Assembly: GCA_000934665.2 (NCBI GenBank)
Contig: JYFJ02001496.1
Span: 1 to 64,000 of the forward strand
Length of the DNA: 64,000 nucleotides
Direction: 5' to 3'
DNA from: Catajapyx aquilonaris
Lineage: Eukaryota
A program made the position numbers and the translations under genes. Of this stretch, positions 1-64,000 are shown in pieces. How positions within the stretch are numbered: the stretch's first letter is position 1; each line of letters begins with the position of its first letter. Under the pieces are notes generated by a model. That model was not told the origin of the DNA, did no database searches, and worked only from the letters and a program-made list of their open reading frames with translations.

Positions 1-540
1 AGATGAGGCAGGAGACGCAGCAGGAAGAAGCCCCCAGCCCTCCCGGCAACGAGGAACCTCCTAGACGCCCGACTGACTTAGACCTGACCAAGAGGAGCGT
101 CCGTAGTCGCCAGCCGTAAGTGTACATTTACAGTGTCCGGGCAGAGTGGCGCACTATCATTTTCTCATGATTTTCGTAGGCATCCGGACCCTGACTCCAT
201 AGAAGAGCTTCCGCCCCCACTGGAAACACCCTCTGCCATACCCAACATAGCTATGGTCATAGACCCGACATACTCGCGCCGTCACCACCCGCACCATCAT
301 CAACGCCCTCCTCTGGACACTGCCTTCGAGCAACCCCAGGCCAGTCCTGAACCAGGTTCGGAGGTGACCAGTCCGGCCTACTCGCTCCCACCACCCGAGC
401 TGTACTTGGAAGATGGCGAGGAGGAAGACGACGCCCCAGTCCCTCCTTACATGCCGATTCAAGGCCAGCGGCGCATGTCCACAACGCCCGAGAAAAAAAG
501 CAAGCCAAAGAAGGGCAAAGATGGCTGCAAAACTCAGTAA
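1..540 (+). CDS. 3' end (last two exons) of an unidentified gene; Pro/acidic low-complexity C-terminus ending in a polybasic + CaaX-like motif
   Basis: An open frame from position 3 (MRQETQQEEAPSPPGNEEPPRRPTDLDLTKRSVRSRQP) ends at donor GTAAGT (116). The 64-nt intron ends TTTTCGTAG (179), and the phase-2 join into exon 180-540 reads HPDPDS...KKSKPKKGKDGCKTQ*. The gene probably begins upstream of the window. Confidence 0.8.
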
Positions 541-2596
541 AAAACAACAACAAGCAATCGACACTGTGATTTAAATCCACTGCCATATAACAAGGGATCA
601 TTTAATATATGAAGATACATAAGAGTGGCAGCTGTTAGCTTTATATCGTCTTCCTGAGCTATAATACTGGTGTGGGTTCCTTTCTTTTGTACGCTTTTTT
701 TTCCAATGCATTCCAGAGATATTTATACCCTGTAATTACAACATGTCCAGCGTGGTGCTATTGTGATAACAGATAATACTATACAGCTTGTCGCTTTTTG
801 TGCGAGGTCCACATATCACGAAACCCAGTGCCTTTTTTTTCGGGTTGGATTTATTATGAAATAATACTCGTCCATCTTTGGCCTTTCCCCGAGGAAGAGA
901 CTCTCTAACTGACCTCTCTTTTTTTTATAAATTTAACTAGTAGGAATATTTTTTGAGTTGAGAGCGTAGTGCATGTTACTTTTGTTTTTCAAATTTGGGC
1001 AAATCATTGGGAAAATGAGAACACACCTGAAAAACATGCACATGCTCAACGTGGTTAAGTGTCTAGTCCCACATAATAAAAATTTCCATTACAACAAAAT
1101 TTTCACTCGTGTATATCTATGTAAACGATGTTCCTGCTTCTATGCAAGCTTTTTTGTACTACATTTAATAAAAATTGTATTTAAAAAAAACGTGTGGAGT
1201 GTTTTTACCCGGCTGATTGGTTGTATGGAACATTGGGTGAAATTTACGTCCCACTGCTAACGTAGCAGTAACTATCAGTGGGACGAAAATTCGGCCCAAT
1301 GAAAATATCACGTCGACACGTAATCTTGGAAGGTGGAAGGTGCAATGAAAAGTGGCCAAGTAACATTGAAGCTTTTACTCTTCTCAGTAAGCAATACAAA
1401 AAAACAATAATTATTATTGTCCCCTATGGAAATACAAAAGCATTCTTGTATAGTTTGTATATGAATCCCTATCAATTAAGTGCATCCTGTACAGTTCTTA
1501 CTGCAAAAGATGTGCAGGTGTGTGAAATATGACGTAGCTACAACTCCCCACTGTCAAATCGTATTCTCTCCTATCAGTTGCAAAATAGAGCTACGTTATA
1601 GCTTCTCCGTACTCCGTTTACAAGCAAACTAAAAAACAATACAAAAATTACACAGCGGGAAAAAAAAAGAAGAAATTGTTGGGATGTGCAATCGGCAACT
1701 GAGATTTTCCATTTTTGCTATTGACTTGTAGGGAATGACTTGTCGTCCGTTTATACTGGCAAAAAAACACATGACGTTAACAACTATGAACCGGGTTTTT
1801 CTGAACCGCAATGAAAAAGTGTAGTTGAGCTTGGATGTCAAGATCCAAAAAAGAAAAAACAGTCTCAAAACGGCTTCCAAAAAATGTTCACCTCGTGCTT
1901 GGTCCCAATGGACTTTTTCTCTTTTTTTTAAAGTCTTTTGCATGCACCTTTTCTCAGTAGGGGAGGGGTGGGGGGGGGTGCGCACCATTCAAAAACATCT
2001 AAATGGAAAAATTCACCAAAGGCACATAAATGGCAGTATTTGTTTTCCTCCGCTCCTGCTATTCTCTCTCAAATTTTTTTTTTCTTCTTTCGTCTTTTTC
2101 TCACCAAGCCCTCCATTTGTTATCATTTTTCTTAACATCCTTACCCACTACATAACACTTCTTTTTAAACGCAAAACCCCAAATTGTCATACTGAATATT
2201 GTTTTTCATCGTAACGTAAGTTGCCTAGTCGTGCTTTAAATGCAAACTATTTACATGAAATATTTTAAGTGGGTAGGACCACAAACCAAAATAATTATGA
2301 TAATAGCGAAGAAAACTAAATCAATAGTAACTTTTTTTTTCTGTTTGCAATCAATGCATTAGAGATCTGGATTTTTAATAATTATAATAAGTCAGATGCG
2401 AACAAAAAAAGAGAATACCTTTGGTCCTAAAAACTGAGGTAAAAAAAAAACGTGGGAAGGACTAGACTCACAAGGTCTGGACATATGTACACACACAAAA
2501 AAGTATAAATAGCGAACATTTGTTTCTGTCGTATGTTTCGCGGGGGTGGGAAAAATTAAGGCACTTAAAAAACCCCGCCTCTGTTTAAGTCCCACG

Positions 2597-5500
2597 TTAG
2601 CTCTTCTGCTTCTCTGAATGTTTTTTCCGAGACTTCACCTTCCTTTTCTTCCTGTACATAACTGCAAGGGGTGTGTCTGAATCTGACGAGTCCTCGTCTT
2701 TGGGAACGGGCTGGGGTTTCCTCTTCTTCTTCCGCTTCTTGTGGGACTCTTCATCTGACTGCGACCCATCCATGCTCTCCTGATGGCGCCTCCAGGCAGC
2801 TGCCGTTCCCGTGACGTAGTCCTTGCAAAACTGCTTGGTGTGCTTCCACAGCCCTGATGATGACTTATACACCTTACCGCAATCGTGACACGTATGCCTC
2901 CCTTCTTTTTCAGCCAACTCCTTGAACCAGTTGCTAGTCGCCTCGGCATCCAGGGAGTTCGAGTCCAGGTCTTGCTTCGGCTCCTTCTTTGGCTCTGACT
3001 CCATCTCTGGCTCTGATTTTACCTGTGACTCAGTCTCAGCTTTGGGCTCTGGCTCTGGCTGAGACTCAACTTCTGGTTGAGAATCGGCTTCATGCTGTGG
3101 GTCAGCGGATGGTTCTGTCTCCTGCTCTGCGTCTGACTTGGTTGTTGATTCCAACTCAGTTTCTGACATGGCCTTCGATTCAGGTTTGGGAGAGGTTTCC
3201 TTATGACGTGTGGAGTGAAGCGACAGTGGCAGGGAGCTGTCGTCGTCATCAAACTCGTACACATCAAATGCAATGGGTGAAAACTTCGAAGGGCTTGCCT
3301 CCGGAGTGGTTCGGTTGCGAGACACTAGCCTTGGTTTTGGCTTTGGGGTAATCTCAGATGAGGGGCTGGTCTTGGGTGTTGCCCCTGCCGTCTTTGTCTC
3401 TGGATTTGGTTTGGCCTTCACCTGAGCAAGCGGTTTCGTCTTCGTATCTGACGGTGGCTTATTCACGTCCAAAATAGGTTTTGGTGCAAGTTCTGGAGGC
3501 GTTTTTGTTGCAGGCTCTGAGAAGATCTTTGCCCTTGCCTCCATTATTAATTTGGTCTTTGCTTCCATGAGTGACTTGATCTCCAACGCTGGTTTCATAA
3601 CTTCACATGAGTCTTTCTTGGTCTTCTTCGCAGCATCTGACGTCAGCTCTTGAGACGTCTCTTGAGTTGCCCTGAGTAATTCAGAAGCAGTCTTCTTGTT
3701 CCCTGCCTCCAGAGAGGCTTCCTGTAGGGACTCCGGTGCTTCCCGAGAAGCCTCCGGTGAATCCCAGAGTGCCTCAATCTCAGCCTTGATGGATGGTACT
3801 TTAGGTTTCTTCACAGCCTTCTTCTTCGCAGCATCCTTCTTCCCTGGTTTCTTCACCTTGCCTTCACACTTCACCTTTGCTTTCATCTTCTTCAGCTGAT
3901 TCCGCCACGGTTCCAGCTGATCCACCTCCCCCGCCTTCCTGCTGGGCCTCCTCATGGTGGACAGGTTTAGTTCACGGAGTGCTGCCTCTGCCATTGCCCT
4001 TACTGAAAGGTCGGACACTGCAGTAGGTCTGGAAACTTGGCGGTCGTCATTCTCCCCTTGGAGGATGGCCCTCAGCTGCGACTGGCCCGATGTGCTGTCA
4101 GCAACAGATTCAGTGTCTCCTTCCAAGCTGGTTGAGGATGGAGCTGGTGAGGGATCCCTAGAGGCGCTTCGGCTGCTCTGGAGACTGGTGCATATGGATG
4201 GTGTTGGAGGCAAAGCAGCACTCGGGACGGAGGGGACATGCTCCAGATTCATGTGTCGCAGCACCTGGTGGGGCGTGTAGAAGCTGATTCCACACTCAGA
4301 GCAGAGGAAATTGCCCTCACTATCAGTGTCACTGCCACAGTCAGAGTCGGTGTCTGCGTGGCAAGCTGGAATGAACAAACGTGAAACAATAAGCACATTA
4401 TTTTTACACATCACCAGCATGTTCACGATTTTGAAAGGGCCAGTGCACTTCAAATATTTAAAATGGGTACATACGTTCTACATTAGAGATGAGGTAGGAC
4501 TTTTCCACCATGACAGGTTGTGCGGTGTGCATGCCCCTCATAAAACTGAAGTGGCAAAAGCCATCCCGCACATGCATGTCCGACTCCCACTCCCTGAAAA
4601 GTTTCAAATGAATAGTTAATCCACAATATTATTGTGTGACGCAAAGGCTGTCATTGCCAACAATCAACTCACTTGTGCTTTGTACGCGCATGCTTGAGGA
4701 GAGACAGGTCGGTGGCGTACTTCTCATCGCAGAGTGCACACTGCATGGCCCCACCCATTGATCCTTCCACATAAACGCCTGAAATATTACACGGTCAAAT
4801 TAGTTCACCTAATTAAGCACCATTACATTAATGAATCAGATCATGTAATATTTCTCAGTCTAACGTATCTAAATTCTGCAACTTCTACGCTCATACCTTG
4901 AAACGGTGTGACAGCTGGATCCTTGCTGTCTTTTGCAGCTTCATTCAAAAATGTCTGGAAGATGTCCATGCTCTCCTTCTTGAAGACCTTTCCAACTCCT
5001 AATCAGGGTAAAGTGTCATTTGGGCCATCCGAATATCAACCTTGCTTAACTCACCTGAAATGCTAGCCAAATTGGGACTCGCAGTGGCATTCCTAGGCAT
5101 AGTATTGGGTTTGTTATAAAGTGCTGGAGCCTGGAACTGAACTCTCTCACGGTGAGCCAGTGCAATGTGTCTGTTGCGTGAACTGATCTTCACAAACCTG
5201 CAATTGAAAACCAAAATTTGCAATCACAGGAGTTCCGACATTCACTGAGGAACTTATCGTCATGGAGCAACTGACTCGACTGCTGTAACAATTTCTATGA
5301 CCCACGAAACGCAACAACTTCAATTGGATTCAAGATCAACGCATACATTTATGAGGCACTAGAAGCAAGGAGTACTGACCGGTCACAGCAAATGGGGCAA
5401 ATAAAAGCCCGCTGGTCGTATGGGACCTCCCACATGCTGTCTTTCTTCTTTCTCTCAATCTCATTCTCAATGCTCTTCTCTGCTTGGTCTTGGTCTGCCG

Positions 5501-8500
5501 AAGTGGGCTCAGGCGCAGCGAAAGTCTTGGCCAGAACCCGAGGTATGTCAGCTTTGGTCAGTATGTTAAGCTTTGGAAAGGTCAGCCCCATGCTGATGGT
5601 GTCCTTCTGGCCGCGTCCTCCCCCTTCCTTCTTTCCCTTGTCCAGGATGCTGTTCAGGGCTCGCTGGAGAAGTCCGCCAAGGGCATTGGACATCTGGCTT
5701 TTCAGACTGTCATCTTCCGCTTCACAACCTTTCTTCAGATGTTCACGGGTGATGTGCTGACCCAGGGATATGGCATCCGTATACAGCTCTCTGCACACAA
5801 AACACACTGCTTGACGCTTCAGGGGAGCGCCCACGCCCTCTTTGCTCACATTGGGTCCTGTAACTAAACATAATTGATGTAGAATCTCGCACAGCCTCAA
5901 CATATTCTTTATTTTTACCCCGTGATAGAGCCATTGGCTCTCTTAGGGGGGGAGTTCATCCCATTTTTTTTTTGTCAGGAACTCTTTGCTTTTTACTTTT
6001 TGCTTCGCTTTTTAGGAAGGGATAGGGATGGAAGGAAGCGGCTGTGGCCTGTTCACAGCCTCAACATATTACAATGCACATGAGTTGAACCGCTTCTTAG
6101 AGGCCAACTGCAACAAAACCTTTCCTCACCTTCTTTTGGTTTGTCCACAGACACATCGTCCTTGCTCTTGTGGAACTTGTTGATGTGCTGCTCCAGTGCC
6201 TCCAGCCCCAGGAACCTCCTGCCGCAAGTGGGACACACCATCTCGGTCTTCCCGTACACTGCCCTCATGCCTCCTCCACTTTCAGCAACCGGACTGCTCG
6301 ATTTTCCCTGGCCCAGAAGTTCCATCAGGTCAGTCTTGTGAATGTACCTCATCCGATGGGGCTTGGCATTTTTCAGCCACTTGGGAGTCGGCTCCTCCAC
6401 CTTAAGTGGCAGTTCCACTTCCGCCACCTCCTCTTCCTCCTCCTCTTCTCCCTCCCCTTCCTCCTCTTCCTCCCCGTCCTCATCCACTGCTTCCTTGGCA
6501 CCAGTTTTCTTCGGTGGAGGATACGGGTTGTCTAGGTCAAGGAGATCAGGGTTCTCCATTGGCTGGAGACTACCTTCACTCTCCTTGTTGTCATACACAA
6601 AGTCCTTGGCAGTGTAGTTTCCAGCAGCACCCAACTCTCCCAGTTGCTGGAGCATGTTCATCTCATCACTTGTGGCTCCCATGGCTTCTTGCAGCTCCGA
6701 GAGTGACTGTGGGTCAAATGGAGAGTAGATGAAGTAGTTTCCCAGTTCGGCTCGTTCGGATGCCTGTTCCAAAGGAGTCGGGGCTTCATCCTGGAGGACT
6801 TGATTCACGCTTCCGAGGATGCATCCAAGGCTTGTCTCAGGGGTTGGGTTCTCATAAGACGGCTCACCCCAGTTGGGCCACGTTGGATCAGCACCAGTTG
6901 GGGTTGACCATGGAGAGACAGCAACACATCCAGGTGGATTTGGAGGGAAGCCACCATCTGCTGGGTTGTTGGGCAGCTCATTGGGATGGTATGGATATAA
7001 GTCAGGTTTTTCCTGGGAAGCATCTTGCAATGTGTCAGGCGCTTCTGCCAATTTGGATGTGGTCTTTACATGCACCCCTTCTGCAACCTTTTCAGGGAGT
7101 ATTTCAGGCACACTTTCAGGTAAAGTGTCTGGCGTTTTTTCACACCCCTGTGCCCCCTTGCGCACATAGTCACCCATTAGGTTCTTCAGTTCACGCCTGA
7201 GGCGTCTTGGAGACTTCTCACGCTTCTTCTTTGCTTCACCCAACTCCTCACTGGACATCCGCTTAAGTGCCCCACTCTGCAGATCTGACTTCCGCTGCAT
7301 CAATGGTATGTCCTCGATATCTGCCTCGCCATCTGCATCCATGCTTTGCTCTGCATCTTTCGAGTCACCTGATGCATCCTCGTCCTGCATGGCACTCATC
7401 AGCTTGGCCAATGGGCAACCAATGCTCAAGTGCTTTATCAGATTCTTTTCATCACTGAACTCACACTCACAGTGAGGGCACATTGTGTCAGTGGTTGCTC
7501 CAGATACGTCTGGTACAGTTTCAGGCTCGTCCTTTGGCAATACCTCATCATCCTCTGGTCCATCCCAGCTACGTATGAAGTCACTAATTGCCTCAATAGT
7601 CTCAGGCTCGGGCTCCCCGTTGGTTGGTGCTTTTTTGCTTAGGTCATCTTGTTCCCCTTCATCACCACTGTCAATGATTTCTTCCTTCACCACTGGCACC
7701 GCAGTGTTTGCCAGTGCGCGCTTCTTAGAAATTCTGCTCTTCTTGTTCTTCCACCAGCCCTTCTTACCTTTCGTCTTCTTATACTTCCTCAATGTAGAAA
7801 CCGCAGCCTTCTTCTTTCCACCCTTCACTTTTTTGGCAGCTGTTGGGACATGCTTGTTCGTGATTACAGAATGAGATTTTACAATGGCTGAATCAGACGC
7901 TGTTCCATCTTCTGCAGCAGGTTGAATGTCAGACCCAGAAGGCAAGTCCAAATCTGAATGCACAGCATCCATATTAGTGTCTGGCTTGTCGACATTGGCA
8001 ACTTCAGTGTCCTTTGAGGTACTGTAATTGTCAACAATAGCACCACCGGAAGTGTCCAAATTGGCAGCTGTTCCATCCAAAGTAGTACCCACAGTGTCCA
8101 AACTATCAGTTGGAACTGAATTAGTATCACATGCATCCACCGTGGCAGGAGAAGCACCCAAATTAGCATCCTGGACACCAAGTGCTATGGAAGAAGGGTC
8201 CGCATCAGCAGCTGGAACACCCAAATCAGCAGGTACATTGTCCAAATTAGAAGAGTCACCATCAACAAGCAAGGTGTCCCGTTTGGCAGCTTGCTTTCTG
8301 GCTCCCTTTTTTGATGCTTTCTTCTTCTTTTTGACAGGCACTGGTTTGGACATAACTTCGTCCAATGATGCCATATCAGCATTCAGTGCTGCAGATGCTG
8401 AAGCCTTCTTTCTCTTGGCCACCATCGCCAACGGCACCTCATCCAAAGGCCTTAATGCATCATCTTTTTCCTGACTCTTCTTTTTACTGTCAGGCGCTTC

Positions 8501-11500
8501 ATCCAATTGGACAGCAACATTGCCCAGGGCAGCTTTCTTAACAGCCTTCTTCGTCTTCTTACCTGACGGTGCCTTACGGGGTGACTCTTCTAATGCACGC
8601 CTAATAGTCTCCTCATCTAGACCTCCCTTGTTCCCTGGGCCCTTTTTCTTTTTCTTGGTGGAAGTTTGCTGCAGTGGCACTTCTTCTAATGGCATGGGCA
8701 CATCGTTTGTAACTGCCGTCTTCACTGGGTTCTTTTTCTTCTTCCTCTTGACAGGCACAGGCTCTGATGATGCCTCATCCAATGGAATGTTAGCCTCAGC
8801 CAGCACATCTGTTCCGTCTAATCCCTTCTCCTCTTCGGCCACAGACTGCGATGATGCCTCATCCATAGGAATAGAATCATCATCGCCAAGATCCGCTTCT
8901 TCTGTCACTACCATCGCCTTTCCCTTTGCCACTTTCTTCCCTGCATGTTTCCTCTTCCCTGTCTTTCCCCCAGTGTTGCCTTTCTTCCATTTGCTCCTCT
9001 TCTTCATCACCTTGTGCTTCTTCACACCTTTCTTTACCTCTACCACTGCCTCAGTCTTGGGCCCCTGCTCTGCATCAGCTACCTTCCCTTGCTCCAAGGC
9101 CAGTGCCAAAGCCGCAGCAGCAATTTCGTTCTCAGGAGACAGGACAGGAATCTCTGCCAGACTTTCTTTAGTCTTACGAGGCATCCTCACCTTTAGGAAA
9201 AGTAACAATGCATGGTAAAAAACACTTGCAAACAAATACATTGTGCATTCTACGCAAAAGAAATCAATTTCTTTAAGATTTCAACACCGGAGTGTCTCAC
9301 CGATGCAAGAAGTTTCAGTTATGGCAATAATATGCTCACCTTCAGAACAGGCAGTTCCTTCTGCAACTTGGGCATGTCAGCTGGCGCAATGGCCCCCTTC
9401 TTTGCTTCCTTCCCCTTTCCACATGCACTCACATGTGTGTGCAGGCGTGTCAGGTACGTGAAGCGCCTTTCACAGAATGGGCAATTGTGGCTCGCCTTCT
9501 CCTTCTCCGCAGTGGCAGCTTGCACCTTGAAACCGTTGCTCTCCTTCAGTTTCTTAATGTACTTGCACTTTTTGCCATGGCGATGGTAAGCAGACTTTGT
9601 CTCCAACTGTACCCCACATCCTTGGCAAACAAGCTGGAAGCTGTTATCTTGTGAAGCTTCTTCAGGTACTGTATCGTCAGGCACAGGGTCTGGTATTGGG
9701 GTTGCTGCCTTCTTCCGCTTGACTGGAGGCGCAGCAACTGTTGCCACAACAGGCTCCAACTTGCGCTTAATTATTTTGATCTTGTTCAGCCCTTGCTTAG
9801 TCTCAGGAGTGTCTTGTTTTACAAGCACACATTTGAAATGGTTTTTCGTCTTCTTCGACATCTTCCCCTTGCTCACCTGCATAATGATAGCAATTTCACT
9901 AATCACAATTCCACTAAAAGAAGGGTGAATGAGGATTGACATATTAGGACATCAAAGAAACTAAGGTCTTGTGCAACATAAGAGTAAGTGCAATTATTCT
10001 CACCTCCATTATGGTATCCATCACACTGGACATATCAGCTGGCTCAGGTTCTGGCTCTTTCTCCTCAACTACCACTGCCGCTTTGCTTTTCTTTATCTTA
10101 GCTGCATTGACAGCCAGCTTTCCCTGAAACTTGGCCTTGATCTTGTTGAGTGCGACCTGCTTGTTCGCCAAGGCTTTGCTGTTGTGCAGCAGCTTCTCCG
10201 CCGCCATTGTCAGCACCTTTGTCTTGGGGTCCTTCTCCTTGTTGGAGACAAGAGTCGACTTGGCAGGCAGTTTTTTGCCTTGAGCAGGCTCCACAGGAGG
10301 AACCTTTCCTGGCGAGGTCTTTGGGAGTTTTGGTGGCTTCGGCAGCCTCGGAAGAGACACTGACGTAATCTGCAGCAGAAGCAGTAAATCGTCAATCAAA
10401 ACACAGAAGAGACGAGGATAATTGGGGGTAGTGGAGGGAAGCAATGGGCATGAGCAGAAGTAACTAGATCATTCTGGCTAATAGTACCATTTTTTTACAA
10501 AATTCAAGTGTATTTATCAGATGCACAAACCAGAGAGTAAAATCAGTTATATTTGTCATGGTTAAATAACCTGGGATACTGTTACATATGCCTGTTAATA
10601 AGTACGAGAACCCAGCCTCAATTGAAAAATTATTCAATCCATCATTGAAATAATGTTCTTTGCGGCCATTGCCATTTACATTAACTAGGTACTTCCCATA
10701 ATAAATTCATAAACACTAATAGACAACAAGACTGCAGTGATACACCATGCAATAACACGGGGGAAAAAATCAATAAAAGAAATGCAACTTCACAGGGAAT
10801 AACTAACATTTGACTGTAAATCTAAGTAAGAATCATAGAAGAATTTTTAAAATGAAAAGAAAAAACCCAGCAAAACTCTCCACACCCATTAATCTATGGG
10901 ACAAAAACTTGCATATCCTACAAAATTCGTGCTTAAATAAGTGCCAATTCTTTCTAAAAATAACTCCAGAGTGAGCAGCAATGTGAAGGGGAGTAAGACA
11001 TGTGCTTTACTGCAACTGTACCTTGATCCTTTTCCTTAACATGTGATTCTGCGAATAAGAAAAAAAAGTGTCTAAACCTGTTCTTAATTTCACCTGCACC
11101 TCAAGTGGCACTCAGTCAGTCTCAAAAGGAAATGTCACACTGATCCACACAAGTGCAGCTACACTTACACTGTTGATGGTTCCCTGACTCCTCGTTTTGA
11201 TTTCATCATCATTAAACTGGAGGGCACGTCGAGTGGCACGTTTGGCAGGCAAGTTGGCAATGAGCTGCTGGATAGGATCATTCTCTGCAAGAGAAGAATG
11301 CAATACAGTCAATAACATGGGCTACAAAATGAGCCAGTCAATTTAATGACACTTTCATAACCTCACATGGAATTATGATTCAGAGAAGTAACATATGCTG
11401 AACTTACTCTCGTTGGACTTGAGCTTTCTTTTGAACTTTATGGGGCTTCCTGGTATGTTCCGCTTCATGCCCCTTCTTCCCTGATGTCTCCTCCTTCTAC

Positions 11501-14500
11501 TCCCAAATGGTCTCCACTTCTTCTTCTTCATGGGACTGTTCATCCAGGTGTAGTCTCCCCCACACTCCAGCATGTGACGATGCAGCTCCCCAGTGGAATT
11601 GCAACTACGTCCACACTTTGAGCATTTCCCATCCCCGGCCTCCAGGGGCTCCACCTTTCCAATGGCCCCCTGGCTCTCCTTGGAGTAGCAAAACTGCTGG
11701 TAGAGGTCCAAGGGAAGGTCTGACCTAATGTCTTCCACCTCCACGTGATGTGCACACCACACGTTGGGGTGCCCAGCAATCTTGTGCTCTTCCAGGTCCC
11801 ATGGGTCTAGAAAGCTGCTCCCGCACACAGTGCAAATGTATGTGCGAGGCCGGATCCACTCCCCACTCAGTTCCGGCTCTGAGGGTACTTCCTCCTCGCT
11901 TGAAGGCACGGGGGAGGGTGACCCTGTGGAAGGCAGCTCATTCTTCTTCAGGTACAGGCCTTGTGGGAGTCTCGATTCCCATTCCAGTTGCTCTGTGGTG
12001 CCATTTTGCAGCTCCAGAGCAGCTAACTTGTCCATGTTGTGCTGCATTGCCACCTATGCAAGCACGTATTGTAAATCATATCATGAAAGATGATGAGTTA
12101 AAATTCTTTACAAGTAAAAAAATTACTGCAGTTGCCTTTGCAACATTTTAATCATGGCACATGGATTAATTCCATCCTGGCTGTGGACAACACAACCCTC
12201 ACATAAATCAATGGCACGGTTAACAACAATTCAATCCGTACAGTTAGTGCCCTCGATGTTTGTGCTATGAGCATTTTAAAATCAACAACTATGGTGTAAC
12301 ATTGTGTTTCTCCTTGACCTCACTTAATCATCAATGTGCCCAATCAGCTACGTTTATCAAAACTGCAGCCACAAACTTTTCACAATCAAAATGCTTACTA
12401 GGTAATCAACGCCAAACAAATCCAACAAAATGTACACTGGAAGTGATACATATTATCTACTCTTGCAGTCTTCACAATAACTTAGGATAGCTCAGAACTT
12501 ACTTACTTACAATAGACTTACAATAACTTAGAAAAGCCAATGTCTGCTATGGAAGGCAGCAGTTTCAGGTATTATGGCTATGAATTACCAAAGTTAGGCT
12601 ACTTGTTTTGTGCTGACAAAAACAATGGCATAAAATAATCCTAACGCTTTTTGTCAATTACAAACTACTCACTCACAGTCAGTGTGATTACTAAAAATTG
12701 CAAATATGATGCAGTCGTGATTTCCACCTTTCTGTAAGGTCTATTAACAACTCCGATGTGACTGCCATCGAAACTCACATGCAATAAAGGCAATTGAAAT
12801 AATATGTACCTGTGTGGTGATGTCAAGCTGGGACATCTCACTGATCAGATTCCCGTGGGTCTCAAACCTCAAGCAGCTGCTGGGAAAATTGTACTTGGTC
12901 CATGAGAACCTCTTTGGGTGTTCAACCTTGACTCCTCGTTTGGAAGCCTTGCTGCTAGACTGGCTTGCCACCCTCTTCCCGTCCAGGTGGTTCTCCAGGT
13001 TGTCCAACACATTGAGCATGACCTGGTCGTAGAACTGAGTCTCTGGGTCAGGAGGAGTCTGAGGCCTCTTCTCCTCTGGCGGCTTGGAGGGAGGAGGTTT
13101 GGGAGCAGGCAGTTTGGAGGTAGATGGCTTGGAGGCAGGGGATTTGCAGGGAGGAATTTTGGAGGCTGAAGGTTTAGGGGCAGGAGATTTGGAGGCAGGT
13201 GGTTTGGCAGTAGGGGGCTTGGAGGGAGGGGGCTTGGGGCTAGGAGGCTTCAGCAATGGAGCATCAGCAGGGGGTGGCGCAGAGGGAGTAGGGGCAGCTG
13301 AAGCAGCAGCCATGGCAACAGTATCTAGTTTGTTGTGGCTCGGGTGCTTTCCTTTCCGACCTGTCCCATGGGCCAGCCTGTAGTGACGACACATGCTGAC
13401 ATAGCTGGTAAACTGCTTGCTGCACACTGAGCATGAATAGCCCAACTCAGCCTCAACAGTAGGGGTGCTAGGAGCATTTCTGACACTGGCCGTGGCAGAG
13501 GCTTCAGCCACTTCAGTCTTGTCTTCTACCTGTGAAGTGAAAGACATGTTTGTGATGTTACTCTAGCAAACACTGCTAAATTGATGAGACACTCATGAAG
13601 TGATTTTTAAAATACCTGAGGTGTAGATGGGGGTGAAATTTGAGCTTTGGTCTCCTCCACTGGCTCCTCCAGCTGTGGCGGTGGCTGTGGCTCAGGAGGA
13701 GGTTCGGGCAGTTCACACATGTGATGGCAGTCTCTGTGAGCCACGAAGAGGTGCTGCCTCAGCTCCTCAAGAGTCACCCACCCCTCCCGACAATAGGAGC
13801 ATGGATGAAAGGCAGCACTCTCGTGCAAGCGTTCGTGCCTCTTCCGGATTGCAAATGACAGGAATGACTTGTCGCAAAAAAGGCAGAAGAACAGCCGAGC
13901 ACCACCGTGCATCACCTGATGACGAGCCAGGATCTGGCGAGGGACGAAGTGAGTACCACACCGGTCACACACGCACCCAGCTTGTGCTGCATCCAGTGCA
14001 ATAAGATGTGAGCGCAGTTCATCCTTCATATGAAAGGGCATTCGGCAGTTGTAACAGTAATACAAATAGGGAAACAGGATTGACTCGGAGGAGGAGGATG
14101 ACCCTCGGCTGGCTTGCAGTTGTTTCAGGTCGCCTCCTGTCCCAATCTCCTGTGCCTTGAAACCAGGTGACTCCGTTTGACTGTTGATGAGTCGATCACT
14201 GATTACGATGCCACTGTTGGCGATGTCCCGCTCAGTGAGGTACTTGTAGTTGATGTGCACCTTAGAGGTAAAGGTTGGAAAAGTTTCAAATGTTGCTGTG
14301 TCAGCCAGACTACTGGTTGTTCTTAAATAAAGTACGTTCATTCAACATACAACTTATGTGATATATATATACCACTTTATTGTGCCCCACTTGGCACGAT
14401 CATTGTAGGCCATAAAGTTCCCAAAATTATCAATTTTATGCCATCCAAGTGTAATTTCATGGTGAATTAAGTGAACTTGAATGAGGGGATGTGGGTTACT

Positions 14501-16389
14501 ACATAATCTATATTTACTAACAATTAGTATTTAAATGTTCTCTGTGCCCTCATGTGCAACCTTACTATCTATGAATACAAGTCTTCCTTCTATGTACTCA
14601 AAGAACTGATACTTAGATAAACTTCAACAACTTATACAGGCCTATTTCATATCAGCATCAGGTTTAGCGGTTGTGAGTGACTACTTCATGACCCTTGCTT
14701 TACACTAATCTGAGTACCCATTCACCTATTTCTAGGGAGAGCAAAATAAGTACTCAAAGTCCTGCTCTGCGAACATTTACTCCTGTCAATTTATTGGTTC
14801 TAGCATTAGCATTATAGATGCTGGAGTGATGTGCAAAGGTTTGCCTTCTCCATTGCATTCCTACAGTCAGTTTCACACTCATGAAGTGAATTCAAATAAA
14901 TGACTTGAAATGAAGTACACGGCCTTTTTTTTTAAATTAAACTACAATTATTAAGGATTCAATTACTACCTCTTATGGCAATAGTAAATGTCTGTACAGT
15001 TCCAACTCTGCCAGTTGAGAATTAATTATGCTAAGGAATTCATTATTTCCTTGCTCATAAGAGATAGTAAATTATTTACTCCTTTAAATATTGGAATCAA
15101 GCTCATATTCCCATTGAAAACACTCCTCATGCACTTACCTTGAGGTAATGACGCTTCAGGCTGAATGACCGCTGATACACCACTTTGCACACATCACATA
15201 TAAACTGTTTCTGGCCATTTCGCTCCTCCGTGTGGCACTCCAGAAGACGGAACTGGTAAAAAACACGCCCATTCTCAGATATGTGTACATTGTGATCAGT
15301 CCTGTCTAAATCCTCTTTGTTGGACGCCTGCTTGTCTGCCTTGCTCTTGTCCACCTTGTTCGACTTGTCTGCCTTGCTGGACACTGCTTTGTCCACTTCT
15401 CTGGTTGGAGCCATTGTCACAACACTGATAGCCTCTCGAGCAGCAGCCTCAGTTACAACACTATCACCAATCTCACTTGAGGGTTCCACCTCCTCAATTG
15501 GTTCCTCCTTCACAACCACCGTCCTCCTCAACCTTCGCACCACCTTCGTGCCCTTCCGCTTCTTTTTCACCCTACGTTGCACCACTTCTTCCTCCCTCTG
15601 ATGCACTTCCTCCCTGCCCCCTTGCAGTGCATCGTTTTCCCTCTCTGCAACTGCTTCATTTTCTCTCTGCGGCTCCACTTCCCTGTCCCTCCGTGTCAAG
15701 CACTCACTATCACTCGCGGGAGCCACCTCATTGTCCCTTTCTGGTGTGACCTCACCAACCCTCTGTGGTAGCATCTCACTGATCTTCCTTGGTACCACCT
15801 CTTTGTCCCTCTTTGCCCCTGCCTCACTGCCTCTCCATGGAATTTCATTGCTGTTCTGGTGGTTGTTGTTCCCAACATCCTCATTGCACACTAGCGTTGC
15901 CTTCTTTCCAGGAGAGTGGCCTTTGGTCTTACTAACACTCACACTCAGGTCTAGTGGTTCCTCAAATGGAAGGGCATTGACCACACTGGTGAGGGCCTCC
16001 AGGCTGTCATCTCGACGTGGGCAACATCGAAGGTCAAGTGCTGCATTGGCAGGGGGTTCTTCCAAGCCACTGACAACCTCCATTTGGTCCACCTTTGTGG
16101 TGAGGTCACGGCAGCAAGGGTTGAGCTGTCGCCTCACAGGCAGGCCCGCATTCTGCATGTTTCCCAGCACAGTCATTGCATCTAGAAAAGTAAGGTCAAG
16201 TACTAATTAGGAATTGAAGTATGAAAACAAGTGCACTAAACACAGCATTGGTTATGTAGTAATTTACCATTAGCTTGAATAACAACTCATGACATGAAAA
16301 GTATTACAATTTAGGAATTATCCATGGATATGAAACTGACGATCTCGTGTCCTCAAAACTTGCAAATGTATCATAGCATTATCAACTAC

Positions 16390-16426
<37 letters not shown>

Positions 16427-19400
16427 ATATGGCCTCTTAGGGGATATGCTTTTATATGCCCAATTTATTGAAATTCAGATGGATTGTAATTGTGAAGGAA
16501 ACATGGCAATAACTACACAAACGCGGACAGAACCCATCAAAACAACTTCCACATAAGAAAGTGTCCTCCACCTGATCCGAGGAACGAACAGAGGCCCTCA
16601 GAAGTGGAAGGCTATGACTCTAACCACTACAGGATTGTGCTGGCCTGATTTTCAGCTTATGTGCTCATGGTCTCTTTTGTTCAATGATAGAAGTTAAAAG
16701 CTGCCAAGGAATGCTGCTCCTAGTAAAGTACAGTACTAATTATATCATGCTGTAGCTTTACAAAAGTATTAACATGGGACACAAAAATCAATACGGAGTC
16801 ATGTTGTACGGCTCAATGAACTTCAAGTTTGTAGAATTCGAGCTTATACATCCAACTCTTAGGTGTTGCAATGCAAAATTTCAAACCGCAATTAATGAAT
16901 TTTTGCAAAAGGAAAAGCAATGTCATATTTGTTTTTAAAACCGAGATTGTCAAGAAATACTGTCTGGAATGGGAATGTTATGGCATGATTATGTGCAACA
17001 TTAACTGAACTTCCTTGGAGGTTTTGTAGCATTTGCACAAAAGTAGTCCTTGACAACATGCTTCTTGTTGTCAATAACTACTTTTGTACAGATGATTATG
17101 TACAGCATTAACTACACTCCCTTGGGAGAATTTGCAGCATTTCCACAAAAGTAGTTCTTGATACCAAGAAGCATGTTGTCAAGAACTACTTTTGTACAAA
17201 TGCTGCAAAACCTCCTTAGGAATGTAGTTAATGTCACACATAACCATGCCCAATGCATAATGTACTCATCAGCAGAATTTTCCCTCAAAAACTGCAAGCT
17301 TTTCCATCAGAACTTGCTGCAAACATTGCCACAACTACACAATGAATGTTCTTGCAATCCTCTACAACCTGTAACTCCCATATTGATCCGCAATACAACA
17401 AACGCACCCTGTACCATCTCTCCTAAAAACCACGTCCTATATTCCCCACCATTCCCTCACACACCAAGCGGAATACAATTCTCCTCCCAGCTTTGGAAAT
17501 TATACTANTACACAAAAAAAAAAATGTAAGGGGGCGGCATGCTCCGGTTTGAGGTCACGCTCCCATTCTTCCCTGTCGCAACTACCATGGTCCTAACTCC
17601 TGATGAACCTTCCAAACAGTGGTCTACCTCCCGAAGACACAACCCCTCCGAAATACTCTCCCAGTCTTCCTACTCTCTCTCTGTGTAGCTCTCCTCCAGT
17701 TCTCTCTCTCCACCAAAATCCACCCACCCAACCTCCCCTCCATTCCTCCCACCCTCCCCTCTCCATGCCTCCCAACCCCCCCAAACCCCCACTTGCCTCA
17801 CCACCACCCACTTTCGACCGAAAAATCCCCCCCGAGCTTTTATCTTGGGAGGCCCCCCCTTCTTTCACAGGTCCAAAAAAGTACCAAAAAAAAAAAAAAA
17901 AGGTGAGCAGTACAAGACTTGTCATAAAAATTGCTGGTTATGCCAAGGTCATAATGTCGAAGGGATTTCCGGCGGTTCCGTCGGTTTTCCTGGAAGAGGG
18001 TCTGGCCTTGAGGTATATGATGAGCCTCGATTTTTAGGCAGCAGGACCCAGGTAGAGCCGGATATGTTGGCGGACACAATGAGTGTAAAACTCCGTACAC
18101 ACGGAAGGGGTTGTCAAACTTGGCATGGGCGGCGCAATGTTGCCGCTAACACGCACGTCTGAATGCTGCCGGATGACTTACACAGGAGTGAGAACATGAA
18201 AAATCAATTAATAGTTCCTGAACTGGGGGATGCTCCAGAAAATTAAACGAACATAAAGTGCGCACATACTGTATACTGTTTGTAAGGCGATAACCCGTCA
18301 AAATATAGCAGTTTTATCTGAACACTTGCAACATGTCGAATGGACCAGAAAATTAGTCATTGAACCAACTCTAAAACTAGCCAATATGACCACAAAAAAA
18401 CAGGCACATTATCTATGTTCCAAAGGCGGATATCTCTCCGTTTATTAAACCGTGTAACGATACTTACCAGGGCTAAGATTGGCACCATTAATCAAACCAT
18501 CCCCAATTGTAAATGAATCCTACTCGCCTCCTTGTTTATCCTTGAAGTACCAGGGTTTCTGGCACACTTCCACTGACATTGACTTCCACATTAGCAATCC
18601 CCCCCTCTTTAGATCGATGTTAGGAACCAGGTTTTCGATCTATTTCAAACTGGGCAGTAGTCGAAACTTATTGTTGCAACGGCGTGGGAGGAATCCGGGT
18701 CTGCCGTGTGGGTTTTCGGACCCTCCCAACCGATGCCAAATCATCGCTCCGAAATATCCTCCAGCAAATTTATTACTGGTGACGTGTGCTGGAGATCTGG
18801 CAACGTGGCGCGTGCCCATGCCTGCCAATTGCTCCTACTCCGGACACACACAAAAAATGGTCTTTCAAACGAAATTTCCCCCTCTCCTTCTCTATTCTTC
18901 CATTGTTTCCTCTGAGGGATCCCTGTTTCTCTACCAGGCTTCCAAATGTACGCGATATCCAGGAATCACGACTCCTTTTCCAGAAAATGGCTGAACCTGC
19001 CAAACCTGATGGGATGATATCTGGACGTGACTCAAGTATGACACCCGCAGAAAACACGGTGGCTTATCGCACGGTTTCTCACGTGATGACATCATGTGCT
19101 TAGGTCCTCTCAAGGGGACCATCGAATTGTTTCGGGAGAGGGCCATTCTCTGATTTCATCGCACATACCGAACTGGATCAGATGCTATACGGTCAACTTT
19201 GGGCCGCATATTTCCAAAATTGAAACGAATCGGACCGGAACTTTAATGATTGAATACAATGCGGTATAACAACAAAGTTGCATTTTGTACACAAAAAAAT
19301 ACACCTAATTACAAGTTTTATAGCCAGTTTTTAACTGACGAGTTTTAAAATATGTGCTTCCTGGCCTCTATTATCATGTTAACATCATTACGCTCAACTA

Positions 19401-21660
19401 ACTAGTCTCAAAGTGCGATTAACGACATTTTATATAACGCGAACAATTTTTAAATTCCGAAGTGGCGCAAACACTGCAGTGCTTAAAACTTCGTGATAAA
19501 TCGTAGCTTAGCCCGAATAAAAATGAACATCCCAAACCATCAATGATTGCTGGAATCGATTACGAACTATTCCTACATAGCCTTTTGACATCATTTGCAG
19601 CATCATGCTATTTATTAAAATGCACAGTATATCCTCGTGACCGTGCTTTTCCTCATGCGCCCCCCCAAGACCGCCATTTCCTCCAGCCTGTCTCCACCTT
19701 TACATCACGATTCTCCTATTGCTCAAAAACCTCTGCATTGCACAAGTATTTTGCGAGTCCTACAATGCTCCCCACACCGAGAGCAATGGGCGTTATAAAC
19801 TTTGCTGCGGTTTCATGCGGAATTGCGTACTCGTAATGAATCGCTACGTAAATCAATCAAAATGTTCACAGGCTACCAGTATTTCTGGCTGGTATACGTG
19901 CACTCTGCCAGATTATAAGTAGCATGTACTCGCAGATAACTTGGACAAGTATATCACGTGTATTCTTCTTCACCTTCACGAGGCTGAGATAAATGAATAT
20001 TTTCCGGAGATAAATACGCGCCTGTCGCATAATTATTCAAAAGTAAACATCTGCAGCACACAAACACTGCTTATCATTGAAGTTCTGGCCGGTTCTGGCT
20101 CTACAGAAACAATGCAAGCAAGATTGGACATACACTGTACTGTATCAAAAATGCCTTCACAGATTTTTGCAATTAATGCAGCGGAATCTGGTATGAGGTA
20201 TACGGCAGCTTACTGTATGTAATTATATGAGAAAATGTGTGGCACACGTATATTTATACTTTTGGTGAAGGTTCAGGTATGCCATTTTTCCACTATTCAA
20301 GCATATTTACAGATACCTCATCATGTCGCGTCAACATGCAGAAATCTTCATAATCCGAGAAGACTATACGTGTAGCATCCGGGAGTGTTTAAAAACTAAC
20401 TTCACGCGTCTATCTCTTGCTCCAAGACGTCATTGCACTGTCAGGAGGGAAAAACTGAGAAGCCTTCCCACAAAAGCATGTTGAAAATTACGGCAGATCA
20501 TTAATTTTGCACAAGCTTGAAAAAGGGACATGGGTGGGGCGAATCCGTGAACGGCTTATTTTACATCCCGTCGAGTTTACAGACGATATACTCTTAACAC
20601 CAGTTTTTTTTTTTTTTTACTTGTCATGAATTGTTTGGTTCATAATTGCCAACACTTAATTACAACGACAAACCTGGCGTTGATACTATACCTTCGACAG
20701 TGCAGAAGGTGTTTTCATAAAAAATCAGGATATAATACAAGTAGAGGGCACCTCTACACTATACATAAGCGATTCAGGATAAGGTAACACGTGTGCCCCG
20801 CGCATAACCTTCACACCTCACAGTAAATATATTCATAATGCCCAAATTCTCACGATAACATTCCGCCTTCAATGCAGCTTCTGAATGCAGATACAGTATT
20901 AGACGAGAGATCCTTCTAACTTAGACCTTGTACTGTAACATACACGTGCTGTTTTCCAAGCCCTCAGTTCAAGCAAGATATAGCTCATCAAACCCGTTGA
21001 ATGTTGCCTCTCTATAAACTGATTTCTAGGACACTCATTATTTGCCTACCCCGACTGAATTGCGGACCTATGCAATGCACTACCCTTCTTAAATCGCCAT
21101 AGTACACGTGTCTCCTGGAATAACGTCCATCTCCATGCAACCACTAGTATTCCCACGATACAATTTTTAAAAAATCCTCCACTTTAAAACCACCACTCTA
21201 AAAATTTAAAAAAAACTTCGACACCACCCTGCCAACAATCTCCGGAAACATTTTGCGTGCAACCCCCTTCCCAAATTTAGCTCCCATTTTAATCCGTCCC
21301 AAACCCCCTGCATGCCATTTCCATCCGGGAAAACGCAACCTTGGTAGGGTCCAACCCCTCCATCGCCTTCATCCTGACACTATCTGCAACCCATGTTCCT
21401 CTCTTGCTCACCAGTAAGCCTATATGGTCAGGGGCACAATTTGATTCCTTCTTCCCACGCCCAGTGAATCGAGGCCAAACCGACACAAAATGGTGGCCCT
21501 CCGAATGTGTACCCGGATGTGACGCGTCCGGATTATGCTTTTACTTATAGTTATGGTGTACCAGACATTATGGACGAAACGTAAAGTGCTGAAGTCAGAG
21601 AGAGAGTTTGAGGGCGAGGGGGTTTTGAGAGAGGATGGAAAAGGAGGGTGGGGTTTGAGA

Positions 21661-21724
<64 letters not shown>

Positions 21725-24700
21725 GAATGGGGTCATTCCCCCCGGGCTGGTTTCCCGTTTGTGCCCACTAGCGAATGCAACTTGCTGATCCAACCGAAAC
21801 GTATCCTTCAGCTTGCATTTTTCTTTTTCTAGTAACAAAACCCATGACTCCAGGTGCGACGGGTTGGGCTCCTGGGTATAGAGGAGGGGAAGTATATACG
21901 TGGCACCCCCCCGTGAAGTGGTTGGGGACTTCCTTTCAGGAAATATCAGATGAGCTTGTTCGTGTTTCGTCTCCATTATGTAGCGAGCATGGTGCGTGGA
22001 TTATGAGGCAGGATTTTGGACGAAGGAAAAAAAAAAAAAATCATTGGAATCTGGCATATGTGACGGACTTCATGTGTGGAGCAACGCCCTGCCACATTAT
22101 ATGCATATCAAAAATGCCTTGTTGGCATTGCTGTACTATCTAGAATGGGATGCAGGCAACTGGTTGCTTCTATTTAAACTGGTTACTGGCGTAAACAACC
22201 CAAAACTAAATGCAGCACGGTACAATGTCCTACAATGAACTCGCACAAATTGTTTCTCGGCAATATGGCTGGGACTGGCAAGGTTGTACTTTGTAACGGC
22301 ATATTAGTGGGCCAAAAGTACAGCTCCAGAAACCGAATGGTCCTACATCTTATCTGGTGGCCTCGGTGATACCCTGGCAATAACCCCCGCTCATTTCTGT
22401 GATAGAATCCAGACTCGGAAGGTTTTCACCAAGATAGCAAAACCCCTCGTGCTTTATTTATAAGATCCATATTCACAAAGACCATTATTCCCCCCAAGCT
22501 ACTCGAGCGTTCTTACGGTTTTGCATGAATTATCTCCCCCCAAGTACTTTTCCAGATGGCAAGCTCAAAGGGAAGATTTGATTAAGATATTGATTGTTAC
22601 AGGTTGTCGTGAGGTGTTTATCTCCTCTACGGATTATTCAACAAAATATGCTTCAAAATCACCTCACTTCTTTCTTCGACGGTTGCTTCTTTATTCGTAC
22701 CGATTCCATTCCGATTGCTCGTATTGTTCATAAAAATCTGAATACTTATTATTTCGGTCGCTCCATTTCAGACTTTACAATCGATTAAATATTTTCATTC
22801 AAAACAGGTCCAGCGAGTAAAATTGACACGAGCTCATCTGTGGAGATATTATTGAAGTCTGCAATATCACTGCCATTGCTATTAGGCGTGAAATTCACTA
22901 ATGCATGAAACAGAGAATCTACCCGCACCCATGTGTTATCAACAACTGATTTTCAAAAGGCCTAGTGCATATGATTCATCGCTCAGCAATGGAACTTCTG
23001 CATGCTTCTGACTCAAATAACCTAAATATGACACAGCCTGGACAACCAAAGGAGGAAAAACACTTACTGCCATCACAAAACATTTTCAAAACAATTCAGT
23101 CAGCTCATGACAAATCAAAACAGTTCAAATTTCTTAGCACGTAAACCACCAAATCTACTTGGTGGCTTCTAAGGACAACAGGATTAATACTAATCTTGTA
23201 CTGTACAGTCACACACAAACAGAGCATACGCCATGCGCCCCAAGTTTCAACTTCCGAAGTTTGTCTCTGTCATGTAGCAGCAGCAGCTTTAAAACAAGTC
23301 CATGTAATCTATCAAACCCGTTTTTTCTCTCTTACTCTTCTAAATGCCAGCTCAACATTTTGGTGGCACAAATCGTACATTCATATTCCGGATGCCAGCC
23401 TTGAATCATATGGAAAAGGCATTCCGCGAGCTCCACTTTGGCAACAGTTGTTATCTTCGAGGGAAATCGATACCCGCGCTTGCAACTGTCCCCACCTTTT
23501 CCCTAAATGAAGGGCCCAGGAAAACAAACTGGCATCTGCCGATACTCCACAGAATCAAAATCGTACCGGTACTCCATCCGGCCATTTTGAATTCGTCCAA
23601 GGTGGACACGCGTCCCACTTATCAATCGTTCCGTGACTCCTGAGGTTCTCAAGCACCGATAAATCGATACACAGAAGAGGTTCGGCGGGCACAGGTCTGA
23701 TTCCCACCCAGAACTACCAAACGTGGAATATATCCGGCTATTAATCAGCAGCCATGACTAATTAAAGTAGCGTCACAGTCACGGCTACACTACCGATCAA
23801 ACATGGTAAGTCATTCCCCGCTTGTTTTGTGCAATGAAGTGTTCTGACTGCATATTTCCAAAGCAATTTCCGACGCGTCGTTCTCCAGCAGTCTAGACTG
23901 CCGGTGGCTTTTATTTTATTTTACCTTTTTTTGGCGGGAGAGGCCGCGTTATCTCTTGCACAAGCCCTTTGCCTTGGCAGGCAGGAAACTAGTAGAACAA
24001 TAAAAAGGCAAAACCTGTTTGCCCTCGCAATTGAGGCTAGTGGGATGTCAACAAATGCTACAGAAAAGACCTCACCGAGAGCCAAGTCTCCAGGAGCAAA
24101 ATGCACACAATCGAAACTTGATAACTTCTCCAGTCGTAAAGAAAACGTCAGTTGGTATTCTAGGCTTTATGGCCATTCCACCCACGTTTCCTACCATTTT
24201 AAATCATATCTTCGATTCACGAATCTTTACAGCCGACATAATGAATTTGAAGTCAAACGAGAATTACATTTATGATAACTACATTATAAATGATATCAAC
24301 GTAACAGTACATCAATATGTCTAGGGTGCAAATGCATGGCATTTAAAAAACCCATTAACCGCCTTAAACGTTTACTCAAGAAATCAACCCTTCTACACTG
24401 GCTTACTATACATGCTACATTTGGATTAATATTTCAACATCCCCCGCATTTACTACACTGCAACAACAATAGTGTTAAAAACTGGTCTTCAAAGGCATGC
24501 ATAGACAAAAAGCGATGAGACAACTCTGCGATAGTCGTACACCGATTTATGATTTATGACAACAATTCGGATACAAGCAAATGGTCACACCGGATTTATG
24601 GAGTTATTTCCTCCTCGCCTAAATAATTCACATGCTGCACACGGATACTGAATCAGATACGTAAACAATTGCGCAAATAGACAAACTAGTCCGAACCAGT

Positions 24701-27700
24701 CATGCAAATTACACCTGAGGGAAAAAAATAATCTGCTTCCTGAAGCGCACTTCCACAGTTAGTAGATTTTGACATGATCCGCGCCATCAACATTCATCGA
24801 CGGATTGAGAACAGCATGGCGTTTATTGCCATGTTAACACCGACGTCCCTTCCCCCCTGATGTATATATATATCGTCAATCCCCCCCTACACACCACCCT
24901 ATCCATGCAGCCAGAGGAAGATTCGGACTGGAGGCGTTTGGTCATATTGATCCATTACGTGCAATCGGAGTCTTGCAGCCAGCAGGGAGGATAAAAGGTC
25001 CCCCCTTTCGCAATCGCGGATTATTTCGACATCACTGAATGCTCTCTCTCTCTCACACATACTGTCCTCGAGTGCATGTCATCAACTTGGGTCGTTACTT
25101 CAGTCCTAAAGGGTGCGACAAAGGAGGAATTACTTCGGCCTCATGACTATTGCTTCGCTGTGCCCACTCCCAGGCTGCGAGTGCACTTTCGCCTCAGATT
25201 TATTTGGTACTGGGTTATTTATGACCATGTCACATCTATGGAGTTCAAGAGAGCGCTAGCGTATCATGATGTTGGAACTATTCAGTTAAACAGTACTAAT
25301 TCAGTCTCGCTTGCTCGTTTTTCCCACATTAAAGCGCAATGGTTGAAAACTTACGATGATGCCAGATATGTAGTATACGCTATAATTATGGGTCAAATAA
25401 ATACTGTGCATAAGAACTGAAAGCCCCAGAGCCTGTGCTGGATTCATGCATACAATTGCATGCGCAATACTATCTGCAATTTGGTTTTAGCGTATTCTGG
25501 CTCTAAACTACTGGTTTAGGCTGGAAGTACACCAAAATATTGTAAACAATTGGACAGCTATTCGTAAATACAGCCTCTGGAATACAAGCCGATACTATAC
25601 ATTAGCGGATCTACTAGCAGTGACATTTGAAAGTCACACTGTCAAACACAGCACATGTCAAAATTTTAACTCTAACCAAAGTTACTGTTTCCCAGTGCCA
25701 TTTGAATAGCTCAAATAAGCCTTGTTTCCTTAAATGCAATAACACATTCGTTGGAAATGTGCAGTAGTTAGCGGACATTTGGAATTTTTAGTTCCAGTGG
25801 TATTTGGAACGTATTATATTAATACGCGTATAGCAGGTCTAATACCCTTCACAGAGTCAACATTCTATAAGGTGGTCCTTTAAAAAAAACGTTCGATGAG
25901 TAATTGCAGTACTACGGAGATTAATCGCTCGTCATAACCACATTCAAAGACAGGCGTTCGCTGGCACATTAGGTACATTTGGTGACACTCCATTCAATAA
26001 TAACTCAATTACATGCATAAATAAATAATTCATAGCCTATTTAACTGACCCAATATTACGCTATTAGCCACAGGAAAGTGCAACATTAGGTTCTAATTAA
26101 ATGTCTATGCATCATGCATAACACATCCGGATTTTTGAAGCTTAATCGCTGCACCAAACAGTCATACGTAACAAGGCATGCCTAAAGGTAGCCTGCGCCC
26201 TACAGTATTCTCTACGCCTACATTGTCATAATTCTTCCCCTGAATGCCTACAATTTGTAGCATTAACTAGAATATATGCAATTCATCACTCCCGGATTCC
26301 CATCCACAGTATCTATACAGTGCCTTCGCAAAAACCTGTACATCATCGCAACGTATTCATCATCTCCTCACATGCCACTTATACAGTAGTACAATAATGC
26401 CCAGTCTATGCTGCAGTTACGCATAAATTCCTCCCCTGTGGCCACTTCACAACAGTCGAAACAACAGCTTAGTCACGCTATGCACTAAATAGTACTTGCA
26501 TTTGAGCAGACACGTGTGCACAGCCCTGATCTGATCTTTGTCCCCCTCCTAGTGCGACACTGGTAATTCCATAAGCGAGTCAGAGTCGGAAAAAGTAGGC
26601 CTCCGGTGGGCGGATTATTTTCTCGCATGGATCACAGGCAGCCCAGCACCGTCTCTTTCGCGAAAGAAGCCTCTACTTCCAGATAACCCGCTAAAAATAG
26701 TATCTAACTCTGCGAGAGACAAAAAAAGAAAAGAGGAGCAGCTAGAGAAGTTGGAGTCGCGGCGCCTTGAAGCTTCAAGACTCCCCTTGGCTGACTTATT
26801 CCCTTTCCTTGCGTTTTCTCCCAGGCCCATTCTTATTCGGCATTACACCTTGCCTCTTCATCGATCAGCACAGATAAAGCCCGCGTTATGAGTTGCGATG
26901 GCGCCGTTTACGAGAAGCTACGGTCAAAAGAAAATTGTTATTATCACAATCATGGGAGAACCGATGAATATCATGTTAATGTTAATGTTAAGTAAGGCCA
27001 CTAACATATTTGAGTCGAGTTACACACTTCCCACTTTTTTGCCCTCTTTGTTGTGATCATACTGCGTATTTTGTTTGTATCAATACGTTATCGTCACTCG
27101 AACGATATGTGACCGATAAGGAACGCCCACATCCGGGCATTTACCGAAATACGCCCTGTAAGTCGGGTTACGTAAATATTGTCATCGGCAGCGTTTTAGA
27201 GATTAGGTCCAACTGCAGCATCAGCAAACGGCATCGAGATTATTATGAGGCCAGGTTATACACGCCAGGCTTTGGGCATGTGAAGAATTTGAAATGTTAA
27301 AATCAGCCGCAAATATCAACATTCTCTCTCGCAAGTGTTACAAAGATGTGTGAATGAAGTGTTGTTAATATTTTTTTTTAATAAGTACAGTATTAACTGA
27401 GATCTAACATCAAAATATTCCCTCATGCCCAACAAACTCCATCAACCCAGGAACTTGCATAATTTGCTGAAAAAACCGGCAATCAAAAATGTAACCCGAG
27501 TACTTCTGAAACTGCTGAAAACAACTACTGTACAAAATTATAATAACATCTAAGTGACAACTCTAATTTTTGTCATTTTTGACCTGAACACCTAGCAACT
27601 ATGTATAAAAGACATGACAATCAGTTTGGTATGCTCCAAGTTCACGTATAATGCACGAGACGGCAACACGGACTAAATGAAAACCCGCATTCCCTATATC

Positions 27701-30700
27701 ATTTGTGAAGACAGTACAAACTTCAATTCGCTCTCCTGAAAAATTACACTTTTGAGCGTTGTCACGTTTTTTTCACCACACCCTTCAATGTTCTTTAAAA
27801 AAGTTTTAATAGTGAACAAGACGATAAGTACACTATCATCATAAACAACTCGGTCAACACCTAACCACTGGGCGTGCAAAATACTGACCTATCAGATATT
27901 CGCACACACACACTGACTCACGATGCCAACTTCACCTCATAATAACTAGCCATGTTCGCATAACAGCTGCATAAAAAACACTCGCAATCCGCGTCACCCC
28001 CCGTCAACTCTACACCGTCTGATTTCCTAACTAATGACGAGTGGCGTGTGCTCATACGCTCCAGAAATAAACTCTCAACCCAGTGCAACGGCCCATTCAC
28101 AATACTCCATCAAAATCTCCTCAAGCTACATTGCGTCCTCGAAAATATCAATCCACCAGCTGAAACATCTCGTCCCAATCACCCGAAAAGAAATCAATAC
28201 AACTTCCAACAATCACACAAAAAAATGCACTTTCTACACTAACTAACAATCCATTCCTCAATTATTTTTTTCCACACCCATATTTTCTCTCCTGGAAACA
28301 TGGTAACCACACTCGACCCTAAAGTTGGGCGGGCTTGCCTACTGGCAGGATACGCCATTTCCTTTCTTTTTCAGCCGGGAGAGCACCGGGTTCTCCCCCT
28401 GCCAGCCAGCCAACCAACACCCTCTCTCTCCTATTTAGTAGTCCCTCCGAGTTCTCCCCAGCTACCCCCCCCCCACCCCCCAACCAACCACCACACACAC
28501 CCCTACTCGAAAAGAGCCTCGGGCACCCCTGTAGCCCTTTCAAGGCTGCTTCTCCTTTTATCCTGGGCAGGTCAAAGTCTGGGCTCCGAGAGTAAGGGAG
28601 AAAACCCAAGCTCATTTTATCCCTGACTCTCTATTTGCTCGACATATCGCCGCGCTTGGATACGTCTGTCCTCACCAGTTATAGCAGATGACGTTGGCCA
28701 AAATGAGTGTAGTCAGACCTAGTTGTACATAACACACACAAAAATATAGGGTCGGTTTCTTCTCCAAACAAACTGGAGCTGGAGGTAAAAATTTGTAAAA
28801 TACACCTGCAGGTTCAATAAACTATGCATTAATAATTACAAAATATGAAAGGTGAAGATTGCAGTATTGGTGGCCCGACTATGAACTTGTCCGAAAATAA
28901 CCCGTTTGAAAAAGTTCCAACATCAGATATGGCTGCGCAATCATTCGTTGGCTATTAGCTCAGGTTGATTATTTCGAAGATAGCATCGGGTTCGTCTAAT
29001 ATTTTCAGGTCCCACAATTACCGAAAGGGGGGGACTTCTAGGTAAATTTAGATGTCGAGAAGGCCGAAATTGGTATGGATTTTGGATGATTTTGGGAAAG
29101 TAAATGCCCGATATGATTTACCCTCTTGCATGAGCTGTAGTCCGGGATATAGATTAATAGTGTTCTGTGTTCCGGTTGTTGTAAAGTTCTTGGCCATGCA
29201 TTTCATTTCATGCTACTACAACTTTGCAGGACTGCATTTGAGCTTTTCCCGCATGTAAATCTAACCAAAGTTGAAACCACAATAGTTTCACACCATGATA
29301 ATAAGCAGCGCATTCAACATTCACCTCAGAGTAGGAAGCAGCTGCTTTAGATGGTTAGTGAAAATTATTACCAACAAAACTATTTTAAAATCATTTAAAA
29401 AATTAGTTCCACGATTTAACAGATATTATTCGTCGTTTAATATGTTACCAACAACGAATAACATCCGTTAAATCACGGGTAGACCATCTATCGCTTGATT
29501 GTCAAATTCCGCATAATTTACATCCTGCACCATGAAAATAGCAAAATGACATTAATATGGACACAAGTGGCTTAAGTGAGGCTTACTGTATATGCCTGGG
29601 GACAAGTCAGAACGGAATTAAATACATTACAGTCCTGCCTGTCACAATTTACAGTATACAGTACATTAAAATTGTAGATTAAATTACATCAATACCCTTC
29701 TTTGTGGAGTATGCCGATTCTTCGTGTCTGCGGACGAGCCAAGAGTTCAGCAATAAACTTAGGAATGTTGATAACACAAGACAAAGAAATTAAATAGTTT
29801 TCCTTTCACAATAGGCGCGGTTATTAAAATAAGCCACATATAAATTCTCACGAGCATTGAAGTTTTTCCAACAAGCAATCCCACACAGCTCCCATCTTGC
29901 CATGACTGCCCACACACAAAATGTTGCCGTAAATACCTTACCGCTTAAATATTAAAATTTCGTAATGTAACAAAATAACTCGCGCACGGCTACACTATTA
30001 TAGAACTTTTAAAATTGAGTGTTCAGGTATAAAAGGCTGTTACTTGATATGGAACCAATTGAAATAACAGTATCAAATCGGGAAGCAAACAGTATAATCA
30101 AGGCCGCCACTAACGCATACGTGTGAGTAAAATCTCGTCGAACGAGACACATCGTGCCTAATCAAGAGCAGCAACTATTTCAAAACAACAATTAAGTTCT
30201 GGTCCACCCCAGAACAAGTTTCATTCAAAATGTTGAAGCCACACTGCGCTGTAAAAAGGAGCTCAAGAGTCGAAACGACGGCTCGCAACGTAAAATGTGG
30301 CCTACTTACTACTGCAACAATAGACAGGAACTCGCTATTCCGCACATTCTTGCCAAGAAGTAGTGCCTACAAAGTAATATTCAGCCCATATAGTCTTCGT
30401 ACACGTAAAACTGCGCACACCATTTAGTTTTATCTCATCTTTTGAGAATGATGCACAACATTCCTATACAAGCAAAATATGCAAATACGCATTAAGGCAT
30501 ATAATTGAATATGTACATCCCCGAGTATATTTCCTCATCTTGCATAATTCAATTTATAAAGTGCAACGTGCTTTTTCGAAAATACGCAGTACTACCCTCT
30601 GTATCCCACCATCCCCAAGGCACAACCCCGCCAACCCAACACCCACAAACCAGGTCACTCCTCCAATCAGGTCCGACCGGATATCACACCTCGAAAAAGC

Positions 30701-33700
30701 CCCACACCTACACGAAAACCCTTAAAAAACCAACATCACCCAACTCACCCAATGATTGATCCCAGCACGACTCCACATCCTCCCAAAAACTATAAAATAA
30801 GCCCACCGAAAGCACAACCAGTGGGCAACTCTCCTCCTTAAAAAATTTTCTAGGTCACCTGACGTGGCAAGAATCCTCCGCCAGATTTCCAAAAAAGAAA
30901 AACAAGAAGTTGACCCACTCCTCACATTTACTGCAACACACTACAATTCAAAAACCCAAACCCTATAAAAATTATCTGAAAAAACATGGCCGTACCAAAA
31001 GCTCGTGGAGAATATAAAAAAGGGACAAGATGGCTGCCGAGTGTAAAGCTTCCCTTTAGGAGGCAGATACGGAAGAAGCGCGCATTTGCCATCGAGGTCA
31101 TGCGTTCCGCCCGCAACGCCTAGGTATTCAAGGTCTACCTGACTTGGCAAATAATCTTCTCTGAAGGAGCCCCCGCTTATCCACTGTCTGACCAGCCCAA
31201 AAAAGATGGGGCTAGCTAGTAAATATGGGTTATTCTTAAAGCAGGAGAAAAAAAAGCGGGTTATGCAACGAGGTACGCAATGGGCGCGTGACACTGTATT
31301 TACACCGAAATGTTGACGACTTTGGGTGCATTTGCTGTTAATTGGGCAGTACGATGTTGCGGTTAATGCCGATTAAACAAGACACATTGTTAAAATGCGG
31401 TCGTACGGTAAGGAAGAACCGCAGATTCCAACAGTTGTAAAAAGAGCATTTAACAAGGAACGGCCGGGCATAAAAATTCCTCGACTTGTACGTATATCAG
31501 TATGTGCCAAATATCACACCTATAACTTACAGTTGTTAAAACCGGGAGAGCCTTAAAACAAAGCACATCTATGGGCGAAATAAAGTTATCAGCAGATAGT
31601 TTCTCCGTTCCCTTAGGTCTCGCTGTCATTTTTGCTGATTATTATGCGGGCACTTTTATGTAAAATGGGGCAGTTGATAGTTTTATCAAAATAGGGGGAA
31701 CGCTATCGATCCTTCAAGTTGAACCATGTGAATGTACTGACAAAATGGGGCATTCCACATGACAAACCAGGCTGAGCAGTACACAACACAATGTAAACAG
31801 GGCTGTATCAGAAGCTAAATCGGTTAACATTGAATCATCAGCCACTTCAAACGATTTTCTCCAGTAAACTATAAAAACTGTCTCATTCCTATACACCCCA
31901 CCCTGCATATTCTGCCCAAAAACATGTCACTAAAATAAGAAAGGTATAGTTCAACAAAACTCCTGTCCCTTTCTCTTAAAACGACGTTACACGCTTAGGA
32001 AGTAAAAGCTACTGGACTGAAACTGTCAAAGACCTGCATAATACTGCATTACAAAGTCGCCAACTTTCAGCAGGTATAGACCATTATAACAATTTACGCT
32101 CCCCCTAGTCTGGACAACGACGGTAACTTACCCATCGTAAAGAATCTGAAATGTTGGCACTAAACAACAAATTACCCCACGGGCAAGTCACTGCAGTTCA
32201 GACAGTATAGAGAGCTAAGTCACGTTCCCATTAGATTAAATGTGCCCATTTTTATGTGCACCGTTTATACCAAGCTTTTAACGTAAACTGTGCAAATAGG
32301 CTCTTCAATAAGTTCATATCTACGCAATTCTCTACCGGACAACAAAGCCCTCCTTTGTAAAAACCACCCCCCGGAAACAGCATTCTCGTGGCAGCAGCTA
32401 CCCATGTAGGTTACATTCCCAATACTCACTCATCAAAAACCTCCCCCCTTCCTTAACAATACGCTGTTACTACCACGCCATAGTTGGAAAGGTAGCAAAC
32501 CTCAAGTCCCCCATGTTATCCGCCGGCTTGAAACCCCCCTGCGTGGAAAAACACACACAAGGCCTCCACCAGCGTGCAGCAAAATGAAGAGGAGGAGGTA
32601 GGGTGTGTGTGTGTGTGTGCCAGGCCGATGGGGCGGTGGGGAGGAAACCAGGGCTGGGGCAGGGGAAGGTTGGAAATGTCGGGGGAATCGAGAGAGCCTG
32701 GTTGAACTCCAAGGACGAGCAAAAGTTTTGCGCCTGCAAGTATCAGCCTGGGCAACCCTGCAACTGAGGATTGCCCTGCGGCCCACTCTAACTCTCAGGG
32801 GCTATTTCAATTCATCCTTATAACAGAGAGTGCTAGCAGAGAGGATCCAACAGCAGCCAACTAGGCGGGTGGAGAGAGAAAAAAAAAATCTAATGGGAGT
32901 GGGGGAGCCAGCCATCCCCCCAGATAAGCCCTGACGGTTTGTGGCCTTGGAAGGGATCTTACCAACAGGCGCATTCCGACCAGGCAAACGATGGCTGGGC
33001 TCTCTCTCTCTCTCTCCTACACGCTTGCACTCATACGGCCGGGGGGTAATGAATGCTTCTCTAGAAAAACAGATCTTGTACGCACTTACACGCACTTCCT
33101 TTCGAAATCGTTAAGTTGTTTAGTCGCATACGGCAGGAATGTGACACCGGAATTCGTACCAAACTCTAGTTACTAATGGTATGCGCTGAAAAAAAAATGC
33201 TGAAATTTATTTAGAATACATTACAGCATATTCTTCCCTACGTCCTGGAGTCCTGTTACAAGAGTTCGTATGGATTCTCTGAATCGCTCTGCAGCATAAA
33301 TTATAGAATTCCAAGGAGTCAAACTGGCTAGCAGGGTTGCAACTCCGGCAAGAGCATTCCTTGCAAATTTTACACTTAGCACTGTGATAACTGTGGCAGC
33401 AAAAGTGACAATATCTTTCGTAGAACTTACGATTAGTCGTATCAGTCATAAGCCGCCCTCGACACACATACGCACCCACACTCGCATAAGAATAACTAAA
33501 CCTGGAACTAAACACGCAGAATAACTCATCCTGACTTTTTCCCCCGGTAATAAATACTCACTACTGAAATACTACCGACTAAAAAAGCAGCTCCTCCGTC
33601 CCTATAAATTCAGTTCCTGTCAAGCCCATTGCCTGCACGTATATTTACCAATCCCATGCCAGGTACACTTTCCGAAAGGTATTCCCCGATATGGAAGTTA

Positions 33701-36700
33701 CGGCCTACGCAAAAGCACCATTACATAACTGTGTCTGGTTGATATGCTGCACCCAATGTAACTTCGCACCCCTGACACAATCTCCCCGTATACAGTCGGA
33801 TTTTCACGTCCGTTATAATACGAATCCCAAAGTGGTTAGGACACACCATCATGTTTCGTCCCGCCGATGTAATCAACACTCGTTATTGCATGTCCGACGC
33901 TGCTTGCATTATTTTGCATCCTCTCTTCTGCAGGAAATGTAACGCAACAAACTTTCCGCCATTGAATATTTATACACTTTCTTGCGTTATTCTAAAAATA
34001 ATTATGTTACTCGATGAATTTTTATATACTAACAACCTTGCAAGTTTAAAACTGACTTTGAGTCCGGTTTCAGGCACACTGGATGTCATCCTGTACAGTA
34101 CACACATTTTGCGTCGCACAAATTACTGAGTTGCGTCACCTCGCACTTTTAACGTCAATTATGTAACGCGCCGCAGGTAACTGATATCTTAAGAAACACT
34201 ATTCCCAAATCAGTGGTGATGTGATACCACGAAGGTCGCCTAACTTACCGATGCTGGATTCCAGGAGTAGTCGCCCACGATTCGTGCTAACCCAATTAAA
34301 CGCCAACTCTTGGTGTGTAACGCGTGTCATTCACCATTTTACATAAAATATTATTCATAACATGTCGTAGTTTTCATATGCGTATTCATAGGGAAAAGGG
34401 AAATGAGAAAGCGTATCCAGATTTTCTGGCATGCCAGGCACTGCGCTTGGTCCTTCCAAAATTCAATTCCAAATTAATTTCACCCAACCGTAGCCAATTG
34501 CCACGCGAAATTGCGTCCAGACCACAGAAATTGCCAAAATGATTGCAATTTCTGTGGCCTGAACCAAACCCGGAACCAAATCTGCACCTCAGCCTTGCTA
34601 AAATGTAAGTTAATGTTTACATGCAAATCAACTGCGGGTGGCCAACCATGGAATCACAATGTTCCCCGCATACTCACCAAAAGGCAGCTACAAGAGCGAG
34701 ATTCGCAAATGGACAGAGCCAGCTCCCAATGATGGAATACTTGGGAAGCGCGATCCTCGATCAATAAGATTCTCCGGAATGTTCACGGCTGGAGTCACCC
34801 CCCCTATAATTCCCAAAATTCCATCCAACTGCCTCCTAAATAAAACTGCAAACTGCATTTTAAACATGATCAACACATTTCCTTCCCTGCAATGTAGTAA
34901 GCCGCCACCAATATTTTTACTCCTGGGTGGTATGCTATCCCCGCATAACACTGACAAAAGAAGCGCACAAGTTGCCTATACGCCCAGGATGAAGCAGAAA
35001 TTACTTCCATCTTCCCCTCTAAATATTCATATACAGACGACAGGCTTGGTCACCACGGTACACACTCCGCAACAATAAACATCAAAACCCGGACAGCATT
35101 ATCTGTCCGGGACTAATAGGCACATTCTCCACATAGCTCGCATTCCCCACGTAGCGATTGAGTTGTATCCGCCAATCACGCTCATTAAAATCGGATTTAA
35201 TTTCATCAGTAACATTGGGCATCTTAGGCTTGACATGCACCGTGCCTTACCCATTTCCAGCGGTTTTCAAATTAGTGAATGTACGCTTCAGTGACGTGTG
35301 CACGCCCCTCCCGGCGCCATCTCGTCCAGTGTTGCAATTCCGTTGCTCCCGGAGTTCCACGAAAAACTCTGCCACGCACTGCCCAAATCCAACATGAGGA
35401 CCACCTCATTCAAAAAAAATCCGTCTGGTGGTGATACAATTGGTCCTAGTCTCACTGGGGACATTACTTGGTAAACTCAGCTATTGGGCAACCTTGCTCC
35501 AAAGAAATTTGAGATTATCAATAGCGTCGGGGCTATGCTTGTCTCCTCGGGTTGCACACACCGGGCATCGTAACTTATTCTGTGCAAAAACAAGCTGATA
35601 ATTTGCAACGCCGAAATAATACATGGCCGGGGTACATACAAAGGTCTCCCCTTCAATTCCGGTGATCAATGCTAAAATAATACCCCAACCCTTAAAAAAC
35701 AGGTTTGCTTCTCTCTCTTTGTCCTGGTTTTTGGCGTACCTTTATATTTGACGAATCTAAAAGGGACGCATATTTTCCAAGTGTCTTTCTCTCTCTCGAA
35801 GCCGATGCTCCTTGCGCAAGGTGGGATTTCTGTGCCAGGCAGGATATTCTGTGACGTCACCACCCCTCTATACTCCACCCCCCCCCCCCAGCCCACTGTG
35901 GCCTCCTCCCTTGCCTTTGTCCCCATCATGCACAATAAGGGCAATAATTATCCTGCTTTCTAGGAGAGATGGGCCACATGGCTGAGCATGGTGATGATCC
36001 ATAACTAGCCTTAAGATAATTAGTGTCTTTCTCGCTGAATAGTCAAATACAACCGCTTCCTGTACTCTAGTAATGCATTGCAGTTTGAAAATGAACTGGT
36101 CACAAGCTGGTGTTTCAGATGACATGCTCGAATGTCAAACACAACTGGCAATCTGTCCTGTTTTCACAGGCCCAATTACAGTGCAGACTGGCCAGTCACA
36201 TGCACTGTGATGCATGTATCAACAGTCAATCTACCTTGGACAGAAATATCTCAATCTAAAATTCACTTGATAATATTATCGCAGTCCCTATTTGCCCCAC
36301 TAGGATTGTCCCTGATGCATGCAACTTTTAGCCGTGTTGATTAAGAGATAGCAATTTAGCTTTTCAATGCAGCCGCTGTGAATCTGGATTAATAATCAGC
36401 AATGGTAAACTGTCCTACCTTCTGGCGTAGGCACCACCATCATCCCCTGGAAGCGTTTCTTAAACTTCTGAGAAGGACTTGATTTCTTCTTCCGCATCTT
36501 CTTCCCTTTTACTGCAGGACTGGTGGGCACTGGAAGACTCTTTGCAGCTGGAGTGGGTGGAAAAATGTCACTGGGGCCATCTTTTTCATCGGGAAGGACA
36601 CCGTCTGAATCTTTCGCGGGCACTATTTCACACGGCACTGTTCCTGCACTGCTACCACATGGGTCCAGCACTTTGTGGTTGGCAACAGTAGAAGAAACGT

Positions 36701-37176
36701 CTTCTGTTACAGGGTTCACAGTGGCAGATGACACATCTTCAGCTGTGTGGTTTGCAACAGCTGAAGACATGCCCTCCGCTTCAGATGGAGTTACGTTGGA
36801 AGGCACTGGGATTGGTCTTCCTGAGTCACCTTCTGTTACTGTTGCACAGACTTCCTCTCCACTTGTCACAGTTGCGACCTAAGGAAAGATGCAACTGCAG
36901 AATGTGCCATTTGGGAATGCACCAAACTTCTTACCAATTCCTTTGGTGATGTCACTTCCTCCTTACTCTGGGTGCTATTCTCTTTTACTTCACTCGTGTC
37001 TGCTTCCACCGCTCTCTCCTCCATTTTGGAGGGACACTTGTCACTCTCTGCACCTGCAATTGCTCATGGTGTGTGAGCACATGCATGCCAAGTTGGAAGG
37101 AAAAAGATGCCTTACCGAGTGAGGTGTCTGCAGCAGGGCAGACGTCATCTACCTCTGGAAGTCTGTCACCGTCCAT
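2597..37176 (-). CDS. Very large (~3,500 aa) multi-C2H2/C2HC zinc-finger nuclear protein with a PLDLS CtBP-binding motif
   Basis: Phase-consistent coding exons 5'->3': 37176-37116, 37053-36935, 36878-36419, 16181-15139, 14260-13616, 13529-12810, 12053-11408, 11284-11169, (optional 11048-11022), 10369-10004, 9876-9340, 9190-6130, 5857-5380, 5197-5055, 4998-4897, 4778-4673, 4593-4475, 4365-2597. The total is 10,491 nt without the microexon, divisible by 3. About 17 scattered fingers, e.g. CDVCKVVYQRSFSLKRHYLKVH (split by an intron), CLFCDKSFLSFAIRKRHERLH, CPTCGRRFLGLEALEQHINKFH, CSECGISFYTPHQVLRHMNLEH. Lys-rich NLS-like tracts are present. The link across the 20-kb intron rests on matching phase 1. 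Confidence 0.85.
5907..6053 (-). mobile_element. Short 5'-truncated non-LTR retro-insertion with a 17-bp target-site duplication
   Basis: Exact direct repeat CACAGCCTCAACATATT at 5890-5906 and 6054-6070. On the - strand the insert ends ...CCCCCTAAGAGAGCC...TAAAAATAAAG (A-rich tail). Confidence 0.65.
13085..13245 (-). repeat. Coding 15-nt minisatellite encoding (P-P/A-x-S/P-K)n
   Basis: Protein KPPSPKPPPSKPPTAKPPASKSPAPKPSASKIPPCKSPASKPSTSKLPAPKPPPSKPP: about 11 five-residue units inside exon 13529-12810. Confidence 0.8.
16389..16645 (-). mobile_element. tRNA-derived SINE (tRNA-Gly-like head) with an (AAC)n tail
   Basis: The - strand head GCACAATCCTGTAGTGGTTAGAGTCATAGCCTTCCAC...TGTTCGTTCCTCGG has degenerate A and B boxes and a GCCTTCCA anticodon-arm-like segment. 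The 3' end is ATCCCCTAAGAGGCCATAT(AAC)n. Confidence 0.6.
16982..17250. repeat. Nested inverted/direct repeat (foldback)
   Basis: A unit at ~16982-17065 recurs as a diverged direct copy (~17095-17168) and as a reverse complement (~17168-17250). The ORF track shows the same peptide RSMLSRTTFVQMLQNL on both strands. Confidence 0.85.
21668..21720 (+). repeat. (GA)n microsatellite
   Basis: Uninterrupted GA run within a promoter-like island. Confidence 0.95.
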
Positions 37177-38115
37177 ATCTCAACACCAGCACTCATGACA
37201 CACGGCCATGTTTCCACATTGCACCTACAATGACACAGTTACATATCTATCAGGATAAAGCAAAATGGGACACTCTCCTATCCCTTTTCCCATATCCTTA
37301 GGAAGTTTTGAACTAACCAAGCAATCAAGAATTGGACTGAACATTTGACTAATAAGCTGCATTGTAGTATGCATTGCTGTTACTAAATTGTGTCAACCAC
37401 AACACCACATTAAATGCGCAAAAGATTGACATGTAATATGATATAAAAATGTGGAAAGGTTAAGAATGTTCATTTGGCAACAAACAGCCTGCCATGGGTC
37501 TAAATCTATAGTTTCAGCGACTAAATATTGAAGCCAGGTATCCAACTAAAGACGTTTCCATGTGGTATAAAATTTCTCTGGAAATACAGCAGAACAATAT
37601 GACACTAGTACTCCTACTGTCTGACAAGTTGCCAGTGTTCAGGCACTTGATTCACATTCCCTTACAAACACCTGCGCATCAAATAAACTACAGCTGAATT
37701 TGTACGGTAGTTAACAGGCTGTCAGCAACTTCAGAGAAGTTGTAATGCACTAACAGAAGGAAACCGCTTTTACGCATCCGAGATCGCAGTGAAAATTAGG
37801 CCATTACCCTGGTAACTTAACCACCTCCTTTTCAATCAATTCAATGCTGTTACCATAGCAATTGCCAACCTTGGGATGCATTCCCTATAACCAATCAGTT
37901 CTAGCAATTGTTGAACAGCCGTCATACTGTACTATTTCTTGCAGTATAATTCGTCGTTAATCTGACAACATGATGAATTCGACATTTTCGCTAAAATAGG
38001 GCTATGGCTTCTGCCAGCACCATCAAGTGTTGGGTCACATTCTTACAAAATGGCGACCCAATGGGACAAGTGGTGTCAGAGTTAAAACAGAAAATCAAAA
38101 CACCATCCTATATGT

Positions 38116-38346
38116 GAGGCGCTTAGAACAAAAGTAGCCCAAGTCCATTTTTGCCACCTTTGAGATAGGACCGCCCTCACGCTCAGAATGATACTCCAAG
38201 TTTATGTCCTAAGTTGGACATTAGGCCAATAGCTGGCATAATCTTATTTATGCTCCAAGGAGAATTTCCTACACCATGGAGCATTTCAGGTCAGTTTTCG
38301 TAGCTTTATTTTTTTGGACTTGGGCCACTTTTGTTCTAAGCGCCTC
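38116..38346. mobile_element. MITE, 231 bp, GAG...CTC termini (Sola-like by inference)
   Basis: ~32-bp TIRs: GAGGCGCTTAGAACAAAAGTAGCCCAAGTCCA and TGGACTTGGGCCACTTTTGTTCTAAGCGCCTC (1 mismatch). Flanks ATGT and ATAT give a 4-bp TSD with 1 mismatch. Confidence 0.8.
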
Positions 38347-38920
38347 ATATTATTTGTATAGCGGTTTGCACGTTTCTTCTGGCTCTCCTGTAATGTTACG
38401 AAAATGTTGAAAGGTTGTTTTGTCAGGTCAACAACAAATTATCCAGCAACATGTCGGCAGAAACAAACTGCATTTATGCCATTTGAGCCAATTTATCAGC
38501 GTATTCAGTTAAAACCGTACCAGCAAATCGGCGTACTGGTCGATGTGCTGTGCTTACATGCAATTCCCACTTATCCGCAAACTCACTTTAAAGCATGGTA
38601 ACCGCTGTCATAAATTTAGCATTGTTGTCGCAACTTATCATTGTATCTGCCTTAAAAGACTACCGGAGAATTTGTCACTGAGGGCATTGACTGTTTGTAC
38701 TGCAGTTCATGCCTAATGTTCTAGAACCGTTGTGATTCCAGCCAACTCATCCCCAACAAAAGACTACCATGGACATTGACTGTGTGTCACGCTTCATGTT
38801 CTAGAACTGTCCTCATATTCCAGCCAAAGTTCTCTGATAAACACCCCCATGCAAATCCTCCAACCTGGCCATCCCAAATAAAAAGACATGTGTGTTCGAT
38901 CCCCCATGCACACACCTTAC

Positions 38921-39235
38921 CAGCAGCACTGAACCCAGGGGCCGAACTCCCGGCACTTCCTCGCACCTGTCTCCCCCCAGAACCAGCCCCCCTTCGCATT
39001 AATACACACATCCCACACTCTCTCGGGGAGGGGGAGAGAGAGAGAGAGAGAGAGAGAACCCTCTCTCCAGGCTCTCTCGGCCAGTCAGTCTCCCCACCAC
39101 CACCACCAACCTACTGTTCTTTTTTTCCCCCCCCCGTTCCCCCGCAGCCTGCCTCTCTCTTCCTGCTGCTGCTACCCCCCCGCTTCCCCCGAACGTGTCG
39201 GGCTCCGTTCGAGAAATGGCCACCGCTTCCCCCCT
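38921..39235 (-). other. Probable non-coding first exon of the zinc-finger gene
   Basis: GC/GA-rich island with a (GA)n tract and a YY1-like GGCCATTT near 39215 on the - strand. Donor CTG|GTAAGG at 38920. The downstream acceptor TTGTAG at 37225 precedes the exon containing the ATG. The 5' boundary is approximate. Confidence 0.55.
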
Positions 39236-40369
39236 TACAGCCTCACTGATGAACACCGCCCTAAAATTCCAGTATCTTAAAAACAGAAAATGAGCGGGAT
39301 TACCAACGAGCTACTGCAACAAAATGGTGATCTCCCTGGTTGTTCTCTCGAATGATGGCTGGTTCATCCTGAACTTATGGCAAACAAAACGCTCGGCTCG
39401 TCTAGTAAGGCTGCCTACAAGCCAGGGGCTTACGGATCAAGGTCACCTTCTGACTGCTCGTTACCAGTATTGCACTGGTAATTGACATGTGCTCTAGGTG
39501 AAGGTCAATGAACCTCGATTTGCTCCTCTTCTTTCTTTTTTTTTTCCTGTCCATTTCGAATCATCCTGAGGGACGCTCCCGTGCCCAAATTTTCCTGGCT
39601 GGAGACCTGATCATGGCCGGGATGCCATCTAACGGGAAGGGGGACTCCAGCGGGCCGGACTGGGCCGGCCATCTATGCCGGGCCAGCGCAACTCGGACGG
39701 TTGTTCCACCTTATTTTGCATTGGGAAACCTTTTTTTGATGATACGTGTGAAAGGGATGACAGGCTGACACTGTGGTGGGTATGAGGCGGACTACCTGGA
39801 CGGCTGGTAAAGGAGGTAAATTGCGCACGATTGGTACGTGACAGTCTGTCACGGCCTCATTCTTAATATCAGGGAAGAGGTCAGTGGGTTAAGGGAAAGG
39901 TGGGCAGCATCAGAACGGATTGGAACAGGGAGAGAGAGAGGATGTGTGAGGGTCAGGTTTGGTGGAGACGGTGTGTTTTTGGTGATGGTTTGTTAATTAG
40001 GAAGGTGCAAGTGCGGCGGTGCTATAATGGTTGAAAGTGTTTCTAAGCTGCAGTGTCCCATGTAGACTTGTCAGCAGTGGGTAGTGAGGTGCATTGGCCT
40101 ACTTGTCAATTTTTTTTGTGGTGTTCAGGGAGCAAGCGTGGCTGAATGAACATAACCTAAATTATAAACAGTGCAGCAGAAATTGACATTCTTACTGCCG
40201 CTGCAAGAAGTGTTTGTTTGGCTGTGTGAAGTCGGGGTAACGAATGGTGTGTTCATGCAGTGCGGTGAAGGTTACGCTTGTGATGTGTACTAAAACTGCT
40301 GTTTCAGTGTGGTTCAAATAATTTTATGAAGATATTGTATGTGCTAGACTGTGCCGTAAATTAAAAATA

Positions 40370-40969
40370 GAGTAAAACTTCTATAAGTCGAATCTCCATG
40401 GGACCGGGAAAAAACTTCGAGTTATAGAAAATTCGAGTTAGAGAAGTTTCGCTTTTTTAAAGCCCAGAACTCTGTAAGGAAGCCTACTTGTATATCCAGC
40501 GACGAAAGGTGTTCAAAACTTAAAAATAACTGTCACTAACACACTTACAATGTTCCTCGTTGTTTTGTTGTAAAGAAATCTCTGTTATGGACATTTACCT
40601 ATGCTGTTAGATTCAACGATTCAATTGTCACAATCAGTCAAACCCTTCTTTCGGTACGTCTGGTAGACGGAGATCAGGAAAGTGAGCCTTTCTGTACATG
40701 TGGCCTACTCTCAACCCTTCGGCTGGGAAATGAGAAAAATTTCAGTACTTGCCAACATGAACTTCGACTTAGGGAGACTGAAAATGCATTGATATCCCAT
40801 CGTAAGGCCCTGCCTGCACTTCGAGTTATGGAGAACTTCAAGTTATAGAAATTCGAGTTAGGGAAGTTTATTTCCTATTCTTTTACATTGTGACCAACCA
40901 AGCTCATAATTTTCTTCGACTTATAGAGAACTTCGACTTAGGGAAGTTCAACTTATGGAAGTTTCACTG
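40370..40969. mobile_element. MITE, 600 bp, Tc1/mariner-pogo (Tigger-like) type
   Basis: TIRs (G)AGTAAAACTTCTATAAGTCGAA and TTCAACTTATGGAAGTTTCACTG, with TA on both flanks. Multiple subterminal TTCGAGTTA/TTCGACTTA repeats. No ORF. Confidence 0.85.
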
Positions 40970-42670
40970 TAAATGATGCATGAGTAAAACCAGAAGGTAC
41001 GTAAGGGCAGCACAGTGGTGCAGTTACGATTTGATAGCCAGAAATCTAGTGGGATCCTATTAGCATTATTTATGAATACATACTGTTGATTGACTAATCA
41101 TTAGTGAGCTTTGCAGTGGCAGTCAATTTTTTCCGGCTAAGTTACTCTGTTTGGAATTTGATCAGTTTTAAATCAAATTGTTCAGTTTGTGACTTTAATT
41201 AGTTTCGTTGGTGTAAAGTAGGCCTAAAATTAGGAAAGTACAATATAATACATGCATGTAATTTTGCTCCACATATGTGTCCACATATACGTATGAGTTT
41301 AACTTGCACAAATTAAAGTTTACATGCTGAGACAGCTATTTCCCTCAATATGACTGTGTCACCAAAATGAGTGGGTTGGAGGCATGAATATGGAATTCCC
41401 TCAGTTGGAGTCAGTTTATGCATGTCTTGGTGTAAGTGTCTAGCAATGGTAAGTGTGATTCTAATGTTAGTATAATACTGGCGGAAAATCTGGCTGTTTC
41501 AGACAGTATACGGCACTTCAGTGATTTACGAACAATTGAAGCTATTTTAATGAGATTTTAACTGTGCAGTTTTCATTGTGCACACCTAGTTCACAATACA
41601 TATAATACCCACATTGAATGGCATTCCATTGTAATGGAGTAATGTAATTTTTGTAATAAGGATGTGATTTTCTCAGGTAGGCCTCAAAAATTAAACCTTG
41701 GTACCTCTCACTGTACTCTACACTTTGACTGTGCATGTTGTGATATGGCTAGATGGGAATGTCAAGCATAGCATAAACAGTGATAATTATATGCTTATCT
41801 ACAGGATGCTCTGTGTGTCATGCTGGGTGCTTGTGATATGTATAAAAAAAATGGTCACTTGAGAACACCATAATTAGTGGCTTCCACTGCCAATTAAAAA
41901 CTGGTTTTGTTTCACTTCGTGAACAAGCAGTGATCTACACCAGAACTGTCATAAGCTGCATTTTAGTTGCACATTTATGTTGGAGCGAAGTTTTAGCACT
42001 GTTTTGCTTGTTATTGCATACCAACTTGTACAGTTGCATACATATGGGTAAATGCATGTGATCATCACACTCTAAAGCATAATCAATGAAAATTCTTGAA
42101 AATTTGAACAAACAGCTCATTGCCTTTCAGAAAATTGAGTTTGCCTTCACCTAAAGGGCATTCACAAAGTGCATTATAGCCTGTACTATTTTTTTTATTT
42201 CTGAAGCAGTGCAGATGAGAAGCAAATTTAAGTAAATGGCAAGTTTAAGTGAGCATGTGCTATTTTCATTTACTTATTTATTAATTTATTGAATCTTCAT
42301 TATATTCATTTTGTTTTCATTTTTGAATAATGTTATTACTTTGTAACATGTGCCCAGAAAGTAATTTGAGAACATGTGTGACAAAATGTTTTTAAAATTG
42401 AAAATAAGCCAAATGTTCCTTATTCCACATTATGTGTTTGTCTGGGCAAGCATAATCATGCACAACACTGTGTCGCAATTGTGTAATGTAAAGGAGATAC
42501 CCAGCAGGCTTTGCTAATGTATACTTTCACTTGAAACTTATTTTTCTTCATTTCAGAGACACTCCAGAGCTGACTTCAACATGCCCACTGCCGCCCACCC
42601 TCACCCATCCTAACTTAGGTGAAACCCTCTCCGCTGTTTCCTGCTGTCCACCCAACCTCTTCCCTCAGCC

Positions 42671-43516
42671 ATGAATGGGACTCGCCTGGGTCGAGGCAGC
42701 AAGGGCCGCACCTTGGCCCTGTGTGGGGTGGTGGCTCTCCTGGTCCTTCTAGTGTATGTGTTCCGACAGGCCCATGTGCAGCTGGGGGAAGCCAGGTCTT
42801 CAGCAGACAAGTGCTTCCAGCAGCAGGAATCTCTCTCGGCACAGTTCCAGGTCATCCTGGAATACAAAACACGCCTGGAGAAGTCCCTGCAAGCGGAGAA
42901 GGGGCAGGCAGCCAAGTTGAGGGAAGAACTACAAAAGGAAGTAATGCAGGAGAAAGATGCCAGGGAAAAGGACAAGGCGGAGGCTGCAGCCAAGTTTGAA
43001 TCCTTACAACAGCAATTCAAAATTTTGCAGGTTAGTAGTCAGCACCAAAACAGCCTATTGTGTTGCATGTATATTTCTGATAACTTCGAAAATCAGTCAG
43101 GGTTAACCTTTCTCCAGTGAAGAATAGGGCAGTGTTATATAATAGTATGTTTATGTAGAATGTAGTGCTAACTTCATTGTAGGTGAATTTATAGCGAGCA
43201 GATGAGTGGAGGCGGATTGGTGCTGCGGTAACATATGTGCCCCCGGATGTAAGGGTCCCGGGTTCAATGCCAAGCTCGGACATTCCCCCCTTCATCTCGT
43301 GCAGAGTTGGGTCATCTCTAGCTTCATTTAGGGTGGGATTCCTTGAGACTAACCACCTGGGGAACTTACAAAATGACCATATGAGACATTGCACTTCAAT
43401 TGACTTCCCCTCCCACTAAAAACTTCGCTAAAAGGTTCCAGTTGTGTACAAGTTGTACATGAAGTTAATAATAAAGGTTCGTGCTATGCCCCAAGAGGGG
43501 TCAAAGCACTACCTGG

Positions 43517-43563
<47 letters not shown>

Positions 43564-44692
43564 AGTGAGCAGATGTTTACCTTTCCCTGAAATTTTCATT
43601 GCCCACCCAATACTACAACAGAGCCAGCGTGATGACCTCCAGCAGGATTTTGACCGTCTCAGAGAATCTGAACTGAAGGCAGTGGAAGATAAAAGCCGCT
43701 TGGAGTCCCGCCTGGATTCCCTGCAGGAGCAGGAGCATGGCCTGGAGCAGGAGCTTCAGGCTTGCAAAGAGCGCTCCATGCAAGCAGAGTCAGAGAAGGC
43801 ACAGCAGCTCCAGAGATACTCCCGCCTGCAGCATGACTTCAAGCAGGCTGGAGAAAACAACAAGTTCTTCCTAGAAGAGAACACAAACTTGAAGCAACAA
43901 GTAGAGCAACTCCACGTAAGTGCAATGCATTTTTTACGGCATTTATATGTGCTGCCCTACAAGAAGAGGGCTCTCTAATGTGTCACTTCTGTCTTAATGC
44001 GTATTGCAGATGGAGCTCCGCCACTGCCAGCAGAGGCCTACTCCTGGTGCTGCTGCTCCAGTGCTGATAGCAGGAAACCTGAAACCCAGCACAGAGGCAG
44101 CTCCACAGCAGCAGGCCCCCAGAGAACAGGTAGATCAATCAAGGCTAAAGTCTTCTTCCACCACTACACCAAAGGGGCCCAGTCCCAAGACCAAAAGGTC
44201 AGTCCCAAAGGGTGACCATGGAGGGGAAGACTTTGATTATGTCCAGCCTGATGCGAAACTGGCAGATGACATAAACGTTAAGAGTGAGGGTGAGGAGAAG
44301 AATAAGCCAGCCGTTGTTGGCCAGAAGAAAGTAGAGGAGGAGAACAGGCCGAGTCAGCAGGATCCTAACAAAGACACTGCTGACCAGGAATTCTTTTAAA
44401 ATTGCTCTATTTAAGTGCCTTGTATATTGCAATGAACTAGTCATACCATGTGAGTGTCTGGATAATTTAATGCTTTGCCACCCATAACCAGTATGTACAT
44501 AGACAAGCTTTGTGCACCTGTATAAATGTTGCATGATTGCTTTGTTTCTGGTGCTTAATGTGGAACAGTTGGCAGCAAAAGGTAATCAACAATTTGTTAA
44601 TGTCGTATAACCAGCAAATACATAAACGTAGGGGCAAGAGGAGCTTTCATGGGTTTTCTCACAGCAATAAAGAGGGAGGTGAGATGCTCCAG

Positions 44693-44751
<59 letters not shown>

Positions 44752-47700
44752 CAACAAAGTACTTTATAATACCACGGGACTGTAAATAGTTGCAATTCTT
44801 TTTCTGAGGAAAGAATTGGTGCTTACTTTTTGCTGACCCCTGATTAGTAGCAATATGTTGTCCCACCCGAGACTGTAATTACAGGTCCCCTTGATGTGAA
44901 CATTATTTCTGATCTGCAACAATAAAAGAACCAAGTACTTTTTACTCTATTTTATCCCCTCCAATTACCTGCCTACCAATTGTGTGCTTGTATTGATAGC
45001 TGTACAACATGTGTACATAACATATTTTAGAATGTTGTATGTGATGCAATAATGCAGCTAACTCTGCTTCGTAACTTGCAGAAGGAGCTGTACATATGTG
45101 AGCATGATGCATGTGGGGGGAAATAAAATGTTTTCCTCCATGTGTTTTGTTGTCAACGTGTTTTTGAGTTGTACTTCTCCCTATTAATTTTTTAAAAAAT
45201 CCTTTACAGACTATTTTGCATGCATTCTAAAGCATGTTTCTTAGCACATAGGTGTAAAAATCTGTGTACATACAAGAAAAAAGATAATGCGTACAACTAA
45301 CTCTGGTTTATGTTGCTTACGCGACTGTGGCTCAACTAAAAGAATTGCTACCATAAATTCTAAAATTCATATTGGTATGGTATACTACTTGGATAATCCA
45401 ATGCTGCCTTTATCAAGTGCTGTAATGCATTGGAAATGTATTTACTGTCTGAAATGGAGCATGCATTTATGTCCAGTACGGAATTTGTGATCTTTTTCTC
45501 TGAATAGAGAGTGACTGCACTATAACATGATTTTACTACGACCATTTGTAATTCAGCTGAACTTAGTAACTCATTTTATTGCAAATTGACATGGAACTCA
45601 AGGTGACAATAGTATTGCCCATAATGTCATAATGATAGTAATAATCATGCTGAACTCTTGAGTTCCTGCAGTCAAATGTTCTACAGAGAACAAAATAATA
45701 CAAACAAGAGGGTGTCACTTAATTTGTGATAAATTTCGCCAAATGGTCCTAGGGTACACTCTTTCTATGAATGACGTTCCCAGCTTCTTAAAAACTGTGG
45801 ATACTGACAAAAATTCCTTTCCTTTGACTTGGGAAAAGAAAAGATAGTGTCATGAAGATGTAGAGGAGACTTCTATACCTATGCTATTAGTGTCAAGTGA
45901 TGCACAAACAAGTGCTAGACCCTCTGAACAGGTCTTTACAATTTACATGGTTCATTCACATTCAAACACAATCTAATCCCAATAGTGTGTAGATAAACTC
46001 GGTAAGAATGTAAGAATGCCCCAATTTTATCTGGCACAATCACTTCTGGTGCAAATAATTGAATCACTTTTTATAAGAAGGGAACAAGTCCAATTTAAGG
46101 TTATTGGACTTGTTCCCTTCTTATAAAAAGTGATTCAATTATGGTCATTAGGTATTCCAACAATTCAGCCACAAGCATTATTAGTTTGCTGGACAAGTCC
46201 CAAATATCAAGAAGCACAACGTACAGTCCCACAACAGCTACACTGGAGTCTGCCATCATGTGCAAGGGCATATGTCAGGCTTGTGCCAAGCATCCTACTT
46301 GTCATTTCACTTCCAGCTAACTAGCAGTTCCTCTACCCATCCATCAGCCCAGAGTCAGGGTCATGCCTTCCAGCACCAGTTAGTAGCACCTGCTCTCCAG
46401 GTGGCTCCAGCACAACCTCCACAGTCAGATGTTCTGGATCTACCTCACAAGAAAGACCACCAGGTAATAACTGAGCAAAATCTTAATTTTGTCCATGATC
46501 AGGATGGATCGCTGTGTGATGTTTCTCCTCACATTAAGAGTTATTTGTTGAGCCATCTCTGCATTCATTTCTCTCATTATGCCCCCAATTGTCATCTTAA
46601 TGCGTCCCTATTGTTACAGGAGAGTCGGATGCAGGCAGTGATACCAATTCCAGCAAGACTGAATAAGAAGCACGTAGCATCAATCCTGGCAAAACCACAA
46701 CAGTATAACGTAGGATATGGTCTCCAGAACCAAGTGGCACAGCTGAACTCCCACGACATGTACCAGTATCATCCCGAAGTGGTGCAGGCACGTGGATGGC
46801 AAGCACAGAGGCAGGACGGATGGGAGGCTGACAGACAAAGGCGCCAAGTTGTAGCTCCTTACCAGCAACAACTTGCACGCCCATACAAACAGGGTATTGA
46901 CTACAACATGGCTGCAGCTGCTAACGGAGGAGCAAATTACTTTGTTCCAGTTGATGCCAATCATAATGGTTTCCACCATGGGTTGAGCCAAAGGTAAGTT
47001 TCACAGAAAATAACACAGGTTCCATCCACTGTATCATAATTTGTTTCTGGTAACCAGTCATTAGTTAGTACAGGCCTATTTTGCATAACATTGTTCTGAA
47101 CATTCCAGAGTGCATAGGCGTGACATAGATGCACCAGTACTGAAGCCTCCACAGCCGCAAATGTGGCATCAAGCAAGGAAGGACTCCCATGAGACTAACC
47201 TCTTGCGACATGCAAGACCAGACTATGCCTATGACCAAAAAAAGGAGGAGGAAGAAGAGAACAAGGACAAAGAGGAAGAGATACCTCGAGTGCCCCAAGA
47301 AGGAATCCCCCTAGATGGAGATGAAGGTTAGCATCATGTTATAGTTACAGGTTTGACACAAGTCACCGTGTGACTTCCAAACGTAAAATATCCTAAAGAA
47401 GTGTTATATCACTTATATGCCCTGAAGCAGTGGTTCAAATAATGATTGCATATAGTCAATACATTGAAAAGTATTATATAAAAATGAATAAAAATTAAAA
47501 TATGGATGGGGTCCTGAAAGTCCCCACGGTTGCCGTAACTGTCAGGCACGTCACAGTTCCAGGGTTGAGTGTCCATTTCAATTAGCAGTGTTTTAGCACT
47601 AACTTCTCTCTCTCAAGACTAAATTTTCAGTCTGAACAAAAGCATTCAATTATCACCAGTGGTTACAAACTTACAATGAATGGGGATAGATTGCTTGGAA

Positions 47701-48541
47701 TCTTTTAGCACTTGATCAAGCATTAAAAACGCAATGCATTTGGCCCTGTTCTAATACCATTGCATTGGTTTAAAAAGATGCATCCCCTCACCCTCAAATA
47801 TAGTACGTACAATACAAGGTTCTCCCAGTGAACTGTAAGCAGACATGAGGAGGTTCAGGAAATGTTGAAAAATATTAATAACTTATCGTCGCTGTGGAGT
47901 CAAAACCACGTAACTCGAATAATACTAATTTTTCAGGATCAGCAAAATAACTACATACAAAAATTACACTTGCATTGAGATTTAATTGCTTCACCTGGCC
48001 ATATCTTCGCTCCTATTGGGCAAAAAATTACGCCGTTTTGATGGCAGATGCAGCGCAAAATCCCTGATTTTCAGGATCAAAAACCCGAAATTGGCCGATA
48101 AGCGAGTTACGCGGTTTTGACTCCACAGCGACGTTATGCTAGAGCATATGGGGGAACAGGCCTGCACTAGAGCTTCCGTTTCAATTTTGAAACCATTTTA
48201 AGGTCTCCAGTGAAAGACGCTAGGGAACACGCTAGGGAAACACTAGGATTAGGCTTGTTCCCCTTTGCACCCCAACACACAAACTTAGGCCATCTCAGCA
48301 TGAGCCAGCTGTACAGCAGTTTATTTCCCAGATGAGGATGACTTGGACCCACTGGAATATGAGATGAAAGGTGGAGAGGACCATGCCAAGGTGGACAATG
48401 CCAACAACCCTGTAAGTACAGACGCAGCAGCTGTCCTGTTGCCTCCTCTGCAAAGAACTCATTAATACGGAATTCCAGGTGCAAATATACCCCAAGGTGG
48501 GCCACATTCATCCTGGAAATGAGAAGATGGACCCCAACTGA
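42671..48541 (+). CDS. GOLIM4: Golgi integral membrane protein 4 (GPP130)-like type II membrane coiled-coil protein, long isoform (~551 aa)
   Basis: Short basic N-terminus, a TM segment (LALCGVVALLVLLVYVF), then QQQESLSAQFQVILEYKTRLEKSLQAEK, which matches the GOLIM4 stem motif. Exons 42671-43030, 43622-43915, 44010-44129, 46317-46463, 46620-46993, 47109-47326, 48332-48411, 48479-48541 are all phase-consistent. The 5' UTR acceptor is at 42556. Confidence 0.75.
43205..43562 (+). mobile_element. tRNA-derived SINE with a (TTG)n tail and 13-bp TSD
   Basis: A-box-like TGGTGCTGCGG and B-box GGTTCAATGCC. Tail ...GCCCCAAGAGGGGTC...(TTG)n. TSD TAGCGAGCAGATG (43192-43204) and TAGTGAGCAGATG (43563-43575). 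Confidence 0.8.
44010..44399 (+). CDS. GOLIM4: Alternative terminal exon of the GOLIM4-like gene (short isoform ~347 aa, ends ...DQEFF*)
   Basis: The frame stays open for 89 codons past the internal donor CAG|GTAGAT (44130), encoding an acidic/charged tail up to TAA at 44399. AATAAA occurs downstream at 44666 and 44921. Confidence 0.65.
   Translation: MELRHCQQRPTPGAAAPVLIAGNLKPSTEAAPQQQAPREQVDQSRLKSSSTTTPKGPSPKTKRSVPKGDHGGEDFDYVQPDAKLADDINVKSEGEEKNKPAVVGQKKVEEENRPSQQDPNKDTADQEFF
44693..44749 (+). repeat. (ATT)n microsatellite
   Basis: About 19 ATT units. Confidence 0.95.
46055..46142. repeat. Perfect palindrome: 40-bp arms, 8-nt spacer
   Basis: ATAATTGAATCACTTTTTATAAGAAGGGAACAAGTCCAAT, then TTAAGGTT, then the exact reverse complement. 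Confidence 0.95.
47887..48133. mobile_element. MITE, 247 bp, with a perfect 4-bp TSD (Sola-like by inference)
   Basis: 31-bp TIRs CGTCGCTGTGGAGTCAAAACC(A/G)CGTAACTCG, with TTAT immediately on both sides. Confidence 0.85.
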
Positions 48542-50389
48542 CCACTTGAACCAATGTTGTTGCTTCCACTACCATTCCACAAGGCCTACTGTGTAGGGTC
48601 AGATTTTCCAGCACGGGTTGAAACTCGTGCCCTCGTCAAGGGAAGCTGAAAGAAGCATTACATGCACCCCCTCCCCCCCACATGTGACTTTTCCCTCTGC
48701 ATAATTTTTTATTCTTAATTTATATAAGGAAGTAATAAATGCTCGTGACTTATTAAAAACTCGCATCATCAGTTTTCTGCCTTTATTAAAATTCACATGT
48801 CCCGTGAAAAAACTTTTTACATGTGACAAATCTCTTCAAAAAAGCCGATACAAGGATATTTTTTTTTGTCAAGTTCGACCCGGATGGTAAGTGACTTTTC
48901 CAACTCAAATAAATACTTTATTTCTTCTTTTTTCATCATTCTAGATGTTACTTTGGGGTGCCTTTCAATAAATAACTCTTCTGGTACATAAGGTGTCCAA
49001 ATTTTCAGCTTGTGATGTCATGCTTTCAAAAAAGGGGTGTGACGTGTTTTCCCGTCGTTGCTGGTCAGTTTTCTACACACAAATTTTTCGCCTCAAAAGT
49101 TACATTAGCTCGGTAGTAGTCGAGTGTTCTTCAAATAAGCAACTGATGTTCTGGCAACCATGGGATGGGCAAAGTGTGGTTGTGGAGCCAAAAATCAAGG
49201 GTATTCAAAAATGGGAGGCAAAGGAGGAGCCGTCGTAAATCCATTACCATTCTGGTGTGCTCTTTTTGGCGCGTTATTCACAGGCGCACTTTTTAAAATA
49301 GGGGGCTGGTGTTAAACATGTTGATAGATGACGCCCAAAAAATTAATCGAAGGGATGTGTGTGGCAGGTGATGGGAAACTTGCAGGGGGGGGCACAGAGC
49401 AGCAGGGCAACCCATGCAACATGCAATTACCCAAAATGTCAAAACTAAGATATCCCAAGTCATAAATGTAAACTAAACATCGGGCAGATGGGCTGCCCTG
49501 CTTTCCTAACACAATTTTTTCCACTTATTCTCATTACTCTCCAATGAATCAAAAAACTTAACCAAGTGCTGATCTAACCCCCCCGACAAACAAACACATG
49601 AATCGTCCTCTCACACACAGTTAACTAATTCCCTTCGAGTACAACCCCGACCCCAAATCCCAAGACATCAAAACCAAACCCACCTGCAAAAACAAAATGA
49701 ACTGACATGCAAACTTGTTCCCCATTACGTCAAACCCTCCCACACTATTTCAAAACCAATTAGAATCAATCAATTACAACGCAGCTCTCATGGTTTTATG
49801 CGATGTTTCATAATCACAATATCACACTGGGAACAAACAACTGGATCGTGGGAGGGCTTCAGGATGGGTTGAATGAGTGGGGAGGCTGAACTTGGGGAGG
49901 GGGTATAGAGCATCACCAACAAAATAACTACGTTAACGAAACACACAAAAAATCAAACCTCCGAGACGCAAAGTCTCGTGTTTCTTCATTCTCTCTCTCT
50001 TAAGAGCCCTGTAGTTAGCCCATGTTAAGGATGTAGCATAAGTGCAGAAGATCAAAAAACTCCACGCTAAGGTTCTCAACCGGGGAGGGGATCTCGACCA
50101 CTAAACACGTATGTTGTTTCTCTCCCAAGGAGACTTTTTTTTTTCTTATCATGCTTTCTGGTGGTTTCTTTTCGTATCAACGTATTTTCCTCTTTTTTTT
50201 TTGGACGCCATTGAAAAGCTACCGGGGTGGCAGTGCTTCCTGGTGCCAAAAAAAATTAAAAAATTAAAAAATTGAGGTTGAGGAAAAATCAGGGTGTTGG
50301 TGGTGATAGAACAGGGATGTTGGGGAAAGGGGTGGTCGGGGTGGGTGAGGGTGGGTGGGTGGGAGTAGGGAAGCAGGAGATGCTGGCCA

Positions 50390-53300
50390 TTAGGCACTGC
50401 TCTCAGTGGTGGTGTTCTGCACTGGCTGTGACACTTCTCCCTGTGAAGAAAAACCGGATGTAAAAATCCTCTAGCAAACTAGACCTCCAGGTTAATCATC
50501 ACTAACTCACAATATTAACGTGCCATGCATTATTGCAGTTATGGAAGGTAACTAGGGATGCAAAATTCTCTGCATCAAAAAATCAAATGACACTTCAGTG
50601 TCACGGGAAAATCGAAAAGTTCTGTCCGGTTCTGTTTTATAGCAGTGTTCTAGAAAAATTAATCCAGTCCCACATTACATCTCAGGAAACTTAGTCTCTT
50701 ACAAGTGTTAAAGCTCTGCATAGTAGCATATCGCAAATTATGCATCTTCGTATTTTAAGCAACATGCTGACATTATTTTGTTAAGTCTGCACCTACTAAG
50801 CCAGCTTAAATAATGCTGTTACTTCAAGTACATTATTTTGTACCTTACATGTGCAAATATTTTATCACTCAGGGCAGAATTCAAAGGGGTTGTTTAAATT
50901 TAAACATGCTATCATAATAATGTGACACAGGTTGACCAATCTGGCCAGACCTTCCTGGCTGCCCGGAGCTTTTATAGCCGACACCTTGGACACTTGACGG
51001 GGAAAACTGTCCAGATTGTCTTTGCCAGCCATGTGCCAAATAGTGCTTGCTACCAGAAGGTCACATTCAATTTGTGTGGGGGTCGTTACTGGTTTGTAGC
51101 TAATCCACCAGTCTTCCCACATGTTATTGTGAAGGTTGGGCATTTGTGAGCAGCACCGCCAAGGTGATGATATTGACATACTGAAATGCACTTTGTAGGA
51201 GTAGGCGTTTTATGTGGTTTGGACTACCTCTCTGAAGTCTGCCCTGAATTTTTCACTATCATCGTAGAAACTAGTAACACAGCACAAAGTACAACATCGA
51301 GTTGGGAAATGAACAAGCCATGCAGTTATAAAAGAATAGGGAAGTGAAGAGGACAATTCAGGATTTAACTGTGCCCGCCACTACTCACATTCTTTGCACC
51401 GGCAGTAACAGGAGGTTCAGGCTTGACTTCAGCTGGCTCCGGCTAGAAGTATGAAAAACACAAGAAAGAAGGAAGGGTGGAGAGAATGTGCATGCAAGAA
51501 AAAATGCAGGTGTAAAAAAACAAAGCAAACAATGCCATGAAAAGCAGGTGACTATGAAGAGAAATTCTCTCACTCCCTGTGAGGGGCAGACTAACTCACC
51601 TTCTCTGCCTTCGGCTCTGCCTGAGTGTCAGACTGAAAAATGAGGGAGAAGGGAAAAAAAGTCTGAATCACAACTACCTACAGTGCTCAATTTTAAAAAC
51701 AAAAAAAACAGCATGCAACATTGTGTGGCTTTGAAAATATGGGGAAGCATGAGATCCATACCTTCTCCCCACCATCTTCTCCCTCACGAGGCATGCGGGA
51801 GCGTCTGCGTGGTGGGCGGCGCCTGTAGCGCTGGCCCCCCTCCTGTCCACCCTCCTGTTCCTCTTCTGGGACATTCTGGAAGTTCCCAAAACAATGTGGT
51901 CCATAAGCATTTGCTATTCCATCATGCAAGTATATAAGGATAAATTCACTAACCGGCTCATCCTCCGCGCTGTGCGGGCGCCGTGGGGCTGGACGGCGGT
52001 AGTACCTGCGATAGAATCGCCTGGGGGGTCCACCCCTACGTGGGCGCCCATCATCATCCCCAACAACTTCCTTCCCCTCATCTGTCCCATCCCCTTGCCC
52101 CTGCAAGTCCCTTCCCTGCGGAGGAGGGCGGCGTCCACCCCCACCGCCACCACCTCCACCCCCGGCCGGTCCCCCCCTATAGAAGCGTGGAGTGTATCTA
52201 CCCCTTGGCCGGTAGCGCCTAAGCCCGGCAGTGGTCCCTTGCCCCTGCTGCCCTTCTCGCATCATATCACGGGCATCTTCCTCATGTTCCCCGCCGTCTG
52301 ACATTCCACCCATGTCCTCTTCATCACCACGACGAGTGCGAGGACCTCTCCTCCGCGGGTAATAGCGGCGGTTCCATCCTCGACGGCGGCGGTCAGCAGC
52401 ATAAGGGGAACCCTTTACAGGGTCCCCATTGGGGCCCGTCACATTGGCTGCTTCATTTCCCTTCTCTCCAACAACCACGTCAAACTCAACAACCTCCCCA
52501 TCGCCTACGCTGCGGACTGCCTTCTTCGGGTTGTTCTTAATGATGGCCGACTGGTGCACAAACACATCCTCCTTTGTGTCATTCCTACAGTAATATACAG
52601 AGGTTACATTAGCATCATATTTCATGGAAGTGACCTGCTGATAAACAAGACTACATTCAGAGATACAAATAGCAACTAGTCCCTGACATTTACATCACAC
52701 CTCCCAAGTAATTATGAATTTGACATGTGGAGGCAATATGGCAAAGTGGTAACACTTGCAACTACGGATCTGCATAGGTTCTGGTTCAATTGAGTTTGCT
52801 TTTCATATTGCCTGCCGAGTTTAATCAGCATCATGGTAATAAATACCCACTCCATTTGCCATAAGTCCACATTAAGGGTAACAATCCCAAAGGAAACATA
52901 ACTGCACAACATTTCATTATTTAATAGAGCAACTGGAATAATACATTATCTCATACCACTATTTAAAATTACAATGCATGAAGCTCATGAAATGCCTCTG
53001 TTGGCACAACCAAACCATGACTTCAACAGTCAAACTTATCTCAACATCACAAAATGTTAAGGGCAGTGCTCGGCATCTTGCCCTGCATGTTAATGCAGAA
53101 AATCTCTAGAAGTGAACTTCTATTGAAACAAGGATAAGCTTCATGGAATTAAATAATCGCAATAACCAACAGGTCATAGAATTAACTACAGTATAGTGAC
53201 TCACAACCACAGTTTTTAGCATGCCAAATTCCCTATATTTTAAGGTGAAATATGTGCAACCAGATGTTCCAACTTGTCAGATGCCTGGAAGTACTTTCCA

Positions 53301-56300
53301 CAACTGCCTCTTGCACAATGATTTGCCCATACAGTACCACAAAACCTCAATTCTCTGCATAAAATTATCTTACCCTACATCTGTACAGGCTGATTCATAA
53401 TTTAGCATGTGTTGTTGCTAAATTCTTGCATCCCATATCACTTTCGCAACTCTGAACTTCACTTTTCTTCAACTTGAACCAACCATTAGCAGCTTTAGAA
53501 TTCAAAATGTTCACTGGTAGTAGTAATCAAGTCCCTTTTCAGACTGCATTTTAAATGTGAAACCTAATCCAGCAGTTAATTCCAAAAGTGTAATAAACTA
53601 CCTGAATAAAATAAAATAAAAAAATGCTCAGCAAGCAATATATATTTATAAAATTAATTATAAACCCTGTTTACTATAACACTTTCCTTGCGGCAGACCC
53701 CACGCTGTTATTTCAATTCATTCACAGTATCTAATGTGGTCCTCCCCTCGACCCCCTCCCCTTTCCCCATTCCACTTCCTCTAAAGCTTGGGGTCATAGC
53801 CCTCCAGGCATCCACTCACATGCACATGGGAAGAGAGGGGAGGGAAAGAAGGGCAAGGAAACCCACCCCATTTGTCCTCAGTCCCCCTCCTCTTGCCCAC
53901 CCTAATCTGAGTCTTTCAGCAGGATCTTATTTAAATCTGAACCCCAAATTTACAACCCCCATAATCCTCACCCTTGATGCTCCCTTGCACATGCTCATTT
54001 TTTTTTATTACAGCAAGGTTAACTGCCAATGGCACATTTGCCTGATGCAGAAGTCTGGGCGAATGGGCTGCTTTTATTGCATGCCGCTAGTCCTATACTT
54101 GGGACTGAGAAACAAATTCTTGACCTACTTGGCTCTGATCTCCTTATCAATCAGCAATGGTGGGGAGGGTCTTCCTAAAAAGTGGCAGTTATTGATTGTT
54201 GGAATGGTAGGGAATAAAGCACCCACAGCTACCCTCTTTTTTTTTAAAGCCCCTCTCTCAGCACACCCTGATGCACATGTAATGTAGCCACATTTGAAGT
54301 AAAAAAAAGTACCCAACCATGCCAAGCTCCAGTCGGTTTCTTGTGAGGGGCTTGATTTTTACAGAGAGCAAAAATAACTTCCTTACCACCTTGAGGCCTA
54401 AGTCGGGGGCCCCTCTGCCAACCTCTAAACTTAGATGTGGGGCCTAATCCGCCCCCATCTGTTTCCATCCAGTACTCTACATGCAGCTTGCATTAACACA
54501 GGATCCACAACCACCCCTTACAGATCACAAGGATTGCAGAATGGCTTACCGGTTGATGAATCCGTAACCACTCTTGACGTTGAACCACTTCACTGTGCCA
54601 GACACCTTCGTAGCTGCATGAAGAAAAAAAAAAGTTTAATTAGCCTTCACTGTTATCAAAATCCTGCATAATCAAAGTTGCATAACATCTTTTAAGGACA
54701 AAGAAACAGATAGCTAGTCTCTAACTGGTCTTCCCTTTGCAGATTACAAAACTGGTTCAAACCAATCCACATCCTGCAGTCACATAAGCTAAAGTTGTCA
54801 CTAAGCAATCTATACCTCAGTGAGCGCATACATGTGCAGATGTGCTTCACACATGGCCAGCAAACAGTGAATTTGAAGTGGTGCAATAACCACTGAGAAC
54901 CTTCTCCCTATACATGTGAACAACTTGGAAACACTTGCTGCGTCAGGCATTTATTGCAGGCAATCGTTTCATAATTATCTGCATGAAGAGGCAGCATTAA
55001 CCCTCTTCAATAGGTTGCTAGCCTTTAAATAAATGCTCCAGATTTAGACCAGACATTGACCAATTTTACACGGCAATATTTGCCAATCAATGGGAAGGTT
55101 TCCAGGACTCAGCATCCTTCAAATATATTGCTGGTAATCTTCTCCTGACATAATCACCCATATCTCACACTGATACAAAGTACAGATGAACTTGGACCTC
55201 CCACGACACATGGTGGCACTTGACAGGATGTAAGTGCCAATAAGCCATGGCCACAACTGACATAACAATGTCACAATTTATCACCCATGTCAATCTGATA
55301 CAATAAGGTTTTCCTTCTAGTCCAATAATACATTCATATTAATAGCAGTTCCTTCTTACTGCAAAGGCACAATCCAGCTTCATATTGAGGATTCAAGACC
55401 TCAAAATTGTTCATATGCCAGTCAAATTGACCATCAAGGGGCAAGAATTACACAATACAGTTTTTGAAAGTGTGTATAACCAGCAGCAGAAAGCAGGCTG
55501 AGAGTAATTAAATATAATAGATAATACTGAATCAACAACCAAATAAAACCTGTAGTGCTAGTGCATGCATTGGGGTAGATGCAACTGATGAGGAGGGCTG
55601 CCATGTTATTATCAGGATAATGCATGTAAATATGCTGCTATTCCTTGTCATTACGACAAATTATATAAATGCCTAGCCTCTTGCCTTGCCAAATCAATAT
55701 TGCCCCAACCTGAGACATTTCAAACCCCATGCTTATTTTCAGCTCCTTGGGCACTTGGACTAATGCACTCACCCCCAACTCCACCCCACCCCACCCCCCA
55801 CCCCCTGTTAGTGCAGTATGCCACATCAAATCTTATTTTCCAAGTCTCAACTAGCTCCAAAGTTTATTTCTGCTCTGCAAAACAATAACTTTTTTTGTGG
55901 CATCAATTATCATCAACTATCACCAGGATAGGACAATAGCATAGTCCAGTTAAGATTGTGCATTTAGACTGTCCTTTCTTGACGACATTGAAAATGCAAT
56001 GAATCTAATGTAGTCTTGGCAATCTGGCATCTATACATACTGCACATATTCCCCATGTTATTCGAAAAAAAAAAAGTGTTAACTAAACATGCACTCTTGG
56101 ACCCCTAAAGAGAAAAATTACAGCTCCTAAATATGTCACAAGCAGTCACCAATCATATCACAAAATTATCTGAAAACCACCATATCAGTAGCACCCAGCC
56201 CACGTGGCATGTCCTAGCAAAGCAAGTTACTTGCGGGATATCCTTTACATATGCAACCCCTAATCACACTATCTCCACTCACTATCACCACTAAACACAT

Positions 56301-57276
56301 GCCACGTCCTTGCCTTCCAGGCTTCAATAATTTATTTACCATTACAATCAAGCCAGTGCTTCTTATGCAACACACCTGCACTCTGACACCCAAAAAGCAA
56401 TCATTAAAACACTGCCACAAACTGAGCCACACACACACACACTTAAGTGTTTTGTGGATCTCCACAGCCCCATTTTAACATGACAGTGGCTAATTACTAG
56501 ACAGCAGGTTCTGCTTCAATTTTCTGCACCACCAAAGTTTGTCAACCTTCTGAATGGTCCATTTCTCTCAGCCACAATCTGCCCCATGCCTTGTGTTCCA
56601 AGACTGCTGCTGTTGTTTGGCCATTCCAAACGGGAAGTAGGGGTTACCATGGCTACTGGAACAGGGCAACTTATTTCCCCAGATCAAACTCGGGTTCCGC
56701 AACGACATTTGGAGACCTGGCCGCAGAAGCAACGTTGGGGTAATTTGTTAAAAATTGTATGGACATTAAGTATGGCTTCTGGCAATTTTATTTAGAAACA
56801 CATGAGGTTAATGACCACTTTAACAGGTATTTTTTTTTAAACCCCAATTTGCTTGCTTGGAAAACAGGTCTGCATAGCGGGTACTTTTACTTTTAATCCA
56901 TTTAACCCAACCCTCGCGCCATGCCAAGCCCAACATTCGAAATGCCGCGCTCCATTTGACCTCCCCACAGCAACCTCGCCCGACCCGCCCAGAATCCGCC
57001 CCATCGAACAACCATCCGGGATGACCACCTGCACCCTTCGATTCATCTCGATTCTCGCTTCCCATCCCAATATATCCAGTCCGCCCAACCCCGGCTTCTC
57101 CCCACCACCATCTTTCTTTATTTTATTTTTTTCGTTCTTTTCTTCCCCCCCTCCCTCCCTCCCTCCCTCCCTGTCCCCACCACCACCCGCCACCATGTTC
57201 GATATCCCTTACCTATAATTTCCTTCTGGCTCACAACCTTTGGTTGTTCAGGCTGCTGCTTCTCTTGTTCTGCCAT
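50390..57276 (-). CDS. yps: Y-box binding protein (cold-shock domain; Ypsilon schachtel/YBX1-like), ~336 aa
   Basis: Exons 57276-57213, 54613-54550, 52584-51954, 51875-51762, 51632-51600, 51442-51389, 50440-50390. [76 protein letters not shown]. Alternating Arg-rich/acidic tail, and C-terminus [10 protein letters not shown] as in arthropod Yps proteins. Confidence 0.95.
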
Positions 57277-57419
57277 GTTCGAACAGGGGGATGAAGGAGG
57301 ACGATGTTCGTTCACTCCTTGGCCGGGGGCTGTTCTCTCAACCGGCTAGGTGGAAAAAGCCTCAGCGATCTCCTCGCGCACACACGCCCTTCCCGTGCTT
57401 CACCCACTTTTGTTCTTTA

Positions 57420-57920
57420 CCGCACTCAACATGGCGGCGATCCACCCCCCACCCTTACCCCACTCCCCCTCCCCACCCTTCTCGATACGATACTGCCGGT
57501 CGCACAAACATCGATACTCCACCATTTTCACACGGTCATGTCCCACCACTCCATATCGATATCCCAAGAATCGATGTTCACAAATCACACACCCCCCCAC
57601 CGCCACTCCCTGGCCACCTCCTTCCACCCGACCGGCCTCAAATGTGACCGACGATCCCATTGGCTGGGTCTCATATTGGCCGCCTCCGAACGTGCCGGGA
57701 TTGGCTGTGGACCGGGCCGGGAGCCNCCCACCTTCCACCCCCTCCATCGCGTCTTTTTTTATTTAAAAAAAATTAAGACGGTACGGATCGGGCGCATTTT
57801 AACGCCTAATCCGGCTGGTCCGGCCCGATTTAATTTTAGACAGGTGGTAAAATTGGAATCGAAGGGTAATTTGCACTCTGCCCCTTGCCCTGCTGGGTTG
57901 GTCACGTGAGGAGGTGTCAT
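57420..57920. promoter_or_regulatory. Bidirectional housekeeping promoter between YBX (-) and NSUN5 (+)
   Basis: The start codons are ~640 bp apart, head-to-head. Perfect DRE TATCGATA at 57554-57561 plus several CGATA. Three ATTGG (CCAAT) boxes at ~57659-57705. YY1-like ATGGCGGC at ~57430 and 57919. Confidence 0.65.
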
Positions 57921-60900
57921 GGCGGCCTCCACGTACGTACTACGTAATTGAGTAATCGAGTTCATGAGCACGGGGTTTTCACGTGTGATCTCATCAAAGG
58001 GTGAGTGATTGGACGTGGCTTGGACCATGCCGGTGGTCGGGGTATGAGGTCAAGGGTGGCACGTAATCGGAGGGCATGTCATAGTGGTGTAAAAGTAAGG
58101 GGTTGTTGGAGCAGTCATTGGCAATATGTGTGGGCAACAATAAACGAGTAGGCTACGAAGGAATGGATGGAGCACCACCAAATCACCAGCCCAAGAGTCA
58201 CTAACTAACCCAGTGGTGAAGCCTGGTTCACATGAAAGAATATTATTGTCATCCCATGTTGCAAATGGTTTTTCATTTTTCTACGCGCAGCTACTGGCTG
58301 CTGCTAAGGGTAGGGAAAAAGTACTCGCTTGGGAAGCATGCAAAACTTGTTCGCTGCCCTTGGACACACAAGCGGCAACTACAATTTCACATTATATTTC
58401 TGTCAGCATCATTTGTGAGAACATGCAGGAATAGTATTAGCAACTTTGGGTGAAAGTGCCCATAACTAAAAGGACCTGAATACTTGGAACGCACTGTATT
58501 GTGGTACGTATGTGAAACATATTAAAACTGCATGTGTGTCAGGGATGAACATGATGGCCACCCAAGCGATTTTGAACAAGTAACCGCAGTTTGTCCGTCC
58601 TATTGGCCGAGAGGTAGCGAATGTGTGTTCTGTTGACGGGATTATCATACATCGGCCTTCTGAATATATGTTACTAGCAGCAAAGTGAAGTGCAAGTAAT
58701 GAAATATTCACTATACTCTGAACAATTTCAGGAAGCCAGAAAGCATGAATACGAAGTGGGTAGGTAGATCTACTGTACCCAGGCTGTATAAGGTGGCCAG
58801 CAAAGTGCTGCAGCGAGCAAAGGAGGAAAAGGGCAGCCTGAAGACCTTCATATACGAAGCAAATCACCCCGTAAGTCACATCATTAGCATGAGAGTGGAT
58901 TGGATTTGTTGCTACAACTTGTTTCATGCTGAAATAATGCAGTGGACACAAACCAATTATTTTGTGTGTTTGGCAGTCACAAACCTACTGTATAGAGCAC
59001 AGTGTTAATGTAAATTAGTTGCCCTTGGAAGACAGCTTTTTTGTCAATTGGTTAATATGATGTGGCAAATTCTTTTGACCATGCTCACTTCATCGTGGCA
59101 AAGTTATTCAGTAACTCAGTGTTTCTCAAACTTTTTTGATTGTGGCTCATGTATTGGGACATCATGTGGGCTGCTCTGGCTACTAATTCCAGTCACCAAA
59201 TTCTTATTTGCTAGTCAAATATATATTTTTTTAAATTAATTGTTGATCATGCTGTAGCCCACCTTGAGGGCAGTGGGCCACAGAATGCACTGGGAGTACC
59301 ATTGCATAAACAACTTCATCAGTCCCTGGTTTTAAAAAAACCTATAATCAGTTTTTTATCAGCTCATGGCCTGCAAGTGGGATATAAACTGAACTTTGAA
59401 AACAGCTGCTTTATCTCAATGTGAAACAGTGTTTTAGCATTATAGACCTGCATGATCTCAGTGACAATCTAACAAGTGCTTTAACATGGGAGGAGATAAA
59501 ACAAGGCCCAAATTTAATACATTGCAGAATATAAAGGCCATTCATTCCCTTACTGTTGAAGCCCTGAAACGGTCTGCTCTGATAGATGACTTGGCTACAA
59601 CTATTGGCCTCTTTGAGGCTGCTCCAAGACTCAATCCCCACCTGGCTCACATTCTCATAACTGAGTTGCTATGGGGCAAGAAGAAACTCTCAAGAGCAAG
59701 TCAGCCTGAAAGACTTGTCACTGAGCTCATGCAGAAGCACCATTCCACAGTGGCATTCTACCAAGAAGACAAATGTGAAGCAGGTATGCATTTATGTCCC
59801 AATTTGCTAATTCCAGAGCCACTAATCCAAAGCAATGGAGCCAAAGGCAGCAGGCAATAGAGGATGGTTTCAGCGTCCAGCCACAAACACCATAAGTGTG
59901 ATGACTGGGTTCTGGGTGTGCACCATGGCCATGTTCACTCTGCCATTTGCATCTTTCTATGGCACACGTCATTGGCTGGATAGCCAAGGGTTTGAGGGTT
60001 TTCAAGTGACGGTGTGGTCAGTGGTAGCAGCAGTAGTGACTGTGCACATAGTGATTGCTGCATATGTGTTTAAGGCATTCAGGGAGGAGCAGGCTGAAGT
60101 CAGACAGGCTGCCCTCATTAAGGATGCTATGAAACTGGAATAGAATGTGTATAACCCTCCCAATCGTTGGCCTCCGTGATTCTTGGGGGGTTTTGTGATT
60201 CCTTTTATTCAAAGGAAATTCCACAATAGAACTTAATAAAACAGGGTACCTGTGCAAATTAATTCCTGTTTATGTAGGACCCAAGAAACCTCGCTACGTC
60301 CGGATTAACACAATCCTGTCTTCAATAAAACATGCCAAGAGGAGCTTTTCGAAGGATGGCTGGGAGCTGATCGAGTACGATTCTGAATCAGTGACCTACT
60401 CTGAGTACCTTGAGAGGATCAAAGAGCTTCAGGGGCACGAGTATATCATGGATTACCATGTGGAGGGGCTGTGTGTGTTTCCACCAGGCACAGAGTTCCA
60501 TAAAGATTCCATGTACCACAGCGGGAGAATTTTTCTGCAGGACAAGGCCAGCTGCATTCCAATGCTTCTCTTGAGAGCTGAGCCAGGATCAAGTGTCATA
60601 GATGCATGTGCCGCACCAGGAATGAAGACAACGCAGTTGGCTGCCATCATGCAAAATGAAGGGTAAGACATTTTTCTCTTTCATGAAGAGTTTCATTTTC
60701 CTATTATTGATGGTGGAAATGTAATGTTATCAAACAGACATATTCGTGCATTGGATTTGGACTCCAGGAGATTTGAGACCCTCCAAGCCATGGTGGAAAA
60801 GGCAGGCGCCACTTGTGTTGAGAACCTCAACCTTGACTTCCTGACACTTGAACCAAGTGAATATGCTGATGTTGATTACATACTGGTGGATCCATCATGT

Positions 60901-61452
60901 TCTGGCTCAGGTAAAGTGAGAATGGACCATTGTCCAGAACTCTGTCAACTCTGCACTGACAGCCTTGCAAAATTTGCATTCAGATGATGTGATAGGAGCA
61001 AAGGAACTGTCAATTCAACTCATAAACAAAAGTACCAGGTAGTGAACTGAACTCAAATTTTTTTCCTTCTCCCTTATGCAGGACAAGTGAATCGAATCAA
61101 CTTGTCAGGAGGACAAGAAGAAGCTGACCCAGACCGCCTCCAACAGCTGGCATCTTTCCAAGCAATGATCTTATCTCATGCCTGCAGCTTCCCAAACGTG
61201 AAACGGATAGTGTACTCCACATGCTCATTGTACGAAAAAGAGAATGAGCAGGTTATTGAGCGTGTGCTGGAGAAGTGGTCAGGAAGTTTTAAAGTAGTGC
61301 GTGGGCTTGGTAAGAAAGTGTGGCCAAACAGAGGATCCAGGGAGTATGGATGGGCCAGACGGTGCATGTATGCTAGGCCCGAGGAGGATCTTTGTGATGG
61401 GTTCTTTGTAGCTGTCTTGGAAAGGGTTACATCACCAGACAATGACGAGTGA
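57919..61452 (+). CDS. NSUN5: 28S rRNA cytosine-C5 methyltransferase NSUN5 (Rcm1), ~445 aa
   Basis: Exons 57919-57932, 58732-58870, 59528-59783, 60278-60662, 60738-60910, 61082-61452. Motifs: VPRLYK..GSLKT, PRYVRINT, LQDKASC, VIDACAAPGMKT, ILVDPSCSGSG, IVYSTCS, DGFFVA. The first 14-nt coding exon (MAAST) is less certain; ATG 58745 is the alternative start. Confidence 0.93.
59835..60143 (+). CDS. VMA21: V-ATPase assembly integral membrane protein VMA21, intronless ORF nested in NSUN5 intron 3 on the same strand
   Basis: 102 aa with two hydrophobic segments matching the VMA21 pattern (MFTLPFASFYG...; SVVAAVVTVHIVIAAYVFKAFREE) and Lys at -3 (MKLE*). It lies wholly within intron 59784-60277. AATAAA at 60235-60240. 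Confidence 0.88.
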   Translation: MEPKAAGNRGWFQRPATNTISVMTGFWVCTMAMFTLPFASFYGTRHWLDSQGFEGFQVTVWSVVAAVVTVHIVIAAYVFKAFREEQAEVRQAALIKDAMKLE

Positions 61453-62424
61453 ACTGAGGACCAAGCATTATTGTGTTACTCGGATAATAAACAGGTGATG
61501 AGTCACATAAAAGTCAATTTCCAGCCACCTTTCCTCATTCCCATGATGAGCTATTATTACTCACCGCCAGCATGTAGTGGCAAAGCTGCTTGTTTTTCCA
61601 GTAATGGTACCAGGTTGGTACCTGTCACCAAATCATTACCTTTTTTTCCCACCCTGTCCCCCCTTCCAGCTTCCCATCGCTATGCAGCAAGCTACGCTGG
61701 GATTGGACAGCCACAAAGGAAGGCCGCCCCAAAAATGAGATGGATTGGCCTTGCTGTTTGGGGGGCAACCCACCATCCCCCAAAAATTGGTGTCAGGTTG
61801 TGTTAGGAGTCACATTGTTCCCAAACTTTTCAAAATGTTGACCTTTGGCCAATCAGGTGAAGGAAGAATTGCACCATGCGCCAATAGACCGACCCCTCTC
61901 TGGACCCAGATTTGTTTCAGGTTCACGGTACAGTGCAGCCCCTGCATTTTGTCTGGAGGTAAGTCCCGGCCACAACGGGGTTATAGGGTTATTGCAGCAC
62001 TTTCCATTCATAGAGCCGTCTGGCATGGCACAGACCTTGACACTACTTCCACCCCCAATTGACCCGAATCGCTAACGACCCCTCGCTCTGAGGCGTCTCC
62101 CGGGCAACTTGTGAAACATCGACACGCGTAGGTGTGTAACTAGCCCTTGCCATGTCTTGACCGCCCTGCACGGTCTCCCTGGAATAAGTCTTAAGTCATG
62201 CCCCGAATGGTCATTCAGTCCCATCGCAATGAGCCACCCGGCAAAGAAGTAAAGTCTGTCCAGGATAGTAAGGTGTCCATAACCGAGGATGTTAGGTCGT
62301 CTTTTCCGACGTGGCAACGCCGCGTCCAGTACCAGCAGGTAGGGGTCAATTATAGGGAAAATGCGTCACGCGACAATCACTAGCAGCGCACTAGTTTAGT
62401 GGCCACCGCGAAAGGGTGGACACC

Positions 62425-64000
62425 ATGCTCGAAGACAGCCGCAATGTGTCCTCCTCGATGGACATCAGCCCAAGCATGGTGTCGTACAGTTCCTCCTCCT
62501 TCAGGAGCGAAGACGAGGACATGTACAGGGTCTTCGCCGACGACCCGGGGACAGGTGGACAGAGGCCAGGAGGGAGGATCAAGTCCGGACCACCGCCCAA
62601 CCGAAGTTTCGCCCTGTCTGTGGCGGACGACGATACCGAGTTCAACATCGCAGAGGATGACGACGCCATATACGTCGTGGGTCGACCCGGACGGATGGAC
62701 GACCTGTACGGCGACGGACATCAGGACGGGGAAGGAGACAATAACCAGGAGGACCAGGAGGAGGTCTCCTCATCTCACCGGGTCAGCAGGTTGATGAAGG
62801 CCGCCAGGTAACTTCTTTGTCCCACTCAACAAAACACAACTGATGCGTGTGATGTCAATCTGAGTCATTGCATGCACTGTACGCGAAAGTATCGAGTTTC
62901 TTGGTAATACTGTACCAGCTCATGGAAATGGCGCAATGATATTTACCACGAGTATACCTAAATCAAAACTGTAATTGTAAATGACACCGGTTATGACAAT
63001 CAGTACCTGGTACTGTAGGCATTATGCCATTTTTTCTGTATAGGATGTGGTGTAAGTCATCCTACGAGCCATGCAACACAAGAGCCTCAATTGTTTAAAG
63101 AGCGGCCTGGTTTACAGGGGCTTCCTTTTCTACACGACCTTGACAAACATCAACCAAAATGCTCGGTAACGAAACAATGTTGTTAGTTTGTTTACGGACG
63201 ATTTTGGCCTGCAATATAGTGAAAATGAGGTACGTCAAAAAAATAGCGGGTTTTTAAACTTATTCTGCCAGTAAACAATCACGGTTGCAGGTAGTTAAAT
63301 GGAACGTGATTATGCCTCACTAAACTAAAGTATCGATTCCTTAACGCGCAGTTATAGGTCGAAACGACAGCCCTTAACGACACATTTTACAACGCATGCA
63401 GTAAGAAAAACACACACTTGATCGATTCGGCTCTCCAATGACAACTTGCAATTTACTTGGTAACAAACCGGTCACAATCATTACTCACATCTTTGTCTTT
63501 GGGCATTGCAAGCTGAACCGGCTCACCTGCTGAACACTCGGTTAAATACACCCCATTTCGTGCCGCTAATATGATCCTTGAAGGGTTAATGGACAAGACG
63601 GGTTCGCATGATCCGTCCCTGATTGGCCTTTTACATGCAGTGTGAAGGCACCCGAAGTGTCCCCGATGGACGACCATTACCCCGAGTCACACGACGAGTA
63701 CGAGCAAGACCAGCTCGAGCCTGAGAGGTGGTCTCGGTCAAGGCTGTCCAAGGATGACTCCACCATCGGACTGACCAGCGAGAGGGACGTGGAGGTGGTG
63801 GAGATGAGGAACAAGTACGACGACCTCAAGGGATGGAGGGCCACGAAGGTCACCTTCTACAAGAACGGGGATCCTTTCTACCCTGGGTTCGAGCTGAGGT
63901 TCAAGCCAGGAATAGACATGCTGACCATGGAGGCACTGTACGACAAGGTCAACGCAAGACTGCAGCTGCCCCACGGGGTCAGGTACATATTTGACCTGGA
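62425..64000 (+). CDS. DCX-EMAP: 5' part of a doublecortin-domain protein, DCX-EMAP-like (echinoderm microtubule-associated protein-like)
   Basis: CACCATG at 62425. Exon 62425-62807 (donor GTAACT, phase 2) joins the exon starting at 63641, which reads ...KYDDLKGWRATKVTFYKNGDPFYPGFELRFKPGIDMLTMEALYDKVNARLQLPHGVRYIFDL. This is a DCX domain closely resembling the first DCX domain of insect DCX-EMAP. It runs off the window end, so the EMAP part is not visible. Confidence 0.8.

Follow-up and report, generated by a model that had tools for sequence, protein, structure and literature searches.

How is a gene expressed when its start codon lies just 51 nt past the donor site of a preceding exon that belongs to another gene? 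This question is raised by a 64,000-nt stretch of Catajapyx aquilonaris DNA (contig JYFJ02001496.1, hereafter the window), in which an open reading frame (ORF) for VMA21 sits in intron 3 of NSUN5 and on the same strand. NSUN5 (NSUN5/Rcm1) is a 28S rRNA m5C methyltransferase; VMA21 acts in the ER, as the chaperone that helps to assemble the V0 sector of the V-ATPase. An initial annotation, made from the DNA letters, had described an intact VMA21 ORF within a 494-nt NSUN5 intron on the same strand; this layout is upheld, and the positions given there for the ORF, donor, acceptor and AATAAA all match ours. The coordinates of the features discussed below are collected in Table 1.

Table 1. Features of the NSUN5/VMA21 locus (positions in the window).
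Feature	Position	Strand	Details
NSUN5 exon 1, non-coding (only the contig-covered part)	57941-58000	+	joint 58000/58732, GT..AG
NSUN5 exon 2	58732-58870	+	start codon 58745, 42 codons, ends in phase 0; contig joints
NSUN5 exon 3 (NSUN5_N domain)	59528-59783	+	ends in phase 1; joints 58870/59528 and 59783/60278; Pfam E 1.7e-9
NSUN5 intron 3, host of VMA21	59784-60277	+	494 nt skipped, GT..AG, contig depth 30.8
Spacer, exon-3 donor to VMA21 acceptor	59784-59816	+	33 nt, pyrimidine-rich, ends in CAG
VMA21 exon as transcribed	59817-60277	+	first base of record 3 is 59817, directly after CAG, no extra letters
VMA21 coding sequence	59835-60143	+	309 nt including stop, 102 aa, single exon, stop TAG
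AATAAA, candidate poly(A) signal	60235-60240	+	92 nt past the VMA21 stop; exon-4 acceptor 37 nt further on
NSUN5 exon 4 (ferredoxin-like domain and start of methyltransferase domain)	60278-60662	+	Pfam, contig joints
NSUN5 exon 5	60738-60910	+	Pfam, contig joints, intact spliced CDS
NSUN5 exon 6	61082-61495	+	stop codon 61450-61452; contig ends at 61495

The exon map of the host gene was drawn from a single run (X1) of unrecorded type in the form of contigs; these are spliced, and hence were treated as transcript-derived. The spliced contigs match the window perfectly, and they show the presence of a form rather than its absence, as minor forms can drop out. Intron 3 is real, since spliced contigs join 59783 to 60278 and skip 494 nt with GT..AG ends (donor GT at 59784-85, acceptor AG at 60276-77), and one of them, record 1, joins NSUN5 exons 1, 2, 3 and 4 across it. 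The spliced coding sequence runs for 436 aa with no stop across the contig joints, and Pfam places the expected domains over successive exons in the order NSUN5_N, NSUN5 ferredoxin-like and RsmB/F methyltransferase, exon 4 carrying both NSUN5_fdxn-like (E 4.6e-20) and the beginning of Methyltr_RsmB-F. The product is 46.7% identical to bumblebee NSUN5 over 435 aa. In an NSUN5 tree of 38 rows, built by a quick method, the window sequence forms a long branch that is placed, with weak support (57), outside the clade of sampled insects, and a comparison of exon 4 with a protein atlas returned bacterial RsmB/F-like clusters only. These data agree with the exon 2 end at 58870 that had been proposed initially and revise three other points: the donor placed at 57932 is wrong, the joint showing that exon 1 ends at 58000; exon 3 begins at 59528 by its contig joint and not with an ATG at 59486; and the idea of a shared YBX/NSUN5 unit fails, for the cold-shock (YBX-type) gene is found on the minus strand at 51696-52694, divergent from NSUN5 and therefore outside its transcription unit.

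The identity of the nested ORF is clear from its match to the Pfam VMA21 family (PF09446; E 3.2e-15, 56.4 bits versus a cut-off of 29.5), in which residues 21-82 span profile positions 1-64 of 64, and the name first given to it is thereby borne out. A total of 157 relatives were found at E≤1e-3, with identities of up to 58%. Both the MFTLPF and the WSV..AV.TV motifs are found in the ORF; P37 and V67 do not vary among 42 VMA21 sequences, nor does MFTLPF among 9. Two hydrophobic segments are apparent, with hydropathy peaks at approximately residues 19-43 (1.4) and 55-83 (2.29). Yeast VMA21 ends in a lysine-based ER retrieval signal of the KKXX type; the window ORF ends in ...MKLE with a lysine at position -3, matching the alignment consensus K-x-D, and possesses no canonical di-lysine motif. 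Its start context (GCAATGG) is good, and among five closely related VMA21 loci dN/dS lay between 0.14 and 0.63 in all 10 pairs. A PDB sequence search with the ORF gave no match at E≤1, and a word-indexed search of proteins with the ORF by itself returned no candidates. By these features of its sequence the ORF is a functional, full-length, single-exon VMA21 gene, and membership of this family suggests a role for its product in V0 assembly.

The ORF is also transcribed. X1 record 3 (489 nt, depth 14.6) carries it from 59817 to 60305, colinear with the genome and with neither a joint nor a loose end. The VMA21 acceptor (...TTCCAG) ends at 59816, 18 nt ahead of the ATG, and a separate contig begins exactly at the next base, a sign that this acceptor, as first proposed, is real and either used for VMA21 or at least marked. 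A start this exact suggests that trimming removed several paths leading in from upstream. Downstream, record 3 passes the AATAAA and extends 28 nt into NSUN5 exon 4; therefore some VMA21-containing RNA reads through. What lies upstream of 59817 is less directly visible: the X1 contigs contain no joint from 58000, 58870 or 59783 to 59817, no contig over 59785-59816 or the remainder of introns 1 and 2, and record 1 is unbroken across all three NSUN5 donors, which argues against a major alternative joint from these donors in the k-mer graph. Intron 1 itself holds a transcribed piece, record 2 (58135-58453, depth 3.3). At 33 nt, the gap separating the exon-3 donor from the VMA21 acceptor falls below the size of every intron observed at the locus, the smallest of which measures 75 nt by contig joints. 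A scan of the whole window against Rfam gave no matches, and thus neither an intronic snoRNA nor a leader RNA.

Of 13 VMA21 loci taken from metagenome contigs, 12 have an NSUN5_N exon directly upstream and in the same orientation (9 by tblastn and 3 more by Pfam); downstream NSUN5 exons are also present in L011 and L013. The nesting is likewise seen in an Atta-like locus at 98% identity. Fused NSUN5/VMA21 models with VMA21 at the same intron occur in ants, a stingless bee, a swallowtail and two seed beetles, and in those of Atta colombica, Frieseomelitta varia and Papilio xuthus the VMA21 portion stands immediately before the '..PRYVRINT' exon. Nesting in relatives, which had been suggested as a check, is thus kept in nearly all of the metagenome loci and in models from Hymenoptera, Lepidoptera and Coleoptera, a spread of sequences that marks the VMA21-in-NSUN5 arrangement as one handed down from a remote ancestor. 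In annotated insect genomes VMA21 and NSUN5 appear either as fused models or with separately named VMA21 proteins. The Callosobruchus models run from NSUN5 5' coding exons into the VMA21 exon: in C. analis CAI5869894.1 VMA21 comes after the 36 N-terminal aa of NSUN5, in C. analis CAI5869891.1 and C. chinensis CAH7750780.1 it comes after residues of NSUN5 exons 2 and 3, and in one Callosobruchus model exon 3 is joined to a site within the VMA21 exon. Like the other fused proteins, these are computed gene models.

The details of the layout recur as well. Upstream exons end in phase 1 in all 8 cases tested, and in seven independent lineages the donor is followed by a pyrimidine tract with a CAG acceptor, a short leader and then the VMA21 ATG. 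The donor-acceptor spacers in these lineages measure 33, 33, 36, 45, 48, 49 and 52 nt, and the probability of finding an acceptor-like site in all seven by chance is approximately 1e-4, with a threshold that was chosen after seeing the data. The acceptor-to-ATG leaders range from 7 to 72 nt and are free of ATG; three of them, at 7, 14 and 18 nt, would seem too short for comfortable transcription start at the acceptor. Read in the exon-2 (phase 0) frame, a stop occurs at or before the VMA21 ATG in 7/7 lineages versus 3/7 and 4-5/7 in the control frames, a difference that is not significant. Across the closely related loci L001-L004 and L006, 80-100% of columns are invariant nearly everywhere upstream, and the spacer does not stand out. 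At the 3' side L011 has an AATAAA 57 nt before exon 4, and in L013, where 71 nt separate the VMA21 stop from exon 4, there is no AATAAA or ATTAAA.

The reading we favour, to which we assign a probability of roughly 0.5, is that VMA21 is expressed by splicing from an upstream start, likely the NSUN5 promoter, as an alternative terminal exon. Splicing is preferred over a promoter within the 51 nt because of the contig start at 59817, the layout shared by seven lineages and the Callosobruchus isoforms. In mechanistic terms VMA21 would lack an adjacent promoter, its transcription would begin further upstream, most probably at the NSUN5 promoter, and an upstream donor (that of exon 1 or exon 2) would be spliced to the 59817 acceptor to give the VMA21 mRNA. 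The exon-3 donor and the VMA21 acceptor would be too close for splicing to each other, and factors assembled on one would probably block the other, so that each transcript would take either exon 3, for NSUN5, or the VMA21 exon, the latter serving as a terminal exon whose 3' end would be set by the AATAAA at 60235. With exon 2 as the donor, the NSUN5 start codon would open a 44-codon upstream ORF closed by the TAA at 59823-25, 9 nt before the VMA21 ATG; with exon 1 as the donor, the product would be a plainly monocistronic VMA21 mRNA. The initial annotation had likewise proposed a splicing/polyadenylation switch from a shared promoter, and this proposal survives in part: its acceptor is real and conserved, but no upstream joint was seen, one of the donors it named (57932) is wrong and the YBX gene it included lies on the opposite strand. 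More doubtful, and put forward tentatively, is the further thought that the locus is an ancient either/or splice switch whose 33-52 nt spacing has been kept for hundreds of millions of years, with one promoter giving NSUN5 or VMA21 mRNA; as a test of steric exclusion the spacing has its limits, given that spacers of 45-52 nt may be usable introns in insects. If such a switch were true, RNA processing would tie the modification of ribosomes to lysosomal acidification.

Among the rival explanations, VMA21 might possess its own leader exon and promoter further upstream (within either of the first two NSUN5 introns or beyond the start of NSUN5), with that leader spliced to 59817 and the two genes overlapping as separate units. 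We regard this as unlikely, although it has points in its favour: a record 3 start at the acceptor together with an unbroken NSUN5 contig is what would be expected after trimming of a short dead-end leader, the low-depth piece in intron 1 is transcribed, and a passage of PMC3053374 describes several promoters in the analogous cholinergic locus. On the other hand, the X1 contigs contain no leader exon or joint to 59817 within 57750-59816, and a separate promoter leaves unexplained why the acceptor keeps within 33-52 nt of the exon-3 donor. The intron-1 piece was rejected as a leader exon, being far shallower than the VMA21 contig and having no donor at its end, and the Callosobruchus models use NSUN5 coding exons instead.

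A start site no more than a few bases from 59817, with a core promoter lying over the end of exon 3 and the 33-nt spacer and with the acceptor motif incidental, appears to us quite improbable. It would account for a contig that begins there with nothing upstream and no loose end, an AT-rich ATTTAT does lie 22-27 nt upstream of 59817, and nested genes in introns commonly have their own promoters. Yet a contig is unlikely to start by chance exactly after a CAG, an acceptor-like motif recurs in 7/7 lineages (the chance of ~1e-4 given above), and three lineages would be left with the very short 5' leaders already mentioned. Moreover, gene models of beetles and of one ant splice upstream exons to the VMA21 region.

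We give still less credence to the possibility that most of the VMA21 RNA is an NSUN5 isoform or precursor kept from 59817 through exons 4-6, in which VMA21 is translated little or not at all, for example as a decay-prone regulatory isoform. Record 3 is indeed unspliced into exon 4, and the X1 depth of exons 4-6 (41.3) is nearer to 30.8 plus 14.6 than to 30.8 by itself, with the caveat that X1 contig depths cannot rank parts of one gene; the usual 3' coverage bias fits this difference equally well. Plain intron retention would furthermore span 59785-59816, which no contig does (an absence only), and the ORF, kept intact and constrained with a good start context in many lineages, must be translated somewhere. 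A trans-spliced leader on the VMA21 exon, as is used for internal or downstream genes in trans-splicing animals, would account for an acceptor with no visible cis donor in the X1 contigs and for a gene that sits within another transcription unit, and the weakly supported placement of the window NSUN5 outside the sampled insect clade leaves some latitude for it. We consider it very unlikely nonetheless: record 3 of this one run bears no leader remnant, its position 1 mapping to 59817 with no loose end, no spliced-leader RNA family is found in the window by Rfam (weak evidence), and the architecture is shared with ants, beetles and moths, none of which is known to use trans-splicing. Finally, a recent functionless retrocopy in the intron, which would suit a coding sequence that is intronless as opposed to the three coding exons described for mammalian VMA21 in a section of PMC13142848, is close to refuted, as a processed pseudogene is ruled against by the intact ORF over the full Pfam profile, its transcription in an X1 contig, the lack of any A-tract in the sequence after 60240, nesting at the identical intron in 12 of the 13 loci and several insect orders, and dN/dS below 1 in relatives.

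Our literature searches found no paper pairing VMA21 with NSUN5 or with the term 'nested gene', and, among the papers listed, nothing relevant on a bicistronic or host-gene arrangement for VMA21; passages of PMC5716037 and PMC8519577 contain nothing on gene structure. Two unrelated housekeeping proteins share one locus in a deeply conserved manner, and the geometry of the splice sites points to a simple physical means by which transcripts could be divided between NSUN5 and VMA21. In practical terms the nesting explains a recurring annotation error, namely the VMA21 domain that appears in NSUN5 models of ant, bee, swallowtail and seed beetles, and offers annotators a rule by which to separate the two genes. 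V-ATPase and lysosomal acidity bear on ageing. RNAi against CG42358, identified as the fly NSUN5, is reported to extend lifespan in a passage of PMC4317494, and genetic or RNAi manipulation of Nsun5 in insects, this lifespan work included, might also touch VMA21 if a promoter, exons or read-through RNA are shared.

Several known systems help to place the locus. In Drosophila, FlyBase is quoted in part of PMC3964969 as giving Nsun5 (CG42358) and CG42359 as an example of genes that overlap or are nested; the host gene is the same as here, its partner is numbered next to it, and the ant, bee, moth and beetle models make CG42359 a candidate for the fly VMA21. Among the papers searched, CG42359 is mentioned in no other. 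Mammalian VMA21 is described in the same section of PMC13142848 as X-linked, with three coding exons and alternative starts, the main human isoform being VMA21-101. It is of the same family and size class, but is a free-standing gene with introns and its own promoters, unlike the window VMA21, whose coding part is intronless and lies inside NSUN5. In C. elegans the two genes (R07E5.7 for VMA21 and Y53F4B.4 for NSUN5) are probably not nested, because their clone names are unrelated.

With regard to mechanism, mutually exclusive exons of the alpha-tropomyosin exon 2/3 type arise by steric hindrance, as a donor sits too near the acceptor or branch region that follows it. The likeness is that the exon-3 donor and the VMA21 acceptor may likewise be too close, which would leave one of two exons usable, and this spacing suggests either/or exon use at NSUN5/VMA21. 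The alpha-tropomyosin exons, in contrast, are versions of one protein, whereas one of the exons here amounts to an entire, unrelated gene that brings a start, a stop and a likely poly(A) signal of its own.

The closest known system to NSUN5/VMA21 is the cholinergic locus, in which, according to the part of PMC3053374 that deals with it, VAChT (unc-17) lies in the first intron of ChAT (cha-1) and is expressed through alternative splicing and several promoters, the nesting being conserved in nematode, Drosophila and mammals. In both cases a single exon holds a whole ORF, lies in an intron of a different gene with the same orientation, and has kept this arrangement over long evolutionary times. 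The two loci also differ: ChAT and VAChT act in one pathway, whereas NSUN5 and VMA21 have no known link; VAChT occupies a first intron, whereas VMA21 sits in intron 3, after coding exons; and the VMA21 acceptor lies 33-52 nt from the preceding donor, with a shared 5' exon that here is putative.

The sequence places the VMA21 ORF, the CAG acceptor upstream of it and the following AATAAA where the initial annotation had read them, the ORF being bracketed by GT (59784-85) and AG (60276-77). Its assignment is borne out by Pfam, which matches VMA21 along the complete profile (E 3.2e-15; 56.4 bits, the cut-off being 29.5), and HMMER searches of 1.84 billion representative proteins returned 157 relatives at E<=1e-3 (best 7.9e-13; identity up to 58%). 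The family motifs MFTLPF and WSV..AV.TV are retained in alignments, the product has two hydrophobic segments, the start codon context is good (GCAATGG), and dN/dS was 0.14-0.63 in 10/10 pairs drawn from five closely related metagenome VMA21 loci. On all these counts a pseudogene, which the initial annotation had considered in the form of a neutrally evolving retro-copy, is extremely improbable. Hymenopteran VMA21 proteins (L008:3869-4288; P0391 and P0171) carry a conserved N-terminal extension starting MVLIIRN, found in an ant locus, the sawfly Athalia rosae (XP_012251800.1) and one further contig; with it these proteins are about 140-155 aa long, versus about 100 aa.

Features of the NSUN5/VMA21 locus (window positions)
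Feature	Position	Strand	Basis
NSUN5 exon 1, non-coding	ends 58000	+	transcript contigs
NSUN5 exon 2	58732-58870	+	transcript contigs
NSUN5 exon 3	59528-59783	+	transcript contigs
Acceptor-type ...TTCCAG upstream of VMA21 ORF	ends 59816	+	sequence reading
VMA21 ORF, ATG to stop, 102 codons	59835-60143	+	sequence reading
AATAAA downstream of VMA21 ORF	60235-60240	+	sequence reading
NSUN5 exon 4	60278-60662	+	transcript contigs
NSUN5 exon 5	60738-60910	+	transcript contigs
NSUN5 exon 6	61082-61495	+	transcript contigs

In the host gene, Pfam detects NSUN5_N in the exon upstream of VMA21 (E 1.7e-9), and the NSUN5 ferredoxin-like domain (E 4.6e-20) together with RsmB/F methyltransferase in the exon downstream. 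Transcript evidence comes from one public run of unrecorded type, kept as contigs, and its four contigs on 57750-62000 show zero differences from the window; because they are spliced, they are RNA-derived. Every NSUN5 joint has GT..AG ends, which makes the 494-nt intron around VMA21 real, and the joined exons give an unbroken 436-aa frame starting at 58745. The same contigs replace the donor first proposed at 57932 and the exon 3 start at 59486 by the positions tabulated. The identity of window NSUN5 to the compared proteins peaks at 47-49%, and the NSUN5 tree places it, with weak support, outside the insect clade sampled.

Read by eye, the spliced NSUN5 leader contains an exon 1 ATG (57964) opening a 17-codon upstream ORF, whose TGA stop (58746-58748) shares bases with the NSUN5 start codon (ATGA), a layout typical of termination-reinitiation control. 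Within intron 1 lies a 319-nt transcribed piece without joints (58135-58453, depth 3.3) which might represent a precursor RNA or else a small non-coding transcript. Further upstream, a minus-strand cold-shock-domain (YBX-type) gene occupies 51696-52694 (Pfam CSD, E 1.7e-12), and its first exon may correspond to a minus-strand ORF at about 57118-57345 (ATG near 57275), in which case YBX and NSUN5 would diverge from a ~600-nt promoter region rich in C-tracts. Long minus-strand ORFs (<=1075 aa) with scattered C2H2 zinc fingers span 2600-14341.

The nesting is conserved in relatives. A homologue search with NSUN5 exon 4 found a VMA21 domain in at least three NSUN5 gene models among the 120 of 462 matches listed. 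These come from Atta colombica, Frieseomelitta varia and Papilio xuthus, each placing VMA21 after NSUN5_N and ahead of the ferredoxin-like domain, immediately before the '..PRYVRINT' exon; this is the intron that VMA21 occupies in the window. Scanning metagenome contigs with a VMA21 alignment yielded 13 loci (L001-L013), 12 of which carry same-strand N-terminal exons of NSUN5 upstream of VMA21 (9 by tblastn and 3 by Pfam, the latter all exceeding the cut-off); downstream NSUN5 exons are also present on L011 and L013. L008 and L009 match Atta colombica NSUN5 at 98% identity, the L001-L007 group is nearest a cockroach protein (53-58%), and for L011 and L013 the nearest named proteins reach only 35-48%. 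The 13th locus, L012, has just 28 nt of sequence upstream of the VMA21 ATG. It shows a different, compact arrangement in another organism, in which VMA21 (29-283) has behind it on the same strand, at a distance of 127 nt, an unbroken ORF of 327 aa (410-1393), which to us looks like the DNA-repair protein XPA, and no NSUN5 exon lies downstream of VMA21. In FlyBase's paper CG42358 and CG42359 are listed as overlapping or nested genes (PMC3964969), and CG42358 is given as fly NSUN5 in PMC4317494; CG42359 is a candidate fly VMA21.

The order of elements is the same in every lineage: NSUN5 GT, short spacer, pyrimidine tract with CAG, ATG-free leader and VMA21 ATG, the upstream NSUN5 exon ending in phase 1 in 8/8 loci tested.

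Distances from NSUN5 donor to VMA21 acceptor (spacer) and from acceptor to ATG (leader)
Locus	Spacer (nt)	Leader (nt)
Window	33	18
L013	33	14
L011	36	72
L008	45	50
L005	48	7
L001, L003, L006	49	27-28
L010	52	67

The chance of an acceptor-like site in this short segment in all seven lineages is about 1e-4, a rough figure taken from the background frequency in the same sequences with a threshold picked afterwards. A transcript contig carrying the entire VMA21 ORF (record 3; 489 nt, depth 14.6) is colinear with the genome over 59817-60305, so that its first base directly follows the CAG of the acceptor named by the initial annotation. A chance start exactly there is unlikely; we infer that several upstream k-mer-graph paths converged on the acceptor and were then trimmed by the assembler. 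The most straightforward interpretation is a functional acceptor, with VMA21 therefore depending on transcription starting upstream.

We give a probability of about 0.5 to a model in which VMA21 shares the NSUN5 promoter and its exon is reached by alternative splicing. The tight donor-acceptor spacing would block joining of exon 3 to the VMA21 exon, factors at one splice site probably excluding those at the other, and each transcript would take either the NSUN5 or the VMA21 route. Sterically enforced mutually exclusive exons are a known type of splicing, and the either/or choice is suggested by analogy with them. Exon 2 carries 42 codons and ends in phase 0; splicing it to 59817 would make the NSUN5 start that of an upstream ORF of 44 codons, stopping at TAA (59823-25) 9 nt short of the VMA21 ATG, and re-initiation or leaky scanning would then be needed. 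With exon 1, which is non-coding, as the donor, the VMA21 mRNA would be simply monocistronic. A stop in the exon 2 frame before or at the ATG occurs in 7/7 lineages, but control frames are not much lower, making this not discriminating. The initial claim of one transcription unit, with a splicing/polyadenylation switch, is supported in part: the contig start and the conserved geometry favour it, but none of the four contigs of this run on 57750-62000 joins any donor to acceptor 59817, and the separate NSUN5 contig is unbroken across its three donors.

Annotated proteins in two Callosobruchus species place NSUN5 residues first and VMA21 after, and these computed gene models lend some support to a shared unit. 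C. analis CAI5869894.1 (155 aa) has 36 initial NSUN5 residues before VMA21, and C. chinensis CAH7750780.1 and CAH7721549.1 with C. analis CAI5869891.1 (238-239 aa) have NSUN5 exon 2+3 residues; C. maculatus NSUN5 runs on into the '..KYVRVN..' exon instead. One model joins exon 3 to a site within the VMA21 exon, which would be unexpected if the either/or choice were strict.

Among the alternatives, a private leader exon for VMA21 is possible but doubtful. Transcription starting at the acceptor itself is unlikely, being unattractive because leaders can be as short as 7-18 nt, and an independent promoter would not need constant closeness to the donor. Some VMA21 read-through RNA exists, record 3 ending 28 nt inside exon 4 at its junction with the spliced NSUN5 path, although we think it quite unlikely that VMA21-containing RNA is mostly of this kind. 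Trans-splicing of the VMA21 exon is very improbable.

The tabulated AATAAA lies 92 nt past the VMA21 stop and 37 nt ahead of the exon-4 acceptor, and that of L011 is 57 nt upstream of its exon 4. L013 has no AATAAA or ATTAAA in the 71-nt gap between VMA21 stop and next NSUN5 exon (922-994), and there the VMA21 mRNA 3' end must be made differently or overlap NSUN5 exon 4. As record 3 enters exon 4, cleavage at the candidate intronic site is plausible rather than proven. Read-through VMA21 transcripts might end at a second AATAAA, which lies in exon 4 (60324-60329), 181 nt past the VMA21 stop.

Taken together, the nested VMA21 is confirmed and extended to other lineages, and its interpretation as a shared unit is partly supported. 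Our literature search found no paper naming both VMA21 and NSUN5, nor one pairing VMA21 with 'nested gene'; insect annotations already bring the two together, either in fused NSUN5-VMA21 models or through separately named VMA21 proteins. In contrast to the nested gene described here, mammalian VMA21 is free-standing and X-linked with three coding exons, according to PMC13142848, and the worm VMA21 and NSUN5 genes carry unrelated clone names. The nearest known counterpart is the cholinergic locus, where VAChT sits inside ChAT's first intron, an arrangement described in PMC3053374 as conserved from nematodes to mammals.
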